DNA of 64,000 bases from Parcubacteria group bacterium (GCA_041661275.1 JBAZUU010000004.1:71480-135479), one strand, 5' to 3'. Counted from the first letter of the stretch, positions 1-64,000 are shown. The notes: generated from the letters alone by a model not told the origin. A program made the numbers and translations.

Positions 1-1
1 A

Positions 2-1354
2 CCAGATCTCCCCAGCCTTCTTTACCAAGGCATCACTACTATTGTTGGCGGAAATTGCGGCTCTTCACTTTCTCCCTTGGCCGACGCCTCAACTATTGAA
101 TCAATTCAAAAATGGATAGATCTGAAAAAGATTAGCGTGGATTGGCTGCGAGAAAAAGAATTTTTTGCATCTTTATCCAAGCGGAAAATTTCTGTCAATT
201 TTGCGACTCTGGTTGGACATGCAACATTGCGAAGGGGGATATTAAAAAATGAATCAAGAAGCCTCAACCGAAAGGAGCTTAATTTTATAAAAAAATTATT
301 GCTAGATTCAATGAAAGAAGGAGCAATGGGAATGTCAACTGGTCTCGTATATACGCATGCAAGAATGGCGTCAAGAGAAGAGATAATAGAATTGGCGGAA
401 GTGGTGGCGAAATCAGGCGGAGTCTACACAACGCATGTTCGAGGAGAAAAGGAGGAACTAATTTCTGCTATTGAAGAAGCGGTCGAGATCGGAGACGCAG
501 CCCGCGTGAAAGTACATATATCACATCTAAAAGCGATGGGAAAGAAAAACTGGCCCAAAATGATTGATGCTCTCGCTATCATTGATAACGCCAAAAAGAA
601 CGGAATTGATATCACCTTTGATGTTTATCCATATACGGCCACAGGATCGGTTCTCTATACCCTCCTTCCTTCTTGGGTAGCCGAAGGAGGAAAGAGAATA
701 ATGATTCATAGACTAAAAGACCCTGTTACTAGGAAAAAAGTGATAACTGAGATGAAAGACAGTGGATTCGACTATGATCAAGTAGAAATTGCCATTTCTC
801 CGCTTAATAAGACTTTGGCGCGAAGAAAAATAACAGAAATTGCCAAGTCCCAGGAAAAGTCTGCGGAAGAGGCGATCATTGATATTTTGATCGCGTCAGA
901 AGGAAGGGTGATAAGTTCTATGGAAGTTCTCTCCGAAGAAAATGTGAAGAAAGCCATAAAGCATCCACTGTCCATAATCTCTACTAATGGATCCGGATAT
1001 TCCGAAGCTCACAGGGAAACAGGAGAGGTGGTCCATCCAAGATGTTTCGGGGCATTCACCAAGGTACTGGAAGATTATGTGAAAAAACAATCTATATTAA
1101 GCTGGGAAGAAGCAATAAAAAAAATGACGTCAATGCCAGCAGAAAAATTCGGTATCAAAAAACGTGGTATTTTAGCTCCAAAGTATTTTGCTGACATTAA
1201 TATTATTGATCCGGAAAAATTGTCCAGTCCTGCTACCAAGGAAAATCCATACCAGTATTCCAAGGGTATTGACGCTATGCTGGTTAATGGTAAAGTGGTT
1301 ATAAGCGACGGGAAGTATACAGGGAGTAGAGAGGGGAAGATTATAAAACGTTAA
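2..1354 (+). CDS. N-acyl-D-amino-acid deacylase (D-aminoacylase) family amidohydrolase, 5' partial (runs off window start)
   Basis: Frame 2 is open from the window start: PDLPSLLYQGITTIVGGNCGSSLSPLADAS... The GNCG motif and the C-terminal amidohydrolase-type segment (ADINIIDPEKL...LVNGKVVI) fit the D-aminoacylase/Amidohydro_3 family. Confidence 0.55.
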   Translation, partial: PDLPSLLYQGITTIVGGNCGSSLSPLADASTIESIQKWIDLKKISVDWLREKEFFASLSKRKISVNFATLVGHATLRRGILKNESRSLNRKELNFIKKLLLDSMKEGAMGMSTGLVYTHARMASREEIIELAEVVAKSGGVYTTHVRGEKEELISAIEEAVEIGDAARVKVHISHLKAMGKKNWPKMIDALAIIDNAKKNGIDITFDVYPYTATGSVLYTLLPSWVAEGGKRIMIHRLKDPVTRKKVITEMKDSGFDYDQVEIAISPLNKTLARRKITEIAKSQEKSAEEAIIDILIASEGRVISSMEVLSEENVKKAIKHPLSIISTNGSGYSEAHRETGEVVHPRCFGAFTKVLEDYVKKQSILSWEEAIKKMTSMPAEKFGIKKRGILAPKYFADINIIDPEKLSSPATKENPYQYSKGIDAMLVNGKVVISDGKYTGSREGKIIKR

Positions 1355-1372
1355 GAACAGGCTTTAATAATC

Positions 1373-1560
1373 AATAACCAAGAAACAAGATACAAACAAA
1401 TCACAAATCCAAAATAACAAATCACAAATAAATTCAAAATTCAAATATCCTAAATCCAAAACCGTTTTGAATTTTAAAAATTGTAATTTGTAATTTATTT
1501 GGAATTTGGTGCTTGTAATTTGGAATTTGTTTGATTATTGCGTCTTGTATCTTGGTTATT
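1373..1560. repeat. Long imperfect palindrome (~188 bp). Left arm is CAAAT-rich, right arm ATTTG-rich. Related to the element at 63395-63540.
   Basis: Left arm aataaccaagaaacaagatac... and right arm ...gtcttgtatcttggttatt are reverse complements with indels. The centre lies near 1466. The segment caaacaaattccaaattacaa (on rc) is shared with 63430. Confidence 0.6.
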
Positions 1561-1567
1561 TTTTTAT

Positions 1568-2968
1568 ATGAAAATAGAAGATCTAAAAAACAAGAAAATA
1601 ACAGTTATGGGTCTCGGTCTTCATGGAGGCGGTGTGGCGATCGCGAAATTTTTGTGCGCGAATGGCGCCGTAGTTACCGTAACAGACATAAAATCCAAAG
1701 AAGAATTGGCGCCGTCAATTGAAAAACTGAAAAATTGCAAAAATATCACCTTTGTTTTTAATGCTCATCGGCCGGAAGATTTTACCAAGGTCGACATGAT
1801 AATCAAAAATCCGGCTGCACCCTGGACCAATAAATATGTAAAAATGGCGCTCGATGCAGGGATTCCGGTAGAAAGTGATTCCAGTTTGTTTTTCAAGTTT
1901 ACAAAAAACGAAATTATCGGCGTGACCGGAACAAAAGGAAAAACTACTACCGCTACCCTTATTTATGAAATTTTAAAAGCGGCCGGAAAATCGGTAATGA
2001 AAGTTGGCATTGGTCAGGTCAGTGTTCTTGATAAAATACCAGAACTCAAAAAAGATACAATTGTTGTTTTTGAGCTTTCTTCCTGGCGGCTGTCAGCTTT
2101 GGGACGACACAAACTGTCTCCTAAGGTTGCTGTTATCACTAATATATATCCAGACCATTTGAATTACTATAAAACAATGGAGGAATATCTGAATGATAAA
2201 AAATATATTTTTAAAAACCAAACTTCCAGCGATTGGTGCGTCATAAATCAGGATGATGCCAAGCTTGATATTTTGGAACCGGAAATAAAATCGCAAATAA
2301 TAAAATTTTCTAAGCAGAAGATTAATTCGGGGAAAACAGTTTATGCCGCGGATGGCGCTATCTATCTCAATAATGGGATAGATGAGAAAAAAATAATTGA
2401 TGTGGCGGATATAAAAATAAAGGGAGCGCATAATCGAGAGAATATTATGGCGGCTATCGCGGCGGTTTCTATATACAATATCGATCCTAAAATCATAAAA
2501 AAGACGATTGCCGAGTTTACGGGAGTTGCTCATAGATTAGAACTAGTCCGTGAACTTAACGGCGTGAAATATATAAACGATACGGCGGCTACCACTCCAG
2601 AATCAGCGATTTTTGGCCTCAATTCGTATTCTGAACCTATCATTCTCATCTGTGGCGGATCGGATAAAAATCTAGATGTGGCGGAATTCGGCGCAGAAAT
2701 AGTGAGAAAAGCCAAGGGAGTAATTTTTTTGAAAGGCGCGGCGACAGAAAAAATAATCGCGGCTATCAAAAATAATCTGCCCGAACTGGAAAAGTTTAAA
2801 TCATTCTCTATTGTTGACTCTATGGCTAAGGCCGTGGAACTGGCTCGATTAGAAGCTGTTTCTGGCGATATTGTCTTGCTTTCTCCTGGCGCCGCTAGTT
2901 TTGGAATGTTTCAAAATGAGTTTGACAGGGGGGACAAGTTTAAAGAAGCGGTAAAAGCGTTAAAATAA
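1568..2968 (+). CDS. murD: UDP-N-acetylmuramoyl-L-alanine--D-glutamate ligase MurD
   Basis: N-terminal Rossmann segment KKITVMGLGLHGGGVAIAKFL, Mur ligase P-loop GVTGTKGKTTTATL and a C-terminal Mur ligase domain. ATG at 1568 preferred over the upstream extension. Confidence 0.85.
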   Translation: MKIEDLKNKKITVMGLGLHGGGVAIAKFLCANGAVVTVTDIKSKEELAPSIEKLKNCKNITFVFNAHRPEDFTKVDMIIKNPAAPWTNKYVKMALDAGIPVESDSSLFFKFTKNEIIGVTGTKGKTTTATLIYEILKAAGKSVMKVGIGQVSVLDKIPELKKDTIVVFELSSWRLSALGRHKLSPKVAVITNIYPDHLNYYKTMEEYLNDKKYIFKNQTSSDWCVINQDDAKLDILEPEIKSQIIKFSKQKINSGKTVYAADGAIYLNNGIDEKKIIDVADIKIKGAHNRENIMAAIAAVSIYNIDPKIIKKTIAEFTGVAHRLELVRELNGVKYINDTAATTPESAIFGLNSYSEPIILICGGSDKNLDVAEFGAEIVRKAKGVIFLKGAATEKIIAAIKNNLPELEKFKSFSIVDSMAKAVELARLEAVSGDIVLLSPGAASFGMFQNEFDRGDKFKEAVKALK

Positions 2969-2971
2969 AAA

Positions 2972-2996
2972 ATCCCCAGTGATGGGGATTCTTTTA
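2972..2996 (+). terminator. Rho-independent terminator after murD
   Basis: Hairpin aatccccagtgatggggatt followed by cttttat. Confidence 0.6.
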
Positions 2997-3006
2997 TCCG
3001 TTTTGT

Positions 3007-3774
3007 TTAAAAAATCTTTTTTTTGATAACAAACTTATTTTTTAGCATACTCCCAAGAGTCGTTTTTATTGAATCTGTTATGTCGGAAAAATAATATACG
3101 TCATTTGCGTTTAATTTCCTTGGCATATTGGCAACTTCTTTAGCTATTTCACGGGCAGAACTTATCAGGTTTACTTTCGGATCGAGGATATCCAAAATTA
3201 TTTCTTCCAAGTAGGGATAGTGCGTGCAACCCAAAACCAAAACATCGACGCTGTCCTTTATATTGTCGAGATATTCCTTAGCGATCAATTTTGTTGCGGC
3301 ATGCTGGATCAATCCTTCTTCCACTAGCGGAACAAATAGCGGACAGGCCTTTTGTATCACTTCTATTTTGGAATTAACTTTTTTTATTTTGTCTCGATAA
3401 ATATTGCTCCTAATCGTTCCTGTTGTTCCAATTATTCCAACTTTATAATTTTTATTTTTTTCGGCTTCTAGCTTTATTTTTTCGATGACAGGATCGATTA
3501 CGTTATAAAATTTTATTTGGGTATATTTATTTTTTAAATGTTCGCTGGCCAGAGCTGAGGCAGTATTGCAGGCAATGATTATTTCTTTTATGCCTTGCTC
3601 GATAAAAAACCGACTTATTTCGTCGGCGTAACTAATTATCGTATCAGCGCTTTTATTTCCCCATGGATAGCGGGCGGTGTCGCCAAAATACATGACGGGA
3701 AATTTCGGATTTATCTTTTTCAATTCCGAAACAACAGAAAGCCCGCCGATACCGCTGTCAAAAATACCAATCAT
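3007..3774 (-). CDS. murI: Glutamate racemase MurI
   Basis: MIGIFDSGIGGLSVV... signature and both conserved Cys regions (IIACNTAS, VLGCTHYP). The start is trimmed to MIGIF because the longer ORF would overlap the tRNA. Confidence 0.85.
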   Translation of the reverse strand: MIGIFDSGIGGLSVVSELKKINPKFPVMYFGDTARYPWGNKSADTIISYADEISRFFIEQGIKEIIIACNTASALASEHLKNKYTQIKFYNVIDPVIEKIKLEAEKNKNYKVGIIGTTGTIRSNIYRDKIKKVNSKIEVIQKACPLFVPLVEEGLIQHAATKLIAKEYLDNIKDSVDVLVLGCTHYPYLEEIILDILDPKVNLISSAREIAKEVANMPRKLNANDVYYFSDITDSIKTTLGSMLKNKFVIKKKIF

Positions 3775-3795
3775 TTGTTTGAAGATTTTAATTTG

Positions 3796-3869
3796 TGGGC
3801 GTATCTGGACTCGAACCAGAGACCTCGTCATTATCAGTGACGCGCTCTAACCAACTGAGCTATACGCCC
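3796..3869 (-). tRNA. tRNA-Ile (anticodon GAT)
   Basis: rc reads gggcgta/tagctcagttggttagagc/gcgtca-ctgataa-tgacg/aggtc/tctggttcgagtccaga/tacgccc. Cloverleaf is complete. No CCA is encoded. Confidence 0.85.
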
Positions 3870-3874
3870 GAATG

Positions 3875-3947
3875 TGGACTGTGCCGGACTCGAACCGGCC
3901 GCCTCCTGCGTGCAAAGCAGGCGCTCTACCAGATGAGCTAACAGCCC
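3875..3947 (-). tRNA. tRNA-Ala (anticodon TGC) with G3:U70
   Basis: rc reads gggctgt ta gctcatctggtagagc g cctgc tttgcac gcagg aggcg gccggttcgagtccggc acagtcc a. The G3:U70 Ala identity pair is present. Confidence 0.85.
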
Positions 3948-4119
3948 GCAAACTATTTAAAAAACAGGCGAGAGGCCTATAAATAGTGTAATCAGGTAAC
4001 TAGAAATTATTATACATCAAATAATAGCCTTGTCCAGCGAAATTTGACACAATTCACAAAATAATATAATATATAGATACACAAAAAAGCCCAGAGGGGC
4101 TTTTAAAAAAGCTCTAAAT

Positions 4120-4305
4120 ATGAATAAAATCATCCATTTTTTGAAGGACGCCAAGACCGAACTGCAAAAGGTCAATTGGCCGACCAAAAAACAAACTATC
4201 AATTATACAGCGGCTGTCATTGCCATCAGTATTGCTATTGCCTTGTTTTTGGGCGCACTGGACTACATTTTCGAAGCTATTTTAAACAAATTTATATTAA
4301 AATAA
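4120..4305 (+). CDS. secE: Preprotein translocase subunit SecE
   Basis: 61-aa protein with a single C-terminal TM helix immediately upstream of nusG (canonical secE-nusG-rplK-rplA order). Confidence 0.75.
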   Translation: MNKIIHFLKDAKTELQKVNWPTKKQTINYTAAVIAISIAIALFLGALDYIFEAILNKFILK

Positions 4306-4306
4306 T

Positions 4307-4852
4307 ATGGCTAAACAATCCCAACATCACGGGCGAGCGTGGTATGTGCTCCATACATATTCCGGATATGAAGACAATGTGTCACGGAACCTGAAGCAAC
4401 GTATCGAATCGATGGATATGCAAGACCTCATCTTCGATGTAATGGTACCGACGGAAAAGAAAATAAAGATCAAGGCTGGGAAAAGAACAGTTGTTGAAGA
4501 AAAAATTTATCCCGGATATGTCCTGGTTGATATGATCGTCACTGACGCTTCTTGGTATGTAGTACGAAACACTCCAAATGTAACCGGATTTATCGGTCTT
4601 GGAACCACTCCGACGCCGGTTGATCCGCGGGAAATCGAGATGCTCAAAAAACGAATGGGTGTATCCGAACCGAAATATAAGATTGATGTGCAGACAGGTG
4701 ATGCAGTGAAGATCACTGACGGACCATTTAAGGATTTTGACGGAAAAGTTTCAGATGTGGATGAGGAAAAGGGAAGAGTGAAGGTGCTGGTTTCAATATT
4801 TGGAAGAGAGACACCAGTGGAATTAGACTTTTTGCAGATAAATAAAATATAA
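4307..4852 (+). CDS. nusG: Transcription termination/antitermination factor NusG
   Basis: WYVLHTYSGYEDNV NGN domain and C-terminal KOW motif (GDAVKITDGPFKDFDGKV). Confidence 0.9.
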   Translation: MAKQSQHHGRAWYVLHTYSGYEDNVSRNLKQRIESMDMQDLIFDVMVPTEKKIKIKAGKRTVVEEKIYPGYVLVDMIVTDASWYVVRNTPNVTGFIGLGTTPTPVDPREIEMLKKRMGVSEPKYKIDVQTGDAVKITDGPFKDFDGKVSDVDEEKGRVKVLVSIFGRETPVELDFLQINKI

Positions 4853-4858
4853 TTATTT

Positions 4859-4956
4859 CCTACAAAATTACAAAATACATACAAAATTACAAAAGTACAA
4901 AGGCAGATAATATTTCGCAGTTTTGTATTTTTGTAAATTTTTGTATTTTTGTAGGG
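4859..4956. repeat. Imperfect palindrome (acaaaattacaaaa / ttttgtaatttt arms) between nusG and rplK
   Basis: cctacaaaattacaaaatacatacaaaattacaaaagtacaaa ... tttgtatttttgtaaatttttgtatttttgtaggg. The arms are reverse complements. Confidence 0.5.
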
Positions 4957-4964
4957 TTACGAAC

Positions 4965-5387
4965 ATGGCTAAGAAAGTAAAAACTATAATAAAGTTACAA
5001 ATTCCAGCGGGAAAAGCTAATCCGGCGCCTCCAGTGGGACCAGCCTTGGGTCAGCATGGTTTGAATATCCAGGAATTTTGCACCAAATTCAATGAGCAGA
5101 CTCGGGACAAGGGATCTGACATTATTCCGGCTGAAATTACTGTTTTTGAAGACAGAACTTTCACTTTTATCCTGAAAACTCCTCCGGCATCTGATCTTCT
5201 GCGAAAAGCAGCGGGAGTAGAAAAGGGCGCGGGGAATCCTCTAAAAGACAAAGTGGGAAAAATTTCTAAAGATAAACTGCGAGAAATTGCGGAAAAGAAA
5301 TTACCAGACCTCAATGCTAATGATGTAGAAGGAGCGGAGAAGATCATCGCCGGGACAGCAAGAAGTATGGGGATAAAGATTGAGTAG
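4965..5387 (+). CDS. rplK: 50S ribosomal protein L11
   Basis: [39 protein letters not shown] matches the L11 N-terminal domain. Confidence 0.9.
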
Positions 5388-5552
5388 TGTTTGGAAGTTG
5401 GTTTATTGGAAAAAAGAAGATAGTTCAGGAAAACGGAAATAAGAAATAAGATTCCATTTTCTAATTTCTTCTTTCTGGAACCAATTTCTATTTTCTAATT
5501 AACTAATTTCTAAGTGGGAGAGCATTACAGCTCGTATGTACCACGAAAATAT

Positions 5553-6245
5553 ATGAAACATGGTAAAAAGTATCGAGCGGCCTATGAAAAACTGGATCGC
5601 GAAAAAGTTTACAGTTTAGACGAAGCTGTGAAGTTTATGAAGGAAAACAAGATTGCTAAGTTTGATGAATCAGTGGAAGTGCACATCAGAACTAATGTTG
5701 ATACTAAAAAGGGTGACCAGCAAGTGCGCGGAACGGTCAATTTGCCACACGGAACAGGAAAAAACAAGAAGATCGCGGTGATCACCTCAACTGCTGCCAA
5801 AGAGGCGAAAGAAGCCGGAGCGGACATCGTGGGTGGTGAGGAAATGATCGAGAAGATAAAGAGCGGAAAAATGCTGGCAGGGAAAGAAACCTTTGATATT
5901 TTAGTGGCGACTCCCGAGATGATGCCAAAGCTGGCGCAGGTGGCCAAAATTTTGGGACCGAAAGGCCTGATGCCAAATCCAAAAACTGATACAGTAACGA
6001 CCAAGGTCAAGGAGACAGTGGCGGCGCTCAAAAAAGGAAAAGCGGCTTTCAAAAATGATGACTCGGGGAACATTCATCAGATCGTCGGCAAAGTTTCTTT
6101 TGATGATCAAAAATTAGTTGATAATATTAGAACTTTTGTCGAAGCGGTGGAAAAATCAAAACCATCAGGACTGAAAGGAAGACTTATCAGTAATATTACC
6201 GCCTGCTCAACAATGGGAGTGGGATTGAAAATCAGCGTGAAATAA
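5553..6245 (+). CDS. rplA: 50S ribosomal protein L1
   Basis: MKHGKKYRAAYEKLDREKVYSLDEAVKF...VHIRTNVDTKKGDQQVRGTVNLPHGTGK matches L1. The upstream repeat-rich leader could be the L1 autoregulatory site. Confidence 0.9.
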   Translation: MKHGKKYRAAYEKLDREKVYSLDEAVKFMKENKIAKFDESVEVHIRTNVDTKKGDQQVRGTVNLPHGTGKNKKIAVITSTAAKEAKEAGADIVGGEEMIEKIKSGKMLAGKETFDILVATPEMMPKLAQVAKILGPKGLMPNPKTDTVTTKVKETVAALKKGKAAFKNDDSGNIHQIVGKVSFDDQKLVDNIRTFVEAVEKSKPSGLKGRLISNITACSTMGVGLKISVK

Positions 6246-6334
6246 AACTAGATTTGATTTTTTAGCTGAAATATGCTATAATAGATAAAGCGGGTGAAAT
6301 ACCCGTTTTTATTTATTTTTATAAAAGCAATAAT

Positions 6335-6793
6335 ATGGCTATACGTATAGGAACAAATTTACCCAAAGGAACAGTGGCCGATGGCAAATCTTTAGGTTTT
6401 GATCCAAAGCGCAGTAAATTTATACAGGGACTTCTAAAAGATAAAGACGCAAGAGGAGCATTGGATAAACCTCAAGAAAGAAAACTGGTTTATGATGCTT
6501 TTAAAAGGCAGATGGGCAAAACTCCCAGAAATATAACCAACAGAGATGTGCGGGCTGTATTAGGAGCTTTTGGAACAGGAGAAATTGACCTGAAGGAAAG
6601 GCAGGCATTAGGAAAGGCGCTTCTTGGCAATGGATCATTTGTAAAGAAATATGATACTATTTCCAAAGAAAAGAAAGATTTTCTTTTAGGAAAAAGCAAC
6701 CCTGTAGTCGATCCTCGCAATGGAAGCTTGTCGACGACTAAACCCGGAAGTTCTTCAGGGAAAAGCGTCACTAGACATTCAGGTTTATTCTAA
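6335..6793 (+). CDS. Hypothetical protein (152 aa, basic, no recognised domain) occupying the position where rplJ is normally found
   Basis: Clean ORF preceded by a terminator and a TGCTATAAT -10 element. No similarity recognised by eye. Confidence 0.4.
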   Translation: MAIRIGTNLPKGTVADGKSLGFDPKRSKFIQGLLKDKDARGALDKPQERKLVYDAFKRQMGKTPRNITNRDVRAVLGAFGTGEIDLKERQALGKALLGNGSFVKKYDTISKEKKDFLLGKSNPVVDPRNGSLSTTKPGSSSGKSVTRHSGLF

Positions 6794-6886
6794 ATTGTAA
6801 AAGCAAAAAAGCGTTAAGAGCGCTTTTTCTATTGACTACCGGCAATACTTTTGATAGGATAATAAGGTGTTTAAAGGATAAATCAC

Positions 6887-7453
6887 ATGGACAAGAGAAA
6901 AATAGTAATAGGTCTCATAGGAGAGAAGGGTGCTGGAAAAGGCACTGTTTCTGATTATCTCATTGAAAAATATAAAGCCATCCACTACGGAACTTCAAAG
7001 ATACTTCGAAGGACGCTAGAGGACTTGCATCTGCCTGTCACGCGAGACAATTTAGTTAAGTTAGCCCTAGTTCTCAAAGAAGGCTATGGTCCATCGGTCA
7101 TCATTGATTCGCTTATCACAGATATGGAAAAGAATGGGTCGGATATCATCATCGCTGACGGAATCAGGATGCATGGCGATGTGGAACCGTTCAAGAAAAA
7201 ATATGGGCCGGATTTTTATCTGGTATATGTGACGGCTGACACGCGCTTGCGTTATGAGCGGACAAAAGCCAGAAAGCAAAACCACGGCGAAGAAAAGACT
7301 TCGTTCCAGGAATTTTTAGAAGAAGAAGCCAAGCTAACGGAAATCTCCATCCATGAAATAGGCAAGCAGGCTGACTTCAAACTTTCCAACAATGGCGCGC
7401 CGGAAGATCTCATCAAGCAAGTAGAGGAAATGCTTAAAGGCATATTGAAATAG
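6887..7453 (+). CDS. P-loop nucleoside/nucleotide kinase-like protein (CoaE/dNMP-kinase-like), paralog 1
   Basis: Walker A GLIGEKGAGKGT, DGIR motif, LID-like RLRYERTKAR, and a C-terminal SNNGAPEDL that matches the CoaE-type DNNGAPD ending. Confidence 0.6.
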   Translation: MDKRKIVIGLIGEKGAGKGTVSDYLIEKYKAIHYGTSKILRRTLEDLHLPVTRDNLVKLALVLKEGYGPSVIIDSLITDMEKNGSDIIIADGIRMHGDVEPFKKKYGPDFYLVYVTADTRLRYERTKARKQNHGEEKTSFQEFLEEEAKLTEISIHEIGKQADFKLSNNGAPEDLIKQVEEMLKGILK

Positions 7454-7459
7454 ACCTAC

Positions 7460-7491
7460 AATCCCGTCGCTCGCGAGCGACGGGATTTTTT
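7460..7491 (+). terminator. Rho-independent terminator
   Basis: aatcccgtcgctcgcgagcgacgggatttttt: 12-bp GC-rich stem plus T6. Confidence 0.65.
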
Positions 7492-7539
7492 GACCCCGAT
7501 TTTAATAAATAGTACAATAGAAAAACCTAATATAGCCAT

Positions 7540-8109
7540 ATGAAAATAGTCATTGGGACAGCGGGGGAGATAGCCAGTGGGAAAGAAACTGTGGCACGAT
7601 ATATCATCAAAAAATACGGCGGGTCTTTGTATAGATTTTCCGATTCTCTTCGCGAAATCCTGACCAGGATGCATCTGCCTGCCGACAGATCAAATTATCA
7701 CAAGATTTCCATGGCTTTGCGAGAGTATTTTGGTCAGGATGCACTTTCGCGGATTGTCTATAACGACATTAAAAAAAGCAAAAATAAAATAATTATTCTT
7801 GACGGGATTAGAAGGAAATCAGATACTGAATATTTGAAAGATATTAAAGGGTTTAAACTTATCTTCATTGACGCCAAGATAGAAACAAGACTAGTTAGAT
7901 TAAAAGCAAGAAAAGAAAAGCCCGATGATAAGAATAAGAGCATTGCTAAGTTTAAAAAAGAGCATGAGTCAGAAGTGGAAATAAAAATAAGAAAACTCAA
8001 GAAAATAGCTGATTTTGTGGTTGATAATAATGGTGAAAAAACGAAGCTTTTCCAGCAAATTGATCAAATCATTGATAGGATTTCCAAGAAAAAGAGTAAT
8101 TTGGTATAA
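7540..8109 (+). CDS. P-loop kinase-like protein, paralog 2 (degenerate Walker A GEIASGKET)
   Basis: Same architecture as 6887..7453 (MHLPADRSNY ~ LHLPVTRDNL; DGIRRK; RLVRLKARK; DNNGEKT). Tandem duplicate. Confidence 0.55.
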   Translation: MKIVIGTAGEIASGKETVARYIIKKYGGSLYRFSDSLREILTRMHLPADRSNYHKISMALREYFGQDALSRIVYNDIKKSKNKIIILDGIRRKSDTEYLKDIKGFKLIFIDAKIETRLVRLKARKEKPDDKNKSIAKFKKEHESEVEIKIRKLKKIADFVVDNNGEKTKLFQQIDQIIDRISKKKSNLV

Positions 8110-8183
8110 TTAGTTTACATTGCGCAACTGGGGATAATTTCAGTTACGCATTATTTTATCTCTAAACACTAACAACAACAAAA

Positions 8184-8705
8184 ATGGCAAAACCGTCCAA
8201 TGCAAAAAAAACCAGACTGAATTGGGATGAATTATTTATGAACATGGCTGTTCTGGCCGCTGAAAGAACCGCCTGTAAATTTGTGAGAGCGGGAGCAGTG
8301 TACGTTGATCACAATCATCGGGTAATTTCCTTGGGTTACAATGGGCCGACTGAAGGGGACTATCATTGCATCGATGTCGGATGCGCCAAAGTGGACGGAG
8401 ATCCGAAAACCAAAAAACTGAAACGATGTCGCGGAGCGCATGCTGAAATGAATGGCATCGCTAACGCGGTTGACACTACCCGACTCCGTGGCGCCACACT
8501 TTATTCTGCTACTTTTCCGTGTTATGACTGTATGAAAGCGCTTAATAACGCGGGAATAAAAGAAATTGTCTACTACACCGAATATAAAAGGATCCAGACC
8601 GGCGGAGAGAAAAAGGAAGAAGAGAATGAGGCTTGGGAGCTGGCCAAAAAACGAAAAATAAAAGTACGGAAATATAAAGGAGAGCTTAATCAAAAAATAA
8701 GTTAA
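8184..8705 (+). CDS. dCMP deaminase (ComEB/CDA family)
   Basis: HAEMNGIANA zinc-binding motif with PCYDC. dCMP deaminase length and motif spacing. Confidence 0.85.
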   Translation: MAKPSNAKKTRLNWDELFMNMAVLAAERTACKFVRAGAVYVDHNHRVISLGYNGPTEGDYHCIDVGCAKVDGDPKTKKLKRCRGAHAEMNGIANAVDTTRLRGATLYSATFPCYDCMKALNNAGIKEIVYYTEYKRIQTGGEKKEEENEAWELAKKRKIKVRKYKGELNQKIS

Positions 8706-8723
8706 AAAATCTTTTATAAAACT

Positions 8724-9722
8724 ATGGACAAAAAACATCCGGAATATCAATATTTAGACCTGATGCAAGACATTTTGGATAATGGATCGGATAAAAAACT
8801 GTTTTTCACTCCTGAAGTTCTGAAAGATTATGAAGAAAAAGGCCAAGAACCGCCGGTCATTCGAAGCGTCTTTGGGCGGCAGGCCAGATTTGATATGACC
8901 CAGGGCTTTCCCTTACTTACGACAAAAAAAGTTTTTTGGAAAGGAATTCTTCATGAGCTGCTCTGGTTTTTAAGTGGAAGTTCCAACATAAAATATTTAG
9001 TGGATAATAATGTCCATATTTGGGATGAGTGGGCTTATAAGAGATACAGAAAAAGCGCTATTGAAAAAAATGAGCCCTATATGACACAGGAGGAATTTAT
9101 TTCTAAGATAAAAAATGAACCAGCGGACAGCGAATTTGTGACCAATTGGGGCGACTTGATTGTTGTTTATGGAAAAATGTGGCGTCGTTGGCCAGCTAGC
9201 GATGGTCGAGAAATTGACCAATTAGGCTGGGTAATTCAAGGACTCAAGGACAAACCATTTCGAAAATCGTACGTAGTTTCTGGATGGAATCCTGATTTTA
9301 TCTACGCTATGGCCTCAAGGGGTAATGCCAATGAAGTCCCACCGTTTTGTCATACAACTTTTCAATTCGCAGTTACCGAAGGCAATAAGTTAAATCTTGG
9401 TCTATATCAAAGGAGCGCTGATTTATTTTTAGGTGTCCCGTTTAACATTGCCAGTTACGCTCTTCTTCTTCAAATGGTAGCCCAAGTAACTGGCCTTGAA
9501 GTAGGAGAATTTGTGCATACTTTCGGTGATGTGCATTTGTATTCCAATCACTATGATCAAGTAAGAGAGCAACTTTCCAGAGAACCGAAACCATTGCCGA
9601 CGATAAAAATTAAGCCTGATATAAAAAATATTGATGACTTTAAGTTTGAGGACTTTGAATTGATAAATTATGATCCGCATCCAGCCATCAAGGCGGAGTT
9701 GGCGAATATTGGAGGATTCTAA
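8724..9722 (+). CDS. thyA: Thymidylate synthase ThyA (with ~50-aa insertion as in Lactobacillus-type TS)
   Basis: Near-collinear with E. coli ThyA: [12 protein letters not shown], catalytic [41 protein letters not shown]. Confidence 0.9.
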
Positions 9723-9731
9723 TGATATTAT

Positions 9732-10232
9732 ATGAAAGTTATTTTGATGATGGCTATTACCATGGACGGGAAGATCGCGCGAGATAGCGATCATTTTCCT
9801 GATTGGACGAGTAGGGAAGACAAAAAACTTTTTGCGCGTGTTTCCAAGGAATATGGCGTGGTTATGATGGGAGAAAGGACTTTCAAAACTTTTCCGTCAC
9901 CACTTCCAAATCGCCTAAATGTAGTTTTTACACTGGAGAAAAATCCTCCGGAAACAGAGGGTGTGAAGTGGGTTTCTGGCGAGCCGGAAAAAGTTTTGAA
10001 AGAATTGGAACAAATGGGATATAAGTCAGCTATCCTTGGAGGGGGAGCCTATCTCAACACCTTGTTCTTGAAAAAAGGCCTGATTGACGAAATAATTGTG
10101 ACAGTTGAGCCAAAAATATTCGGCGCCGGACTTTCGCTTTTTTCGGAAGAAGTGGGTGTGAATCTGAAATTGATAGAAACGGAAAAGATAAATGAAGATT
10201 CTATCGTACTAAAATATAAAGTTATTAAATAA
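9732..10232 (+). CDS. Dihydrofolate reductase family protein (RibD C-terminal-domain type)
   Basis: MKVILMMAITMDGKIA... and GGGAYLNTLFLKKGLIDEIIVTVEPKIFG match the RibD_C/DHFR-like fold. Located immediately after thyA. Confidence 0.6.
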   Translation: MKVILMMAITMDGKIARDSDHFPDWTSREDKKLFARVSKEYGVVMMGERTFKTFPSPLPNRLNVVFTLEKNPPETEGVKWVSGEPEKVLKELEQMGYKSAILGGGAYLNTLFLKKGLIDEIIVTVEPKIFGAGLSLFSEEVGVNLKLIETEKINEDSIVLKYKVIK

Positions 10233-10238
10233 AAAAAT

Positions 10239-10811
10239 ATGATTTTAGGGATCAAAGAGCTTCACCGGTTGGTTTCCGAACAAAAATTGGTAGAAAATTT
10301 GTGCGAGCGGGAAATGAATAATCCGGAAGGAGCGGGGTTTGATTTGCGACTGGGAGAAGTGTATGAAATGGTAAGTGACCCTTCGACAGGCTCAGGGCAA
10401 GATGGGTTCCTGGGAGTAGAAGAAAGGCAGACGCCGGAAATTAAGCTTGTTGCTAAAGATGATCCGACAAAAGAAGAAGCAGAAAATTTTTTTGTGTTCG
10501 AACCGGGAAAATATTATCTCATAAAAACGATGGAGAAAGTGAATCTGCCAGTAACACTTTCCGGAATAATTTTTCCGCGGACAACTATGTTTCGCTCGGG
10601 GCTGGGACTGTTTAATGGTGTGGTGCAACCCGGTTATCAAGGCGAACTGACTTTTGGCGTTTGCAATCTTGGAAAGAGCAATATAAAAGTTTCTTTTGGC
10701 GCTCGCGTGGTGCATATCACATTCCACGAAGTTTTGGGAGAAGGCAACCAATACCGCGGACAGTGGCAAGGCGGAAGAGTGGCAACGGGAGGGAAAGAAG
10801 TGCAGGTTTAA
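10239..10811 (+). CDS. dcd: dCTP deaminase
   Basis: GAGFDLRLGEVYEM, the dUTPase-fold motif GIIFPRTTMFRSGL, and GYQGELTFGVCNLG. Confidence 0.85.
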   Translation: MILGIKELHRLVSEQKLVENLCEREMNNPEGAGFDLRLGEVYEMVSDPSTGSGQDGFLGVEERQTPEIKLVAKDDPTKEEAENFFVFEPGKYYLIKTMEKVNLPVTLSGIIFPRTTMFRSGLGLFNGVVQPGYQGELTFGVCNLGKSNIKVSFGARVVHITFHEVLGEGNQYRGQWQGGRVATGGKEVQV

Positions 10812-10831
10812 TATTTCTTCATAAATTAATT

Positions 10832-10859
10832 AAGACCCGCCGATGACGGGTCTTTTTTA
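10832..10859. terminator. Bidirectional intrinsic terminator between dcd (+) and the BtpA-like gene (-)
   Basis: agacccgccgatgacgggtct followed by tttttt. An A-run lies on the other side. Confidence 0.6.
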
Positions 10860-10876
10860 ATTTCGTAAATTCTACG

Positions 10877-11575
10877 TTATTTGACAGCGTTGATCAGTTC
10901 TTCCGTAAGAGACGGGTCGAGATTGTAAAAATTCCGGCTAATACTTGTAGCAACCAAAAAGAACTGGCATTCAGGGTAAAGTTTTACATTTTCAACGCTG
11001 ATGCCGCTAGCTATCGCCAATGGAACATTGCCAGCGACTTTCTTCATGCGGCTGATCTTTTCAGGATCGGGCGGGCTTCCTGTTTTCCTCCCACTTGTGG
11101 TTATAACGTCCATGTAGCGTATTGCTAGTTCAGTCGCTCTTTCAACGTTATCGACAAGTGATTGATACTTGAAAGCTACTCCGCCAAAATACATTCCCTT
11201 CCAGCCACTTTTTTTTCTAGCCATTGCTATGAGCTCGGGCTCATTTTGATGTTCAGTTTGTTCGTTGATCATGGCGTTGTCAGTCCAAATGGCGGAGGCG
11301 CTTTCTGGAATAACCTCGAAAACCTCTCTTGGAGCAAGGTCTAAAAAATTCAGACCGATCCACCAGTCAGGAAAAATATTTCGAACGGCCTGATAAATGT
11401 AAAGCAGATCGTTACACAAGATATTGTGGTTGATTAAAAAAATCCCGTCGCAACCAGCTCTCTTAGCGATGGTTGCATTGGCCAAGGCTTGATTAACATT
11501 GCTTACATGAATTACGGGCAATACAACATGCTTTTTGTCGGGAAAATCATTTTTTGGCATCGCTATTACCTCCAT
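10877..11575 (-). CDS. BtpA/SgcQ-family TIM-barrel protein
   Basis: VLPVIHVSNV..., TSGRKTGSPPDPEKI and AIASGISVENVK...FLVATSI are consistent with PF03437 (BtpA). Confidence 0.5.
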   Translation of the reverse strand: MEVIAMPKNDFPDKKHVVLPVIHVSNVNQALANATIAKRAGCDGIFLINHNILCNDLLYIYQAVRNIFPDWWIGLNFLDLAPREVFEVIPESASAIWTDNAMINEQTEHQNEPELIAMARKKSGWKGMYFGGVAFKYQSLVDNVERATELAIRYMDVITTSGRKTGSPPDPEKISRMKKVAGNVPLAIASGISVENVKLYPECQFFLVATSISRNFYNLDPSLTEELINAVK

Positions 11576-11721
11576 AAGGGTTTATAATGAACTTTTTATC
11601 CAAAAGCAACGTTAGCTTGTAGATTATATCAGATTAAAATAGAATATAGTTATTGTCAATGAAACAAGTTGCCAGCCGTCATTTTTTTGGTTAGAATAAG
11701 AAAGTACTAAATATAGCAATT

Positions 11722-13197
11722 ATGGCCAAATATACACCAGTCATTGGAATGGAAGTTCATGTGGAGTTGAAAACTGCTTCCAAGATGTTTTGTGATTCTA
11801 AAAATGGCTTGGGATTGGAAAGGGAACCGAACGTGAACATTTGTCCTGTTTGTACTGGCCAGCCAGGAACATTGCCAGTGCCTAATGCTGAAGCGATAAA
11901 ATTCGTTCAGATGGCCGGGCTGGCTTTGAATTGCGAACTCAATCTCAGTACTAAATTTGATAGAAAAAATTATTTTTATCCAGACCTTCCGAAAGGTTAT
12001 CAGATATCCCAATACGACCAACCACTTTGCGGAAAGGGAAGTCTGAAAATAAACGGGAAAGAAATTGGAATAACCAGGATCCATCTGGAAGAAGATACGG
12101 GAAAGCTTATTCATCCCAAAGGTGTGGATTATACCTTGGTAGATTTTAATCGGGCTGGCGTGCCGCTTATGGAGCTGGTAACTGAACCGGATATTGAATC
12201 GGGGGAAGAAGCCAGGATTTTTTGTCAAAAATTACAACAAATATGTCGATACTTAGGTATTTCTGATGCTGATATGGAAAAAGGAATGATGAGATGCGAA
12301 GCCAACATCTCGGTCTATAGAAAGGGCGAAGATAAACTCTCTGGAACGAAAGTGGAAGTGAAAAACATCAACTCTTTCAAGTTTGTGGAAAAGGCTATTG
12401 CTTATGAAATAGAAAGACAGATCGAAGTTCTGGAATCGGGGAAAAAAGTGGTTCAGGAAACACGCGGCTATGATTCTAATAGGAGCGCGACAGTATCACA
12501 AAGGACAAAAGAATCCGCCCATGACTACCGCTATTTCCCAGAGCCGGACATTCCGCCGCTAAAATTCACTAAGGATTATTTTGATGATTTGAAAAAACAT
12601 CTTCCGGAATTGCCGGAGGCAAAAATAATCCGCATAAAAGAGGAATATAAATTACCCGAAGCTGATGTGGAGATAATTGTTTCTGATAAAGACCTGGCTG
12701 ATTATTTTGAAGATGTAGTCAGTGAACTCAAAGAAAAGATAAGCTGCAAAGAATTCGAGGTTGATGAGAAAAAAGCAATAAAACTGGCGGCTAACTATAT
12801 TATCACTGAACTGCGAAAACACCTGACCGAACATAATCATGGTATAGCCGACATAGAAATCACTCCGGAAAATTATGCGGAACTCATTTGTATTGTGGCC
12901 AGTGGAAAAATAAATTCCAGCGCGGCGCAGACAGTTCTCGCTGAAATGTACAAAACCGGTGGCGATCCGTCACAGATAATAGAGTCAAAAAATTTGGCGC
13001 AGGTGAGTGATGAGGAAGAGCTGGAAAAAATAGTGGAAAGAATAATTTCTGATAATCAGCAGTCCGCGGACGATTATAAGGCGGGAAAAGAAAACGCGTT
13101 GAAATTTTTGATGGGACAGGTAATGAAGGAAACGAAAGGGAAGGCTAACCCGCAGGTTGTCGGAGAAATTTTGAAAAATAAATTGAGTATTAAATAA
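11722..13197 (+). CDS. gatB: Asp/Glu-tRNA(Asn/Gln) amidotransferase subunit B
   Basis: MAKYTPVIGMEVHVELKT..., the ICPVCTGQPGTLPVPN segment and a C-terminal GatB/YqeY domain. Confidence 0.9.
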   Translation: MAKYTPVIGMEVHVELKTASKMFCDSKNGLGLEREPNVNICPVCTGQPGTLPVPNAEAIKFVQMAGLALNCELNLSTKFDRKNYFYPDLPKGYQISQYDQPLCGKGSLKINGKEIGITRIHLEEDTGKLIHPKGVDYTLVDFNRAGVPLMELVTEPDIESGEEARIFCQKLQQICRYLGISDADMEKGMMRCEANISVYRKGEDKLSGTKVEVKNINSFKFVEKAIAYEIERQIEVLESGKKVVQETRGYDSNRSATVSQRTKESAHDYRYFPEPDIPPLKFTKDYFDDLKKHLPELPEAKIIRIKEEYKLPEADVEIIVSDKDLADYFEDVVSELKEKISCKEFEVDEKKAIKLAANYIITELRKHLTEHNHGIADIEITPENYAELICIVASGKINSSAAQTVLAEMYKTGGDPSQIIESKNLAQVSDEEELEKIVERIISDNQQSADDYKAGKENALKFLMGQVMKETKGKANPQVVGEILKNKLSIK

Positions 13198-13255
13198 AAA
13201 GAGGGGGTTCGCCAACGAGCGGACGTTTTGTTAACCTAAACGGAGGGGATGCGTA

Positions 13256-13444
13256 ATGACGGTTTGTCAGAAAAGAGGGGAAGGGACAGGGAGCGAGGGT
13301 GACTGCTTATGTATCAAGTGTGATAGTCACCTTGGTCCAATCCTGTGTGACAAGGGGAGTTGCGGGAAGTGCAGTGTTCACATCATAACCCATGATGAAT
13401 GCGTCATGGCAAGGAGCTCCTGCATTCCCAAGGATCAATACTAG
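13256..13444 (+). CDS. Small Cys-rich protein (62 aa, 11 Cys) in a GC-rich island
   Basis: Strong SD ggagggg 7 nt upstream. Cysteine pattern C-x13-CLC-x2-C-x8-C-x4-C-x2-C. Local GC is clearly above the flanks. Confidence 0.35.
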   Translation: MTVCQKRGEGTGSEGDCLCIKCDSHLGPILCDKGSCGKCSVHIITHDECVMARSSCIPKDQY

Positions 13445-13656
13445 GCGATGTCGTCAAAAAAGTCCCGGGCCAAGCCTCGGGACTAAAATTTATACAGTTG
13501 ACGAGTTTTCTATAGAGTGCTATGATGGTTAAAATATGAAAAGCTACAGGAAGCGAAAGAAATATCCACTAGCGATTAAAACAATTTTTATAGTTTTCCG
13601 ATAAAACCCCGAGAGGGGATTTTTTTTTCGTCCTTTTACAAAAAAAGGGAGGTTTT

Positions 13657-13869
13657 ATGAGAAGAAAGCATATAAGTAATGTCATTGAAAATGGTCACAG
13701 TACACGTTGCCTGATTTGCGGAAAAATAAAGCCGGCAATCATAGTTGAGGTTAGCCTGGAAGATGGAAAAGTGATAAATCTTTGCAATCTGGACGCGTGC
13801 AAAATTTGTTTTTGGAAAAGCTGTTTTTTGCGAAGTCAATTTTGTATCGGCCAGGGTATCAGTGATTAA
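13657..13869 (+). CDS. Small zinc-ribbon-like protein (70 aa)
   Basis: SD aagggagg upstream. Motifs CLICGK ... CNLDACKIC. Confidence 0.35.
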   Translation: MRRKHISNVIENGHSTRCLICGKIKPAIIVEVSLEDGKVINLCNLDACKICFWKSCFLRSQFCIGQGISD

Positions 13870-13917
13870 CCGCAACGCGGTTTGGGCGTATGATAGTCCA
13901 ACCTATCATATTGCCCT

Positions 13918-14925
13918 TTATTTTTTCAAAAATTTATTTATTTCCGATTCTGTCTTTTTATACTCGTCAATCCATTTTATACGCGTATCTTTTCTGAACC
14001 ACGTCATCTGCCGTTTGGCATAGTCTTTTTCAGCTCGGAGTATTTTTTGAAATAGTTCCTCCTTGGTTGCGATCTCACCTCTGAGATACTTAGGAATCAA
14101 AAAGTATCCAAGACCAAAGCTTTCTATTTTTTTCCAGGACAGTTTTTCTTTGGAATGTAAATTTTCCACTTCCCTTATCATTCCTTTCGCGAATCTTTTT
14201 CGAAGACGTTTTTCAATGTTTTGGTGGAGTTTTTCTTTGGGGAGATTGATGCCGATCTGGAGAAAGTTATAATTACGTGGTTTTAATTTAGAACCCTCTC
14301 CTGTCGCGAAGACGCGACATCCTCTCCCGAGGGGAGAGGAGGAATTTCTTCTTCCACCCTCTCCCTTCGGGAGAGGGTCATTCGACGAAGTCGAATGGGG
14401 AGAGGGAACCTTACCTAACGTCTTACAAATTTCTATGGCTCTTATTAACCGTACTTTGTTTTTGGCGTCAATACTTTTGGCTCGCTGGGGATCTAGTTTT
14501 TTTAGCATTGTGAATAATTTTTCCGCCGAATAATTACGTAAATAATTACGTAATTTCCAATCAGGTTTTACTTCCGGGTAGATTACATTATCAACAATGG
14601 CTTTTATCCAAAAGCCAGTGCCTCCACAGATAATGGGCAATTTCCCACGTTTCAGGATATCCTTAATAATCTTTTCGGCATCTTTTTTAAATTTAGCGGC
14701 GTTGTAATTTGTTCGCGGACTGACGATATCAATCATATAATGTTTAGCTAGCTTCTGTTCAGCTTTAGTAATCTTACCTGTTCCAATATCCAGTCCGCGA
14801 TAGATTTGTCTTGAGTCAGCGGAAATAATTTCACCGTTGAATTTTTTGGCAAGTCGAATTGCCACATCCGATTTTCCGGAAGATGTGGAGCCGAGGATGA
14901 CGATTATCTTATTATTTCCTTCCAT
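13918..14925 (-). CDS. miaA: tRNA dimethylallyltransferase MiaA carrying in-frame palindromic insertions
   Basis: IIVILGSTSSGKSDVAIRLAKKFNGEIISADSRQIY P-loop. ~38 aa (PSPHSTSSNDPLPKGEGGRRNSSSPLGRGCRVFATGEG) derive from the palindromic repeat at 14294-14406. Confidence 0.85.
   Translation of the reverse strand: MEGNNKIIVILGSTSSGKSDVAIRLAKKFNGEIISADSRQIYRGLDIGTGKITKAEQKLAKHYMIDIVSPRTNYNAAKFKKDAEKIIKDILKRGKLPIICGGTGFWIKAIVDNVIYPEVKPDWKLRNYLRNYSAEKLFTMLKKLDPQRAKSIDAKNKVRLIRAIEICKTLGKVPSPHSTSSNDPLPKGEGGRRNSSSPLGRGCRVFATGEGSKLKPRNYNFLQIGINLPKEKLHQNIEKRLRKRFAKGMIREVENLHSKEKLSWKKIESFGLGYFLIPKYLRGEIATKEELFQKILRAEKDYAKRQMTWFRKDTRIKWIDEYKKTESEINKFLKK
14294..14406. repeat. Family-B palindromic element (two tandem CCCTCTCC...GGGAGAGG hairpins) inside the miaA CDS
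   Basis: ccctctcctgtcgcgaagacgcgacatcctctcccgaggggagagg + ccaccctctcccttcgggagagggtcattcgacgaagtcgaatggggagaggg. Related copies at 24565-24625 and 54688-54739. Confidence 0.6.
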
Positions 14926-16159
14926 ATCTTATTAACTCTCTTAAGACTTTTTCTCTCCTTTTCTTTTCCGGCAAATCGACCGTTTCTTTCATCTTCCACG
15001 CGGCAGTATCGGGGCGGGGAGAATATTTATTGATATATGCTTCATTGTAGCTGACAGTTTTGAAAACTTTTATTGACTCGGAGAAATCCTTTTTGGCTTC
15101 ACCCGGGAAGCCGACGATTATGTCAGTAGTAAATTCGGCTTCTGGAATTATTTTTTTTATCTTTTTAATGAGATTCAGATAATACTTTTGCGTGTATGGT
15201 CGGTTCATGGCCTTGAGAATCTTGTCGCTTCCAGCCTGGACAGGCAAATGGATCTCTCGGGAAATATTTTTGTTTTTGGCAATAACTTTTATCAGTTCGT
15301 TAGAAAAATCTTTGGGGTGAGAGGTTAAAAACTTGAAGCGAATTTGAGGGTTTGATTTGGCAAGGTAATCCAAGAGTTTCGGAAAGTCTACAGTGACAGA
15401 ATTTTTAATTTTTAATTTTAAATTTTTAATCAATTTTAAATTTCCTAATTTTGAATTTTTAAACTCATAGTTATAACTATTAACGTTCTGTCCGAGAAGA
15501 GTTATTTCTTTGCAGTCATTTTTTGTCAGCGATTTTATTTCTTTGATAATATCTTCTACGGGTCTCGAAATCTCTCTACCTCTGGCGTAGGGGACGACGC
15601 AATAGGAGCAGAAGTTGTTACAGCCGGTCATTATCGGCACGTACACTTTATTGTTGTTAATGTATTTTGGAATAATATCCAAATAAGAACCGTCATTCTG
15701 AGCGGAATGACCCCGCCCTTGGCGGGGGAATGTAGCCGAAGAATCTGCCTTTTGGGTTTTCTGGTTATATTTTTTAGTAGATCCTTCGACTACGTTCCGA
15801 TAAGAATCGGAACTTCGCTCAGGATGACGGACTAAGAGAGGTTTTAATTTTTCCGGAAAATTATTTATATTACAGAATAAATCAACCTTATCTTCTAATC
15901 TTCTTTGCACGTCTTTTCTGTCGGCAAGGCAGCCGGTGAGGATGATAGTAATTTTTGGGTTTGATTTTCGTAGATTATGCACAAGTCCATAAACCCTATT
16001 TTCCGCCGACTGACGCACGCCGCAAGTATTGAAAATCACCAAGTTGGCCTGGTTTATATCTTTGGTTGGTTTAATTCTATGCGTTTCTAGAAACCCAGCA
16101 ATTCGCTCGGAATCGCTTTCATTCATTTGACAGCCGAAAGTTTTGATGTAATATTTCAT
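14912..16159 (-). CDS. miaB: tRNA-i6A37 methylthiotransferase MiaB carrying an in-frame MITE insertion
   Basis: MKYYIKTFGCQMNESDSERIAG MTTase N-terminus and radical SAM GCNNFCSYC. A 47-codon insert (15690-15830) is the family-A repeat. Confidence 0.85.
   Translation of the reverse strand: MKYYIKTFGCQMNESDSERIAGFLETHRIKPTKDINQANLVIFNTCGVRQSAENRVYGLVHNLRKSNPKITIILTGCLADRKDVQRRLEDKVDLFCNINNFPEKLKPLLVRHPERSSDSYRNVVEGSTKKYNQKTQKADSSATFPRQGRGHSAQNDGSYLDIIPKYINNNKVYVPIMTGCNNFCSYCVVPYARGREISRPVEDIIKEIKSLTKNDCKEITLLGQNVNSYNYEFKNSKLGNLKLIKNLKLKIKNSVTVDFPKLLDYLAKSNPQIRFKFLTSHPKDFSNELIKVIAKNKNISREIHLPVQAGSDKILKAMNRPYTQKYYLNLIKKIKKIIPEAEFTTDIIVGFPGEAKKDFSESIKVFKTVSYNEAYINKYSPRPDTAAWKMKETVDLPEKKRREKVLRELIRYGRK
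15690..15830. repeat. Family-A MITE-like nested-hairpin repeat, copy 1 (141 bp, inside miaB CDS, in frame)
   Basis: ccgtcattctgagcggaatga...gaagaatctgcc...agatccttcgactacgttcc...cgctcaggatgacgg. Both the outer and the inner inverted repeats are present. Confidence 0.7.
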
Positions 16160-16224
16160 AGAAGTTCTTGTGGGTAAAGTGGTATCCATTAGGATACTAA
16201 AATATTAACGAATTATCAAGGAGG

Positions 16225-16431
16225 ATGGCCATGGAACGAGGTGAAGAAATCACTCCCAAAGAGAGAGAAATTTGGGAAAGGAGAGGCGTATATTACTTCG
16301 TTTTCCAAACAAGCGACAGGGGTCTCTATATGGAAGGCCCTAATGGATCATCTCGGCCCATTGAGGATGGGATGGCTCACGGAAAAAACGGCTGGACAAG
16401 GCATTCACCGCCGGTTGGGATTTTGGACTGA
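16225..16431 (+). CDS. Hypothetical small protein (68 aa) in a GC-rich island
   Basis: Perfect SD aaggagg 6 nt before the ATG. No homology recognised. Confidence 0.25.
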   Translation: MAMERGEEITPKEREIWERRGVYYFVFQTSDRGLYMEGPNGSSRPIEDGMAHGKNGWTRHSPPVGILD

Positions 16432-16449
16432 AAATCAAGGAGATCTGTT

Positions 16450-16740
16450 ATGACGGTCAAAAGCATAAGAGAGATTTTATCAGAAGGAGGAACATTATTA
16501 CGAGTAGATATCGCAGGTCAAACGACCGCCGAATATGCTACGCATGCACGGCTGGATAGGTCTACTCTTTATCTCACATGTCCGACTCGCGGATTAGGGC
16601 TTAGCGATAATCTGGTTGATATCGCTTATGAGAAAAGGGTGCCTGCCGCAAAGGTTTGGGGTTTACGCTGGGTTTCTGTGCATGTAACAGCGTTTATCTT
16701 GAGGGAAGTTCAGCCAGACTCAGAATTATTTTTTAAGTAA
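16450..16740 (+). CDS. Hypothetical protein (96 aa) in a GC-rich island
   Basis: SD aaggag before the ATG. Followed by the terminator aaaagggctgcgaattgtgcagccct + T-run at ~16775-16808. Confidence 0.35.
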   Translation: MTVKSIREILSEGGTLLRVDIAGQTTAEYATHARLDRSTLYLTCPTRGLGLSDNLVDIAYEKRVPAAKVWGLRWVSVHVTAFILREVQPDSELFFK

Positions 16741-16814
16741 AATAAGTTCTTTGAGTTTTTAAAACAGATAATAAAAAGGGCTGCGAATTGTGCAGCCCTA
16801 GTATTTTTTCTAGG

Positions 16815-18623
16815 TTATTTTTTTTCGTCAATTTCTTTTCTAATTTTTTCCACAAATTCATCTACTTTCAAAACCTCTTGCTCTTTTTGTCCTCGCGTTC
16901 TCACGGCAACTGTGCCATCCTTTTCTTCCTTTTCTCCCACCACAATCATATACGGAATTTTTTGCTTTTCCGCTTCGCGGATGCGTTTGCCGAGAGATTC
17001 GTCATCTTTGTTTATTTCTGCGCGTATATTATTTTCCTTCAGTTCCGCCAGTATCTTTTCGCCATATTTATTAAACTTTTCGGAAACTGGAATGATCATC
17101 ACTTGCACTGGGGATAGCCAAAGCGGAAACGCGCCGGCGTAGTGTTCAATGAGAACACCAATAAATCTTTCAAAAGATCCAAATAGTGCTCGATGTAGCA
17201 TATAAGGTTTTTCTTTTTCTCCTTTCTCATTAATAAAGCTCATAGCAAATTGTTCGGGCATATTAAAGTCGAATTGCAGTGTTGAACATTGCCATTCCCG
17301 TCCGATTGCATCCTTTACCTTAAAATCTAATTTTGGCCCATAAAATACCGCGCCGCCCACATCTTTAGTTATGTTTAATTTCTTTTCTTTTGCAACTTCT
17401 TCTAAAACTTTTTCTGTGAATTTCCACCCATCTTCTGTTCCGGCATATTTTTCATTTTTAGGATCTCGAACTGAAAGATAAACATTAACATCATCTATCG
17501 CGAATCCAAAAGATTTATAAATGAACAAAATAAAATCTACCACTTTTTCAAGTTCCTGTTTGACCTGGTCAACCCGGCAAATTATATGAGCATCATCTTG
17601 GGTAAAGCCTCGCACCCGAGTTAATCCAGAGAGTTCGCCTTTTTTCTCATAGCGATACACTGTGCCACATTCTGCCCAGCGAAAGGGGAGCTCCCGATAA
17701 GAGTGCAGGTTAGAATTAAAAATTTGAATGTGGAAGGGGCAGTTCATTGGTTTTAGGAGAAACTGTTCTGGCGCTTTAGCTTTTTTCCCTTCCTGGCTAT
17801 CTCTCAAAGTCTGACCAACTTCCATTGGAGGATACATGCTTTCGTTATAGAAACCCCAATGGCCAGAAGTTTCCCAAAGAGTCCGGTTTCCGATATGTGG
17901 AGAGCGAACAAGCTCATAACCATTTTTTAAATGCTCGGCATACCAAAAATCTTCAATAACTCGCCAAAGAATAGCGCCCTTTGGATGCCAAAGGGGAAGG
18001 CCAAGTCCAACTACTTCATCAATATGAAATAAATCCAGTTCTTTTCCTAATTTCCTATGATCTCTTTTTTCCGCTTCTTCCAGCATCTTTAGATACGCGT
18101 CCAGTTCTTTTTTATTCTCAAAAGCGACGCCATAGATCCGCTGGAGCATTTTGTTTTTTTCATCACCTCGCCAATAGGCGCCAGAAATCTTGGTGAGTTT
18201 AAAACTTTCTGGATTAATTTTTCCAGTAGATTCCACATGCGGGCCGGCGCAAAGGTCAACGAGATGGCCAGATTTATAAACGGAAACTTTTTTCTCGCCA
18301 GCTTTTTCCAGATCAGAAATAAGTTCAACTTTATAAACTTGGTCAGCTTCTTCGAATTTTTTTATGGCTTCGGCAATGGAAATTTCCGCCCGTTCAAATG
18401 GATGATCGGCTTTGATGATAGCTTTCATCTTTTCTTCCAAAATTTCCAAATCTTCCGGAATCAAAGTTCTTGGCAGATCAAAGTCATAATAGAATCCGTT
18501 TTCAATGGCCGGACCAATGGCCAGTTTCGCTTCGGGAAACATTTCCAAAACCGCCGCGGCCAAGACGTGGGACGCGCTGTGTCGAAGAGTTTCTAAATTG
18601 TTGGGTGTGGTTTTTCTTGACAT
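16815..18623 (-). CDS. thrS: Threonyl-tRNA synthetase
   Basis: LRHSASHVLAAAV editing/second additional domain, class II motifs (FRWAECGTVYRYE..., GFTQDDAHIIC) and a C-terminal anticodon-binding domain. Confidence 0.9.
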   Translation of the reverse strand: MSRKTTPNNLETLRHSASHVLAAAVLEMFPEAKLAIGPAIENGFYYDFDLPRTLIPEDLEILEEKMKAIIKADHPFERAEISIAEAIKKFEEADQVYKVELISDLEKAGEKKVSVYKSGHLVDLCAGPHVESTGKINPESFKLTKISGAYWRGDEKNKMLQRIYGVAFENKKELDAYLKMLEEAEKRDHRKLGKELDLFHIDEVVGLGLPLWHPKGAILWRVIEDFWYAEHLKNGYELVRSPHIGNRTLWETSGHWGFYNESMYPPMEVGQTLRDSQEGKKAKAPEQFLLKPMNCPFHIQIFNSNLHSYRELPFRWAECGTVYRYEKKGELSGLTRVRGFTQDDAHIICRVDQVKQELEKVVDFILFIYKSFGFAIDDVNVYLSVRDPKNEKYAGTEDGWKFTEKVLEEVAKEKKLNITKDVGGAVFYGPKLDFKVKDAIGREWQCSTLQFDFNMPEQFAMSFINEKGEKEKPYMLHRALFGSFERFIGVLIEHYAGAFPLWLSPVQVMIIPVSEKFNKYGEKILAELKENNIRAEINKDDESLGKRIREAEKQKIPYMIVVGEKEEKDGTVAVRTRGQKEQEVLKVDEFVEKIRKEIDEKK

Positions 18624-18734
18624 ATATGCTTTTTTGTTAAATAATTTTAATTAGTTCCAAATATTAAGTTTTTTAAGTGTTTGCGAATCTATTAATGATC
18701 CTAATCTGTAAAGACTATACGAGGAGGAAGGCTT

Positions 18735-19034
18735 ATGTGCGGAGGAGCTGATATTGGTTACGATCTTGATGAGATCCAAGATAGTCAACTGTTTATTCTG
18801 GTCAAATGTCCTAAGTCTGGATGCAAGGGGTTAATTTCTATGACTCCTCGAGAGGTGCGCGTGGATTTTCCGGACTGTCCTGTTGGGGGCAATGTTCAGC
18901 TCAGATTTGATCAGGGGGAAAACATCTGTCCGGAGTGTGGAGATGCAGGTCTGCAGATAGATACGAAAATAATTAACTTTTCATTCTCCGATCAAGACTA
19001 TCGATCTCGCGCTGAACATTACGAATACCCATAA
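18735..19034 (+). CDS. Small zinc-ribbon-like hypothetical protein (99 aa) in a GC-rich island
   Basis: SD gaggagg upstream. Motifs CPKSGC ... CPVGG ... CPECGDAG. Confidence 0.4.
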   Translation: MCGGADIGYDLDEIQDSQLFILVKCPKSGCKGLISMTPREVRVDFPDCPVGGNVQLRFDQGENICPECGDAGLQIDTKIINFSFSDQDYRSRAEHYEYP

Positions 19035-19042
19035 ACGGCAAA

Positions 19043-19111
19043 ACCCCGTCTCAAAAATTTGTCGAGAATAGCAATTCTCAAAAAACAAATTCTTGGGACG
19101 GGGCTCTTTTT
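19043..19111 (+). terminator. Long GC-rich hairpin terminator
   Basis: aaaccccgtctc...(internal gagaatagcaattctc hairpin)...gggacggggctc followed by tttttattt. Confidence 0.5.
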
Positions 19112-19352
19112 ATTTACGTAAATAATTACGTAATTAATTACTTACCTCGTGGTTCCACCCAAATTGCCCGACATATGTCGAACTACTCTTTAAGTTATAT
19201 CGTTAACTTACACCGGAGGTTCGGCGGATGGTTAGGCCGCGTCAACGCCTCATTTAGTTGTCACTATATAACATACATAAAAACTGGAAAAAAGTCAATT
19301 TTCAAAAACAAAATAGTGTGATAAGATAAAGAAAATTACTAACAAAAAACAT

Positions 19353-20138
19353 ATGGAACAAGAAAACTCGTGCTGTCACAATTTCGACAAAAAATACGTC
19401 CTCATTATCCTCGGAATGGTGCTTTTGTCTGGAATTATCATTGCTTCTATTCTTCGCGACTGGTTTGTTAATGATTATCAAAGCCAGGTTTCTGTCACTG
19501 GCCAAGGGAAGGTGTCTTATCAACCAGATGAGGCTAATATAAATTTGGGGATACAAGTCGATAAAGCGCCGACGGCGGAAATTGCCTTGAAACAACTTAA
19601 TGAAAAAATGACCAAGGTCGTGGCGGCAGTAAAAGCGGCAGGAATTCCGGAAGAGGACATAAAAACCCGAGACTATAATTTAAGTCCCAGTTATGACTAT
19701 AATCAGGGAAGAGATTTTGTTTCCGGATATGATGCCCGACAAAGCTTGGCTGTGAAAGTAAAAAATATTGATAAAAATAAAGAATTAGTCAGTCAAGTGG
19801 TCGCGGCGGCCAATGGGGCGGGAGTGAATAATATAAACAGTATCAATTTTGGAGTTTCTGATCTGAATTCTATCAAGCAGCAGGCGCGAGTGAAAGCTAT
19901 CCAGGATGCCAAGAGCAAGGCTGATGAACTTTTCAAAGCGGCTGGAGTGAAGCCGAAAAAAATTACCGGTTGGTATGAGAATGAAGCAGGGGGAATGGGA
20001 GGAGCGCAACCTGTGGCGGAAGGCAGTATGCTATCAGCCGCTAAAAATGACAGAGGAGGAGCCAGTGTCTCTCCGGAAATTCCATCAGGGAATCAGGAGA
20101 TGATAGTGGAAATCGGAGTTAACTATGAAGTGAAGTAG
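19353..20138 (+). CDS. SIMPL-domain (DUF541, YggE-like) periplasmic/membrane-anchored protein
   Basis: N-terminal TM segment. YQPDEANINLGIQVDKAPTAEIALKQLNEKMTKVVAAVKAAGIPEEDIKT is typical of the SIMPL family. Confidence 0.75.
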   Translation: MEQENSCCHNFDKKYVLIILGMVLLSGIIIASILRDWFVNDYQSQVSVTGQGKVSYQPDEANINLGIQVDKAPTAEIALKQLNEKMTKVVAAVKAAGIPEEDIKTRDYNLSPSYDYNQGRDFVSGYDARQSLAVKVKNIDKNKELVSQVVAAANGAGVNNINSINFGVSDLNSIKQQARVKAIQDAKSKADELFKAAGVKPKKITGWYENEAGGMGGAQPVAEGSMLSAAKNDRGGASVSPEIPSGNQEMIVEIGVNYEVK

Positions 20139-20169
20139 TTTTTTCCAATACTCTAAATAAGGATGACCT

Positions 20170-20460
20170 ATGGAGATGATGCAGGCAAAGAGCAATGGTT
20201 TACAAGGTGTTATTTTTCTGAAAATAACAAATCTACAGGTGATAGTTGAGAATTCCCGGTTCTCTGTGGTCTGGAAAGGTTACGGCATCGATTTAGAGAC
20301 CACTCTGGATACATTGGAGAAAATCAAGACACCCGAAAAATTCGGAATGAGGGTCGATGAGGTTGATCGAAGAGTGGGGTATATTACCGCTCAATTGGAA
20401 ATGATGGGCATAATCACTCCGGAACAGGCGGAGGCAATCATGAGCTATGGATGCTACTAG
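20170..20460 (+). CDS. Hypothetical protein (96 aa)
   Basis: Clean ORF with a moderate SD. No recognised domain. Confidence 0.4.
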   Translation: MEMMQAKSNGLQGVIFLKITNLQVIVENSRFSVVWKGYGIDLETTLDTLEKIKTPEKFGMRVDEVDRRVGYITAQLEMMGIITPEQAEAIMSYGCY

Positions 20461-20707
20461 TTCTTTATTTTAAGGGAGGACACCAATATGAAACAATTCG
20501 GGAGCAGGCAGTTGTCTGCTCCTTTTTATTTTCAAATCCACAAATTTATGGTATAATTTAGGTAATTCATCCCCCACCACTTTTTCGCTTTTTTTTATTT
20601 AACTCTTGTCAATCTTATTTAATAAATTAGTAATTTATTAAAATTTTATCACTTTCTTTTCGCGCTTTCGCGCAAGAGAAAAAGTGGTAGGGGATAAAAA
20701 TAAAACA

Positions 20708-21667
20708 ATGAACACAAAAACAACCTTAACGTTAATAATCATTATTATCCTTGTGGCAGGAGTGGTGATGTTGGGCGCGCGGATTTTGAGTGGTTCAGAA
20801 GACAATTGGATCTGTCAAAACGGCGAATGGGTGAAGCACGGCAACCCGTCCTCTTTCAAACCGGCATTGCCTTGTGAAAAAAATAAAAGTATCGATGAAA
20901 GTGTCAACGTTCAGGAAAAAAATAATTCAGAAAATCCAACTTCCGATGCGGCAGGGAATGATGTGAAAGTGACGCAGCCGATGCCAGGCGATACCATCAA
21001 TAGTCCCATAGAAATTATTGGTGAGGCGAAAGGAAATTGGTTTTTTGAAGGGGAACTGCCGGTAAAATTAGTTGATAAAAACGGAAAAGTAATTGCCGAA
21101 ACGCAAGCTAAAGCGCTTGGCGAATGGATGACGACAGATTTTGTTCCTTTTAGAGCGATTTTAGAATTTTCAGCTCCAACATCCGCTACAGCGGATTTAA
21201 TTTTGGCTGCTAATGATCCTTCGGGTCAGGGAAGCGCGAAAGAGATAAGGATACCGGTAACGCTCGGAAAAGTTACCGGCATGAAAATAAAATTATTTTT
21301 CAGCAGCCTCTATTTTGATCCGGAGTCGCAAAATTGTGAAAAAGTTTATGAAGTGGAAAGAGTTGTTCCAAAAACCAAGGCAGTGGCCAAGGCGGCGCTC
21401 GAGGAACTTTTGGGCGGCATAACAGAGGAAGAAAAAGGCGGCGGATATTTTACCAGTATAAGCCTGGGGGTAAAAGTAAATAGTGTTTCTGTAGTGAATG
21501 GCGTAGCCAAAGCCGATTTCAGTTCGGAGCTGGGAAATGGAGTGGGTGGATCATGCCGAACTTCTATAATAGTCGCGCAGATAACTCAAACGTTGAAACA
21601 ATTCCCGACTGTGAAAAACGTAGTAATTTCGATTGATGGGAAGACGGAGGGAATTTTGCAGCCTTGA
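20708..21667 (+). CDS. Membrane-anchored Gmad2 Ig-like + GerMN-domain protein
   Basis: N-terminal TM segment. Gmad2-like block PMPGDTINSPIEIIGEAKGNWFFEGELPVKLVD. C-terminal GerMN block ALEELLGG...GGGYFTSI...VISIDGKTEGILQP. Confidence 0.7.
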   Translation: MNTKTTLTLIIIIILVAGVVMLGARILSGSEDNWICQNGEWVKHGNPSSFKPALPCEKNKSIDESVNVQEKNNSENPTSDAAGNDVKVTQPMPGDTINSPIEIIGEAKGNWFFEGELPVKLVDKNGKVIAETQAKALGEWMTTDFVPFRAILEFSAPTSATADLILAANDPSGQGSAKEIRIPVTLGKVTGMKIKLFFSSLYFDPESQNCEKVYEVERVVPKTKAVAKAALEELLGGITEEEKGGGYFTSISLGVKVNSVSVVNGVAKADFSSELGNGVGGSCRTSIIVAQITQTLKQFPTVKNVVISIDGKTEGILQP

Positions 21668-21845
21668 TCAGGGTGTAAACTTTTGCGTTCGTCTCTGTCG
21701 ATACGCGCTTCGGCGCGATAATATTTTAGAATACTTAATCCCGACAGTATAGCAAGGTTGATCTATATCGGAAAATGCTAAGCGCCTACGAAAGCGTCTC
21801 TCCATAGCCAAACGCAAAAGTTTAAGAAATATAAATAAAAATAAC

Positions 21846-23672
21846 ATGAAAAATCAAAACAGTGCGCTGCCTTCAAATAGAAGGGGATCGGCAGGATTAA
21901 TAATTGTTCTATTCGCGGCAATAATAGTCCTGGCTATTATTGTTTTTGTAATAATAAGAACACTTTTTCCAGCTTTTGATCTAAAAAATCCCCTGGCGCT
22001 TTTTTCTGGTTCTCAAACAAGTCAAAGCGTTGTGTCCGCTCTAAAAATAAAGACCGATGACAGTGTGGCGGAGATAATAACAGGGGATGGAAAAACGAAT
22101 TTGACTCTCGATCCGATTGCTAAAAAAGACTGGCCAAAAGATGCGGTCGGTGGAATGTTCAAGTTGGAGCCAAGTGGAGATTTTCCAAAGCCAATCACTT
22201 TCAAAATGACTCTAAATAAGGCACCGGAAGGATGTTTTGCTATCGGCTATTGGCATGAGGACACAAAAAAATGGGAATTCTTGCCGACAATTGATCTGGG
22301 AAATAATCAATATGCCACAGTTCTGACGCACGCCAGCACTGTTGGTGGGGGATTGGCCAGCGCCTGTCCTTCGAAGTTTCAGGATGCGGAAAATGTATCT
22401 ATGAGCAATGCTATCCGGGCGGAGCTGATGAAAATTCAAATTGACCAACAAACCGGAGAAGCGGCCAAGATAAATGATGCCAGTTGGAAAAAGGCCTGGG
22501 AGAATGCTGATGAGCTGACTAACAAAGTTATCAGTGATTTTTGCAAAGAGAGAAAAGCGGCCAAGAATTTCTGGGATATAAAAAACACACCAGCCACGAT
22601 GGACTTTTTTAATGGCACACAAATGATGCAGTGTCTCGGTTTTGAAACATTGGCTGAAAAATATTCCAAAGCCGTGGACAACGAGTGCGGAGAAAAGAAA
22701 AAAGATAATGTATATGTCATCAAACAAACTGATAATATAAATGCCAATGTTGATATAAATTTGGCGCAGGGATTCTATAAGCAGCAAATGGATCATAAGA
22801 CTATGGCAGTGACCAACGGAAAAACGACCTCATTTGCCAAGCCAGGCGCTTTCGGCTGGCAGACAAGCTGGCAGGTAGATTCTTTCTACACAGCCACCTT
22901 TACCAATGACTCACGTGTTTTCAAGGAAGAAAGTGTCGGAGCTGACTATTATCTCCTTGATATTCCAATGAAGGGTGTGACGGGAAAATCAAATAGTGTT
23001 AACCGCACCACTTTTTCCTTGGAAGGAGTGAATGAAGGACAGACGTTTTCAGTGAAGGTCGTGCCGATTTCTTATACTTCTAGCGCTTCTGGTCCGTCAC
23101 AGACTGCCAGAGGAAAAATTATCGATGACGGCCAATTAGTGTGGAATTATAACCGCAACTTTTCTCCCGGCTGGAGTGACTCGGGTACTACCGGAAAGCC
23201 GATGGAATTTAAAGCTACTTTACTGAAAAATCTGGGGGAGAAAGGAGCAATAATTAAATTTAGTAGTGACTTGGATGATTTAGGAGGAAAACAAGGAGAG
23301 CAACTGAAACAGATAAATGATATGGTGAAAAGCGCTATGCCAGGCGGACAAAGCTTTCATGGTATGACTTTGCCTCCAGGAGTGAACATTTCAGAATCCG
23401 GTGGCGATAAGCCGTGGAGAATAAAATTGGAATCGGATAGTACGAGCTCAGAAGATGGGACGGGAAATCAGACAGATTCTTCCAAAAACAATAATTCTTC
23501 AGTCAATCCCAATGACAAAGATGGTGATGGCGTTCCGGACCTTGCACCTTTGCCTTCGGCAAATGACAAAAATGGCGACGGTATTCCCGATCTGGTTCCG
23601 TTGCCTTCGCCTAATGATCTTAATGGTGATGGTATTCAAGATCTAGTTCCGCTTCCAGGGTATAAGAAATAA
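21846..23672 (+). CDS. Membrane-anchored surface protein with C-terminal thrombospondin-type-3-like Ca-binding repeats
   Basis: N-terminal TM segment and a large extracellular region. The C-terminus carries three repeats: NPNDKDGDGVPDLAPLPS / ANDKNGDGIPDLVPLPS / PNDLNGDGIQDLVPLPG. Confidence 0.6.
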   Translation: MKNQNSALPSNRRGSAGLIIVLFAAIIVLAIIVFVIIRTLFPAFDLKNPLALFSGSQTSQSVVSALKIKTDDSVAEIITGDGKTNLTLDPIAKKDWPKDAVGGMFKLEPSGDFPKPITFKMTLNKAPEGCFAIGYWHEDTKKWEFLPTIDLGNNQYATVLTHASTVGGGLASACPSKFQDAENVSMSNAIRAELMKIQIDQQTGEAAKINDASWKKAWENADELTNKVISDFCKERKAAKNFWDIKNTPATMDFFNGTQMMQCLGFETLAEKYSKAVDNECGEKKKDNVYVIKQTDNINANVDINLAQGFYKQQMDHKTMAVTNGKTTSFAKPGAFGWQTSWQVDSFYTATFTNDSRVFKEESVGADYYLLDIPMKGVTGKSNSVNRTTFSLEGVNEGQTFSVKVVPISYTSSASGPSQTARGKIIDDGQLVWNYNRNFSPGWSDSGTTGKPMEFKATLLKNLGEKGAIIKFSSDLDDLGGKQGEQLKQINDMVKSAMPGGQSFHGMTLPPGVNISESGGDKPWRIKLESDSTSSEDGTGNQTDSSKNNNSSVNPNDKDGDGVPDLAPLPSANDKNGDGIPDLVPLPSPNDLNGDGIQDLVPLPGYKK

Positions 23673-23769
23673 AATATTTATAGTCCCATAAAGCTGGTCG
23701 TAGCAAGCCGATATGGTCGCTGGCCAGCTTTTTTTATATCCTTTATAATTATATGACTCATGCAGTATT

Positions 23770-24333
23770 ATGATAACGACTCTGGAAAAAATTAAATTGG
23801 AAGACAAAGAGATAAACTATAATTTGCGACGCAGTAAACGTGCTCGGCGGATGCGGCTGACTATCAATTGCGACGGATCTCTGACGGCGACTCTTCCCCG
23901 AAGATATTCCACTGATGTGTTGGAGAATTTTATCATAGAAAAGGCCGGATGGATCTTGAAAAAGATCGAATACTTTGAGGGCTTGGAAAATAAGGTTCTT
24001 TGGAAAAATGATCCGGTTGATTATGGAAGATACAAAAATGAAGCTTTAGCGCTGGCTCTCAAGCGTGTATATTATTTTAATCAGATTTATGGTTTTAGTT
24101 ATTCCAAAATTTCCATTCGTAATCAAAAGACCAGGTGGGGAAGTTGTTCGAAGAATGGCAACCTAAGCTTTAATTATAAAATTGTTTTTTTGCCAGAATA
24201 TCTGGCTGACTATGTAATTGTCCATGAGCTTTGTCATTTAGGAGAGTTTAATCATTCATCGCGATTTTGGCAATTGGTGGAAAAGACCATAAAAGATTGT
24301 AAAGCTTTGAGGAAGGAAGTGAGGAAGCTATAA
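23770..24333 (+). CDS. YgjP/DUF45-family (M48-like) metal-dependent hydrolase
   Basis: WGSCSKNGNLSFNYKIVFLP...YVIVHELCHLGEFNHSSRFW contains the HExxH motif in the typical DUF45 context. Confidence 0.7.
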   Translation: MITTLEKIKLEDKEINYNLRRSKRARRMRLTINCDGSLTATLPRRYSTDVLENFIIEKAGWILKKIEYFEGLENKVLWKNDPVDYGRYKNEALALALKRVYYFNQIYGFSYSKISIRNQKTRWGSCSKNGNLSFNYKIVFLPEYLADYVIVHELCHLGEFNHSSRFWQLVEKTIKDCKALRKEVRKL

Positions 24334-27300
24334 AATTGTCACTTTTCCTTCCGGTAGAACGGCTTTGATTTTTTCCTGGATATCATCCAGTTTTTTGATG
24401 CAATAGGGAGTTTCCAGTTTGGAATTATTTATTTCCAAAATTACTTTCATCGCCCCACGATCGCAGGAGTCGAAGAATTGAGAAAGTTTCTTGATCGATT
24501 CTTGGCCGCATTCCGCAGGAAGAGTAATAAATAATTTAGGATTATGGATAGTTTGTCCCTCATCCGCCTGCCGTAAATTTTCAGAAAAATTTTGGCAGGC
24601 CCCTTCTCCCGAAGGGAGAAGGGGTTTTGAAGGAGTATTTCTTTTTTGGGTGGCCATAATTCTTTTCATATTTTCCACTTCTTTTTGGTCGACTATTTTG
24701 GCGTTGTCTACCAGGATCTTGAAATTCCCATCCTTGTCGGAAACGCGGCCACTGGCGATGATGATCTTTTCTTCTTCGAAAACTGAACCAAGACGTTCCA
24801 GGACTTTTGGAAAAACAAGAAGTTCAATGCTGGAATCGACACTCTCAATGGTAACGAAACACATCATTTGCTGGCTTTTGGTATATATTTTTTTTATTTT
24901 GGAAATAATTCCGCCGACACTGACATTTTGGCCGACACTAGACTGATTGATATTTCTGATGTTTGTTGCTACCTTGTTAAAATAGTCCTGATAATCTTTG
25001 ACTGGGTGGTCGCTGATGTAGAGTCCCAAAAGTTCTTTTTCCCAGGTCAATTTTTGTTTGGCGGTTGCTTCTGGAGCGCTGGCCAACGTAATTTGCGGCA
25101 GATTTATTTCCTCTTCTCCAAAAAGGCTGGCTTGCGAACTATTTTTGATACGCTCAAGATTTTTGGAATGAGCCAGGATCATTTCTATCGAAGTTATAAT
25201 TTGATTTCTTTCGCCCAGATCATCAAGCGCGCCGACTTTGGCCAGAGCTTCAATGGATTTTTTATTCAGATCTTTGTGATGGACGCGCTCGATAAGGTCA
25301 GTGATACTTTTAAACTTCCCGTTTCTTTTTCTCTCTTCAACAACTTCATGCGCAATTGTATGCCCGACGTTTTTGACAGCATTGAGTCCAAAGCGGATCC
25401 TTTCTTTTTTATCAGTCGGGTCAATAATAACAGCGAATTCTTCAAAACTTTCATTGATGTTCGGTGGTAGGACTTCAATGCCCATTTCCCGGACCTCGGC
25501 AATTTCAATGGCTACGCGATCGATGTCGTCCTGGTCGGAAGTGAGAAGAGCGGCCATAAATTCCGCCGGATAATGAGCTTTGAGATAGGCGGTTTGATAT
25601 CCGATGAGTGCATAACAGGCAGCGTGCGAACGATTAAAACCGTATCCGGCGAACGGTTCGATAAAAGAAAAAACCTCTTCAGCGATGACACTGGAAATTC
25701 CCTGACGTAAACATCCATCGATAAATTTAGCCCGCTCTTCCTGAATGAGAGCGAAAACTTTTTTGCCCATCGCTTTTCGGAGAACATCCGCTTCACCAAG
25801 GGAAAATCCAGCCATCGATTGCGCTATCTGCATCACTTGTTCCTGATAGACAGCTACGCCGTAGGTTTTTCCCAAGATTGGCTCAAGCAATGGATGAAGA
25901 TATCTTATCTGACGCTCGCCATGTTTTCTGGCGATAAAGTCGGGGATCCAATCCATCGGTCCCGGGCGGTAGAGAGCCACCATAGCAATAATGTCTTCAA
26001 AAACGTTTGGTTTTAATAATTTTAAGTATCTTTTCATACCGGAACTTTCCAACTGAAACACGCCGGTTGTTCGGGCATCTTGCAAAAGCTTGAAGGCTTT
26101 AGGATCATCAGCCGGAATATCATCAATATTGATTTCCACGCCTTTGGTTTTTTTCAAAATTCGCAAAGTATTTTGAATGATGGTCAGGTTTTTCAGTCCC
26201 AAAAAATCCATTTTCAGAAGCCCAATCTTTTCTATAAAACTATATTTTGTGGAAGAGGAATATTGCGTGACAGCTCCTGATTCTTTTCCGATAATTTTTT
26301 GTAAGGGGGTATATTCCACCACTGGCTCGCGGGTGATCACCACGCCACACGCATGCATTGACGCATGGCGAGCCACTCCTTCCAGACGCTTGGCTGAATC
26401 GATCAATTTTTTAGCGTCTTCTCCGGAACCATAAAGGTCAGAAAATTCCTTGACGTTTTTGAGGGCATCTTCAATTCCAGAAAACATCGGAATGAGCTTG
26501 GCCGTTTTGTCGCAAAAATCATAAGGGAGGCCAAGCGCCCGGCCAGCGTCACGGATAGCGGCTCGCGCAGCCATTGTTCCAAAAGTGATGATCTGCGCCA
26601 CGTGATCGTTGCCATATTTTTCCCTGACATAATCCAACACTTCATCCCGGCGATCGTCAGCGAAGTCCATATCAACATCCGGCATAGATATTCTTTCCGG
26701 GTTCAAAAATCTTTCAAAAAGAAGGTCATATTTGACCGGGTCGATGTTGGTGATTCCGATGAGATATGAAACGAAACTTCCTGCGGCTGATCCGCGTCCC
26801 GGTCCCACAACTATTCCCTGATCTTTCGCCCAATTGACGAAATCCTGAACGATCAAAAAGTATGACGCAAATCCGGTTTTTTGGATGATGTCCAGTTCAT
26901 ATTCCATTCTTTTTAAATATTCTTCGCCGGGATTTTCGCCAAATTTTTTATGCAAACCTTCTTCTGTCAGTTTTCTGAGATATGATTCGGCATTGTATCC
27001 ATCCGGCACATCGAAGTGGGGGAGCTGGGTTTCTCCGAGTTTGATTTCCAAATTACATGCCTCGACAATTTTTTGGGTGTTTTCTAATGCTTCCGGAACG
27101 TCCTTAAAATGTTCATACATTTCTTCCGGACTCTTGAGCCAAAGTTCAAAAGCCATCAAATTCATCCGGTTGTCTTCCTGCACTTTGCGGTTAGTTTGGA
27201 TGCAAAGCAAAATATCCTGGATAGAATTATCACCGCTATTCACATAATGGATATCATTAGTAGCGACCAAAGGGATATCCAGTTTTTTGGAAATTTTTTT

Positions 27301-27879
27301 GAGCGCGTCATTGGCAATTTTCTGTCGCGGGAAATTAGGATGATGCTGGATCTCCAGATAAAAATTACCGTGGCCAAAAATTTCGTCGTATTCTTTCGCC
27401 AGCCTTTCCGCTTTTTCCATATCGCCGGAAATGGCCGCGGCCGGCACTTCGCCTTCCGCGCAAGCGCTAAGACCGATGAGACCTTCGGAATGTTTTCTTA
27501 GTAATTCCTTATTGATGCGAGGTTTGTAATAGAATCCTTCCAGATGGGCGATAGAAATCAGTTTCATGAGGTTCTTGTAGCCCTTTTCATTTTTGCAAAG
27601 CAAGATCAGGTGATAGCGAGTTTTGTCTTCCGCAGTATTATTGTGGCTTTTATAGTCTCCGGCAGTGAGATAAAATTCGCAACCGATAATCGGTTTTATC
27701 CCTTTTTCTTTGGCTTTGATAAAAAACTCGATAGCGCCATAAAGAACGCCGTGATCGGTGATAGCGAGCGAATCCATTCCCAGTTCTTTGGCGCGATTAA
27801 GTAGGTCGTCGATTTTGGCAAGACCATCGAGGAGGGAGTAGTGGGAGTGGACGTGGAGATGGGTGAATTTGGGAGGCAT
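24328..27879 (-). CDS. dnaE: DNA polymerase III alpha subunit DnaE
   Basis: N-terminal PHP domain (HLHVHSHYSLLDG), polymerase core, OB fold. 1183 aa. Confidence 0.9.
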   Translation of the reverse strand: MPPKFTHLHVHSHYSLLDGLAKIDDLLNRAKELGMDSLAITDHGVLYGAIEFFIKAKEKGIKPIIGCEFYLTAGDYKSHNNTAEDKTRYHLILLCKNEKGYKNLMKLISIAHLEGFYYKPRINKELLRKHSEGLIGLSACAEGEVPAAAISGDMEKAERLAKEYDEIFGHGNFYLEIQHHPNFPRQKIANDALKKISKKLDIPLVATNDIHYVNSGDNSIQDILLCIQTNRKVQEDNRMNLMAFELWLKSPEEMYEHFKDVPEALENTQKIVEACNLEIKLGETQLPHFDVPDGYNAESYLRKLTEEGLHKKFGENPGEEYLKRMEYELDIIQKTGFASYFLIVQDFVNWAKDQGIVVGPGRGSAAGSFVSYLIGITNIDPVKYDLLFERFLNPERISMPDVDMDFADDRRDEVLDYVREKYGNDHVAQIITFGTMAARAAIRDAGRALGLPYDFCDKTAKLIPMFSGIEDALKNVKEFSDLYGSGEDAKKLIDSAKRLEGVARHASMHACGVVITREPVVEYTPLQKIIGKESGAVTQYSSSTKYSFIEKIGLLKMDFLGLKNLTIIQNTLRILKKTKGVEINIDDIPADDPKAFKLLQDARTTGVFQLESSGMKRYLKLLKPNVFEDIIAMVALYRPGPMDWIPDFIARKHGERQIRYLHPLLEPILGKTYGVAVYQEQVMQIAQSMAGFSLGEADVLRKAMGKKVFALIQEERAKFIDGCLRQGISSVIAEEVFSFIEPFAGYGFNRSHAACYALIGYQTAYLKAHYPAEFMAALLTSDQDDIDRVAIEIAEVREMGIEVLPPNINESFEEFAVIIDPTDKKERIRFGLNAVKNVGHTIAHEVVEERKRNGKFKSITDLIERVHHKDLNKKSIEALAKVGALDDLGERNQIITSIEMILAHSKNLERIKNSSQASLFGEEEINLPQITLASAPEATAKQKLTWEKELLGLYISDHPVKDYQDYFNKVATNIRNINQSSVGQNVSVGGIISKIKKIYTKSQQMMCFVTIESVDSSIELLVFPKVLERLGSVFEEEKIIIASGRVSDKDGNFKILVDNAKIVDQKEVENMKRIMATQKRNTPSKPLLPSGEGACQNFSENLRQADEGQTIHNPKLFITLPAECGQESIKKLSQFFDSCDRGAMKVILEINNSKLETPYCIKKLDDIQEKIKAVLPEGKVTIL
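24565..24625. repeat. Family-B-like palindromic element inside the dnaE CDS (near the C-terminus)
   Basis: ccgcctgccgtaaattttcagaaaaattttggcaggc + cccttctcccgaagggagaagggg, translated in frame as ...KPLLPSGEGACQNFSENLRQADEG... Confidence 0.4.
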
Positions 27880-27903
27880 AATAATTTTATTATTTTGACT
27901 TAT

Positions 27904-28033
27904 CCGTCATTCCGAGCGAGCACGAATGAAATGAAGTGCGAGTCGAGGAATCTGCCAAATGGGTTTACTAGTAATATTATTAAGTAGATCTCTCGACTCG
28001 CTCTCCCTATGGTCGAGCTCGCTCGAGATGACG
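27904..28033. repeat. Family-A MITE-like repeat, copy 2 (diverged)
   Basis: ccgtcattccgagcgagcacgaatgaaatgaagtgcgagtcgaggaatctgccaaat...agatctctcgactcgctc...gctcgagatgacg. Confidence 0.6.
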
Positions 28034-28452
28034 ATAAAATTGGAAATAATAAAAACCACCTGTTAAAGTAGTCTAAAAAAATTTCTCTGAATAATATATT
28101 ACCACCATACTTTTTTTATCCTCATAGCCCAGGTTGCCCTTTGGGATTTGCAGGATAGTTATGGATATATAGTAGCATACAATATTATAACAAAAAAGAC
28201 CCGGGTTTACCGGTCTTCTTTTTTGCTTTTTATTTTTCTCGAGATTTGTTGTTTTTTCTAAATCTATCTCTCATGATAAGATAGATTGAGAAATAATAAC
28301 CAAAGAACTTTACGAACCCCGCACTAATTCCGAGTAAAATATAATAAACATATAATTTTTACCACGGAATCGCCTGCGGCTTAAAATCGGATAACTTCAA
28401 AGTCTATTTCTTGAATTAGTGCGGGGCAGGCACCATATTATTTTACTACTGT

Positions 28453-29157
28453 ATGAAAAAACAGTCAATATCAAAAATACTAAAAACTGAACAAAAATAT
28501 CTGGACAATGGATACGATTTTGTTATTGGCATAGATGAGGCAGGACGGGGGCCGTTGGCGGGGCCAGTAGTGGCTTGCGCGGTTTGTTATAGGAATGGAG
28601 GCTCGGCCTCCATTATGGAGGCCGAGCCTCCAAAGCGATTTGAGTCAATAAAGGATAGTAAAAAGCTTTCTGAAAAGCAGCGGGAAGAATTATATGATTT
28701 TATACACGAGCATTTCCATGTCGGTATTGGAATCTGTGACCACAAAACAATCGATAGGATAAATATTTTGGAAGCGACGTATCTTTCTATGAAAAAAGCG
28801 CTTACCTTCCTAACATCCGATGTTAGGATGAATAAGATGATAGTGTTGGTCGATGGCAATAAAGTTATTCCCAATTGCAGTTATGAACAAAAAGCGATTG
28901 TTAACGGCGACAATATTGTGAAATCAATTTCGGCGGCTTCGATCATTGCCAAAGTGACGCGGGATCGGATGATGAAAAAAATGCACGATAAATATCCGAA
29001 GTATAATTTTGCTTCTCATAAGGGATATGGGACGAAATTGCATATGGAAATGATAAAAAAGCATGGAGCTTGTGAGATACATAGGAAGAGCTTTAGACCC
29101 TGCAATCTTAAGAGAGTCTCTTCTGCCCGTCATTCTGAGCGGAATCGAGTCCGTTAG
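28453..29157 (+). CDS. rnhB: Ribonuclease HII (C-terminus extended by read-through into a MITE copy; internal in-frame palindrome)
   Basis: FVIGIDEAGRGPLAGPVVACAV catalytic motif. An internal NGGSASIMEAEPPK segment is encoded by the perfect palindrome at 28597-28635. The last ~12 aa (ARHSERNRVR) come from the repeat at 29127. Confidence 0.85.
   Translation: MKKQSISKILKTEQKYLDNGYDFVIGIDEAGRGPLAGPVVACAVCYRNGGSASIMEAEPPKRFESIKDSKKLSEKQREELYDFIHEHFHVGIGICDHKTIDRINILEATYLSMKKALTFLTSDVRMNKMIVLVDGNKVIPNCSYEQKAIVNGDNIVKSISAASIIAKVTRDRMMKKMHDKYPKYNFASHKGYGTKLHMEMIKKHGACEIHRKSFRPCNLKRVSSARHSERNRVR
28597..28635. repeat. Perfect 15-bp-stem palindrome inside the rnhB CDS
   Basis: ggaggctcggcctcc attat ggaggccgagcctcc. 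Confidence 0.6.
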
Positions 29158-29263
29158 GACGAGATGAAGTCGAAGAATCTGCCAAATAATATTACTAGTG
29201 GTATTTTTGAGTAGATCCTTCGACTTCGTTCGGATAAAATCCTCACTACGCTCAGGATGACGG
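29127..29263. repeat. Family-A MITE-like repeat, copy 3 (overlaps the 3' end of rnhB)
   Basis: ccgtcattctgagcggaatcgagtccgttaggacgagatgaagtcgaagaatctgccaaat...agatccttcgacttcgttcgg...cgctcaggatgacgg. Confidence 0.7.
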
Positions 29264-29307
29264 ACTGTTTTGTTGATTTTTGCGTTTAATTGGGATAATA
29301 TGTAACT

Positions 29308-30906
29308 ATGAAGGAAGAGATAAAAAAAGTCTTAAAAAAATCTTTAAACGAAACAAAAACCCAAGAAAACTGGGATATTTCTGAAATGCCTGAAATTGAA
29401 GTAGATTATCCTCGTGACGAGCAATTTGGCGATTTTACCACCAATATTGCTATGGTTTTGGCTAAAATTATCAAGAAAAACCCCTTGGAAATAGCGGCGG
29501 CTATAAAAGAAAACATCAAGTCCAATGTAATAAAAAATGTGGATATTGTCGCTCCGGGGTACATCAATGTTACCCTAAAAACGAAGTATTTGCAGAAAAT
29601 AGTGGCTCAAATCGCAGAATATGGCAAGAAATTCGGCGAAAATGACCTCGGAAAGGGTCAAAAGGTGCTTTTGGAGTTCATTTCATCCAATCCAACAGGT
29701 CCAATTCACATCGGAAATGCCCGAGGAGGGCCACTGGGCGACACTTTGGCGCGTGTTTTAGAGAAAACCGGCTATAAAACAGAGAGGGAATTCTATATCA
29801 ATGACTGGGGCAATCAGATCGAAATTCTGGGTCATTCAGTTTTAGGCGACAGTGAAGCGCAATATTCCGGCGACTATATCAAAATTCTTACGGAGAAAAT
29901 GGATAAAAAAATAACCAACCCGTTGGAAATCGGCCATTGGGCGGCGCATAAAATTATTCAAGAATATATCAAACCGACATGCAAAAAAGCGGGAATAAAA
30001 TTCGACAGTTGGTACAGTGAAAAAGATGAGTTGCACGAAAAAGATAAAGTAGGAGAAATAATAAAATTTATTGAAGAAAAGGGATTGACCTATGAAAAAG
30101 AAGGCGCGCTTTGGTATAAATCTATCCAGTTTGGTGATGACAAAGATCGAGTGCTAGTGAAATCCGATGGCAAAAAAACATACATTGCTACCGATTTTGC
30201 TTATCATAAAGAAAAAGCAGATAGGGGATATAATAAACTAATTAATATCCAAGGCGCCGACCATCACAAAGAGGCGGAAGTAGTGAAAAATTTTACGGAA
30301 AAAGTATTAGGTGCAAAAATAAAAGTTGATTATATCCTGACGCAAATTGTCAAAGTGGTTGAAAATGGAGTGGAGGTAAAAATGTCCAAAAGAAAGGGGA
30401 CATATTTTGCCCTTGATGATCTCATCGATGAAGTAGGAAAAGACGCGGTGCGGTTTATCTTCCTTTCCTATTCATCGACCAATCACATCAATTTCGATAT
30501 TAATTTAGCGAAAGTTCAATCAGACAAAAATCCGGTCTATTATGTCCAGTATGCTCACGCCAGAATATCTTCAATCCTCAAAAAGGCCAAGACTCTCAAT
30601 TTCAAATTCGATAAGAAAAATTCTGCCGAGCTTCTGACCCACGAAAAAGAGATAGGCCTCATCCGTGAACTTTCCAAATTTCCAGCGCTTCTCGAAGAAA
30701 TTTCCCAAAGTTATGAAGTGCACAGGCTGCCATTTTACGCTATGAAACTGGCCGATAAGTTCCATTCGTTCTATGGTGCTTGCAAAGTGCTGGACGAAAA
30801 GAATAGTGAACTGACACGCGCTAGACTAAACCTGGTGAATGCTGTTAAGATAGTACTAGCTGAAGTATTGGAGTTGATGGGAGTGGAGGCGCCGGAAAAA
30901 ATGTAG
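29308..30906 (+). CDS. argS: Arginyl-tRNA synthetase
   Basis: Class I motifs: SNPTGPIHIGNARGG (HIGH region) and a KMSK variant (KMSKRKG). C-terminal DALR anticodon-binding domain. Confidence 0.9.
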   Translation: MKEEIKKVLKKSLNETKTQENWDISEMPEIEVDYPRDEQFGDFTTNIAMVLAKIIKKNPLEIAAAIKENIKSNVIKNVDIVAPGYINVTLKTKYLQKIVAQIAEYGKKFGENDLGKGQKVLLEFISSNPTGPIHIGNARGGPLGDTLARVLEKTGYKTEREFYINDWGNQIEILGHSVLGDSEAQYSGDYIKILTEKMDKKITNPLEIGHWAAHKIIQEYIKPTCKKAGIKFDSWYSEKDELHEKDKVGEIIKFIEEKGLTYEKEGALWYKSIQFGDDKDRVLVKSDGKKTYIATDFAYHKEKADRGYNKLINIQGADHHKEAEVVKNFTEKVLGAKIKVDYILTQIVKVVENGVEVKMSKRKGTYFALDDLIDEVGKDAVRFIFLSYSSTNHINFDINLAKVQSDKNPVYYVQYAHARISSILKKAKTLNFKFDKKNSAELLTHEKEIGLIRELSKFPALLEEISQSYEVHRLPFYAMKLADKFHSFYGACKVLDEKNSELTRARLNLVNAVKIVLAEVLELMGVEAPEKM

Positions 30907-31020
30907 CTCTTTACTAATTACTAATTTTGTACGAATATACCAATTACGAATAAAAAATTAGTATATTAGTATGAGAATCGTAATTAGTAAAGATTTATCT
31001 AATTATAAATCACTAAATGT

Positions 31021-32184
31021 ATGAGGATCGGTATCGATGCAAGGACTATACTGAATCCGGAAAAAGGCGAGGCGATCGGGGTAGGGCATTATACCTACCA
31101 GTTGATCCGTCATCTTCTGGAGATCGATTCTGAAAACGAATATGTTTTGTTTTTTGATTTTCGCGTTCGGGAAAAAGACGTCAAAAAATTCACCAAGCTC
31201 AATGTGAAAATAAAATTCTACCCGTTTTCTGATTATAAAAAATATCTGCCCGGAGCCTACAATGAAATTTTGGGCATGGCGACACTCGCGCGAGAAAAAT
31301 TGGATGTTATTCATTCCACTTCTCCATCAAGCCGGATCCCGACCAGCTATCGCGGAAAAACTATCGTTACTGTGCATGATCTGGCTTCATACAAAGTGCC
31401 GGATATCTTTCCGAGCTTCAAAGTAGCAAAATACAAAGCGACAATGAACCTTATGGTATCCAAAGCCGACAAAATTATTGCCGTTTCCAATTCCACCAAA
31501 AAAGATCTGTGTGACATTTTTGGATGCAACGAGGATAAGATAAGAGTCATTTATTCCGGTTTTGATAAGCGCCTACTCGAAGAATCAAAGGTCAGCCGGG
31601 AAAAAGTTTTGGAAAAATATGGGATTAATGACGGCAAAAAATATATTCTGTTTTTGGGAACTCTTGAGCCGGTGAAAAATCTGACGAGACTTTTTGAGGC
31701 TTATAAAATATTTAAAGAGAAATGTGGTAAGGGAAGTGGGAGTTGTGATTATAAATTGGTCATTGCCGGAAAGAAAGGTTGGCTTGGGAAAGAATATCGG
31801 CAAATAGTAAAAGATCTCGGTATCGCCAAAGACGTAATTTTTACCGGTTATATAATCGGCGATGAGCTTGTGCCGCTTTTCAAAAACGCCGATTTTTTCG
31901 TGATGCCTTCACTTTATGAAGGATTTGGCACAACTGTTCTTGAAGCTTTTGCTACCGGCACGCCAGCCATCGTTTCGGGCGTTTCTTCCATTCCGGAACT
32001 AGCCGGAGATGCGGCGGTTCTCGTCAATCCGCTAAACACCCAGGAAATCGCTGATGCTATGGTTAAATTAGCAGGAGATGACAAATTGCGCTATGACCTG
32101 CGACAACTTGGTTTCCATCAGGTGGAAAAATTTGATTGGAAAAAGACGGCGAAAGAAACTCTTGAAGTTTATAAAAATGTATAA
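31021..32184 (+). CDS. Glycosyltransferase family 4 (GT-B fold)
   Basis: MRIGIDARTI... N-terminus and a C-terminal EGFGTTVLEAFATGTPAIVS GT1/GT4 motif. Confidence 0.8.
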   Translation: MRIGIDARTILNPEKGEAIGVGHYTYQLIRHLLEIDSENEYVLFFDFRVREKDVKKFTKLNVKIKFYPFSDYKKYLPGAYNEILGMATLAREKLDVIHSTSPSSRIPTSYRGKTIVTVHDLASYKVPDIFPSFKVAKYKATMNLMVSKADKIIAVSNSTKKDLCDIFGCNEDKIRVIYSGFDKRLLEESKVSREKVLEKYGINDGKKYILFLGTLEPVKNLTRLFEAYKIFKEKCGKGSGSCDYKLVIAGKKGWLGKEYRQIVKDLGIAKDVIFTGYIIGDELVPLFKNADFFVMPSLYEGFGTTVLEAFATGTPAIVSGVSSIPELAGDAAVLVNPLNTQEIADAMVKLAGDDKLRYDLRQLGFHQVEKFDWKKTAKETLEVYKNV

Positions 32185-35110
32185 GAAGATTGATCCTAAA
32201 ATGAATCTTCCAAAGATGGAGGAAGACGTTTTGAAATTTTGGGAGGAAAATAAAATATTTGAAAAGTCTTTAGAGAATAGAAAGGATGCGCCTTTGTATT
32301 CTTTTTATGATGGACCACCATTTGCCACTGGCCTTCCGCATCACGGGCATCTTTTAGCTTCAACCTCAAAAGATGTTGTTCCTCGCTTTTGGACAATGAA
32401 GGGATATAATGTTCCGCGAAGATGGGGATGGGATACCCACGGTTTGCCAATCGAAAATATTGTCGAGAAAAAATTAGGTTATAAGGGCAAGAAAGAAATC
32501 GAGGAAAATATTTCTAAATTTAATGAAGAAGCAAAAAACACAGTTCTTCAATTTGCCGATGAGTGGAAAAAAACTATCCGAAGAATTGGACGTTGGGTGG
32601 ATTTTGATAATTCCTATAAAACCATGGATTCAACTTTTATGGAATCAGTTTGGTGGGGGTTTAAGGAGTTGGATAAAAAAGGACTGGTTTATAAGGATTC
32701 AAGAATTTCGTTATACTGTCCGCATTGTGCTACACCACTTTCTAATTTCGAGATTGCTATGGACAATTCCTACAAGATGGATAAAGATGTTTCGATTTAT
32801 GTGAAAATTGGCTTAAAAGATAATCCAGGAACTTACTTTTTAGTCTGGACAACAACTCCCTGGACACTGTTAGCTAATGTTGCACTCGCTGTTGGAGAAA
32901 AAATAAAATATGTAGAAGTAAGATATGACAAAGAAAAATATATTATAGCCAAAGACCTTATAGATAAAGTAATTCCGGAAGATGATTATGAACTTATCAG
33001 CGAGTTTGATGGAAAGGATCTGATTGGAAAGGAATATGATCCGATTTTTCCTCATAATATCGAAAATGGGTACCGTGTGGTGGCGGGAGATTTTGTGAAT
33101 ATTGAAGATGGAACAGGGATAGTTCATTTAGCGCCAGCTTATGGGGAAGATGACTTTCAAGCGAGAAAGAAAAATAACTTGCCTCTAATTGAAAATGTTG
33201 ACGATGAAGGGCAATTCACGGAAGGGCAGTGGAAAGGAATGAATGTTTGGGATGCTAATTTTAAGGTTGTTGGGTATATCCATGAAAAAGGATTGTTATT
33301 CAAAAAAGAAAACATCACTCACTCTTATCCACATTGCTATCGATGTGACGCGAAATTAATTTATAAGGCTCAACCAGCCTGGTTTATAAAAGTATCAGAG
33401 TTTAAAGATGAGTTGATAAGCGAAAACGAAAATATTAACTGGCATCCAGAACATTTGAAACATGGAAGATTTTTGAACGGCTTGGAAAACGCGCCAGATT
33501 GGAATGTTTCACGCTCCCGATATTGGGGAAACCCGATGCCTATTTGGGAATGTGAAAAATGTAAAGAAATAGAAATTGTTGGATCATACGATGAGCTGGA
33601 AAAACTTTCTGGAAAAAAGCTCGATGATTATCACAGGCCATTTATTGACGAGATAACTTTTGACTGTGAAAAATGCAAAGGCAAGATGAAAAGAGTTTTA
33701 GATGTGTTTGATTGTTGGGTAGAATCAGGATCGATGCCTTTTGCAGAATTTCATTATCCTTTCGAAAACAAAGAGATATTTGAAAAAAGATTTCCGGCAC
33801 AATTTATATCCGAATATATCGCCCAGACGCGAGGCTGGTTTTATACTCTTCACGTTTTGTCGGTCGGACTTTTTGAAAAACCCAGTTTTATAAACGCAGT
33901 AACGACCGGGACGATTGCTGGAAGCGACGGAAAAAAAATGTCAAAGTCGCAAGGAAATTTTACTGATCCTAATGTCCTTCTTGATAAATATGGAGCAGAT
34001 TCTTTCAGATTTTATTTGATGCAATCTTCTCTTATGGAAGGGGAGAATCTAAATTTTCTCGATAAAGATCTGGAAGCTATCTTTAAAGGAATGTTTCGCA
34101 TGATGTGGAATTCATATTCGTTTTTTGTGCTTTATGCCAACGTCGACAAATGGAATCCTGATCCTAAAACCGGGTTTTGGGATGAATCCCAAAACCCGGT
34201 TTTAGGAAGCCGAAATATTTTAGACCGCTGGATAGTTTCTGAATTACAAACGCTCATTAAAGATGTTAATGAAAATATGGAAAATTATGAGTTGACCAGA
34301 GCAGCGAGGCTGTTTCCAAAATTTATCGACAATCTTTCCAATTGGTATATCAGGCGTTCCAGAAGGAGATTTTGGAAGTCGGAGTCCGACTCCGATAAAA
34401 AAGAAGCCTATGAAACTTTGCATTATGTTTTGGTGACGCTTTCAAAACTGATGGCGCCATTCACGCCGTTCATCGCGGAGGAGATATTTCGGAATTTATC
34501 AGACGCAGGGAACAAAAATTTTTGTTCCGTACACCTCCAGGATTTTCCGGTGGCCGATGAAAAATTGATTGATGAAAAATTAAATGAAGAGATGGCAAAA
34601 GTGAGAGACATTATCACACAAGGCTTGCAACTTCGCGCGATGGCGAAAATAAAAGTCAGACAGCCATTGGAAAAATTTTTGATTGCCAATTTGGAGCTTT
34701 CTCATAAAGAACTTTTGGAAATCATCCGTGAAGAAATGAATGTGAAGAAGGTTGAGATGGTGGAAAAAGTCAAAGAAGGGGAAAGCTGGATAATCGGGGA
34801 GATTGGGGAAATTAGCGTTGGTTTAAATATTGAGATCACCGAAGAACTTAGGCTGGAAGGTGTGGCGCGGGAGATAATCCGGCATATTCAGGAGATGCGA
34901 AAAGAGGCCGGGTATGATGTTGACAACCGGATAAAAGTATGCTATGCTGGTTGGTCAGTGGTTTTCGAGAAATTTGGCGATCTGATCGCCAAGGAAACTC
35001 TGGCTGATTCTTTACAAAATAATAAACCGGATCAATCCGATCTGGAAAAGGAATTTAATATTGAGGGGGAAAAAGTTCTTATTTATATAAAACGAACCAA
35101 AAATACATAA
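32177..35110 (+). CDS. ileS: Isoleucyl-tRNA synthetase
   Basis: PPFATGLPHHGHL (HIGH), KMSKSQGN (KMSKS), CP1 editing domain and zinc-finger C-terminus. The ATG overlaps the stop of the GT4 gene (ATGTATAA). Confidence 0.9.
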   Translation: MYKKIDPKMNLPKMEEDVLKFWEENKIFEKSLENRKDAPLYSFYDGPPFATGLPHHGHLLASTSKDVVPRFWTMKGYNVPRRWGWDTHGLPIENIVEKKLGYKGKKEIEENISKFNEEAKNTVLQFADEWKKTIRRIGRWVDFDNSYKTMDSTFMESVWWGFKELDKKGLVYKDSRISLYCPHCATPLSNFEIAMDNSYKMDKDVSIYVKIGLKDNPGTYFLVWTTTPWTLLANVALAVGEKIKYVEVRYDKEKYIIAKDLIDKVIPEDDYELISEFDGKDLIGKEYDPIFPHNIENGYRVVAGDFVNIEDGTGIVHLAPAYGEDDFQARKKNNLPLIENVDDEGQFTEGQWKGMNVWDANFKVVGYIHEKGLLFKKENITHSYPHCYRCDAKLIYKAQPAWFIKVSEFKDELISENENINWHPEHLKHGRFLNGLENAPDWNVSRSRYWGNPMPIWECEKCKEIEIVGSYDELEKLSGKKLDDYHRPFIDEITFDCEKCKGKMKRVLDVFDCWVESGSMPFAEFHYPFENKEIFEKRFPAQFISEYIAQTRGWFYTLHVLSVGLFEKPSFINAVTTGTIAGSDGKKMSKSQGNFTDPNVLLDKYGADSFRFYLMQSSLMEGENLNFLDKDLEAIFKGMFRMMWNSYSFFVLYANVDKWNPDPKTGFWDESQNPVLGSRNILDRWIVSELQTLIKDVNENMENYELTRAARLFPKFIDNLSNWYIRRSRRRFWKSESDSDKKEAYETLHYVLVTLSKLMAPFTPFIAEEIFRNLSDAGNKNFCSVHLQDFPVADEKLIDEKLNEEMAKVRDIITQGLQLRAMAKIKVRQPLEKFLIANLELSHKELLEIIREEMNVKKVEMVEKVKEGESWIIGEIGEISVGLNIEITEELRLEGVAREIIRHIQEMRKEAGYDVDNRIKVCYAGWSVVFEKFGDLIAKETLADSLQNNKPDQSDLEKEFNIEGEKVLIYIKRTKNT

Positions 35111-35120
35111 CCCAACCTCT

Positions 35121-35309
35121 ATGTCCCGAAAGGAGCTATTTATGGCTAAGATACTGGATTTTCCGAAAAAGATGGCTTCCGCCAATTCTTCAGATGTGGA
35201 TAGGGAAGAAACAGGAAAGACTCCTGAGTCCAGCAAGGAGGTGACACCTATTGAAATTGACTGGGAGCATATCAAAAAGAGAATGTTTCTGGATGACATC
35301 GGCGCCTAA
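35121..35309 (+). CDS. Hypothetical small acidic protein (62 aa)
   Basis: ORF directly after ileS with a moderate SD. Confidence 0.3.
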   Translation: MSRKELFMAKILDFPKKMASANSSDVDREETGKTPESSKEVTPIEIDWEHIKKRMFLDDIGA

Positions 35310-35336
35310 TTTTTCCGAATGCGAAAGGGGAGCGTC

Positions 35337-35474
35337 ATGAGACAATTTATTTCTGTGTGTGAATGGATTGACACTGCTCCGGAAGAGGTGTTTGTCGCGT
35401 TTCTTCTGGTTGCGACGTTGGTTATTATAGTCATCAACGATCTCCTCCGAAAAAAGGGGAGATCGGAAGTCTGA
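35337..35474 (+). CDS. Hypothetical small single-TM peptide (45 aa); a paralogous unit follows at ~35613
   Basis: SD aaggggag before the ATG. The upstream context atgcgaaaggggagcg is duplicated ahead of a second hydrophobic peptide ORF (MGLLLLGVWITGLGLAFGL...). Confidence 0.3.
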   Translation: MRQFISVCEWIDTAPEEVFVAFLLVATLVIIVINDLLRKKGRSEV

Positions 35475-36075
35475 CAGGGAGGGAGGGGAATGACAGTACT
35501 ATTAATCGCACTCGGTGTTTTTGTCTGGTTTCTCGTCGTTTCCGTGACGCGCCAAACCTTTAAGAAAAACAAAGAGACGGTGAACGTTTTTCCCGTATGC
35601 GAAAGGGGGCGATATGGGATTATTGCTTCTGGGCGTTTGGATAACAGGGTTGGGTCTTGCGTTTGGCCTTTGCCGATGCATGGCTCTCGTATCAATCCGT
35701 CTGGTTGAGGCCGAGGAACGGAGGCGGGGCGTGATCATTTCTTCTTCAGAAGAGCCTGCCGACTAAAGATTTATTTTTTGGCAGAGTATCTTCAAAAGTC
35801 TCTCGTGGAGAAATTTTCTGCGGGAGCTTTTTTTATTTCCCCTTGACAAAAATATAGGGCGGTTTTGGAAGAAATAAAAAATAGAAAAAAATGCGTGTTC
35901 AAGCTTGATTTTTTCTTTTAGACGTGCTATAATGGATATAGAAAGTTAAAGAAGTTGCTCGCGGGAGCCATAACCCTGTAAAGTTCCGCAACGGAACCAC
36001 GGGGCAAGAAACGGGTGTAGGCCCGTTTTAAGTATTTTCTGGGGGAACAATAACCCAGAGTTAATTATTGCCAAA

Positions 36076-36948
36076 ATGAAAAAAAATAATAGGAAAATAA
36101 AAATACTCAAACTATCAGTGGCAGTTGTCATAATGTTTTCATATTTGTCATATCCTGCCCTGGCTAAAGAAATAAATATTGCTAATGTTTTAGAGTTGGT
36201 GAATGAAGCTCGACAAAAAAATGGCGTAGCCACCTTGGATGAAAATCAAAAATTGGACAAGATCGCGGCGGACAAATTGGAAGACATGGTGAAGAATAAT
36301 TATTTTGCCCACACGTCTCCCAAGGGAGTCAATCCGTGGTTCTGGTATGAAAAAAATAGTTATGACTATAAGTACGCGGGAGAAAATCTGGCTATCAATT
36401 TTATGCGCGCCGAAGATCAGCAGGACGCCTGGATGAAAAGTCCGACTCACCGAAAAAATATTTTGAATCCCAACTATCAGGAAATTGGAGTTGCGGTCGG
36501 AGCGGGGGAGGTCAATGGACAGTTGGGAATAATTGCCGTTCAGGAATTTGGAACCTTGGCCAGCGCCGCCGGAGACGTTTCAAAAGAAGGGGAAAACTTT
36601 TCCGCGCACAAGGATGAGGGATTGGTCAAGGACGGCGTGAAGATAACCCCGCAAGTTTTGTCGGTGAAAGACTTTACCGAAGAGAAATTGAAAAATGAAA
36701 TTCCAGGAACCAAAAGCAATTCCAGTTGGACGAGAAATATATTGGACAAGTTCAACGCCAATAGTCCTGCTATGTATAACTACATGAGCCTTCTCGCCGT
36801 CTTCTTAATGCTTGCTTCAATCGTTCTGGCCTCAGCTTCATTTCTCACAGTAGCCGCGCATGAGATTATGATTTGCGATGAGTTGCGTCGAAAAGTGTAT
36901 GCCGACCACGAAGTATTAATAAAACATGACCGGATTTTGATATCGTAG
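36076..36948 (+). CDS. CAP/SCP/PR-1-domain secreted protein with N-terminal signal/TM and C-terminal TM segment
   Basis: VNEARQKNGVATLDENQKLDKIAADKLEDMVKNNYFAHTSP...GENLAINF...WMKSPTHRKNILNPNYQEIGVAV matches PF00188. Confidence 0.75.
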   Translation: MKKNNRKIKILKLSVAVVIMFSYLSYPALAKEINIANVLELVNEARQKNGVATLDENQKLDKIAADKLEDMVKNNYFAHTSPKGVNPWFWYEKNSYDYKYAGENLAINFMRAEDQQDAWMKSPTHRKNILNPNYQEIGVAVGAGEVNGQLGIIAVQEFGTLASAAGDVSKEGENFSAHKDEGLVKDGVKITPQVLSVKDFTEEKLKNEIPGTKSNSSWTRNILDKFNANSPAMYNYMSLLAVFLMLASIVLASASFLTVAAHEIMICDELRRKVYADHEVLIKHDRILIS

Positions 36949-37283
36949 TATGCGAATGGCCCACTACGAAAGGGCACATGCGAATACATATCGTGATAGG
37001 GGGTTGACTTGTGGAATCTAGCTTATGTTAGATTTCACAATCAAAACAAACACAAAAAAATAACAAAAAAGTCTTCGACGAAAGTTGACAGACTATCTGC
37101 CTCATCGGCAGACTCGCCGGAGAGGCGAGAAAACAAAAAATAAAAGACAAGAGTCCTTGTCTTATCTCAAATGAAATTGAGAACCCTATCAAAACTCCCG
37201 ACTTGTTCGGGATTTTTGATTGGGAAAAATATTATAAAAAACAAACCCCCATTCGCCAAGAAGCGAACGGGGGGGGGGTGGGT

Positions 37284-38075
37284 TCAGAGCGGCTCCAGCA
37301 TCTCCAATAATGCTTGGACTGCCGGTTCGTCCGAGCGCGGAAGGGCAAAGTATATCGCTTCGCCCTTGAATATTTTTACCGCGAGGGAATACGTTACTAC
37401 CTTTCCCTCAAGAAATTTTCTATCCTCCTTATCCCACTGGAGAGGGATAAAGCATTTTTTGATAACCGGGGATTTTTTGTTAAAGGTCCACAGTATCATA
37501 TCCCCAGTATCTTCAAAGAGAATAACTGCGCGTCTTTCGCGGTCGTCGTAGCTATCCTGTGTTTGAGCAAGAATCGGTGTCGCCAGGAAAAGAAAGCAGA
37601 TGAGAACAGTAAGTTTTGTTACAACCCTTTGCGAAAGTCGCAAGACGTTGCAATTCTCTTTTGCTTCCGCTTCCTCCAGAGTACGATTTTCCTCGTCCAT
37701 TTTTCGGCCGAAAGTTTCAAAGTCCTGGAGCTCGTAGATACCTACGGGATCACTTTCTTTTTTTCGGTTACTGAAATAGATCGAAAGGGAAATTGCGGTG
37801 AGAACCATCAGTGTGAGCAGGACATTTGGCAGTATGGATATTAGCTTATTCACTGCCAATTTTAATGCCAAACCGATAGGCTCGAAAGCGTTAATGAAAT
37901 CGCTGACGACCTGTTTTTCAACAGGCATTGTTGATATTTCAGTTCCTGTTGCATGAACCACCCATGGAAGAATTAAAAAAAGCAGGCCAACCAGTGTTAC
38001 AAAAATTATGATTTTCACCCAGTAGGGCACAAAATAACACTTAAGTTCTCCATTCTTGGAAATTAATGTGATCAT
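37284..38075 (-). CDS. Hypothetical membrane protein (263 aa, three or more TM segments)
   Basis: Clean ORF followed on the minus strand by an intrinsic terminator (ccccgttcgc ttcttg gcgaatgggg + U-run) that includes the G10 tract at 37271-37283. Confidence 0.5.
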   Translation of the reverse strand: MITLISKNGELKCYFVPYWVKIIIFVTLVGLLFLILPWVVHATGTEISTMPVEKQVVSDFINAFEPIGLALKLAVNKLISILPNVLLTLMVLTAISLSIYFSNRKKESDPVGIYELQDFETFGRKMDEENRTLEEAEAKENCNVLRLSQRVVTKLTVLICFLFLATPILAQTQDSYDDRERRAVILFEDTGDMILWTFNKKSPVIKKCFIPLQWDKEDRKFLEGKVVTYSLAVKIFKGEAIYFALPRSDEPAVQALLEMLEPL

Positions 38076-38357
38076 TTCATCCCTCCTTTTGATGAAAAGT
38101 AATGATTGGTTTCAAATAATTCATCCCACCCCTCTTTCAATCTTTTTTGCAAAAAAACTGAAAGAGAGGCAGGTTTTGAGTTGTTAACGAACCATGTTCT
38201 TAATATAACACATTAGCACAGTTTATGCTTCCAGTCAACAAGCAGATATAAAACTTGGATTAAACCACAAATCTTGGCTTTGTCTAGCCAAATTGCCAAT
38301 TTAGAGTTTTTTACTATTGTGTGCTATAATAATTAAATAATAAATAACAAATAAAAA

Positions 38358-39404
38358 ATGAAAAAAATCGTAGTGTCTGGTCTTGCTCTGGTGTTTCTTT
38401 TGGGCGCGTCGGGTGCGGCAGCGGGAGTAGAAAAAAATGGAATAGATTTTTCCAGGCCTATCAAAGTTGATGACCTGAAAATCGAAAAGAAGTTGATTCT
38501 TTCCAAAGAGCAACGAGCTTTAGGAGAAAAAGGTTCAAAAGGCAAGCCTACTCCACCGCCGGTGACAGTTGAAGGAGCGACCGGAGTTTTGGGAACGCCT
38601 CTGGCGCTGGGCGCCAAAAAATATGCCATTTTGGTCGGACTGAGCAATTATGCGGGAACCGCTAATGATTTATGCATCGATTCTCTAAAAACAACAGCCA
38701 ACTACCCAAATAGTTTATGCGCTGATGCCGATGCGGCTAATATGGAACTGACACTGAAAGATAAATATGGATATAATGATACAAATTCGACTATCTGGCG
38801 TTTCAGTGATGCTGATGCCAATTTTGCTGCGATCCAATCAGCCAAAGATTATATTTTAGCCAATGCCAAAGCTGGAGACGAAGTAGTTTTCTTTTTCAGC
38901 GGACATTCAGCCACTTCCAACAGAAATCTTTTCAAAAATGGCGACCGGTTGAATGTAGGTCTGGCTCTGTATAATCTGCCATATGATTCGCGAGAAGTCA
39001 TTTGGGACGGCTATCTCCAGAATTGGTTTGGCAGTTTAGCCACTAATCGCATTGTGTTTATTTTTGACACTTGCCATGCCGGTGGGCTGGCCAGTTATCT
39101 GCAAGGAACCGGTCGGGAAGTGGTGATGTCCAGCGCCGAAAATCAGTATTCCTATACATATTATTTGGGAGGGGAAAGCAATATGCTTGGAGAAGGATCG
39201 TTTGCTCACTTTTTTAACGTAGATGGGATGTATAATGGCTTGGCAGATGGTTATAACATGTTTGCGCCTAACGGAATTGACGGTAAAGTTGCGGTGGAAG
39301 AAGCCTATAGCTATGCTAAAAAATTCGTGCCCATCGATACTTCCAATCATCAGATTCCTGCGCTCAATGACAAGTTTACTGATGATTTAATGCTTGGTTA
39401 TTAA
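38358..39404 (+). CDS. Secreted caspase-family (peptidase C14, orthocaspase-like) protein
   Basis: Signal peptide. YAILVGLSNYAG ... GDEVVFFFSGHS (catalytic His) ... IVFIFDTCHAGG (catalytic Cys). Confidence 0.7.
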   Translation: MKKIVVSGLALVFLLGASGAAAGVEKNGIDFSRPIKVDDLKIEKKLILSKEQRALGEKGSKGKPTPPPVTVEGATGVLGTPLALGAKKYAILVGLSNYAGTANDLCIDSLKTTANYPNSLCADADAANMELTLKDKYGYNDTNSTIWRFSDADANFAAIQSAKDYILANAKAGDEVVFFFSGHSATSNRNLFKNGDRLNVGLALYNLPYDSREVIWDGYLQNWFGSLATNRIVFIFDTCHAGGLASYLQGTGREVVMSSAENQYSYTYYLGGESNMLGEGSFAHFFNVDGMYNGLADGYNMFAPNGIDGKVAVEEAYSYAKKFVPIDTSNHQIPALNDKFTDDLMLGY

Positions 39405-39515
39405 GAAAATAAAGTGGGAAGGGATAAAGGTCGAGGGTGTTAGTAACTGTTCAACATCTTTTCTTTGATATATACTTCTTTGCAGAGCTTTGTTAAAACA
39501 AAAAAACACAAAACT

Positions 39516-39851
39516 ATGCAAAGAAAAATGTATCCAAGCGATGTCACTCGCGAGCAATTTGAAAAAATCAGACCGATTCTCGATACGGCCTGCAAGAAAA
39601 CAAGGCCGAGAACCATCGACCAGTATGACGTGTTCTGCGCCCTGCTGTACCTGCTGAAATCCGGCTGCCAATGGCGAATGTTGCCATCGGATTTTCCCAA
39701 ATGGCGCACCGTCCATCATTACTTTTCTCTCTGGAGCCGGAAGGAAAACAAAAACACCCCCAGCGTATTGGAGGAGGTCTTAAAAAAAATTGGTCAGCGA
39801 CGAACGCTTGAGAAATGGGAGATTATGCAAAACGAGCTTGGGTATCGTTGA
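39516..39851 (+). CDS. IS5-family transposase OrfA (DUF4096 N-terminal domain)
   Basis: YDVFCALLYLLKSGCQWRMLPSDFPKWRTVHHYF is the hallmark of IS5/IS427 OrfA. Confidence 0.8.
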   Translation: MQRKMYPSDVTREQFEKIRPILDTACKKTRPRTIDQYDVFCALLYLLKSGCQWRMLPSDFPKWRTVHHYFSLWSRKENKNTPSVLEEVLKKIGQRRTLEKWEIMQNELGYR

Positions 39852-40311
39852 TGCCCAAAGCGTGAAAAATACTGAATCAGCGAGACAGAAAGGCTATGAC
39901 GCAGGCAAAAAAGTATCCGGTATTAAGCGGCATATTGTCGTGGACACCAATGGATTACCGCACGCAGTTACCATTACGACAGCTGATGTGACTGACAGAG
40001 ATGGAGCCATTAAGGCTTTTGAGACAAACAAAAAACACCTGTCGAAGGTGAAGAAAATACTGGCCGACGGCGGTTACACAGGCAAACCGTTTGCCGAAAA
40101 AGTGAAGAAGATTTTGAAAGCGGAAACAGAAATTGCTAAAAGAAATGAATTGCATACATTCAAAGTTATTCCGAAAAGATGGGTGGTGGAAAGAAGTTTC
40201 TCTTGGTTGGAAAAATGTCGGAGATTATGGAAAAATTGCGAAAGAAAACTTAATTCAAGTTTACAAATGATGGTTCTGTGTTTCGTGAGAGTTTTGTTGA
40301 AAAGATGTTGA
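39790..40311 (+). CDS. IS5-family transposase OrfB (DDE domain), expressed by programmed frameshift from OrfA
   Basis: GIVDAQSVKNTESA...GIKRHIVVDTNGLPHAV...ADGGYTG...VVERSFSWLEKCRRL is the DDE_Tnp_1 signature. Confidence 0.8.
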   Translation: MVSDERLRNGRLCKTSLGIVDAQSVKNTESARQKGYDAGKKVSGIKRHIVVDTNGLPHAVTITTADVTDRDGAIKAFETNKKHLSKVKKILADGGYTGKPFAEKVKKILKAETEIAKRNELHTFKVIPKRWVVERSFSWLEKCRRLWKNCERKLNSSLQMMVLCFVRVLLKRC

Positions 40312-40370
40312 ACAGTTACTTAGGCTACCCAAAATGCCTGAACTAATTAATAATTACTAGAATAATATAC

Positions 40371-40871
40371 ATGAAAAAAATACTTATTGGAGGAAGTCTT
40401 GGTATTTTCGCATTTTTTGCCTTCTTTGCAATGCCGGCTTTTGCGGCAGGCAGATTTGACCAATATGGCTATAATGATACTGCCAGAATTTTTAACGGCA
40501 CAGGAGAGTCCTGGTCTTTGGCAAAAGGATTGCCTGCTGATTATCTTGGAGCGTATGCCAAAGATAAACTAGTTATGAAATGGAACGCTGAATGGGATAG
40601 GGGAAATGCAGAGGGCTGGTCCAAGGGACCATACAATGCCTGGGAGAATAATGAATGGAATGGAAAAGTGAAAGGTGGTTCCGGCGCTGTTTGGCATTAT
40701 AAAATAGTCTGGGTCGGCGATTATGTTGCAAATCCAAGCCTGATACCTGATGGAGCATACGGAATATGGGGACAATTCGCGACTATTATGGATCAGGGGC
40801 ATGACCCAAGTTATGGGCCGGGACATTTTTGGTTCGCACATGCCAGTCCAACCGGGTACGGGGCTTACTAA
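40371..40871 (+). CDS. Secreted Trp/Gly-rich hypothetical protein (166 aa)
   Basis: Signal peptide MKKILIGGSLGIFAFFAFFAMPAFA. The upstream region is paralogous to that of 41398. Confidence 0.5.
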   Translation: MKKILIGGSLGIFAFFAFFAMPAFAAGRFDQYGYNDTARIFNGTGESWSLAKGLPADYLGAYAKDKLVMKWNAEWDRGNAEGWSKGPYNAWENNEWNGKVKGGSGAVWHYKIVWVGDYVANPSLIPDGAYGIWGQFATIMDQGHDPSYGPGHFWFAHASPTGYGAY

Positions 40872-41397
40872 GAGTCAGAAACTTTAAAAAACAACCCAGT
40901 ATTTTGAGGGGTTGTTTTTTTATGTCATAATATTTGGCTTTGTCAAGCCAAAATGTGGATAACTTTCCTTGCATTTTTTTTGCCGGCTGATAGAATAAAA
41001 AAGCAGATGAGGGAAAATAAAATATTTTTCAAAAAGGAAAAAAGATAAAAGGAGGGAAAAGGGGTTAAATCGTAAAATACAGTTGAATAATAGATATGGA
41101 TATATTCTTGATGAAAAGGATATTTTTATTTAAGAAGGCCAGCCGGCGTTCATTATTTGTTTAGTGAATAGCGGTTGGCTTTTTTTGTTGTTCTCTACGA
41201 ATTACGAATTTTAAAGAGCAAAATTTAATTCCTCCGATCGGAGGAGCCCAAAGAGGAGGAGGGTTTAAATTTTTTTAAAGCCAACCCCGGTTGAATAGTC
41301 CGCTTCGCGGAATTCAACGGGGCAAGTAATGGTCGAGGGTGTCAGGCCGCCCAGAGCGTCTGGAAATTAATTAGTAATTAACTAGAATAAATAAACT

Positions 41398-42000
41398 ATG
41401 AAAAAAATTATATTAAGCTTAGCGGCCATTGTTGCTGTCGGAGCTGTGGCAGGATATGGATCTTATGCTCTGTGGAGTGATACTGAAACCAGTACTGGAA
41501 ACAGTATTACAGCTGACAAGTTGGATTTGGTATTAGCAAGTGTCCCCCTGACTATTGCTAATGTTCATCCCGGGCAAACAGGAAGCAGTGCTGCTATGAC
41601 AGCTAAAAATGATAGCAATACTGTCAATGGAACCTTGACTTATACAGTCACTGGATTAGTTGATAATGAAAATGGTTGCGTGGAGCCAGAATCTAACCCA
41701 GCAGAAGGAAATGACCTTACTTGTGGTACGCCCGGAGCGGGGCTAGGAGAACTTTCGGGTCACGTAAAGGTAGGTTTTATTGCTGATTTAAACGGAGATG
41801 GCACATATGAAACTACTATTCCCGAGGCGTATCTGAATACTCTTAGCGGTACTACTACCATAGGAACTGTGGCCGCTGGCGTTACTGCCAGTGTTCAAAT
41901 GACATATACCGTAGATAATTCAGTTACTCCTTTTGCAGACAATATCTTTATGACTGACAGCTCTACATTTGATGTTAATTTCAACTTAACTCAGATATAG
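41398..42000 (+). CDS. TasA/camelysin-like protein with SipW-cognate class signal peptide
   Basis: N-terminus ...GYGSYALWSDTETSTGNSITADKLDL matches the TIGR04088 pattern (xYAxFSDxExSxxNxFxAxxLDL). ~200 aa. Immediately upstream of sipW. Confidence 0.6.
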   Translation: MKKIILSLAAIVAVGAVAGYGSYALWSDTETSTGNSITADKLDLVLASVPLTIANVHPGQTGSSAAMTAKNDSNTVNGTLTYTVTGLVDNENGCVEPESNPAEGNDLTCGTPGAGLGELSGHVKVGFIADLNGDGTYETTIPEAYLNTLSGTTTIGTVAAGVTASVQMTYTVDNSVTPFADNIFMTDSSTFDVNFNLTQI

Positions 42001-42097
42001 TCCTGGTTATTTTTGACGCGGGAAGATTTTCTCGCGTCTGCTTGGGAAACTCAATGACGACTGTGGGTCGGTTTGGGTTTTCAAAGCGGACTAAATT

Positions 42098-42625
42098 ATG
42101 AAAAAAGCGTACTATATCACCCAAAACATATTTGTCACTCTGGCCATTGCCATTGTCCTGTTTCTTTTGGCTGCCAGATTTTTGCCAAAATTCCATTACG
42201 GGCTATATATTATCCAGTCCGGATCGATGCAGCCGACTTTGAAAACAGGAAGTATCGTAGTCGACAAAAAGCAGGCGGATTATCAAAAAGGCGAAATCAT
42301 TACTTTTGCCCGAAGCAAAAAAGAGATCATCACCCACAGAATCACAGAAGTGACAGGCGAAGGAGAAAATATATTATACAAAACCAAGGGCGATGCCAAT
42401 AATACGGATGATTTGTTCCTGGCCAGGAAAAATTTGGTTTTGGGAAAAGTAATATTCGCGGTTCCGTATTTCGGATATATTATCGCTTTTGTCAAAACGA
42501 AAACAGGACTGGTTCTGCTAATTATCATTCCAGCCCTTTGGTTTATAGTAGAAGAGGCGTTGAAAGTCAAAAAAACAATCAGAGAGAAAAAAAATAAAAC
42601 TAAAGGTAATGAACAGGAGGAATAA
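42098..42625 (+). CDS. sipW: Signal peptidase I, SipW (archaeal/ER) type
   Basis: IQSGSMQPTL (catalytic Ser), ITHRITEV (catalytic His region), KTKGDANNTDD and the C-terminal TM helix are collinear with B. subtilis SipW. Confidence 0.75.
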   Translation: MKKAYYITQNIFVTLAIAIVLFLLAARFLPKFHYGLYIIQSGSMQPTLKTGSIVVDKKQADYQKGEIITFARSKKEIITHRITEVTGEGENILYKTKGDANNTDDLFLARKNLVLGKVIFAVPYFGYIIAFVKTKTGLVLLIIIPALWFIVEEALKVKKTIREKKNKTKGNEQEE

Positions 42626-44552
42626 AAAAAATAAATATGCGGAATTAATAACGGTTGTTTGCGCGATGTTGTTGGCTGTTGTTTCTCCTGTTTTTGTTTA
42701 TGCTGACTATCAGGATAACGAAACGACTAGTGGCAATTCTTTTTCCGCTTCCAGCTTGAATGCGGAAGTTTCTTCCACTCAATCGGGACTGGAAGTGGCT
42801 TTGACGGCTGCTGGAATGGTTCCGGGAGACAGCGTCAGCCGGGACGCCAATATTGATAATGTCGGAGGTGAAAATTTCAAATATAAAGTGGAATTTGAAA
42901 AAGTGAGCGGAAGCGACGCTCTTTGCGACGCGCTCCAACTGGAAGCAAAACAGGGCGGCGCGACGGTATATAATGACGATCTCCTTGATTTTACTGTGAG
43001 CGGCGGGACTTTGAATTCAGGAAATGATGACGATTGGGATTTTACTGTTACCTTGCCGACAGGGTCGCCCAATAGTTTGGAGGGATTGAGTTGCAATTTT
43101 AAGTTCGTCTTTACCGCCTGGCAGACAGATTTTGCGAATCCAACCGCGGGCTGGGTGGACGAAGAAGAACTCGATGGCAACAATATCACGACTGGTGATT
43201 GGGATCCGGTGATAACGGGCGTAGCAAATACTAATCCGCTGGATACCAAAGGCCAGACCAACGATGAGATGGCTAAAGTTAGTGTTTCCTGGAGCACCAG
43301 CGAAAACACCACTTCCAACGTGGTTTATGACACAGTCACTCGCGCGGATTGCACCGGATACGCGAACCATAATACTCCTGTTGACGCAGTGGCTGACAAT
43401 ACTAACCATGAAGTGACACTTAAAAATCTTTTGGCCGGCACTACATATCATTATCGCGCCGTGAGCCGCGACGTGGGCGGAAATCAGGTTTGCTCCAGTG
43501 AATATTCATTCACCATCCCTGCTTCCACGACAGATATTCCGTCATCAGACATAGTTCTCAATGAATTTGTGCCCCATCCTTCTGGTTCGGAAAGTGGCGA
43601 ATGGGTGGAATTATATAACAAAAGCGGATCGGATGTCGGAGTCAATGGCTGGTATATTTATGATTCTACGGATTCCGGTGGCGTAATGATAAGTTCGGCC
43701 AATACTGATACGGGCGGAACGACTGTTTCAGCCGGTGGTTATCTCGTTGTTTATCTCAATAAATCCTATCTTAATAATAGTGGTGGCGATACCGTGAAAC
43801 TGTATAGCGGCTTATTCGGTGTCGGAACATTGATTGACAGCCACAGCTATACCGGAACAATTCCCGAAGGCAAATCTTTTGCCAGGTTTCCTGATGGTGT
43901 CGGGGTTTGGATAGATCCGGATGTAACGCCTGGAGAAAAAAATGAATTGAAGCCGGAAGAAAAAGAGGCGTTTCTGACGCAAACAGCAAACGCTTGCTTT
44001 GACGGTAAAATGCGAAAAGAAAGCAAGGAAAATATCTGCCAGGGAGAATTTTTGAAATATCTGGGGATGGTAAACAAGAAAAAAGACATTGAAATGACCG
44101 ATGCAATGTGGGAAAAAATGAAAACCGTCAGCCCGGCAGTGGAAACAATGAAGGAAAAAGAAGCTACAGATGTGAAAACAGAACCCGCCTCGACTCGCGA
44201 AGACGCTACGTCGACGCGAGGCGGGAAAACAACGCCGGCAGGTGGAAAAGCGGATATAAAAAAAGAAGAGGTAGCCGCTCCCTTGGAAGAAAAGGATAAA
44301 AAAGTGGAAGATGCGCCTGCTGTTGAGGTTGCTCCGGCGCCGAAAGAGGAAATAAAACCGGAAGAAAAAACTATTCCGGAAGAAAAGAAAGTGGAAGTGA
44401 AGGAAGTGCCAAAGGAAGATCCTAAAGTCGAAGAAAAGCCTAAAGAAGAACCTAAAATCGAGGAAAAACCCAAAGAAGAAGCGCCAAAAGTGGACGCTGT
44501 TGTTTCGGAAGTTTTTGATTATTTTAAAATAAATTATATTAATTTATGTTAG
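42609..44552 (+). CDS. Large SipW-cognate-signal surface protein with Fn3-like and lamin-tail (LTD) domains and a K/E/P-rich repetitive tail
   Basis: N-terminus VYADYQDNETTSGNSFSASSLNAEV. Fn3-like block KVSVSWSTSENTTSNVVYDT...TTYHYRAVSRD. LTD block LNEFVPHPSGSESGEWVELYNKSGSDVGVNGWYIYD...GGYLVVY. Tail PKEEPKIEEKPKEE... Confidence 0.6.
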   Translation: MNRRNKKNKYAELITVVCAMLLAVVSPVFVYADYQDNETTSGNSFSASSLNAEVSSTQSGLEVALTAAGMVPGDSVSRDANIDNVGGENFKYKVEFEKVSGSDALCDALQLEAKQGGATVYNDDLLDFTVSGGTLNSGNDDDWDFTVTLPTGSPNSLEGLSCNFKFVFTAWQTDFANPTAGWVDEEELDGNNITTGDWDPVITGVANTNPLDTKGQTNDEMAKVSVSWSTSENTTSNVVYDTVTRADCTGYANHNTPVDAVADNTNHEVTLKNLLAGTTYHYRAVSRDVGGNQVCSSEYSFTIPASTTDIPSSDIVLNEFVPHPSGSESGEWVELYNKSGSDVGVNGWYIYDSTDSGGVMISSANTDTGGTTVSAGGYLVVYLNKSYLNNSGGDTVKLYSGLFGVGTLIDSHSYTGTIPEGKSFARFPDGVGVWIDPDVTPGEKNELKPEEKEAFLTQTANACFDGKMRKESKENICQGEFLKYLGMVNKKKDIEMTDAMWEKMKTVSPAVETMKEKEATDVKTEPASTREDATSTRGGKTTPAGGKADIKKEEVAAPLEEKDKKVEDAPAVEVAPAPKEEIKPEEKTIPEEKKVEVKEVPKEDPKVEEKPKEEPKIEEKPKEEAPKVDAVVSEVFDYFKINYINLC

Positions 44553-45448
44553 GTAGAAAAATAAAAATCATCACATACGCTTTTTTCTTCTCGATTCTTT
44601 TTGGCTTTGCAGGGGCGGCTCAAGCGGCGGTTTCTCTCGATGTCAGCGGAGTGCATGACCATATGTTCAGTGAAGACAATATATATCCGGGATGGACCGA
44701 TAGCCATACGGTGAATGTCAAGAATACCAGTGATGGTTCTGAAGTGATTGATGTTTACGCCACTTTTGATATTACTGATAATTCCGATCTAACCAAAAAA
44801 ATTCATTTGTATGTCATAAGAGAGGCTGACAATAAATATATGCTGGGCGGAGTCGGTGACAGAATAACTTTGGATGAAGCGGATGGTGACAGGATATTTA
44901 TCGATCGATTGGACGCGGGAGAATCGGAAGATTATAAAATAAAACTTCGTTTCGATTCTGACGCCGGCAATGAATATCAGGAGCTTAGTTCTGATTTTGA
45001 CATAGATTTAGGGTTTGAATCAGATGAAGTTCCGGGCGGAGGAACGCCCTTGCCAAAAGTTGTTTCTGGTGAGAAGCCCCCGGAAGAAGTGGCCGGAGTT
45101 TCTACGCCGGAAGAAGGCGCTGAAAATCAGGGGGCGCAATTGGGAGCAGAAACAACTTGTCAGAGCTGGCCGCAATGGATATGGATAGTCGCCATCTTGG
45201 CTTATGCCTTGATACTTCTGAAATACTTGCAGAATAATTATAAAGCCGAAAAAATGGTTTGGAAATTCGGTCTCGTCTGGACTGTTGCGGCTGTCACTTT
45301 CTGGTATTTTAGGGACAAATGTCGGGAATATCAGTGGTTTTTGTATGGTTCAATAATAATTGCTGTTGCTAGCTATTTTATTTATCTCTGGATGCTGAAA
45401 AAGAAAGTGAAAAGCGGAACTTTGCCGGTTGATCATACGCAGGAATAA
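44546..45448 (+). CDS. Secreted beta-rich protein with C-terminal triple-TM anchor (possible second TasA-like/anchor component)
   Basis: Signal peptide followed by a ~180-aa acidic beta-rich domain, then three TM helices. The start overlaps the end of the preceding gene. Confidence 0.45.
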   Translation: MLGRKIKIITYAFFFSILFGFAGAAQAAVSLDVSGVHDHMFSEDNIYPGWTDSHTVNVKNTSDGSEVIDVYATFDITDNSDLTKKIHLYVIREADNKYMLGGVGDRITLDEADGDRIFIDRLDAGESEDYKIKLRFDSDAGNEYQELSSDFDIDLGFESDEVPGGGTPLPKVVSGEKPPEEVAGVSTPEEGAENQGAQLGAETTCQSWPQWIWIVAILAYALILLKYLQNNYKAEKMVWKFGLVWTVAAVTFWYFRDKCREYQWFLYGSIIIAVASYFIYLWMLKKKVKSGTLPVDHTQE

Positions 45449-45548
45449 AGATTGACTTAAAACTGTATAAGGTATAAAATGCCAATCACTCGAGATTGGC
45501 ATTTTTGATTGGAGTGAACCGTTCTTTGAACACAAAGGGGATATAATC

Positions 45549-45908
45549 ATGAAAATTCTTGTGATCGATGATGAAGAAGGACTTAGTTTCATCATAAGTA
45601 AATTCCTAAAATCGAGGGGCTTTGAAACAGCCCTTGCTACTAATGGACAGGAGGGAATAAAAATCATCGGCTCTAGTGAGATCGACCTAGTGGTTTCCGA
45701 CATCAATATGCCGGGGAAAAGCGGGTTGGATGTATTGGAATACGTTCGGTCTAATCATCCAGGCATACCGGTCATCATGATGACCGGCGAAGCTACCAAA
45801 AAAGAAAGAGAAAGCGCCTTAGCGTTAGGTGCTTTCGGTATCATAAAGAAGCCATTTCTTTTGTCTGATCTTCTGGGCAAAATCAAGGAGGCGCTCGGAA
45901 AGGAGTGA
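45549..45908 (+). CDS. Stand-alone response-regulator receiver (CheY-like)
   Basis: MKILVIDDEEG...DLVVSDINMPGKSGLDVL...GAFGIIKKPF. The phospho-acceptor Asp and a Lys are present. Confidence 0.8.
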   Translation: MKILVIDDEEGLSFIISKFLKSRGFETALATNGQEGIKIIGSSEIDLVVSDINMPGKSGLDVLEYVRSNHPGIPVIMMTGEATKKERESALALGAFGIIKKPFLLSDLLGKIKEALGKE

Positions 45909-46200
45909 CTCTGTTTCTCTAACTGTAAACGCAAAGGAAAGGGAGATGAAAACAACGGGTAGCAGTGATAGTTGGAGCTGGGTATCATTTCTTGTGCTGG
46001 TTTCCCCACTGCTGGGATTCGGACTCTTTCTTCTTTGGGTTTTTGGATGCCATGGAGCGTCCAAAAAAGCCCAAAAAGAAAGGAGGAAAAAAAGTGTGGA
46101 ATACAAAAAGGCGTAGGCAAAAATGCCTGCCTAGAAAGGGAGAAAGATCGAAGGCTTTCCTCCCTTTTCTTTTTGCCTTTTTCTATTATAGAATTGATAT

Positions 46201-46923
46201 ATGGACTATAAATATAACGGCATAATTTTGTCCAAGATCGATATCGCGGAAGTTGATCGGATTTATAATATCTATACACTGGAAGCGGGAAAGATACGGG
46301 TGATTGGAAAGGGAACAAGAAATCCCAATGCTAAACTGGCGGGAAGTATTGAGCCGGTGACTAGCGCCGAAATATATGTTTCCCGTACAAAAGGTCTAGG
46401 GAAAATTACCGGAGCTATTGTCCTTGATAATTTTTCGCGCTTGAAATCCGATTATGAATATCTGAACAAGGTTTTCTATGTTTTTGGGATTTTAGAAAAA
46501 ATAATTACCAACGAAGAAAAAGACGAAAAAGTCTTCGCGCTTCTTTTGACTTATCTAAAAATACTGGAAGAACTGGCAGAAAAAGGCAAGGAAAAAGAGA
46601 AGATAGAGATTGTCACTCTCGGATTTATATTTAAACTGCTTGAAGCTGCCGGTTACGGGCTTAATATGGAAAACTGCGTCAGATGCGGAACCAGACTCAG
46701 ACCAGAAAACAACTTTTTCAGCGCGCCGTCCGGAGGAGTAGTTTGCTCCGGGTGTGCCGATTTTAGCGCGAAGAAAGTAAGAATTGAAAGCGCTACTATA
46801 AAATTGATCCGGATATTTTTGGGGAATAAGTTGGAAAATTTTGCCAAAATATCCGCTTCCAGAGCAGATATAAAAAATACGGAAGCGATAGCGGGGGAGA
46901 TGGTGAGGTGGATAGTGGGATAG
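46201..46923 (+). CDS. recO: DNA repair protein RecO
   Basis: N-terminal OB fold (GIILSKIDIAEVDRIYNIYT) and zinc finger CVRCG...CSGC. Confidence 0.8.
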   Translation: MDYKYNGIILSKIDIAEVDRIYNIYTLEAGKIRVIGKGTRNPNAKLAGSIEPVTSAEIYVSRTKGLGKITGAIVLDNFSRLKSDYEYLNKVFYVFGILEKIITNEEKDEKVFALLLTYLKILEELAEKGKEKEKIEIVTLGFIFKLLEAAGYGLNMENCVRCGTRLRPENNFFSAPSGGVVCSGCADFSAKKVRIESATIKLIRIFLGNKLENFAKISASRADIKNTEAIAGEMVRWIVG

Positions 46924-46942
46924 GAAATTTGAAATTTTTTAG

Positions 46943-47079
46943 CCGTCATCCTGAGCGAAGTCCAATTCTTATTGGACGTAGTCGAAGGATCTGCTTGCTA
47001 ATAGCACGAGTAGTATTAATTAGTAGATTCTTCGACTGCATTCTCCCGCTTCGCGGGATCATTCCGCTCAGAATGACGG
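46943..47079. repeat. Family-A MITE-like repeat, copy 4 (inverted orientation)
   Basis: ccgtcatcctgagcgaagtccaattcttattggacgtagtcgaaggatctgc...agattcttcgactgcattctcccgcttcgcgggatcattccgctcagaatgacgg. Confidence 0.7.
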
Positions 47080-47143
47080 ACGTCTCTGGTTTGATAAAAC
47101 ACTCAAAATCGTCTATTATAAAAGTACTTAATCAAATACAAAA

Positions 47144-49039
47144 ATGTCGCTATCTGATATCAAAAGAAAACTATATCAAAAAGAACAGGAAAAGAACCTG
47201 TCGGAACATGACAAAAGTTCTTACGACCCGCATCACGCAATTTCTGGGCAAACGCAGGATTCTTCCGGCGATCTTTGGGCAAAAAAAGAAATGGGACTTG
47301 GCGTCAAAGAAAAAGTGGCTATCAAAAAAGGCGCTTACGTTTTAGGCGGAATTCTGGCGGTTATTTTTATCATCATGATAGCCTATTTTATCCGGCTGTC
47401 TTCCTTTTCAGCCGATCGAGTGACGGTGTCGATAACCGGAGCGGATCGGACGGACAGCGGTAAATTTCTGACCTATGAGATCAGTTATAAAAATGATAAT
47501 CGGGCAGAATTGAAAAATGCCCAACTGAAAATTACTTATCCGGGAGATTTCAAGCCGGAAGACAATACCAATTTTGTCGAAGAAAGCCCGACCAATGGAA
47601 CATATTCTCTTGGCACAATTGCCGGTCACGGGACGGGAAAAGTAACTTTTAGCGGAAGAATCTATAGCCCAAAAGGCGCTCTGGTTTATCTGAAAGCCCA
47701 ATTGTTATATAACCCGGGAAGCTACAGTTTGCGTTATACCAGTGAAAAACAGTTGGGGATAAATGTTGTCACTTCACCGATAACTCTGGAAGTCGCAGGA
47801 CCACAAACTTTGGCCAGCGGAGACGAGATAGGCTATATGGTCAGTTTCAAAAACGATGGAGAAACGGATCTCAATGATATAAAAATAAAGATCGATTATC
47901 CTGGCAGATTCACTTTTTCCACATCTTCTCCGAAAAGTTTTGAAGGAAATAATATCTGGTATGTCGGATTGCTTTCTCCGGGTCAAACTGGAAAATTAAC
48001 GGTAATTGGAAAACTGGAAGGAAATACCGATGAAGTAAAGAGTCTTAAAGTGTACGTCGGTTCTACGGAAAAAGGGAGCTTTGTCAGTTTCAATGAAGGA
48101 AGCGCTGACACCAGAATTGTCGGCTCGGCCATTGCTATAACGCAGACAGTGAATGACCTGACCAGTCTCAATGCTAACGCGGGCGATCTTTTGCGCTTCG
48201 GCATAGATTATAAAAATACAAGTGAAATAGGGCTCAAAAATCTGATTCTGACAGACAGAATTGACAGTCCGGTTCTGGATTATAGCTCGCTTGAAGCAAG
48301 CGGCGGACATTTTGACGCCAATAGCAAAACTATTACCTGGAAAGCGTCTGATCATCCGGAACTGGCCGGGATCGAACCAGGCGCTGGCGGAAGAGTTGAG
48401 TTTACTGTGAAAGTAAAAGAATCTATTCCGGTGGCGAGTACGAACGATAAAAATTTTGTCATTTCCAGTATCGTGAAGATTGATAGTCCTGACATCCCCA
48501 CGTCTATTTCCACGAATAAAATTATCTCCGGAAATAAAATTGATGTGAAGCTTAATTCCAAGCTGTTTCTAGCTGTCAAAGGATTTCATAAAGACTCTAA
48601 TATTACTAACTCCGGGCCGGTTCCTCCTAAAGTAGGCCAGGAAACAACGTATGCCATCCATTGGATAGCGTCAAATATTAACAATGACGTGAATAACGCC
48701 AGGGTGGAAGCAGTATTGCCCACCTGGGCGACAGCGACAGGAATAGTATATCCGGAAGGCGCGAACATCACATATAACCAGCGAGACAATACTGTCGTTT
48801 GGGAAATAGGCAATATGAGCGCTGGAACTGGCGTGCTGTCAAGTCCCAAAGAAGTTTCTTTCCAGATAAAAATTATGCCTTCGCCCGACCAAAAGGATAA
48901 ATTGATAGACATTCTGAAACCATCAACTTTCAAAGCCAAGGATGCTTTTACGGGAGATGAAATTTCAGCGACGGCTGAAGGAAAAACAACCCATCTTGAG
49001 GAAGACAGTAGCTTGGATTCGAAAGAGAGGGTGGAGTAG
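47144..49039 (+). CDS. Membrane-anchored DUF11/CARDB-like repeat protein (631 aa)
   Basis: N-terminal TM segment. At least four ~110-aa repeats with the YxxSYKNDxxxxLxNxxLxxxYP pattern. Confidence 0.55.
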   Translation: MSLSDIKRKLYQKEQEKNLSEHDKSSYDPHHAISGQTQDSSGDLWAKKEMGLGVKEKVAIKKGAYVLGGILAVIFIIMIAYFIRLSSFSADRVTVSITGADRTDSGKFLTYEISYKNDNRAELKNAQLKITYPGDFKPEDNTNFVEESPTNGTYSLGTIAGHGTGKVTFSGRIYSPKGALVYLKAQLLYNPGSYSLRYTSEKQLGINVVTSPITLEVAGPQTLASGDEIGYMVSFKNDGETDLNDIKIKIDYPGRFTFSTSSPKSFEGNNIWYVGLLSPGQTGKLTVIGKLEGNTDEVKSLKVYVGSTEKGSFVSFNEGSADTRIVGSAIAITQTVNDLTSLNANAGDLLRFGIDYKNTSEIGLKNLILTDRIDSPVLDYSSLEASGGHFDANSKTITWKASDHPELAGIEPGAGGRVEFTVKVKESIPVASTNDKNFVISSIVKIDSPDIPTSISTNKIISGNKIDVKLNSKLFLAVKGFHKDSNITNSGPVPPKVGQETTYAIHWIASNINNDVNNARVEAVLPTWATATGIVYPEGANITYNQRDNTVVWEIGNMSAGTGVLSSPKEVSFQIKIMPSPDQKDKLIDILKPSTFKAKDAFTGDEISATAEGKTTHLEEDSSLDSKERVE

Positions 49040-49201
49040 GGGGTCGGGATAATTTTCATTTTACAAAAAATTAACTCGGGCTCTAAATTTTCTAGCTAAA
49101 ATTTTTGCTACGGTCAACGGCTGAAGCGCAAAAATTTTAGAGAAAATCTGAGCCCTCAAACAGGAATTTTTTATAAAATAAAAAATTATCCCTCTTGATA
49201 T

Positions 49202-50275
49202 ATGAAAGAAGATAAAAGAAAAAAAATAATAAAGACAATGCACGGCGAAATTCAGACGCCGTTTTTTATGCCGGACGCGACGCGCGGGTTTATGCGATCG
49301 ATGGATAAGAATGATCTGGAACAGATTGGTGTCGAGCCGATGGTGGTCAACACGTATCATCTATATCTCCAGCCGGGAATGGAAACTATAAAAAAAGCAA
49401 GCGGAATTCACAAATTTATGAACTGGCCGCATCCGTTGCTTTCTGATTCCGGAGGTTATCAGGTTTTTTCTCTTATTCATAAAAATCCCAAAATGGGGAA
49501 AATTACGGACAAGGAAGTTATTTTTCACTCACCCTTGGACGGTTCTATCCATAAAATTTCTCCAGAATATGCGATTCAAATCCAATTTGATCTCGGAGTG
49601 GATATGATGGTGGTTCTGGATGATCCCCCGCCGAACAGTTATCCGAAAGAAAAAATTGCCAAGGCGGTGGATCGAACAATCGCCTGGGCAAAACGGTGTA
49701 AAGTTGAATATGAAAAGCAACTAGAAAAACGTAAAATTAGTGAAAAAGACCGGCCGCTTATTTTTGGCGTGATCCAGGGCGGGGAGCATCTGGACTTGCG
49801 CAAATATTGTGCCGAAGAACTGGTAAAAATCGGATTTGACGGTTATGGTTTTGGCGCGCGGCATGTTGATTCTGATGGAAAATTTATGGAAGAAGTGGTT
49901 CGGGAAACCGCCAGCTTCATTCCGGAAGATTCCTTGCGGTTCGCGCTTGGCATCGGTACGCCGGAGGATATCATGAAATGCGTGGGATACGGCTGGGATA
50001 TGTTTGATTGTGTCATTCCAACGAGAGAAGGAAGACACGGGAGGCTTTTTATCAGTGACGGAAAAACCATAAATATTAATAACGGGAAATTTAAAGATGA
50101 TTTTTCTCCGGTTGACTCTAAGTGTGATTGTATGTTATGCCAGAACCATACACGCAGCTATCTCCGCCATATGTTCCAGATGAAAGAACCACTAGCGATG
50201 CGACTGGCATCGATTCACAATTTGAAATTTTATATGGATCTTATGGAAAAGATAAGAAGCGATGTGGATAAGTAG
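49202..50275 (+). CDS. tgt: Queuine tRNA-ribosyltransferase (tRNA-guanine transglycosylase)
   Basis: TPFFMPDATRGFM, VVNTYHLYLQPG, the catalytic region MMVVLDD, and the zinc site CDCMLCQNHTRSYLRH. Confidence 0.9.
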   Translation: MKEDKRKKIIKTMHGEIQTPFFMPDATRGFMRSMDKNDLEQIGVEPMVVNTYHLYLQPGMETIKKASGIHKFMNWPHPLLSDSGGYQVFSLIHKNPKMGKITDKEVIFHSPLDGSIHKISPEYAIQIQFDLGVDMMVVLDDPPPNSYPKEKIAKAVDRTIAWAKRCKVEYEKQLEKRKISEKDRPLIFGVIQGGEHLDLRKYCAEELVKIGFDGYGFGARHVDSDGKFMEEVVRETASFIPEDSLRFALGIGTPEDIMKCVGYGWDMFDCVIPTREGRHGRLFISDGKTININNGKFKDDFSPVDSKCDCMLCQNHTRSYLRHMFQMKEPLAMRLASIHNLKFYMDLMEKIRSDVDK

Positions 50276-50395
50276 GATAGAAAAAAAGTATTATTGTTGC
50301 TAATATATAAGCATAATATAAAAAACAAAAAAATGAACCCCGTTAGAACTTTCTGTTTTTGAAATTAAAACGGGGAACATAAAAAAACAAAAAAT

Positions 50396-51097
50396 ATGGA
50401 CAGTTCTAACGGGGTGAACCAAAAAGGAGTGGTGGCCGGACTTATCATAGTTATTGTAATTTTAACCGTGGTTCTAGCCTACGTATTGGTGGTAAAAAAA
50501 GCGGAAGCTCCAAGTGTTTCTCCGGAGGCAGTAGTTCAAACGCAAAAACCGGTGGAAAGTGCAGTCAGTGAAACGCCAAAGCCAATTATTCCTGAAACAC
50601 CGGTAGTAGTTCCGGAAGCAGTTGATAAATATGCCGGATGGCTGACGTATACCAGTGATAAATATAAATATGAAATAAAATATCCGCAGGGAATGACCAT
50701 AACGGAAGCTAAAAAAAGCGATTTGGGGTTATCACCGGATTCGGGGATGACCTTTGATCAGGCTTTCGCGAAAGTTACCGGACAAGTCTGTGTCAGCTTT
50801 AGCCAGAAAAAAGATTCCGTGCTTATTTCAGCGCCAGTGAACAAGGGATACGCTTATGTCATTTGCGGACGCACCGGCATGGGATCGGATACGAAGATAA
50901 AAAAATCTACGGAAAAAATTACCATTGACGGAAAAGAATATACAGTTAATGCCAACGATATGACCGATTCTACCGGCAGAACCATCGAAACCGTGGTCGA
51001 GTTGACTGACGGAACGCAAATATCCTTTTCCGCTTCCAATGAAAGTTATAGGGAAGGGGTCAAAAAAATGGTGGAGTCGTATAAAAAAATAAAATAA
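50396..51097 (+). CDS. Hypothetical membrane-anchored protein (233 aa)
   Basis: N-terminal TM segment, Pro/Glu/Val-rich linker and a C-terminal globular region. No domain recognised. Confidence 0.45.
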   Translation: MDSSNGVNQKGVVAGLIIVIVILTVVLAYVLVVKKAEAPSVSPEAVVQTQKPVESAVSETPKPIIPETPVVVPEAVDKYAGWLTYTSDKYKYEIKYPQGMTITEAKKSDLGLSPDSGMTFDQAFAKVTGQVCVSFSQKKDSVLISAPVNKGYAYVICGRTGMGSDTKIKKSTEKITIDGKEYTVNANDMTDSTGRTIETVVELTDGTQISFSASNESYREGVKKMVESYKKIK

Positions 51098-51172
51098 AAG
51101 TAGTATCAAAAAACAAAAGGAGCAAGGATTTCCCTTGCTCTTTTTATATAAGTGATTTAAATTTAAGTTTAT

Positions 51173-52441
51173 ATGAAACATATCGAACTTCTGGCTCCGG
51201 CAGGAGATTTGGATAAATTAAAATACGCCATAGAATACGGCGCGGATGCTATCTATTTTGGCGTGCCGGATTTTTCACTGCGGGCGCGGATAAATAAATT
51301 CAGCGAAAAAACTTTGAAAGAAGGCGTGGAATACGCGCATGCGAAAAAGAAAAAAGTTTATGTAACGCTAAATATCTATGCCCACAACAGGCATATGCTA
51401 GCAATTGAAAGGCATTTGAAGTTTTTACATCCACTGAAAATTGATGGCGTGATTGTAAGCGATCCGGGAATAATGAGCCTAGTGAAAAAACATTTGCCGC
51501 ACGTGGACATCCATCTTTCTACGCAAGCCAATACTACAAACTGGCAGGCGGTAAAATTTTGGAAAGAGCAGGGAGTAAAAAGGATAATTTTAGCGCGGGA
51601 AGTGACACTTTCTGAAATAAAAGAAATCAGAAAAAAAGTGCCAAATATCGAACTGGAATATTTTGTTCATGGGGCGATGTGTATGAGCTATTCCGGACGA
51701 TGCATTCTTTCCAAATGGATGACAAGCCGCAGTGCGAATCTTGGAGATTGTTCGCAACCTTGCCGGTGGAAATATGGGGCAGTGAACAGTGATCAAGGAT
51801 CAATGAACAAAAAAGAGTTAAGGATAAGAGATGATCAGAAAAGATATGAAATGAATATTGAAGAGGATCAGCACGGGACGTATTTTTTCAATAGCTATGA
51901 CATGAATCTCATAGAACACGTGAAAGATCTGATTGATGTCGGCGTAACCAGTCTCAAAATTGAAGGGCGGGCGAAAAGCGTATATTATGTTGCGGTGGTA
52001 ACGCGAGCGTATAGAAAGGTGATTGACACAGTAGAGACGCAAAATTTTGCGTCTGTACAAAAAATAATTTCCGAGCAAAAAAAGGAACTGGATAAATTGA
52101 CTAACCGCGGATATTCCAAAGGATTTTTGTTAGGCGCTGAACCACCGCATGATTTTTCTGACCGGATGAGAATCGCTGATTTTAGTTTTGTGGGAGAAAT
52201 TATTGGAGATTGGGAAAATGAGGGAAATAAGGGAAATTCGGTCAGGGTGCACAATACTCTATTTAAAAAAGATAAATTGGAGGCAATTACGCCTTCTGGA
52301 AATTTTAGGATAAAAATTAAGGAGGTGTTAAACTTTGAGGGAAAAAAAGTAACCGAGGCGCACGGTGGAACGGACAAAACTTTTTATATAAAATTTAATA
52401 AGCTTTTGGAAAAGGGGAATATTATCAGAAAAATCGGTTAG
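51173..52441 (+). CDS. Peptidase U32 family protein (YhbU/RlhA-like)
   Basis: MKHIELLAPAGDLDKLKYAIEYGADAIYFG...LNIYAHNRHM...FVHGAMCMSYSGRCILS. U32 consensus. Confidence 0.85.
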   Translation: MKHIELLAPAGDLDKLKYAIEYGADAIYFGVPDFSLRARINKFSEKTLKEGVEYAHAKKKKVYVTLNIYAHNRHMLAIERHLKFLHPLKIDGVIVSDPGIMSLVKKHLPHVDIHLSTQANTTNWQAVKFWKEQGVKRIILAREVTLSEIKEIRKKVPNIELEYFVHGAMCMSYSGRCILSKWMTSRSANLGDCSQPCRWKYGAVNSDQGSMNKKELRIRDDQKRYEMNIEEDQHGTYFFNSYDMNLIEHVKDLIDVGVTSLKIEGRAKSVYYVAVVTRAYRKVIDTVETQNFASVQKIISEQKKELDKLTNRGYSKGFLLGAEPPHDFSDRMRIADFSFVGEIIGDWENEGNKGNSVRVHNTLFKKDKLEAITPSGNFRIKIKEVLNFEGKKVTEAHGGTDKTFYIKFNKLLEKGNIIRKIG

Positions 52442-52490
52442 AAAAGTTGTCCACAGTCGGCGTTTTTCAACATTGACAAAAAGTATTTTT

Positions 52491-52860
52491 TCGTGTATAA
52501 ATAAACCAAAAAGCGGTGTCTCTAATCATGGAGGGGTGGAATGCAGACTTCCGGCTTTTCCTAGGGTGTTTTGACCGACATCCAAGATATTCAAACATCA
52601 ACCGACGTAGCTGGTGAGTATAATGCCCAGCGCCCGGCGTTAATATAACGACCGGATCGGACGGAACCCGCTCCACTTTAAAGGGGGCAAAATGAAAGCT
52701 AGAGACCGGCCTTAGCTCTTTCGAGAGACCAAAAGGTCTCTCACGCCCAATCCCCGGGGATAATAATTTCTATTCAGAATAAGCAATCTTACACCTGCAT
52801 CACAAGCTCATTCCCGGGGCTTGTTTTTTTATTTCAAAACATTGACTAAAAGCCGAATCC
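52491..52860 (+). promoter_or_regulatory. Candidate structured RNA / long leader upstream of GlyRS (promoter + GC-rich ~330 nt + weak terminator)
   Basis: ttgaca-17-tataaa promoter at 52491-52519. Multiple GC hairpins follow (gagagaccaaaaggtctctc, tccccgggga). caagctcattcccggggcttg + T7 lies at ~52815-52845. Confidence 0.3.
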
Positions 52861-52894
52861 GCGGTATATTTCATTATATTTAAAGCAAAATATT

Positions 52895-54292
52895 ATGAGT
52901 AAAAAAGATCTAACTATGGAAAAAATTGTGTCGTTGTGCAAGAGAAGAGGGTTTGTCTATCCATCTTCCGAAATTTATGGAGGACTGGCGGCTATTTATG
53001 ATTATGGCCATTACGGAATTCTCCTCAAGAATAATATTGCCAATGCCTGGTGGAAGCATATGGTTCAGTTTCGAGATGATGTTGTCGGTCTAGATTCGGC
53101 TATCTTTATGCATCCGACAACGTGGGTAGCGTCAGGTCATGTCGGAGGGTTCAACGACCCACAAGTGGATTGTCGAAAATGCAAAAACCGTTTTCGCGCC
53201 GACCATATTTTAGAAGAATTTGGAATTAGCGCTGACAAAGCGACATTAGAATTTTTGAATGAACAGTTGGATAAATTACGAGAAGAAAAAAAATTGAAGT
53301 GTCCGGTTTGCGGCTCAACTGACCTGACTCCGGCCAAAACTTTTTCTTTGATGGTGAAATCAAATGTTGGTTCGCCGACAGACGAACTCAAAGAAGAAAA
53401 TGTCGTCTATCTTCGTCCGGAAACGTGCGGTGGAATATATTTGGAATATAAAAATACAGTAGATTCATTGCATATGAAATTGCCGTTCGGAATTGCCCAA
53501 GTAGGAAAAGCTTTTAGAAATGAAATTGTGGCTCGCCAATTTATCCTGCGAACAAGGGAATTTGAGCAGATGGAAATGCAATATTTCTTGCATCCGTCTA
53601 TCATGAAAGAAAAATATGACGAATGGAAAGAAACTCGCTGGGAATGGTATTTGGAATATGGAATTGGAAAAGATGAATTGCGCTGGTATAAGCACGAAAA
53701 ATTAGCTCACTATGCTTCGGAAGCTTATGACATCGAATTTGATTTTAGCTCTCTTGGCGGATTCAAAGAAGTGGAAGGAATTCATGCCAGAGGAGATTGG
53801 GATCTTTCTCAACACTCAAAGTTTTCTGGTGTAGATCTAAGTTATTTTGATGAAAAGACCCAGGAACGATTCACTCCGCACATCATGGAAACTTCCGTTG
53901 GGCTCAACCGCTTGCTATATATGTTCATAGATCATTCCTACACGGAAGAGGAAGTAAACGGAGAAACGAGAGTAGTTTTGAAATTTGATAAGCGCCTGGC
54001 TCCAGTGAAGGTAGCTGTTTTGCCACTTTCTAAAAAAGAAGAATTGCAAAAAGTAGCCAAAGACATCTGGAATGATCTGAAATTATCTTTTATGGCTGAA
54101 TATGATGACACGCAATCTATCGGCAAGCGTTATCGTCGTCAGGACGAGATCGGCACGCCATATTGTGTGACGGTAGATTTTGACACTCTGACTGATAATT
54201 CTGTCACGGTTCGTGATAGAGATAGTATGAAGCAGGAAAGAATAAAGATTAATGAGCTGGAAAAGTATTTAGAAGAGAAACTAGCTGAATAA
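52895..54292 (+). CDS. glyQS: Glycyl-tRNA synthetase, dimeric archaeal/eukaryal-like type
   Basis: Class II motif 1/2/3 arrangement with an anticodon-binding C-terminus. 465 aa. Confidence 0.9.
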   Translation: MSKKDLTMEKIVSLCKRRGFVYPSSEIYGGLAAIYDYGHYGILLKNNIANAWWKHMVQFRDDVVGLDSAIFMHPTTWVASGHVGGFNDPQVDCRKCKNRFRADHILEEFGISADKATLEFLNEQLDKLREEKKLKCPVCGSTDLTPAKTFSLMVKSNVGSPTDELKEENVVYLRPETCGGIYLEYKNTVDSLHMKLPFGIAQVGKAFRNEIVARQFILRTREFEQMEMQYFLHPSIMKEKYDEWKETRWEWYLEYGIGKDELRWYKHEKLAHYASEAYDIEFDFSSLGGFKEVEGIHARGDWDLSQHSKFSGVDLSYFDEKTQERFTPHIMETSVGLNRLLYMFIDHSYTEEEVNGETRVVLKFDKRLAPVKVAVLPLSKKEELQKVAKDIWNDLKLSFMAEYDDTQSIGKRYRRQDEIGTPYCVTVDFDTLTDNSVTVRDRDSMKQERIKINELEKYLEEKLAE

Positions 54293-54382
54293 TTTTTTGA
54301 AAAATTGAATATCTTTTATAGAGACGCCCTGCCATGGCGTCTCTACTTTTCGGCTCTTTAATATTTAGTGTGTGCTTTTTAA

Positions 54383-54525
54383 CCGTCATTCTGAGCGGAA
54401 TCGAGTCCGTTTAGGACGAGATGAAGTCGAAGAATCTACTTTATGGCTAAACCAGGCAATATTATTGAGTAGATCCTTCGACTGCGTTCTTCCGCTAACG
54501 CGGAATCACTTCGCTCAGGATGACG
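54383..54525. repeat. Family-A MITE-like repeat, copy 5
   Basis: ccgtcattctgagcggaatcgagtccgtttaggacgagatgaagtcgaagaatct...agatccttcgactgcgttcttccgctaacgcggaatcacttcgctcaggatgacg. Confidence 0.7.
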
Positions 54526-54687
54526 AGCTTATATGGTCCAGTGTAAAACCTCGTTAAATGGCTTAACAAAAATAATTTTTAAACTTATCCACCACACTAA
54601 TTATTATAGAGCCTACTTTTCTTGCCAATTGAGCCAAAATATAGTAGGCTGAAGTGTGGTATTATTAATATAACCAACAATAATGTG

Positions 54688-54739
54688 CCCTCTCTGTCAC
54701 GATAGGAATCGTGACATCTCTCCCGGAGGGAGAGAGGGA
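54688..54739. repeat. Family-B palindromic element upstream of the NIF3 gene
   Basis: ccctctctgtcacgataggaatcgtgacatctctcccggagggagagaggg. Same architecture as the first hairpin at 14294. Confidence 0.5.
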
Positions 54740-54741
54740 TA

Positions 54742-55704
54742 ATGAAAAACTCTATGACTATTCAAGAAATTTATAAACTGGCCTTAGAAATGGGCATGAA
54801 GAGCGATTTTCGGTCAAAAAAGGAAATTGCCGAATATTTGAAATTGAAAAAGGAAGAATATGACGCTTTGCCGAAAGACGAAAAACAATATTTCGACAAA
54901 GAAAAATTGACTAATCCATATTCTGATACGCGAATTCATTTTGATTCTGGCAAAAAAAATATTAAAAGAATTTTTGCGTCGATTGATGTGACGCCTGGAT
55001 CGATCTATATTGCCGAAGAACTACATGCAGATCTCATCATCAATCATCATCCGGTTGGACTGGCCTTGGCTGGACTTGATGATGTTATGAACTATCAAGT
55101 GGATCAGATGGAAAAAGTTGGTGTGCCAATTGCTATTGCCGAAAAACTAATTCACAAGAGAATTTCCGAGGTGGCACGCGGAATAAACCCCATTAATCAT
55201 TATGAACCGGTAGATGCAGCCAGAGTTATGAAGATTAGTCTTATCAATATTCATACACCAGGAGATAATTTTGCTGCGCAATTTGTTTTAGAAAAAATCA
55301 AAAAAGCCCAACCAAGATATGTGAAAGATATTTTGAAAGCGCTTATGGAAATTCCGGAATATCAAGAAGCAACAAAACAAGGAAGTGGGCCAATGCTTTT
55401 TTCGGGCGCTAAAAATAATCGCTGTGGACGAGTTGTAGTATCAGAATTTGCCGGAGGAACAGACGGGTCAAAAGAAATCTATCAAGCAATGGCCAATGCT
55501 GGTGTGGGAACAATCATTTCCATGCATCAGAGCGAAGATCACCGGAAAGCGGCTGAAGAGGCGCATATCAATGTCGTTGTGTCTGGGCATATTTCATCTG
55601 ATTCTTTGGGCATGAATTTGTTTTTGGATAAATTAGAAAAAAAGGGAATGGAAATCGTGCCGTTTGGAGGACTCATTAGAGTTAGCAGAAATAAGAAAAA
55701 ATAA
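54742..55704 (+). CDS. NIF3-family (YqfO-like) dinuclear-metal-centre protein
   Basis: ADLIINHHP and the C-terminal VVVSGHISSDSLGMN match the NIF3 signatures. Confidence 0.8.
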   Translation: MKNSMTIQEIYKLALEMGMKSDFRSKKEIAEYLKLKKEEYDALPKDEKQYFDKEKLTNPYSDTRIHFDSGKKNIKRIFASIDVTPGSIYIAEELHADLIINHHPVGLALAGLDDVMNYQVDQMEKVGVPIAIAEKLIHKRISEVARGINPINHYEPVDAARVMKISLINIHTPGDNFAAQFVLEKIKKAQPRYVKDILKALMEIPEYQEATKQGSGPMLFSGAKNNRCGRVVVSEFAGGTDGSKEIYQAMANAGVGTIISMHQSEDHRKAAEEAHINVVVSGHISSDSLGMNLFLDKLEKKGMEIVPFGGLIRVSRNKKK

Positions 55705-55706
55705 TT

Positions 55707-56987
55707 ATGAAACATAAAAAAACTACACTCAAAAATGGGCTGCGGCTTATCACTATCCCCATGTCTGGTGGTACACAAACAGTGACAGTGATTGTTATGG
55801 TTGGTGTTGGCTCCCGCTATGAAAAAGATATAGAGGCGGGGATTTCTCATTTCATTGAACATATGTTTTTCAAGGGAACAGAAAAGCGTCCAACCACACT
55901 TGATATTTCAACAGAATTAGATAGCGTTGGTGGAGAATTTAATGCCTTCACCGGAAAAGATAGAACGGCCTACTATGTGAAAGTGGATGCGCGACATTTG
56001 GATCGAGCGCTTGATGTGGTGGCTGATATGTATCTCAATTCCAAATTAGAAGAAAAGGAAATCAACAAGGAGCGCGGCACGATTTTGCAAGAACTTAATA
56101 TGTATGAAGACACACCTACGGCGAACGTCGGTGATACTTTTGAAAATCTGATGTATGGAAAAAATCCGTTGGGGCGGGAGATCATCGGCTATAAATATAC
56201 TTTGCTAAAAATGAAGAGGAAAGACCTCGTGGACTATATGGGTCGTTTCTATATGGCCAATGATACGGTGATAACAATAGCTGGAAAATTTAATGAAAAA
56301 GCGACGATCAAAAAAATTAAGAAATATTTCGGAGAAATGGGCAAGGGAGAAAAACCGCGTATCGTGAAATTTAAAGATACCCAAAAAGAACCGCAAGTAA
56401 AAATAAAATTCAAAAAAACCGACCAGACCCATTTCATTCTGGGCACGAGAGCCTATGATATTTTTTCGCCACATCGATTTGCCCTTTCGCTTCTTTCGAT
56501 AATCCTGGGCGGCAATATGTCGAGTCGTCTTTTTGTCGAAATCAGGGAAAAGCGGGGACTGGCCTATTATGTCCGCTCGACCGTAGAATCTCATCACGAC
56601 ACTGGATATTTGTCAGTACAAGCTGGTGTGGAGCACAAAAATCTTGACCTGGCTATCTCAACGATAGTCAAAGAATTCAAAAAGATGGCCAAATTCGGCG
56701 TCAGTGAAAAAGAGCTGCAAAGAGCCAAGGATTATGTCAAAGGAAAAACGGTCATGGGTATGGAAGAGTCAGATGAAGTGGCAATGTTCTTTGCCGGGCA
56801 AGAAACGATGAAAAAAGAAATAATGACAACAGAAGAGATCTTCAAGCATTTTGACAGGGTGAAAACTTCTGATATTCTTAGGGTAGCGAAAGACATATTT
56901 AAGAATAATAAATATAATCTGGCGGTCATCGGGCCGCATAGTAACGGCGGCAAATTTAAGAAACTTTTAGAAAATAATGTCCAATAG
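55707..56987 (+). CDS. Peptidase M16 (insulinase/pitrilysin) family protein
   Basis: HFIEHMFFKGTEKR inverted zinc motif HxxEH. Confidence 0.8.
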   Translation: MKHKKTTLKNGLRLITIPMSGGTQTVTVIVMVGVGSRYEKDIEAGISHFIEHMFFKGTEKRPTTLDISTELDSVGGEFNAFTGKDRTAYYVKVDARHLDRALDVVADMYLNSKLEEKEINKERGTILQELNMYEDTPTANVGDTFENLMYGKNPLGREIIGYKYTLLKMKRKDLVDYMGRFYMANDTVITIAGKFNEKATIKKIKKYFGEMGKGEKPRIVKFKDTQKEPQVKIKFKKTDQTHFILGTRAYDIFSPHRFALSLLSIILGGNMSSRLFVEIREKRGLAYYVRSTVESHHDTGYLSVQAGVEHKNLDLAISTIVKEFKKMAKFGVSEKELQRAKDYVKGKTVMGMEESDEVAMFFAGQETMKKEIMTTEEIFKHFDRVKTSDILRVAKDIFKNNKYNLAVIGPHSNGGKFKKLLENNVQ

Positions 56988-58011
56988 ATCAATAAACATT
57001 TCTACCGGAATTGTTTTCAGGACTATTCTCATAATCCTGGCTCTTTGGTTTTTATATTTAGTGCGCGAAGTAATCGTGCTTCTTTTTATCTCGGTCATTC
57101 TGGTTTCCGCTATGGAGCCAGCGGTGGACTTTTTGCAAAAGAAAAAAATTCCCCGCTCGGTCACGGTTTTAGGATTATATATAGTCATACTGGCTGTTAT
57201 TAGCGTGGCTGTTTCTTTCCTGGTTCCGCCAATGGTCAAACAATTTCAGGAATTGTCGCAAAACTTCGCGCAGTATTCCCAAAACTTCAAAGACTCGTTA
57301 GGGCCGATCAATAATTTTATTGAGATCAACCATATTAATCTGGGAACTAGCCAGATCCTGGGCGATCTTGGCAGTGGAGTATCCGGCATTACTCAAAATA
57401 TATTTTCCAAAACTCTTGGAATTTTCTCTGGTCTGCTTTCCGTCGTTATTATTTTTTCTCTGGCTTTCTATATGTCAGTGGAAGAAAACGGTATCAAAAA
57501 TTTCATCACTTCCGTTACGCCCAAAAAACATCAGGAATATGCTATTAATATTTCAGAGCGGATAAAAAACAAAATTGGCAAGTGGCTTCTGGGACAACTT
57601 TTTGTGATGTTTGTTATTTTTGTTATGGATTCCATCGGGTTATATTTGGTTGGCGTTCCGTACGCGTTAATTTTAGGAATTTTTGCCGGTCTGATGGAAG
57701 TCATTCCTTATGTCGGGCCGATTATTTCCGGTATTCCCGGTGTCATTTTGGGATTTATGATTTCTCCGACAACTGGCTTTTTAGCATTTTTAGTTTATCT
57801 CATCGCCCAACAAGTCGAAGGTAATGTGGTTATTCCTGTTGTCATGAAAAAAGCGGTGGGTCTGAATCCTATCGCGATAATCCTCGCTCTTCTTATCGGA
57901 GCGAAAATAGCTGGAGTGCTGGGAGTTATCCTTTCTATTCCCATAGCCACCGCCATCGGACTTTTCATCAGAGACATTATGGACAATAAAAACGAAAAAG
58001 AGACAGCGTAG
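56977..58011 (+). CDS. AI-2E family transporter (PerM/YhhT-like)
   Basis: 8-TM topology and the PF01594 motifs (e.g. EVIPYVGPIISGIPGVILG). Confidence 0.8.
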   Translation: MSNRSINISTGIVFRTILIILALWFLYLVREVIVLLFISVILVSAMEPAVDFLQKKKIPRSVTVLGLYIVILAVISVAVSFLVPPMVKQFQELSQNFAQYSQNFKDSLGPINNFIEINHINLGTSQILGDLGSGVSGITQNIFSKTLGIFSGLLSVVIIFSLAFYMSVEENGIKNFITSVTPKKHQEYAINISERIKNKIGKWLLGQLFVMFVIFVMDSIGLYLVGVPYALILGIFAGLMEVIPYVGPIISGIPGVILGFMISPTTGFLAFLVYLIAQQVEGNVVIPVVMKKAVGLNPIAIILALLIGAKIAGVLGVILSIPIATAIGLFIRDIMDNKNEKETA

Positions 58012-58060
58012 GCAGTTTGTGCAGGTTTGATATTCGACTTAGACATTTGATGTCTAAGTT

Positions 58061-58537
58061 TTATTTTATAAAAAGTATTATAATAGCCGCGACGGAAATT
58101 ATGAAGTCATTGGCAAAATTACGAAAGCTCCATTCCCGGAGCTTGGAGTTTTTGGGAATTTTGTTATAGCGATGGGCGAAATAATTAAAATCCCGGAGTT
58201 TTATAAAAACAGGATTTTCGGGAAAAACCTTATAGAGAAAAGTAAAAAGGTCAGGAAGGAGCGAGAAAGTGACTCCCAAAAGAATATTGTTAGAAATTCC
58301 GTCATAATTCATAAAAAGATAAACCAGAGAAGCGGTGATGGCCATAGCGGCCATAAAATCCAGAAGGACTTTCCAGGCAGAACTCCTCATGTTATTTTTC
58401 CGGTCATCCCAATAGTCGCCGTGCCTCAAACTATCCATTGCGTAATGCATAGTTAGCGACAGGATTATTATAAGCCATGGATTTGATACATTTTTTCCGA
58501 TAACTGCTCCGACCAGAGCATGAGTAGGTAGAATCAT
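58061..58537 (-). CDS. Hypothetical membrane protein (possibly YdjM/DUF457-like)
   Basis: MILPTHALVGAVIG N-terminus and 4 predicted TM segments. A MITE copy lies directly upstream of its start. Confidence 0.45.
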   Translation of the reverse strand: MILPTHALVGAVIGKNVSNPWLIIILSLTMHYAMDSLRHGDYWDDRKNNMRSSAWKVLLDFMAAMAITASLVYLFMNYDGISNNILLGVTFSLLPDLFTFLYKVFPENPVFIKLRDFNYFAHRYNKIPKNSKLREWSFRNFANDFIISVAAIIILFIK

Positions 58538-58545
58538 AAAATAGT

Positions 58546-58682
58546 CGTCATTCTGAGCGGAATCGAGTCCGTTTAGGACGAGATGCAGTCGAAGAATCTG
58601 CCAAATATTAGCACTAGTGATAATTTATAGCAGATCCTTCGACTACGTCCAATAAGAATTGGACTTCGCTCAGGATGACGGT
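58546..58682. repeat. Family-A MITE-like repeat, copy 6
   Basis: tcgtcattctgagcggaatcgagtccgtttaggacgagatgcagtcgaagaatctgccaaat...agatccttcgactacgtccaataagaattggacttcgctcaggatgacgg. Confidence 0.7.
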
Positions 58683-58723
58683 GGTGGTTTGAGTTTTTAT
58701 TGTAACTACGATAAACTAATTAT

Positions 58724-59425
58724 ATGCATACTGGTATATTATACATCGTCGCGACACCTATTGGCAACTTGGAGGATATCACATTCAGGGCTGTTTGGAC
58801 TTTAAAAGAGGTCGATTTAATTTTTTGTGAGGATACGCGGGTAACAAAAAGACTTCTAGATAAATATAATATTACTGCTGAAACAAGATCTTTCTATAAA
58901 TCCAGTGGAAGCGGCGCGCGAAAGCCGCAAGCCAATTTTGAATATATCTTGTCGGAGCTCGGCTCCGGTAAAGATGTGGCTTTTGTCACAGATGCCGGAA
59001 CACCAGGAATATCTGATCCGGGGAATACGCTCGCGGAAAAAGTTCTGGCCGAAGGTTTTGCTGTTATGCCAATCCCAGGAGTTTCCGCTCTCACGACTCT
59101 CGTGTCTGTTTCTGGAATTGATCTGACCCAATTTGTATTTTTAGGTTTTCCACCGCATAAAAAAGGCCGGGAAACATATTTCAAAAAATTATTGTCGTAT
59201 GATATTCCGGTGATATATTATGAATCCCCGCATCGATTGATAAAAAATTTAGAATTATTATCTGTCATTGCGAGCGAAGCGAAACAATCTCGTAACATTA
59301 TTTTGGGTCGCGAACTGACAAAAATGTTCGAAGAAGTCATTCGCGGCAGCGCGGAAGATATTTTGAGATATTTTGAGGAAAATAAGGGAAAAGTGAAGGG
59401 AGAGTTTGTAATTATTGTTTATTAA
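58724..59425 (+). CDS. rsmI: 16S rRNA (cytidine1402-2'-O)-methyltransferase RsmI
   Basis: GILYIVATPIGNLEDITFRAVWTLKEVDLIFCEDTR matches the tetrapyrrole-methylase-fold RsmI family. Confidence 0.85.
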   Translation: MHTGILYIVATPIGNLEDITFRAVWTLKEVDLIFCEDTRVTKRLLDKYNITAETRSFYKSSGSGARKPQANFEYILSELGSGKDVAFVTDAGTPGISDPGNTLAEKVLAEGFAVMPIPGVSALTTLVSVSGIDLTQFVFLGFPPHKKGRETYFKKLLSYDIPVIYYESPHRLIKNLELLSVIASEAKQSRNIILGRELTKMFEEVIRGSAEDILRYFEENKGKVKGEFVIIVY

Positions 59426-59427
59426 AT

Positions 59428-60849
59428 ATGGAAAATAAATTTTATATCACCACTCCGATATATTACGTCAATGCCAAGCCACATATCGGGCATGCTTATA
59501 CGACTATTGCGGCGGACGCGATGGCGCGGTTTTATCGTCAACAGCTGGGAGGTAAAAATGTTTTTTTTCTTACTGGAACTGATGAGCATGGACAAAAAAT
59601 CCAGAAAGTTGCAGAGTCTGCGGGAAAAAATCCACAGGAATTTACTGATGAAATCGTTGGCGAATTTAAGGATCTTTGGAAAAAATTGGATATAAAATAT
59701 GATAATTTTATCCGGACAACCGATGAAAAACACAAAAAAGCGGTGCAAAAAGTTTTGCAGACACTTTTTGATAAAGGTGCAATATATAAAGGCGAATACG
59801 AAGGGCTATATTGTGTTGGTTGTGAACAATTTAAAAACGAGTCGGATCTGGTCGATGGAAAATGCCCAGATCATGGAACTGTTCCGGAACTTCTAAAAGA
59901 AGAAAGCTATCTTTTGAAATTGACTGATATCCAGAAGGAGTTAATTCAAAAAATTGAAAGCGACGAGTTCAAAATAACTCCGGAAAAATATAAAAAGGAA
60001 ATTTTATCCTTTCTTAAAAATCAAGAATTGCGCGATGTTTCAGTTTCGCGGAAAAATGTTTCCTGGGGGATTCCACTTCCTTTTGATGAGAATCATACAA
60101 CTTATGTTTGGGTTGATGCATTCTTAAATTATCTGACGGGTCTTGGTTGGGATGGTGATGAAAAGAATATTCCCGAATTTTGGCCAGCAGATGTGCAATT
60201 GATTGGAAAAGACATTCTTCGCGTCCATGCGACAGTTTGGCCGGCGATTCTTTTGCATCTCGGAATAGAATTACCAAAAATTCTGTTTACTCATGGTCAT
60301 ATTTTATCTTCTGGAAAAAAGATGAGTAAAACTTTGGGGAATACAATCTCCATTGACGAAATGTTAGATAAATTTGGGACTGACGGTACCAGATATTTAT
60401 TATTAAGTGCAGGAACCTTTGGAACTGATGTTGATGTGACGATGGAGAGGCTAGCTGAGAAGTATAATTCAGATCTAGCAAATGGAATAGGAAACTTAGT
60501 TAGTAGAATTTTAAAACTTTGTGAGGGATTTAACATTGAAATAAAGAAAAGCGAATATGATCCTCTCGTATGGAACAAGGGATTTATAGAAAGTTTATGG
60601 CTGGATAAAGCGATTGATAGAATCTGGGATCACTTAATAAGGAAAAATAATAAATTTATAGATGACAATAAGCCATGGGAGCTTAAAAAAACCAATGAAA
60701 ATAAATTTAAAGAAGTTATGGAGAAACTTCTTGCCGATCTAGACTTAATTTCTGATTTAATTTCCCCTTTTATGCCTGAAACTTCGGAGAAAATTAAGGA
60801 GGCTTTGAAAAATAAAAAAACAAAGCCGTTGTTTCAAAGGATAAAATAA
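59428..60849 (+). CDS. metG: Methionyl-tRNA synthetase (short form)
   Basis: PIYYVNAKPHIGHAYTT (HIGH), KMSKTLGN (KMSKS) and the zinc knuckle CVGCEQF...CPDHG. Confidence 0.9.
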   Translation: MENKFYITTPIYYVNAKPHIGHAYTTIAADAMARFYRQQLGGKNVFFLTGTDEHGQKIQKVAESAGKNPQEFTDEIVGEFKDLWKKLDIKYDNFIRTTDEKHKKAVQKVLQTLFDKGAIYKGEYEGLYCVGCEQFKNESDLVDGKCPDHGTVPELLKEESYLLKLTDIQKELIQKIESDEFKITPEKYKKEILSFLKNQELRDVSVSRKNVSWGIPLPFDENHTTYVWVDAFLNYLTGLGWDGDEKNIPEFWPADVQLIGKDILRVHATVWPAILLHLGIELPKILFTHGHILSSGKKMSKTLGNTISIDEMLDKFGTDGTRYLLLSAGTFGTDVDVTMERLAEKYNSDLANGIGNLVSRILKLCEGFNIEIKKSEYDPLVWNKGFIESLWLDKAIDRIWDHLIRKNNKFIDDNKPWELKKTNENKFKEVMEKLLADLDLISDLISPFMPETSEKIKEALKNKKTKPLFQRIK

Positions 60850-60851
60850 AA

Positions 60852-61418
60852 ATGGAATACTGCAACCAAAACAAAAAAGCAGGTTATGAATATCTGCTGG
60901 CTTATAAGTTGAGTGTGCCAATTTACGATTTAACAGTTGAATTTACTGAATTGCATATCTCGAGATTTTCCCGAACCAAAGATCAAATGGATCAGGCGGC
61001 AAGGTCGGGAATGCAAAATACCGCAGAAGGAAACAAGCAACAAAGTCTGGCCGGGTATATCAAGCTCACAGGCGTTTCTCGAGGTTCTTTTGAAGAACTT
61101 TTGAAGGATTACCTTTCTTTTGCCAGGCAGAAAAAGATTGAGATTTGGAATAAGGAAAAAGCGAATTTGGAGATCGGGGAAATAGGGGAGATATGGGGAA
61201 TTATTAAAGCGACTCCAACTCTTCCCGATCAACCCAATTTCCCTAATCTCCCGCAAGATCTCACAAAAGCTGTTAATTTGATGATTACCCTCATTAACCA
61301 GGAAAATTATCTTCTTGATAAATTGATTTCATCGCTTAATGAAAAACACATGAGAGAAGGTGGGTTTAATGAAGGCCTCTATAAAAAAAGAGTTGAATAT
61401 AGAAAAATTCATGGATAA
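60852..61418 (+). CDS. Four-helix-bundle (23S rRNA IVS-type, TIGR02436) protein
   Basis: YKLSVPIYDLTVEF...DQMDQAARSGMQNTAEGNKQ...GSFEELLKDYLSF is collinear with the family consensus. Confidence 0.45.
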   Translation: MEYCNQNKKAGYEYLLAYKLSVPIYDLTVEFTELHISRFSRTKDQMDQAARSGMQNTAEGNKQQSLAGYIKLTGVSRGSFEELLKDYLSFARQKKIEIWNKEKANLEIGEIGEIWGIIKATPTLPDQPNFPNLPQDLTKAVNLMITLINQENYLLDKLISSLNEKHMREGGFNEGLYKKRVEYRKIHG

Positions 61419-62229
61419 GTTAAAACTTGTTGACACTCACGCTCATGTGAATTTTTCCGCGTTTAAGGATGACGCGGATGAAATATTAAAGAAATGCTCC
61501 GATGAGAATGTCGGAGTTATTAATATTGGCTCACAATTTTCTACGTCAAAAAGAGCGGTAGAAATGGCGGAAAAATATGAAACTGGCGTTTGGGCCGTTA
61601 TCGGTCTTCATCCGAGTCATCTGGTCGAATATGATTACGAAGAAGAGGGGATAAAATTCAAATCAGTGGTGGAAAAATTTGATGCCCAAAAATATCGGGA
61701 GCTAGCCAAAAGCAAAAAGGTGGTGGCCATTGGCGAGTGCGGACTGGATTATCATTATGGTGAAGAAAACAAGGAAATACAGATGGAAACTTTTCGAGAA
61801 GAAATAAAATTAGCAGTAGAGCTGGATCTGCCGCTAGTTGTCCATTGTCGCAATGCTTACAAGGACGTTTTGGAAATTTTGACGGAAGAAAAGAAAAAAT
61901 ATGGTGAAAAACTGCGGGGCGTGATGCATTCGTATCTCGGAAGATTGAGCTATGCCCACGAATTTAATAAACTTGGATTTCTCATCGCATTTAACGGCGT
62001 CATCACATATGCCCGTGATTATGACAAAGTGATTCGCGAAATAAATCTGGAAAATATACTAGTAGAAACTGATTGTCCATGGCTCACGCCAGTTCCTCAT
62101 CGAGGCGAAAGAAATGAACCAATTTACGTTAAATTTGTTGCCCAAAAGATCGCGGAGATAAAAAATATTGATGTGAGTGAAGCGGAAAATGTCACCACCC
62201 AAAACGCCAAAAAACTTTTCCTGATTTAG
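61411..62229 (+). CDS. tatD: TatD-family metal-dependent hydrolase/DNase
   Basis: VDTHAHVNF, ...AIGECGLDYHY..., VVHCRNA..., ETDCPWLTP. Confidence 0.8.
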   Translation: MDKLKLVDTHAHVNFSAFKDDADEILKKCSDENVGVINIGSQFSTSKRAVEMAEKYETGVWAVIGLHPSHLVEYDYEEEGIKFKSVVEKFDAQKYRELAKSKKVVAIGECGLDYHYGEENKEIQMETFREEIKLAVELDLPLVVHCRNAYKDVLEILTEEKKKYGEKLRGVMHSYLGRLSYAHEFNKLGFLIAFNGVITYARDYDKVIREINLENILVETDCPWLTPVPHRGERNEPIYVKFVAQKIAEIKNIDVSEAENVTTQNAKKLFLI

Positions 62230-62321
62230 TTGCTAAATTTTCAAAAGCAAGCTAGAATAAGGCCAGAAAAACTGGTCTTTTTTGGTGAGTTGATGGTTCT
62301 TTGGAAAACGAAAGGGGAGTT

Positions 62322-62975
62322 ATGTACGCAACAGTAATTTCGATAGGAAGCATGGTATCCATGTGGTTCTATTCCGTTAGGAATTACTGGGAGCGGGTCA
62401 TAATTCCGTTTCTCAGAATAATTCCTGCCGAGATAAAACCAGACCACTTGAGCTGGTCGCGAGTGCCACTGGGATTTCTGGTAACTTTTTTCCTGTTTTT
62501 TTATCCAGTGCGATTGGTAGCTAATATGCTATATATTCTGGCATGGCTAACAGACATCCTGGATGGAGCATTGGCGCGGTACCGGAAACAATTTTCTATT
62601 TGGGGCTGTCGGATCGATCCTATTACCGACAAGGTTTTAAATGACTCAATTTTTATTGGCTATGGATGGTTTTGGCGAAATGATCCTGAGTTTTCTGTAA
62701 TGTTTTGGACAATTGTAGTTATAGTTGTTGCTGATCTCATTACCTTGGTTGGCGCCGGATTAATGTCTTACTTTATCGAAGAACGTGTTCAGGCCAACAT
62801 TTTTGGCAAATGGAAATTTGGCGCTCAATGCACTGGCTGTACAATGCTTATTTTAGAATGGGTTAATTCTGCAAGGCCGGTTTTGGAAGTCGCGGCGGCT
62901 TTGGGAATCTTAAGCGCTGTCAGTTATTGCTATACCGGATGTGTCAAAATTCGAGCCAGAACCGGCAGGTCTTAA
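62322..62975 (+). CDS. CDP-alcohol phosphatidyltransferase family protein
   Basis: DILDGALARYRKQFSIWGCRIDPITDKV matches the D-x2-DG-x2-AR...G-x3-D-x3-D motif. Multi-TM. Confidence 0.7.
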   Translation: MYATVISIGSMVSMWFYSVRNYWERVIIPFLRIIPAEIKPDHLSWSRVPLGFLVTFFLFFYPVRLVANMLYILAWLTDILDGALARYRKQFSIWGCRIDPITDKVLNDSIFIGYGWFWRNDPEFSVMFWTIVVIVVADLITLVGAGLMSYFIEERVQANIFGKWKFGAQCTGCTMLILEWVNSARPVLEVAAALGILSAVSYCYTGCVKIRARTGRS

Positions 62976-63143
62976 AACTTTTTTAAGGGACTCTTTGCGT
63001 TGCAATGCAGTCCCTGTTGTTTTTTCTGAAAAGAATTTTTCAGGGTTGACTTTTTTCCACTTCTCCTCCACAATTAAAGGTGGTTGCACGTATGCGAATC
63101 CCGCCAAGGCGGGACGAAAGCGCACATACAAATTAAATTGATT

Positions 63144-63452
63144 ATGGAAACAGATAAGAAAGATACAAAGAGGGCTCCATGGTGGCAGTCGGGGTTAGTG
63201 CTTTTCACAAAACTTTCCGGATGGATAATCGGGCCGGTACTTCTGGGAGTAATTTTGGGCAAATGGCTGGACAGGAAATATGGCACCGAGCCGTGGTTGT
63301 TTCTGGTCACAGTCGGAGTGGCGTTCTTCCTGTCGATGTTTGGGATAGTCAGAGATAGTTTGAGGGAGATGAAGAGGATAGAGGAAAAGGAAGTTAAAAA
63401 CAAGAAACAAGAAACAAGAAACAATAACCAAACAAATTCCAAATTACAATAA
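63144..63452 (+). CDS. AtpZ/AtpI-like ATP synthase-associated membrane protein
   Basis: APWWQSGLVLFTKLSGWIIGPVLLGVILGKWLDRKYGTEPWLFLVTVGVAFF and its position directly upstream of atpB. The C-terminal 20 aa are encoded by the repeat at 63395. Confidence 0.6.
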   Translation: METDKKDTKRAPWWQSGLVLFTKLSGWIIGPVLLGVILGKWLDRKYGTEPWLFLVTVGVAFFLSMFGIVRDSLREMKRIEEKEVKNKKQETRNNNQTNSKLQ

Positions 63453-63540
63453 TCAAATAATCAAGCAGATTGAGTTTTGAACAATTGGGTATTGAATTTT
63501 ATTTGTATCTTGTTACTTGGTCATTGGTTATTATATTTTT
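63395..63540. repeat. Family-C CAAAT/ATTTG-type imperfect palindrome (related to 1373-1560)
   Basis: aacaagaaacaagaaacaagaaacaataaccaaacaaattccaaattacaataatc...ttgaattttatttgtatcttgttacttggtcattggttatt. Shares caaacaaattccaaattacaa with the rc of the 1500-1530 region. Confidence 0.5.
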
Positions 63541-64000
63541 TATGGCTGAACATATTGAACAACCAAATATTTCCGGAAGCACAGAAATCACTACCGAAAC
63601 AACACTTTTTGCCGAACCTGTGGCGCATATCGGTGGTTTTACCATCACTAATTCTCTGATCAATAGTTGGATGGCCGTCCTGATTTTGGTCATTTTTTTT
63701 ATTCTCGTCGGGAAGAAGATAAAGAAGATCCCTCGCGGAATTCAGAATTTGTTCGAAATAATTTTGGAACAAGCTCTGACACTCGCTGACTCTATAACTT
63801 CCGACCGGAAGAAATCCGAAAAATTGCTGCCTATCACATTGGCGCTTTTTTTATTCATCCTTGTCAACAATTGGTTGGGACTTTTGCCGGGAATGGGAAC
63901 GATCGGATTTGTGGAATCGGAAGGTGGACATAATTTGTTCATCCCGTTTTTCCGTGGCGGAACAGCGGATATAAACACGACGTTAGCTCTGGCGCTCATT
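63541..64000 (+). CDS. atpB: ATP synthase F0 subunit a, 3' partial (runs off window end)
   Basis: MAEHIEQPNISG...LPITLALFLFILVNNWLGLLPGMGTIGF. Typical subunit-a TM helices. No stop before the window end. Confidence 0.8.

Follow-up and report, generated by a model that had tools for sequence, protein, structure and literature searches.

CGTC-tagged REPs (Di Nocera, De Gregorio & Rocco 2013, BMC Genomics 14:522; PMC3733652) comprise the families CGTC-1 to CGTC-4 and are distinguished by an unpaired CGTC (or TGTC/CCTC) tag in front of a stem that starts with complementary A-T and T-A pairs. Their stems run continuously over 8-9 bp and are closed by 4-5-nt loops, with a 3-nt tail that is mostly CCA. 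The units are mostly arranged as inverted dimers with 20-100-bp spacers, some of these structured, can be intragenic, and show no association with a transposase. The published range covers five phyla, mostly alpha-proteobacteria, and takes in dRS3 of Neisseria and RPE-6 of R. conorii, both of which are CGTC-1, as well as R. conorii RPE-4, a CGTC-4 repeat (PMC3733652).

As described in 2013, the CGTC REPs came without a dedicated enzyme (PMC3733652); in 2025 the NTS subtype of Neisseria proved to be the ssDNA target of a GIY-YIG nuclease (PMC11893778). This nuclease, SsnA, is a 94-aa single-domain GIY-YIG protein that binds and cuts NTS, a dRS3-containing sequence (CGTCATTCCCGCGMAVGCGGGAATCYRG), and does so only with ssDNA, not with dsDNA or RNA (Chenal et al. 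2025, Nat Commun 16:2388; PMC11893778). The C right after the NTS palindrome is the most crucial base for SsnA binding, three upstream bases govern cleavage, and the cut falls a few nt upstream. The link between Ssn and natural transformation was shown in Neisseria (PMC11893778).

Here we describe repeats from a CPR genome of the Parcubacteria group that, judged from their sequence, are gene-less inverted dimers of CGTC-tagged REP-type hairpins, in a branched variant with an interrupted stem. The most likely explanation, in which we place moderate confidence, is that a small GIY-YIG nuclease recognises these elements as ssDNA, and that they are non-autonomous counterparts of arm-nuclease-arm units.

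Six inverted dimers and their genomic setting

The window, by which we mean the whole 64-kb stretch of DNA that was analysed, contains six copies of the element, at 15690-15830, 27904-28034, 29127-29263, 46943-47079, 54383-54526 and 58545-58681. With up to two mismatches allowed, CGTCATYCTGAGCG matches 12 times in the 64 kb, twice in each copy, against an expectation of 0.33, and none of 100 shuffles reached 12. The six copies listed in the preliminary description are thus borne out, as is its claim that they share highly similar ends: in a MAFFT alignment the outer (CGTCATTCTGAGCG / CGCTCAGGATGACG) and inner (GTCGAAGAATCT / AGATCCTTCGAC) inverted repeats both show little or no variation across the six. 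The inverted arms are separated by a spacer of 33-40 nt in all six dimers and the unit measures around 135 nt. As had been noted, copies occur in both orientations, at a high density of about one per 10 kb.

The copy on which we focus (54383-54526, + strand) is an inverted dimer of two CGTC-tagged arms, both of which are also found by the generalised arm pattern introduced below, and has as its neighbours glyS, which ends at 54292, and a Nif3-family gene that starts at 54742. Its left arm (54384-54437, + strand) shares 98% identity over 54 nt with that of the copy at 58546. The outer half of this arm consists of the CGTC tag (54384-54387), the stem half ATTCT (54388-54392) and GAGCG (54393-54397), and is followed by a variable apical hairpin (54398-54425), GTCGA (54426-54430), the second stem half AGAAT (54431-54435) and a C at 54436. 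The right arm (54471-54525, - strand) repeats this order with CGTC, ATCCT, GAGCG, an apical hairpin (GATTCCGCG ttag CGCGGAA), GTCGA, AGGAT and C. Between the two arms lies the variable spacer (54438-54470, no strand assigned), which forms the apex of the central hairpin and is the least conserved block of the alignment.

The most diverged copy (27904-28034, + strand) carries TCC/CTC stem variants and lies in the divergent region between dnaE (- strand, starting at 27879) and rnhB (starting at 28453); its outer stem carries a compensatory change from U-A to C-G (alignment columns 13/140). The copy at 29127-29263 (+ strand) overlaps the 3' end of rnhB, upstream of argS (29308), with positions 29127-29157 forming the final 10 codons and the stop of this RNase HII gene (ORF end 29157). 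The inverted copy (46943-47079, - strand) is situated between recO, which ends at 46923, and a DUF11-repeat gene at 47144, and the copy at 58545-58681 (+ strand) occupies the divergent region between a 158-aa ORF (58061-58537, - strand) and rsmI (58724). This last copy is a mosaic, with a left arm like that of the copy at 54383 and a right-arm hairpin like that of the copy at 46943. The neighbours of the copies are housekeeping genes (dnaE, rnhB, argS, recO, glyS, the Nif3-family gene and rsmI), and all copies outside MiaB and rnhB lie between co-directional or divergent genes.

The remaining copy (15690-15830, + strand) lies within the MiaB ORF (14912-16189, - strand), where its 141 nt amount to 47 in-frame codons. 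The statement that the repeats have no coding capacity therefore has to be given up for two copies, this one with its 47 codons and that in rnhB. The MiaB insert peptide, VRHPERSS...HSAQNDG, falls in the linker between the UPF0004 and radical-SAM domains. MiaB orthologues from other metagenomes (L122 and L123, ~70% amino acid identity) carry an element at the identical codon boundary (...LL/CCGTCAT...ATGACGG/TTCTTATTT, slashes marking the boundaries), with side hairpins that differ and, in one of the two, a duplicated terminus. More distant Parcubacteria MiaB proteins have peptides of sister-subfamily type at the same boundary (...KATKQS...ARNDK/SYL; ...LPRNDN/YL). Among the MiaB orthologues the insert peptides differ and the DNA palindrome is retained; an NCBIfam scan of the peptides at E <= 10, which included the RPE1 model, returned no matches. 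Two readings fit: an old insertion that undergoes concerted evolution with the repeats of its genome, or a hot spot at this site. Repeats of this kind may persist in frame in essential-type genes over long evolutionary periods, and they give rise to spurious ORFs and peptide motifs in MAG annotations (...RHPERS..., ...SLRMT, VIASEAKQS).

Single arms of sister subfamilies are also present in the window. One (59262-59291, + strand) has a TGTC tag, an ATTGC/ACAAT stem and a GAGCGAAGCGA core, and lies in frame in rsmI, where it encodes SVIASEAKQSR. Another (10376-10400, - strand) reads GCCCT-GAGC-CT-GTCGA-AGGGT, with one stem mismatch, and encodes DPSTGSGQ in frame within a dCTP-deaminase-like ORF (10239-10811). 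This second type of arm also flanks GIY-YIG genes, for example at loci L148 and L176.

The repeats are not confined to the window, as extension along the contig and searches of other genomes both indicate. The extensions were read on JBAYID010000004.1, from the Parcubacteria-group MAG GCA_041665805.1, whose MiaB protein is identical to that of the window; two further copies lie between ATP-synthase genes in the 7.4 kb past the right window end, and the 5.7 kb past the left end hold none. A search of GTDB species representatives with CGTCATYCYGAGCG-N95-125-CGCTCRGRATGACG gave at least 120 loci, in which the same termini occur in at least 12 phyla. Isolates among the matches listed include Hymenobacter spp., Adhaeribacter, Terriglobus, Acidobacterium and Bifidobacterium vespertilionis, and the MAGs among them include Verrucomicrobiota, Gemmatimonadota, Armatimonadota, Chloroflexota, Nitrospirota, Planctomycetota, Bacillota, Coriobacteriales, alpha- and gamma-proteobacteria, Marinimicrobia and Patescibacteria. 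Many copies in these other genomes are simple long hairpins and others have one or two side hairpins as in the window. The termini are sometimes tandemly amplified, as at L089, with 13 x 67 nt and 6 x 21 nt; the 67-nt-period array at this locus was considered as a CRISPR and rejected, being a plain tandem repeat of identical units. PLSDB plasmids gave one weak partial match and the IMG/VR viral contigs scanned gave none, so that carriage by plasmids or phages is unsupported. A full-text literature search with the terminal 13-mers returned only unrelated primers.

Arm anatomy and folding

Each arm is made up, in order, of the CGTC tag, ATYCT, GAGCG, a variable hairpin, GTCGA, AGRAT and C, and the element as a whole is laid out as tag-arm, spacer, arm-tag, with the tags outermost. 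All 12 arms in the window share the CGTC tag, an AT(T/C)C(T/C)...(A/G)G(A/G)AT stem and a C after the palindrome, and their 3' tails read CTG or CTA. Of about 260 arms in the element loci taken together, 222 have CGTC before the stem, and in 218 of these 222 a C follows the palindrome, at a position where the search pattern imposed no such base. The family had been called REP-like from the outset, and the tag, the AT-start stem and the inverted dimers agree with this, placing it in the CGTC-tagged REP superfamily.

The single-stranded form of each copy folds into a four-way junction built from an outer stem of 14-17 bp, a long hairpin in the centre and two variable hairpins at the sides. The preliminary description had proposed a nested double hairpin; its outer and inner repeats do pair, and what it lacked were the two side hairpins that make the fold a four-way junction. 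Every copy folds far better than its shuffles, with RNA z-scores of -7.9 to -10.0 for one strand and DNA z-scores of -5.9 to -8.4 for the other; the copy at 54383-54526 reaches -68.3 kcal/mol (z -9.25). The sequences of the side hairpins vary among copies with the pairing always kept, and in an RNAalifold comparison of eight copies the outer and inner stems are kept, with double changes at seven pairs. The outer stem contains a conserved U.G (T.G) pair in 8/8 sequences and the inner stem an A.C mismatch. Both of these "conserved mismatches" in the long hairpin follow from the self-complementarity of each individual arm (left ATTCT..AGAAT, right ATCCT..AGGAT).

The pairing within arms can be followed across genomes. 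In 284 (93%) of the 305 arms that the window and 120 loci from other genomes provide, the outer triplet (after GTCAT) is complementary to the inner triplet (before AT-C) of the same arm. This same-arm complementarity is kept across five covarying triplet types (CCT/AGG, CCC/GGG, TCT/AGA, TCC/GGA and GCT/AGC), a covariation that supports an intra-arm helix.

The window stem consists of five Watson-Crick pairs followed by GAGCG/GTCGA, which offers G.A, A.G and G-C only, and then by a 20-29-nt insert with a hairpin of its own. Its simplest relatives have the form CGTC-ATCCT-GAGCG-N-AGCGA-AGGAT-C, that is, 5 bp, GA/AG, 2 bp and a GNA triloop. The interior of such a simple arm can form tandem G.A pairs and a GC-GNA-GC mini-hairpin in which N is free (CA 41, TA 28, AA 19), and this core matches GCGNAGC, a hyperstable DNA mini-hairpin motif (PMC13037366). 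In the window variant the apex of the simple arm is replaced by the 20-29-nt hairpin between GAGCG and GTCGA; it is this interruption of the stem by an extra hairpin that leads the dimer to fold as a four-way junction. A single-stranded element can fold either as two arm hairpins or as a four-way junction.

Arms around small GIY-YIG genes

Thirteen short intervals between two elements were inspected in the other genomes, and one of them, in a Rhodothermaceae MAG (L047), holds a 110-aa GIY-YIG ORF (PF01541, E 6e-16) that is bracketed on both sides by branched CGTCATCCCGAGCG-type dimers. Since this contig is dense in elements, the adjacency could be due to chance. Homologues of the L047 protein at 42-58% identity are encoded in 80 metagenome loci that were examined next. 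In these 80 loci the strict arm pattern, [CT]GTCAT plus triplet, is not enriched near GIY-YIG genes, and the published SRM string likewise shows no enrichment near them, with 2 matches in 0.32 Mb of GIY-YIG loci. The flanks of the GIY-YIG genes do contain arms of the same design with other tags, for example ccgttcGTCCTGAGCTTGTCGAAGGAC, cctcATCCTGAGGAGC-hairpin-GTCTCGAAGGATg and ccgttcGTGTCGAGCGAAGTCGAGACAC. On the strength of these related arms, and following the null result with the strict pattern, a generalised arm pattern was adopted, X5-GAG[CG]-N0-60-CGA-rc(X5). In the 64-kb window this pattern returns exactly the 12 arms of the six elements and nothing else.

By this measure an arm lies within 250 nt of the GIY-YIG gene in 61 of the 80 loci, and arms are found on both sides in 29 of the 80. 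Arm density is 3.15/kb near the gene compared with 0.136/kb in the rest of the same loci, a 23-fold difference, and 157 arms were observed in the GIY-YIG loci as opposed to 23 in a mononucleotide shuffle. The arms are also oriented with respect to the gene: upstream, the closest arm points towards the gene ("+[quoted passage not shown]-") in 36 versus 12, which puts the tags outermost, and the median gap between arm and gene is about 30 nt. Taken together, the orientation and the short gap indicate that the gene occupies the position held by the spacer in gene-less dimers.

The same arm-gene-arm layout is seen at L048 and on the low-GC contig L205, and gene-flanking arms with an extra apical hairpin, as in the window, occur at L198, L200 and L202. 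The tags of the gene-flanking arms are CGTTC in 54 cases, CCTC in 35 and CGTC in only 5. The exact CGTC/GAGCG subtype is found beside a nuclease gene once, at L047, with CGTC-tagged GAGG variants at L184 and L190. At L182 an NTS-like dimer lies ~800 bp from the GIY-YIG gene, with no second nuclease gene beside the dimer.

The flanked GIY-YIG proteins form a very large family: at least 8000 relatives are significant, under the annotation "GIY-YIG nuclease family protein" or "putative endonuclease", and the closest PDB entries to the flanked clade are the UPF0213 proteins 1ZG2 (E 3e-20) and 1YWL. A profile search for a GIY-YIG homologue in CPR yielded chiefly Bacteroidota names. Neither a regular expression nor an HMM built from the flanked nucleases found a GIY-YIG gene in the window or in the 77 kb of host contig covered, and the nuclease partner in the Parcubacteria host is accordingly one that we infer.

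Mode of spread and relation to known systems

The preliminary description likened the repeats to MITEs. Taken strictly, as deletion derivatives of a DDE-transposase IS that are mobilised in trans through their 14-bp terminal inverted repeats, this is very improbable. The (near-)perfect 14-bp terminal inverted repeats, the small size and the many copies in both orientations at gene boundaries would all fit such an element, but direct repeats of 2-8 nt flank 147 elements no more often than chance at four boundary offsets, so the target-site duplications sought there are absent. In the flank logo only C at -2 is enriched (58%), the flanks being otherwise random and free of any target motif. No transposase or IS recurs beside the elements in ORF clustering of 120 sampled loci (0.89 Mb), which yielded only ABC ATPases, dehydrogenases and kinases, and the gene and Pfam tables for the 77 kb of host contig covered contain no transposase. 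The one recurrent partner to emerge is the small GIY-YIG nuclease gene. Moreover, sequence is conserved beyond the termini, the inner partner covaries with the terminus on the same arm, and single arms exist on their own, which is unexpected for an element defined by terminal inverted repeats only. Mobilisation of a REPIN-type element by a single-copy RAYT, a Y1/HUH tyrosine transposase of the IS200/IS605 family, is also improbable, although the architecture is the same: two inverted REP hairpins with a conserved 5' tetranucleotide enclose a spacer, target sites are not duplicated, and the logic is that of ssDNA hairpins (PMC3116915 and PMC3337134). Here the tag is CGTC rather than GTAG or GTGG, the 2013 survey found no transposase association for CGTC REPs (PMC3733652), no Y1 gene was seen in the loci, and the gene bracketed by arms encodes a GIY-YIG nuclease.

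A primary function at the level of RNA, whether as 3'-UTR stabiliser, terminator, processing site or small RNA, would draw on the very stable folds (RNA z down to -10), the location of several copies between co-directional genes and the U.G pair conserved in the outer stem of 8/8 sequences; E. coli REPs likewise serve as 3'-UTR elements (bioRxiv 10.64898/2026.03.23.713779). Nevertheless we regard it as unlikely. The wobble in the outer stem is offset by the A.C mismatch in the inner stem, so that neither strand is favoured, and the copies lie in both orientations, in divergent promoter regions and in ORFs. In Rfam only two tRNAs of the window pass the gathering threshold, 54300-54620 gives chance-level matches only (E 3.8-8.3), and the elements themselves have no match at gathering threshold or even at E <= 10. 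The GNA mini-hairpin core is, in addition, a DNA motif, and SsnA does not bind the RNA form of NTS (PMC11893778). RNA effects of the elements may be a side function. A further possibility is that the repeats are kept for useful peptide insertions, as suggested for Rickettsia RPE, given the in-frame inserts in MiaB, rsmI and dcd, the C-terminal extension of RNase HII and the MiaB insert at the same site in orthologues of ~70% identity. We consider this protein-level role a very slim prospect: 5/8 dimer copies are intergenic, the inserts fall in a variable linker, and the peptides, which have no RPE1/NCBIfam match, diverge between orthologues while the DNA palindrome stays.

We favour the view that the elements are sites of a small GIY-YIG nuclease. 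By analogy with SsnA and NTS, each arm would be recognised only as single-stranded DNA, such as arises during replication, repair or DNA uptake. Specificity would reside in the GTC tag and the 3' C, with the cut a few nt outside the tag; cutting outside the tag of each arm would place one nick just beyond each end of the dimer, on opposite strands. It is plausible that the repeats spread by nuclease-initiated copying or recombination and not by DDE transposition, given that target-site duplications are absent, and this absence combined with the mosaic sharing of arms among copies favours recombination or copy-repair over transposition. The mosaic arms would be explained by exchange among copies. 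Copies would then persist where they are harmless, in intergenic DNA or in frame in tolerant protein linkers.

On a broader and more tentative reading, which we consider possible but somewhat short of probable, the elements would belong, as members without a gene, to a pan-bacterial system found in at least 12 phyla, CPR/Patescibacteria among them, that combines a very large clade of UPF0213-like stand-alone GIY-YIG proteins with X5-GAG(C/G)...CGA-X5' hairpins. Such a system would be a GIY-YIG analogue of REPIN-RAYT, broader than the Ssn/SRM definition and missed by it, and the in-frame copies in reduced CPR genomes would be kept by concerted evolution with the genome's own repeats. The window element extends the published picture in that the same tag, stem start and 3' C occur on a differently built, branched arm outside the published search motif, that near-identical 14-nt termini are found in at least 12 phyla including ultra-small CPR genomes, that the broader arm type is strongly concentrated around small GIY-YIG genes, and that in-frame copies may be long-lived in essential-type genes. 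If the nuclease link is true, it would provide many new hairpin-nuclease pairs, as candidate programmable ssDNA cutters, and a way to ask how repeats spread without transposases.

Compared with the CGTC REPs, the window arms have the same unpaired CGTC tag and AT-start stem, the same arrangement in inverted dimers, the same units inside ORFs, no linked transposase and a presence in several phyla. They differ in that the stem is not continuous, a 5-bp stem instead clamping GAGCG...GTCGA with a 20-29-nt extra hairpin, and in the tail, which is CTG or CTA rather than CCA, with only the first C in common. The host, a Parcubacteria (CPR) MAG, and the occurrence of the same termini in at least 12 phyla also go beyond the five phyla of the published range.

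The resemblance to NTS is close in places. NTS and the TCC-type arms of this family have their first 9 nt (CGTCATTCC) and last 6 nt (GGAATC) in common, and the upstream GTC and the C after the palindrome are present in 12/12 window arms. As with Ssn, a small single-domain GIY-YIG gene (about 82-113 aa) lies between repeats in other genomes, in an arm-gene-arm order reminiscent of an IS. The apical half, in contrast, is CGCG-MAV-GCG in NTS and GAGCG...GTCGA in the window arms, and the SRM string, HGTCWYN(0-2)YYVSBRHN(0-5)WNVSBRGN(0-2)RNCYNB, has no matches in the window and 12 in 0.89 Mb of element loci. Furthermore, the flanked nucleases resemble UPF0213 proteins and could fall within or outside the Ssn clade (cd10448), and no nuclease gene was seen near the window copies.

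The RPE repeats (Ogata et al. 2000) provide a parallel for the in-frame copies, being likewise palindromes of ~100-150 bp that sit in frame in housekeeping ORFs of a reduced genome and leave the ORF intact. Here, however, the encoded peptide has no RPE1/NCBIfam match, and the link to RPE-4 and RPE-6 runs only through the CGTC-REP superfamily (PMC3733652). A further parallel in organisation is with REPIN-RAYT (Bertels & Rainey 2011), which shares the non-autonomous unit of two inverted REP hairpins and a spacer, the abundant and dispersed copies, the lack of a target-site duplication, and a presumed dependence on an ssDNA-hairpin-recognising protein encoded between copies of the same repeats. 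REPIN-RAYT systems have a GTAG tag and a Y1/HUH transposase; the partner candidate here is a GIY-YIG nuclease, and whereas REPIN-RAYT systems are lineage-specific and mostly gamma-proteobacterial, the arm sequence described here is common across phyla.

Repeats and a repeat-like segment in the variable regions of MiaB

In the MiaB orthologues P0004, P0010 and P0045, other repeat subfamilies occupy the linker position that holds the element insert in the MiaB of the window (columns 140-205 of alignment A2, built with MiaB orthologues). Their linker peptides read ...KATKQS...ARNDK and ...AKQSRN...LPRNDN, and the right-hand boundary of these inserts is the same as that of the window insert. Either the MiaB linker is a hot spot for insertion, or it carries an ancient insert that has undergone concerted evolution with the repeats of each genome.

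The window MiaB (14912-16189) also contains a second low-complexity, repeat-like segment, KNSKLGNLKLIKNLKLKIKNS, at approximately columns 280-300 of the same protein alignment, in a variable region other than that of the element insert, and several Parcubacteria MiaB orthologues have similar 'KLKI/NSKL' peptides. Family D7 is a pair of A-rich, 77-nt direct repeats, one at each end of the window (1355-1431 and 63384-63460). The KNSKLGNLKLIKNLKLKIKNS-type segment and the A-rich pair may represent a further in-frame repeat family.

Termination after glyS and intergenic palindromes

Immediately 3' of glyS and upstream of the element at 54383-54526, a GC-rich hairpin precedes a T-run (agagacgccctgccatggcgtctctacttttc, 54320-54350). 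This arrangement looks like the real intrinsic terminator of glyS; the element would therefore not be needed for termination after this gene. Elsewhere in the window, the palindromic motif TAATTACGTAAATAATTACGTAATT (family D15) is found at two intergenic sites, 14531-14555 and 19111-19147, being present in tandem at the second, and may be an operator-like site.

Tandem amplification of element termini

At 4347-5338 of L089, a locus of another genome, 13 identical 67-nt units, each comprising the left arm and part of the spacer, are followed by six 21-nt units corresponding to the right terminus. Such arrays suggest slippage, or else cycles in which the DNA is cut and rejoined at the tag. Tandemly amplified termini are also seen in L009, L033, L063 and L091.

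Arm subfamilies and small GIY-YIG nucleases

Two arm subfamilies stand side by side in one Rhodospirillales MAG (L048; 1101-1200, 2965-3083 and 4863-5281), where a GIY-YIG gene is flanked by CCTC-tagged GAGGAGC arms with CGTC-tagged GAGCG dimers 2 kb away, hinting at more than one nuclease-repeat pair per genome. Many database entries for these GIY-YIG proteins of about 95 aa (P0126-P0245, among the matches listed) are annotated at 130-170 aa, probably reflecting gene calls that read through the upstream hairpin repeat.

Solitary arms also occur within window genes. The methyltransferase gene rsmI (58724-59425) hosts a single REP unit of a sister subfamily (TGTCATTGCGAGCGAAGCGAAACAATCTC, 59262-59291, plus strand), in-frame and encoding the peptide SVIASEAKQSR. 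Another lone arm (GCCCTGAGCCTGTCGAAGGGT, 10376-10400, minus strand) is in-frame within an ORF of the dCTP deaminase/dUTPase family (10239-10811), with the peptide DPSTGSGQ. GIY-YIG genes of other genomes, L148 and L176 for example, are flanked by arms of this latter type; compared with the window arm, those flanking arms have a perfect stem and the form ...AGGGC.
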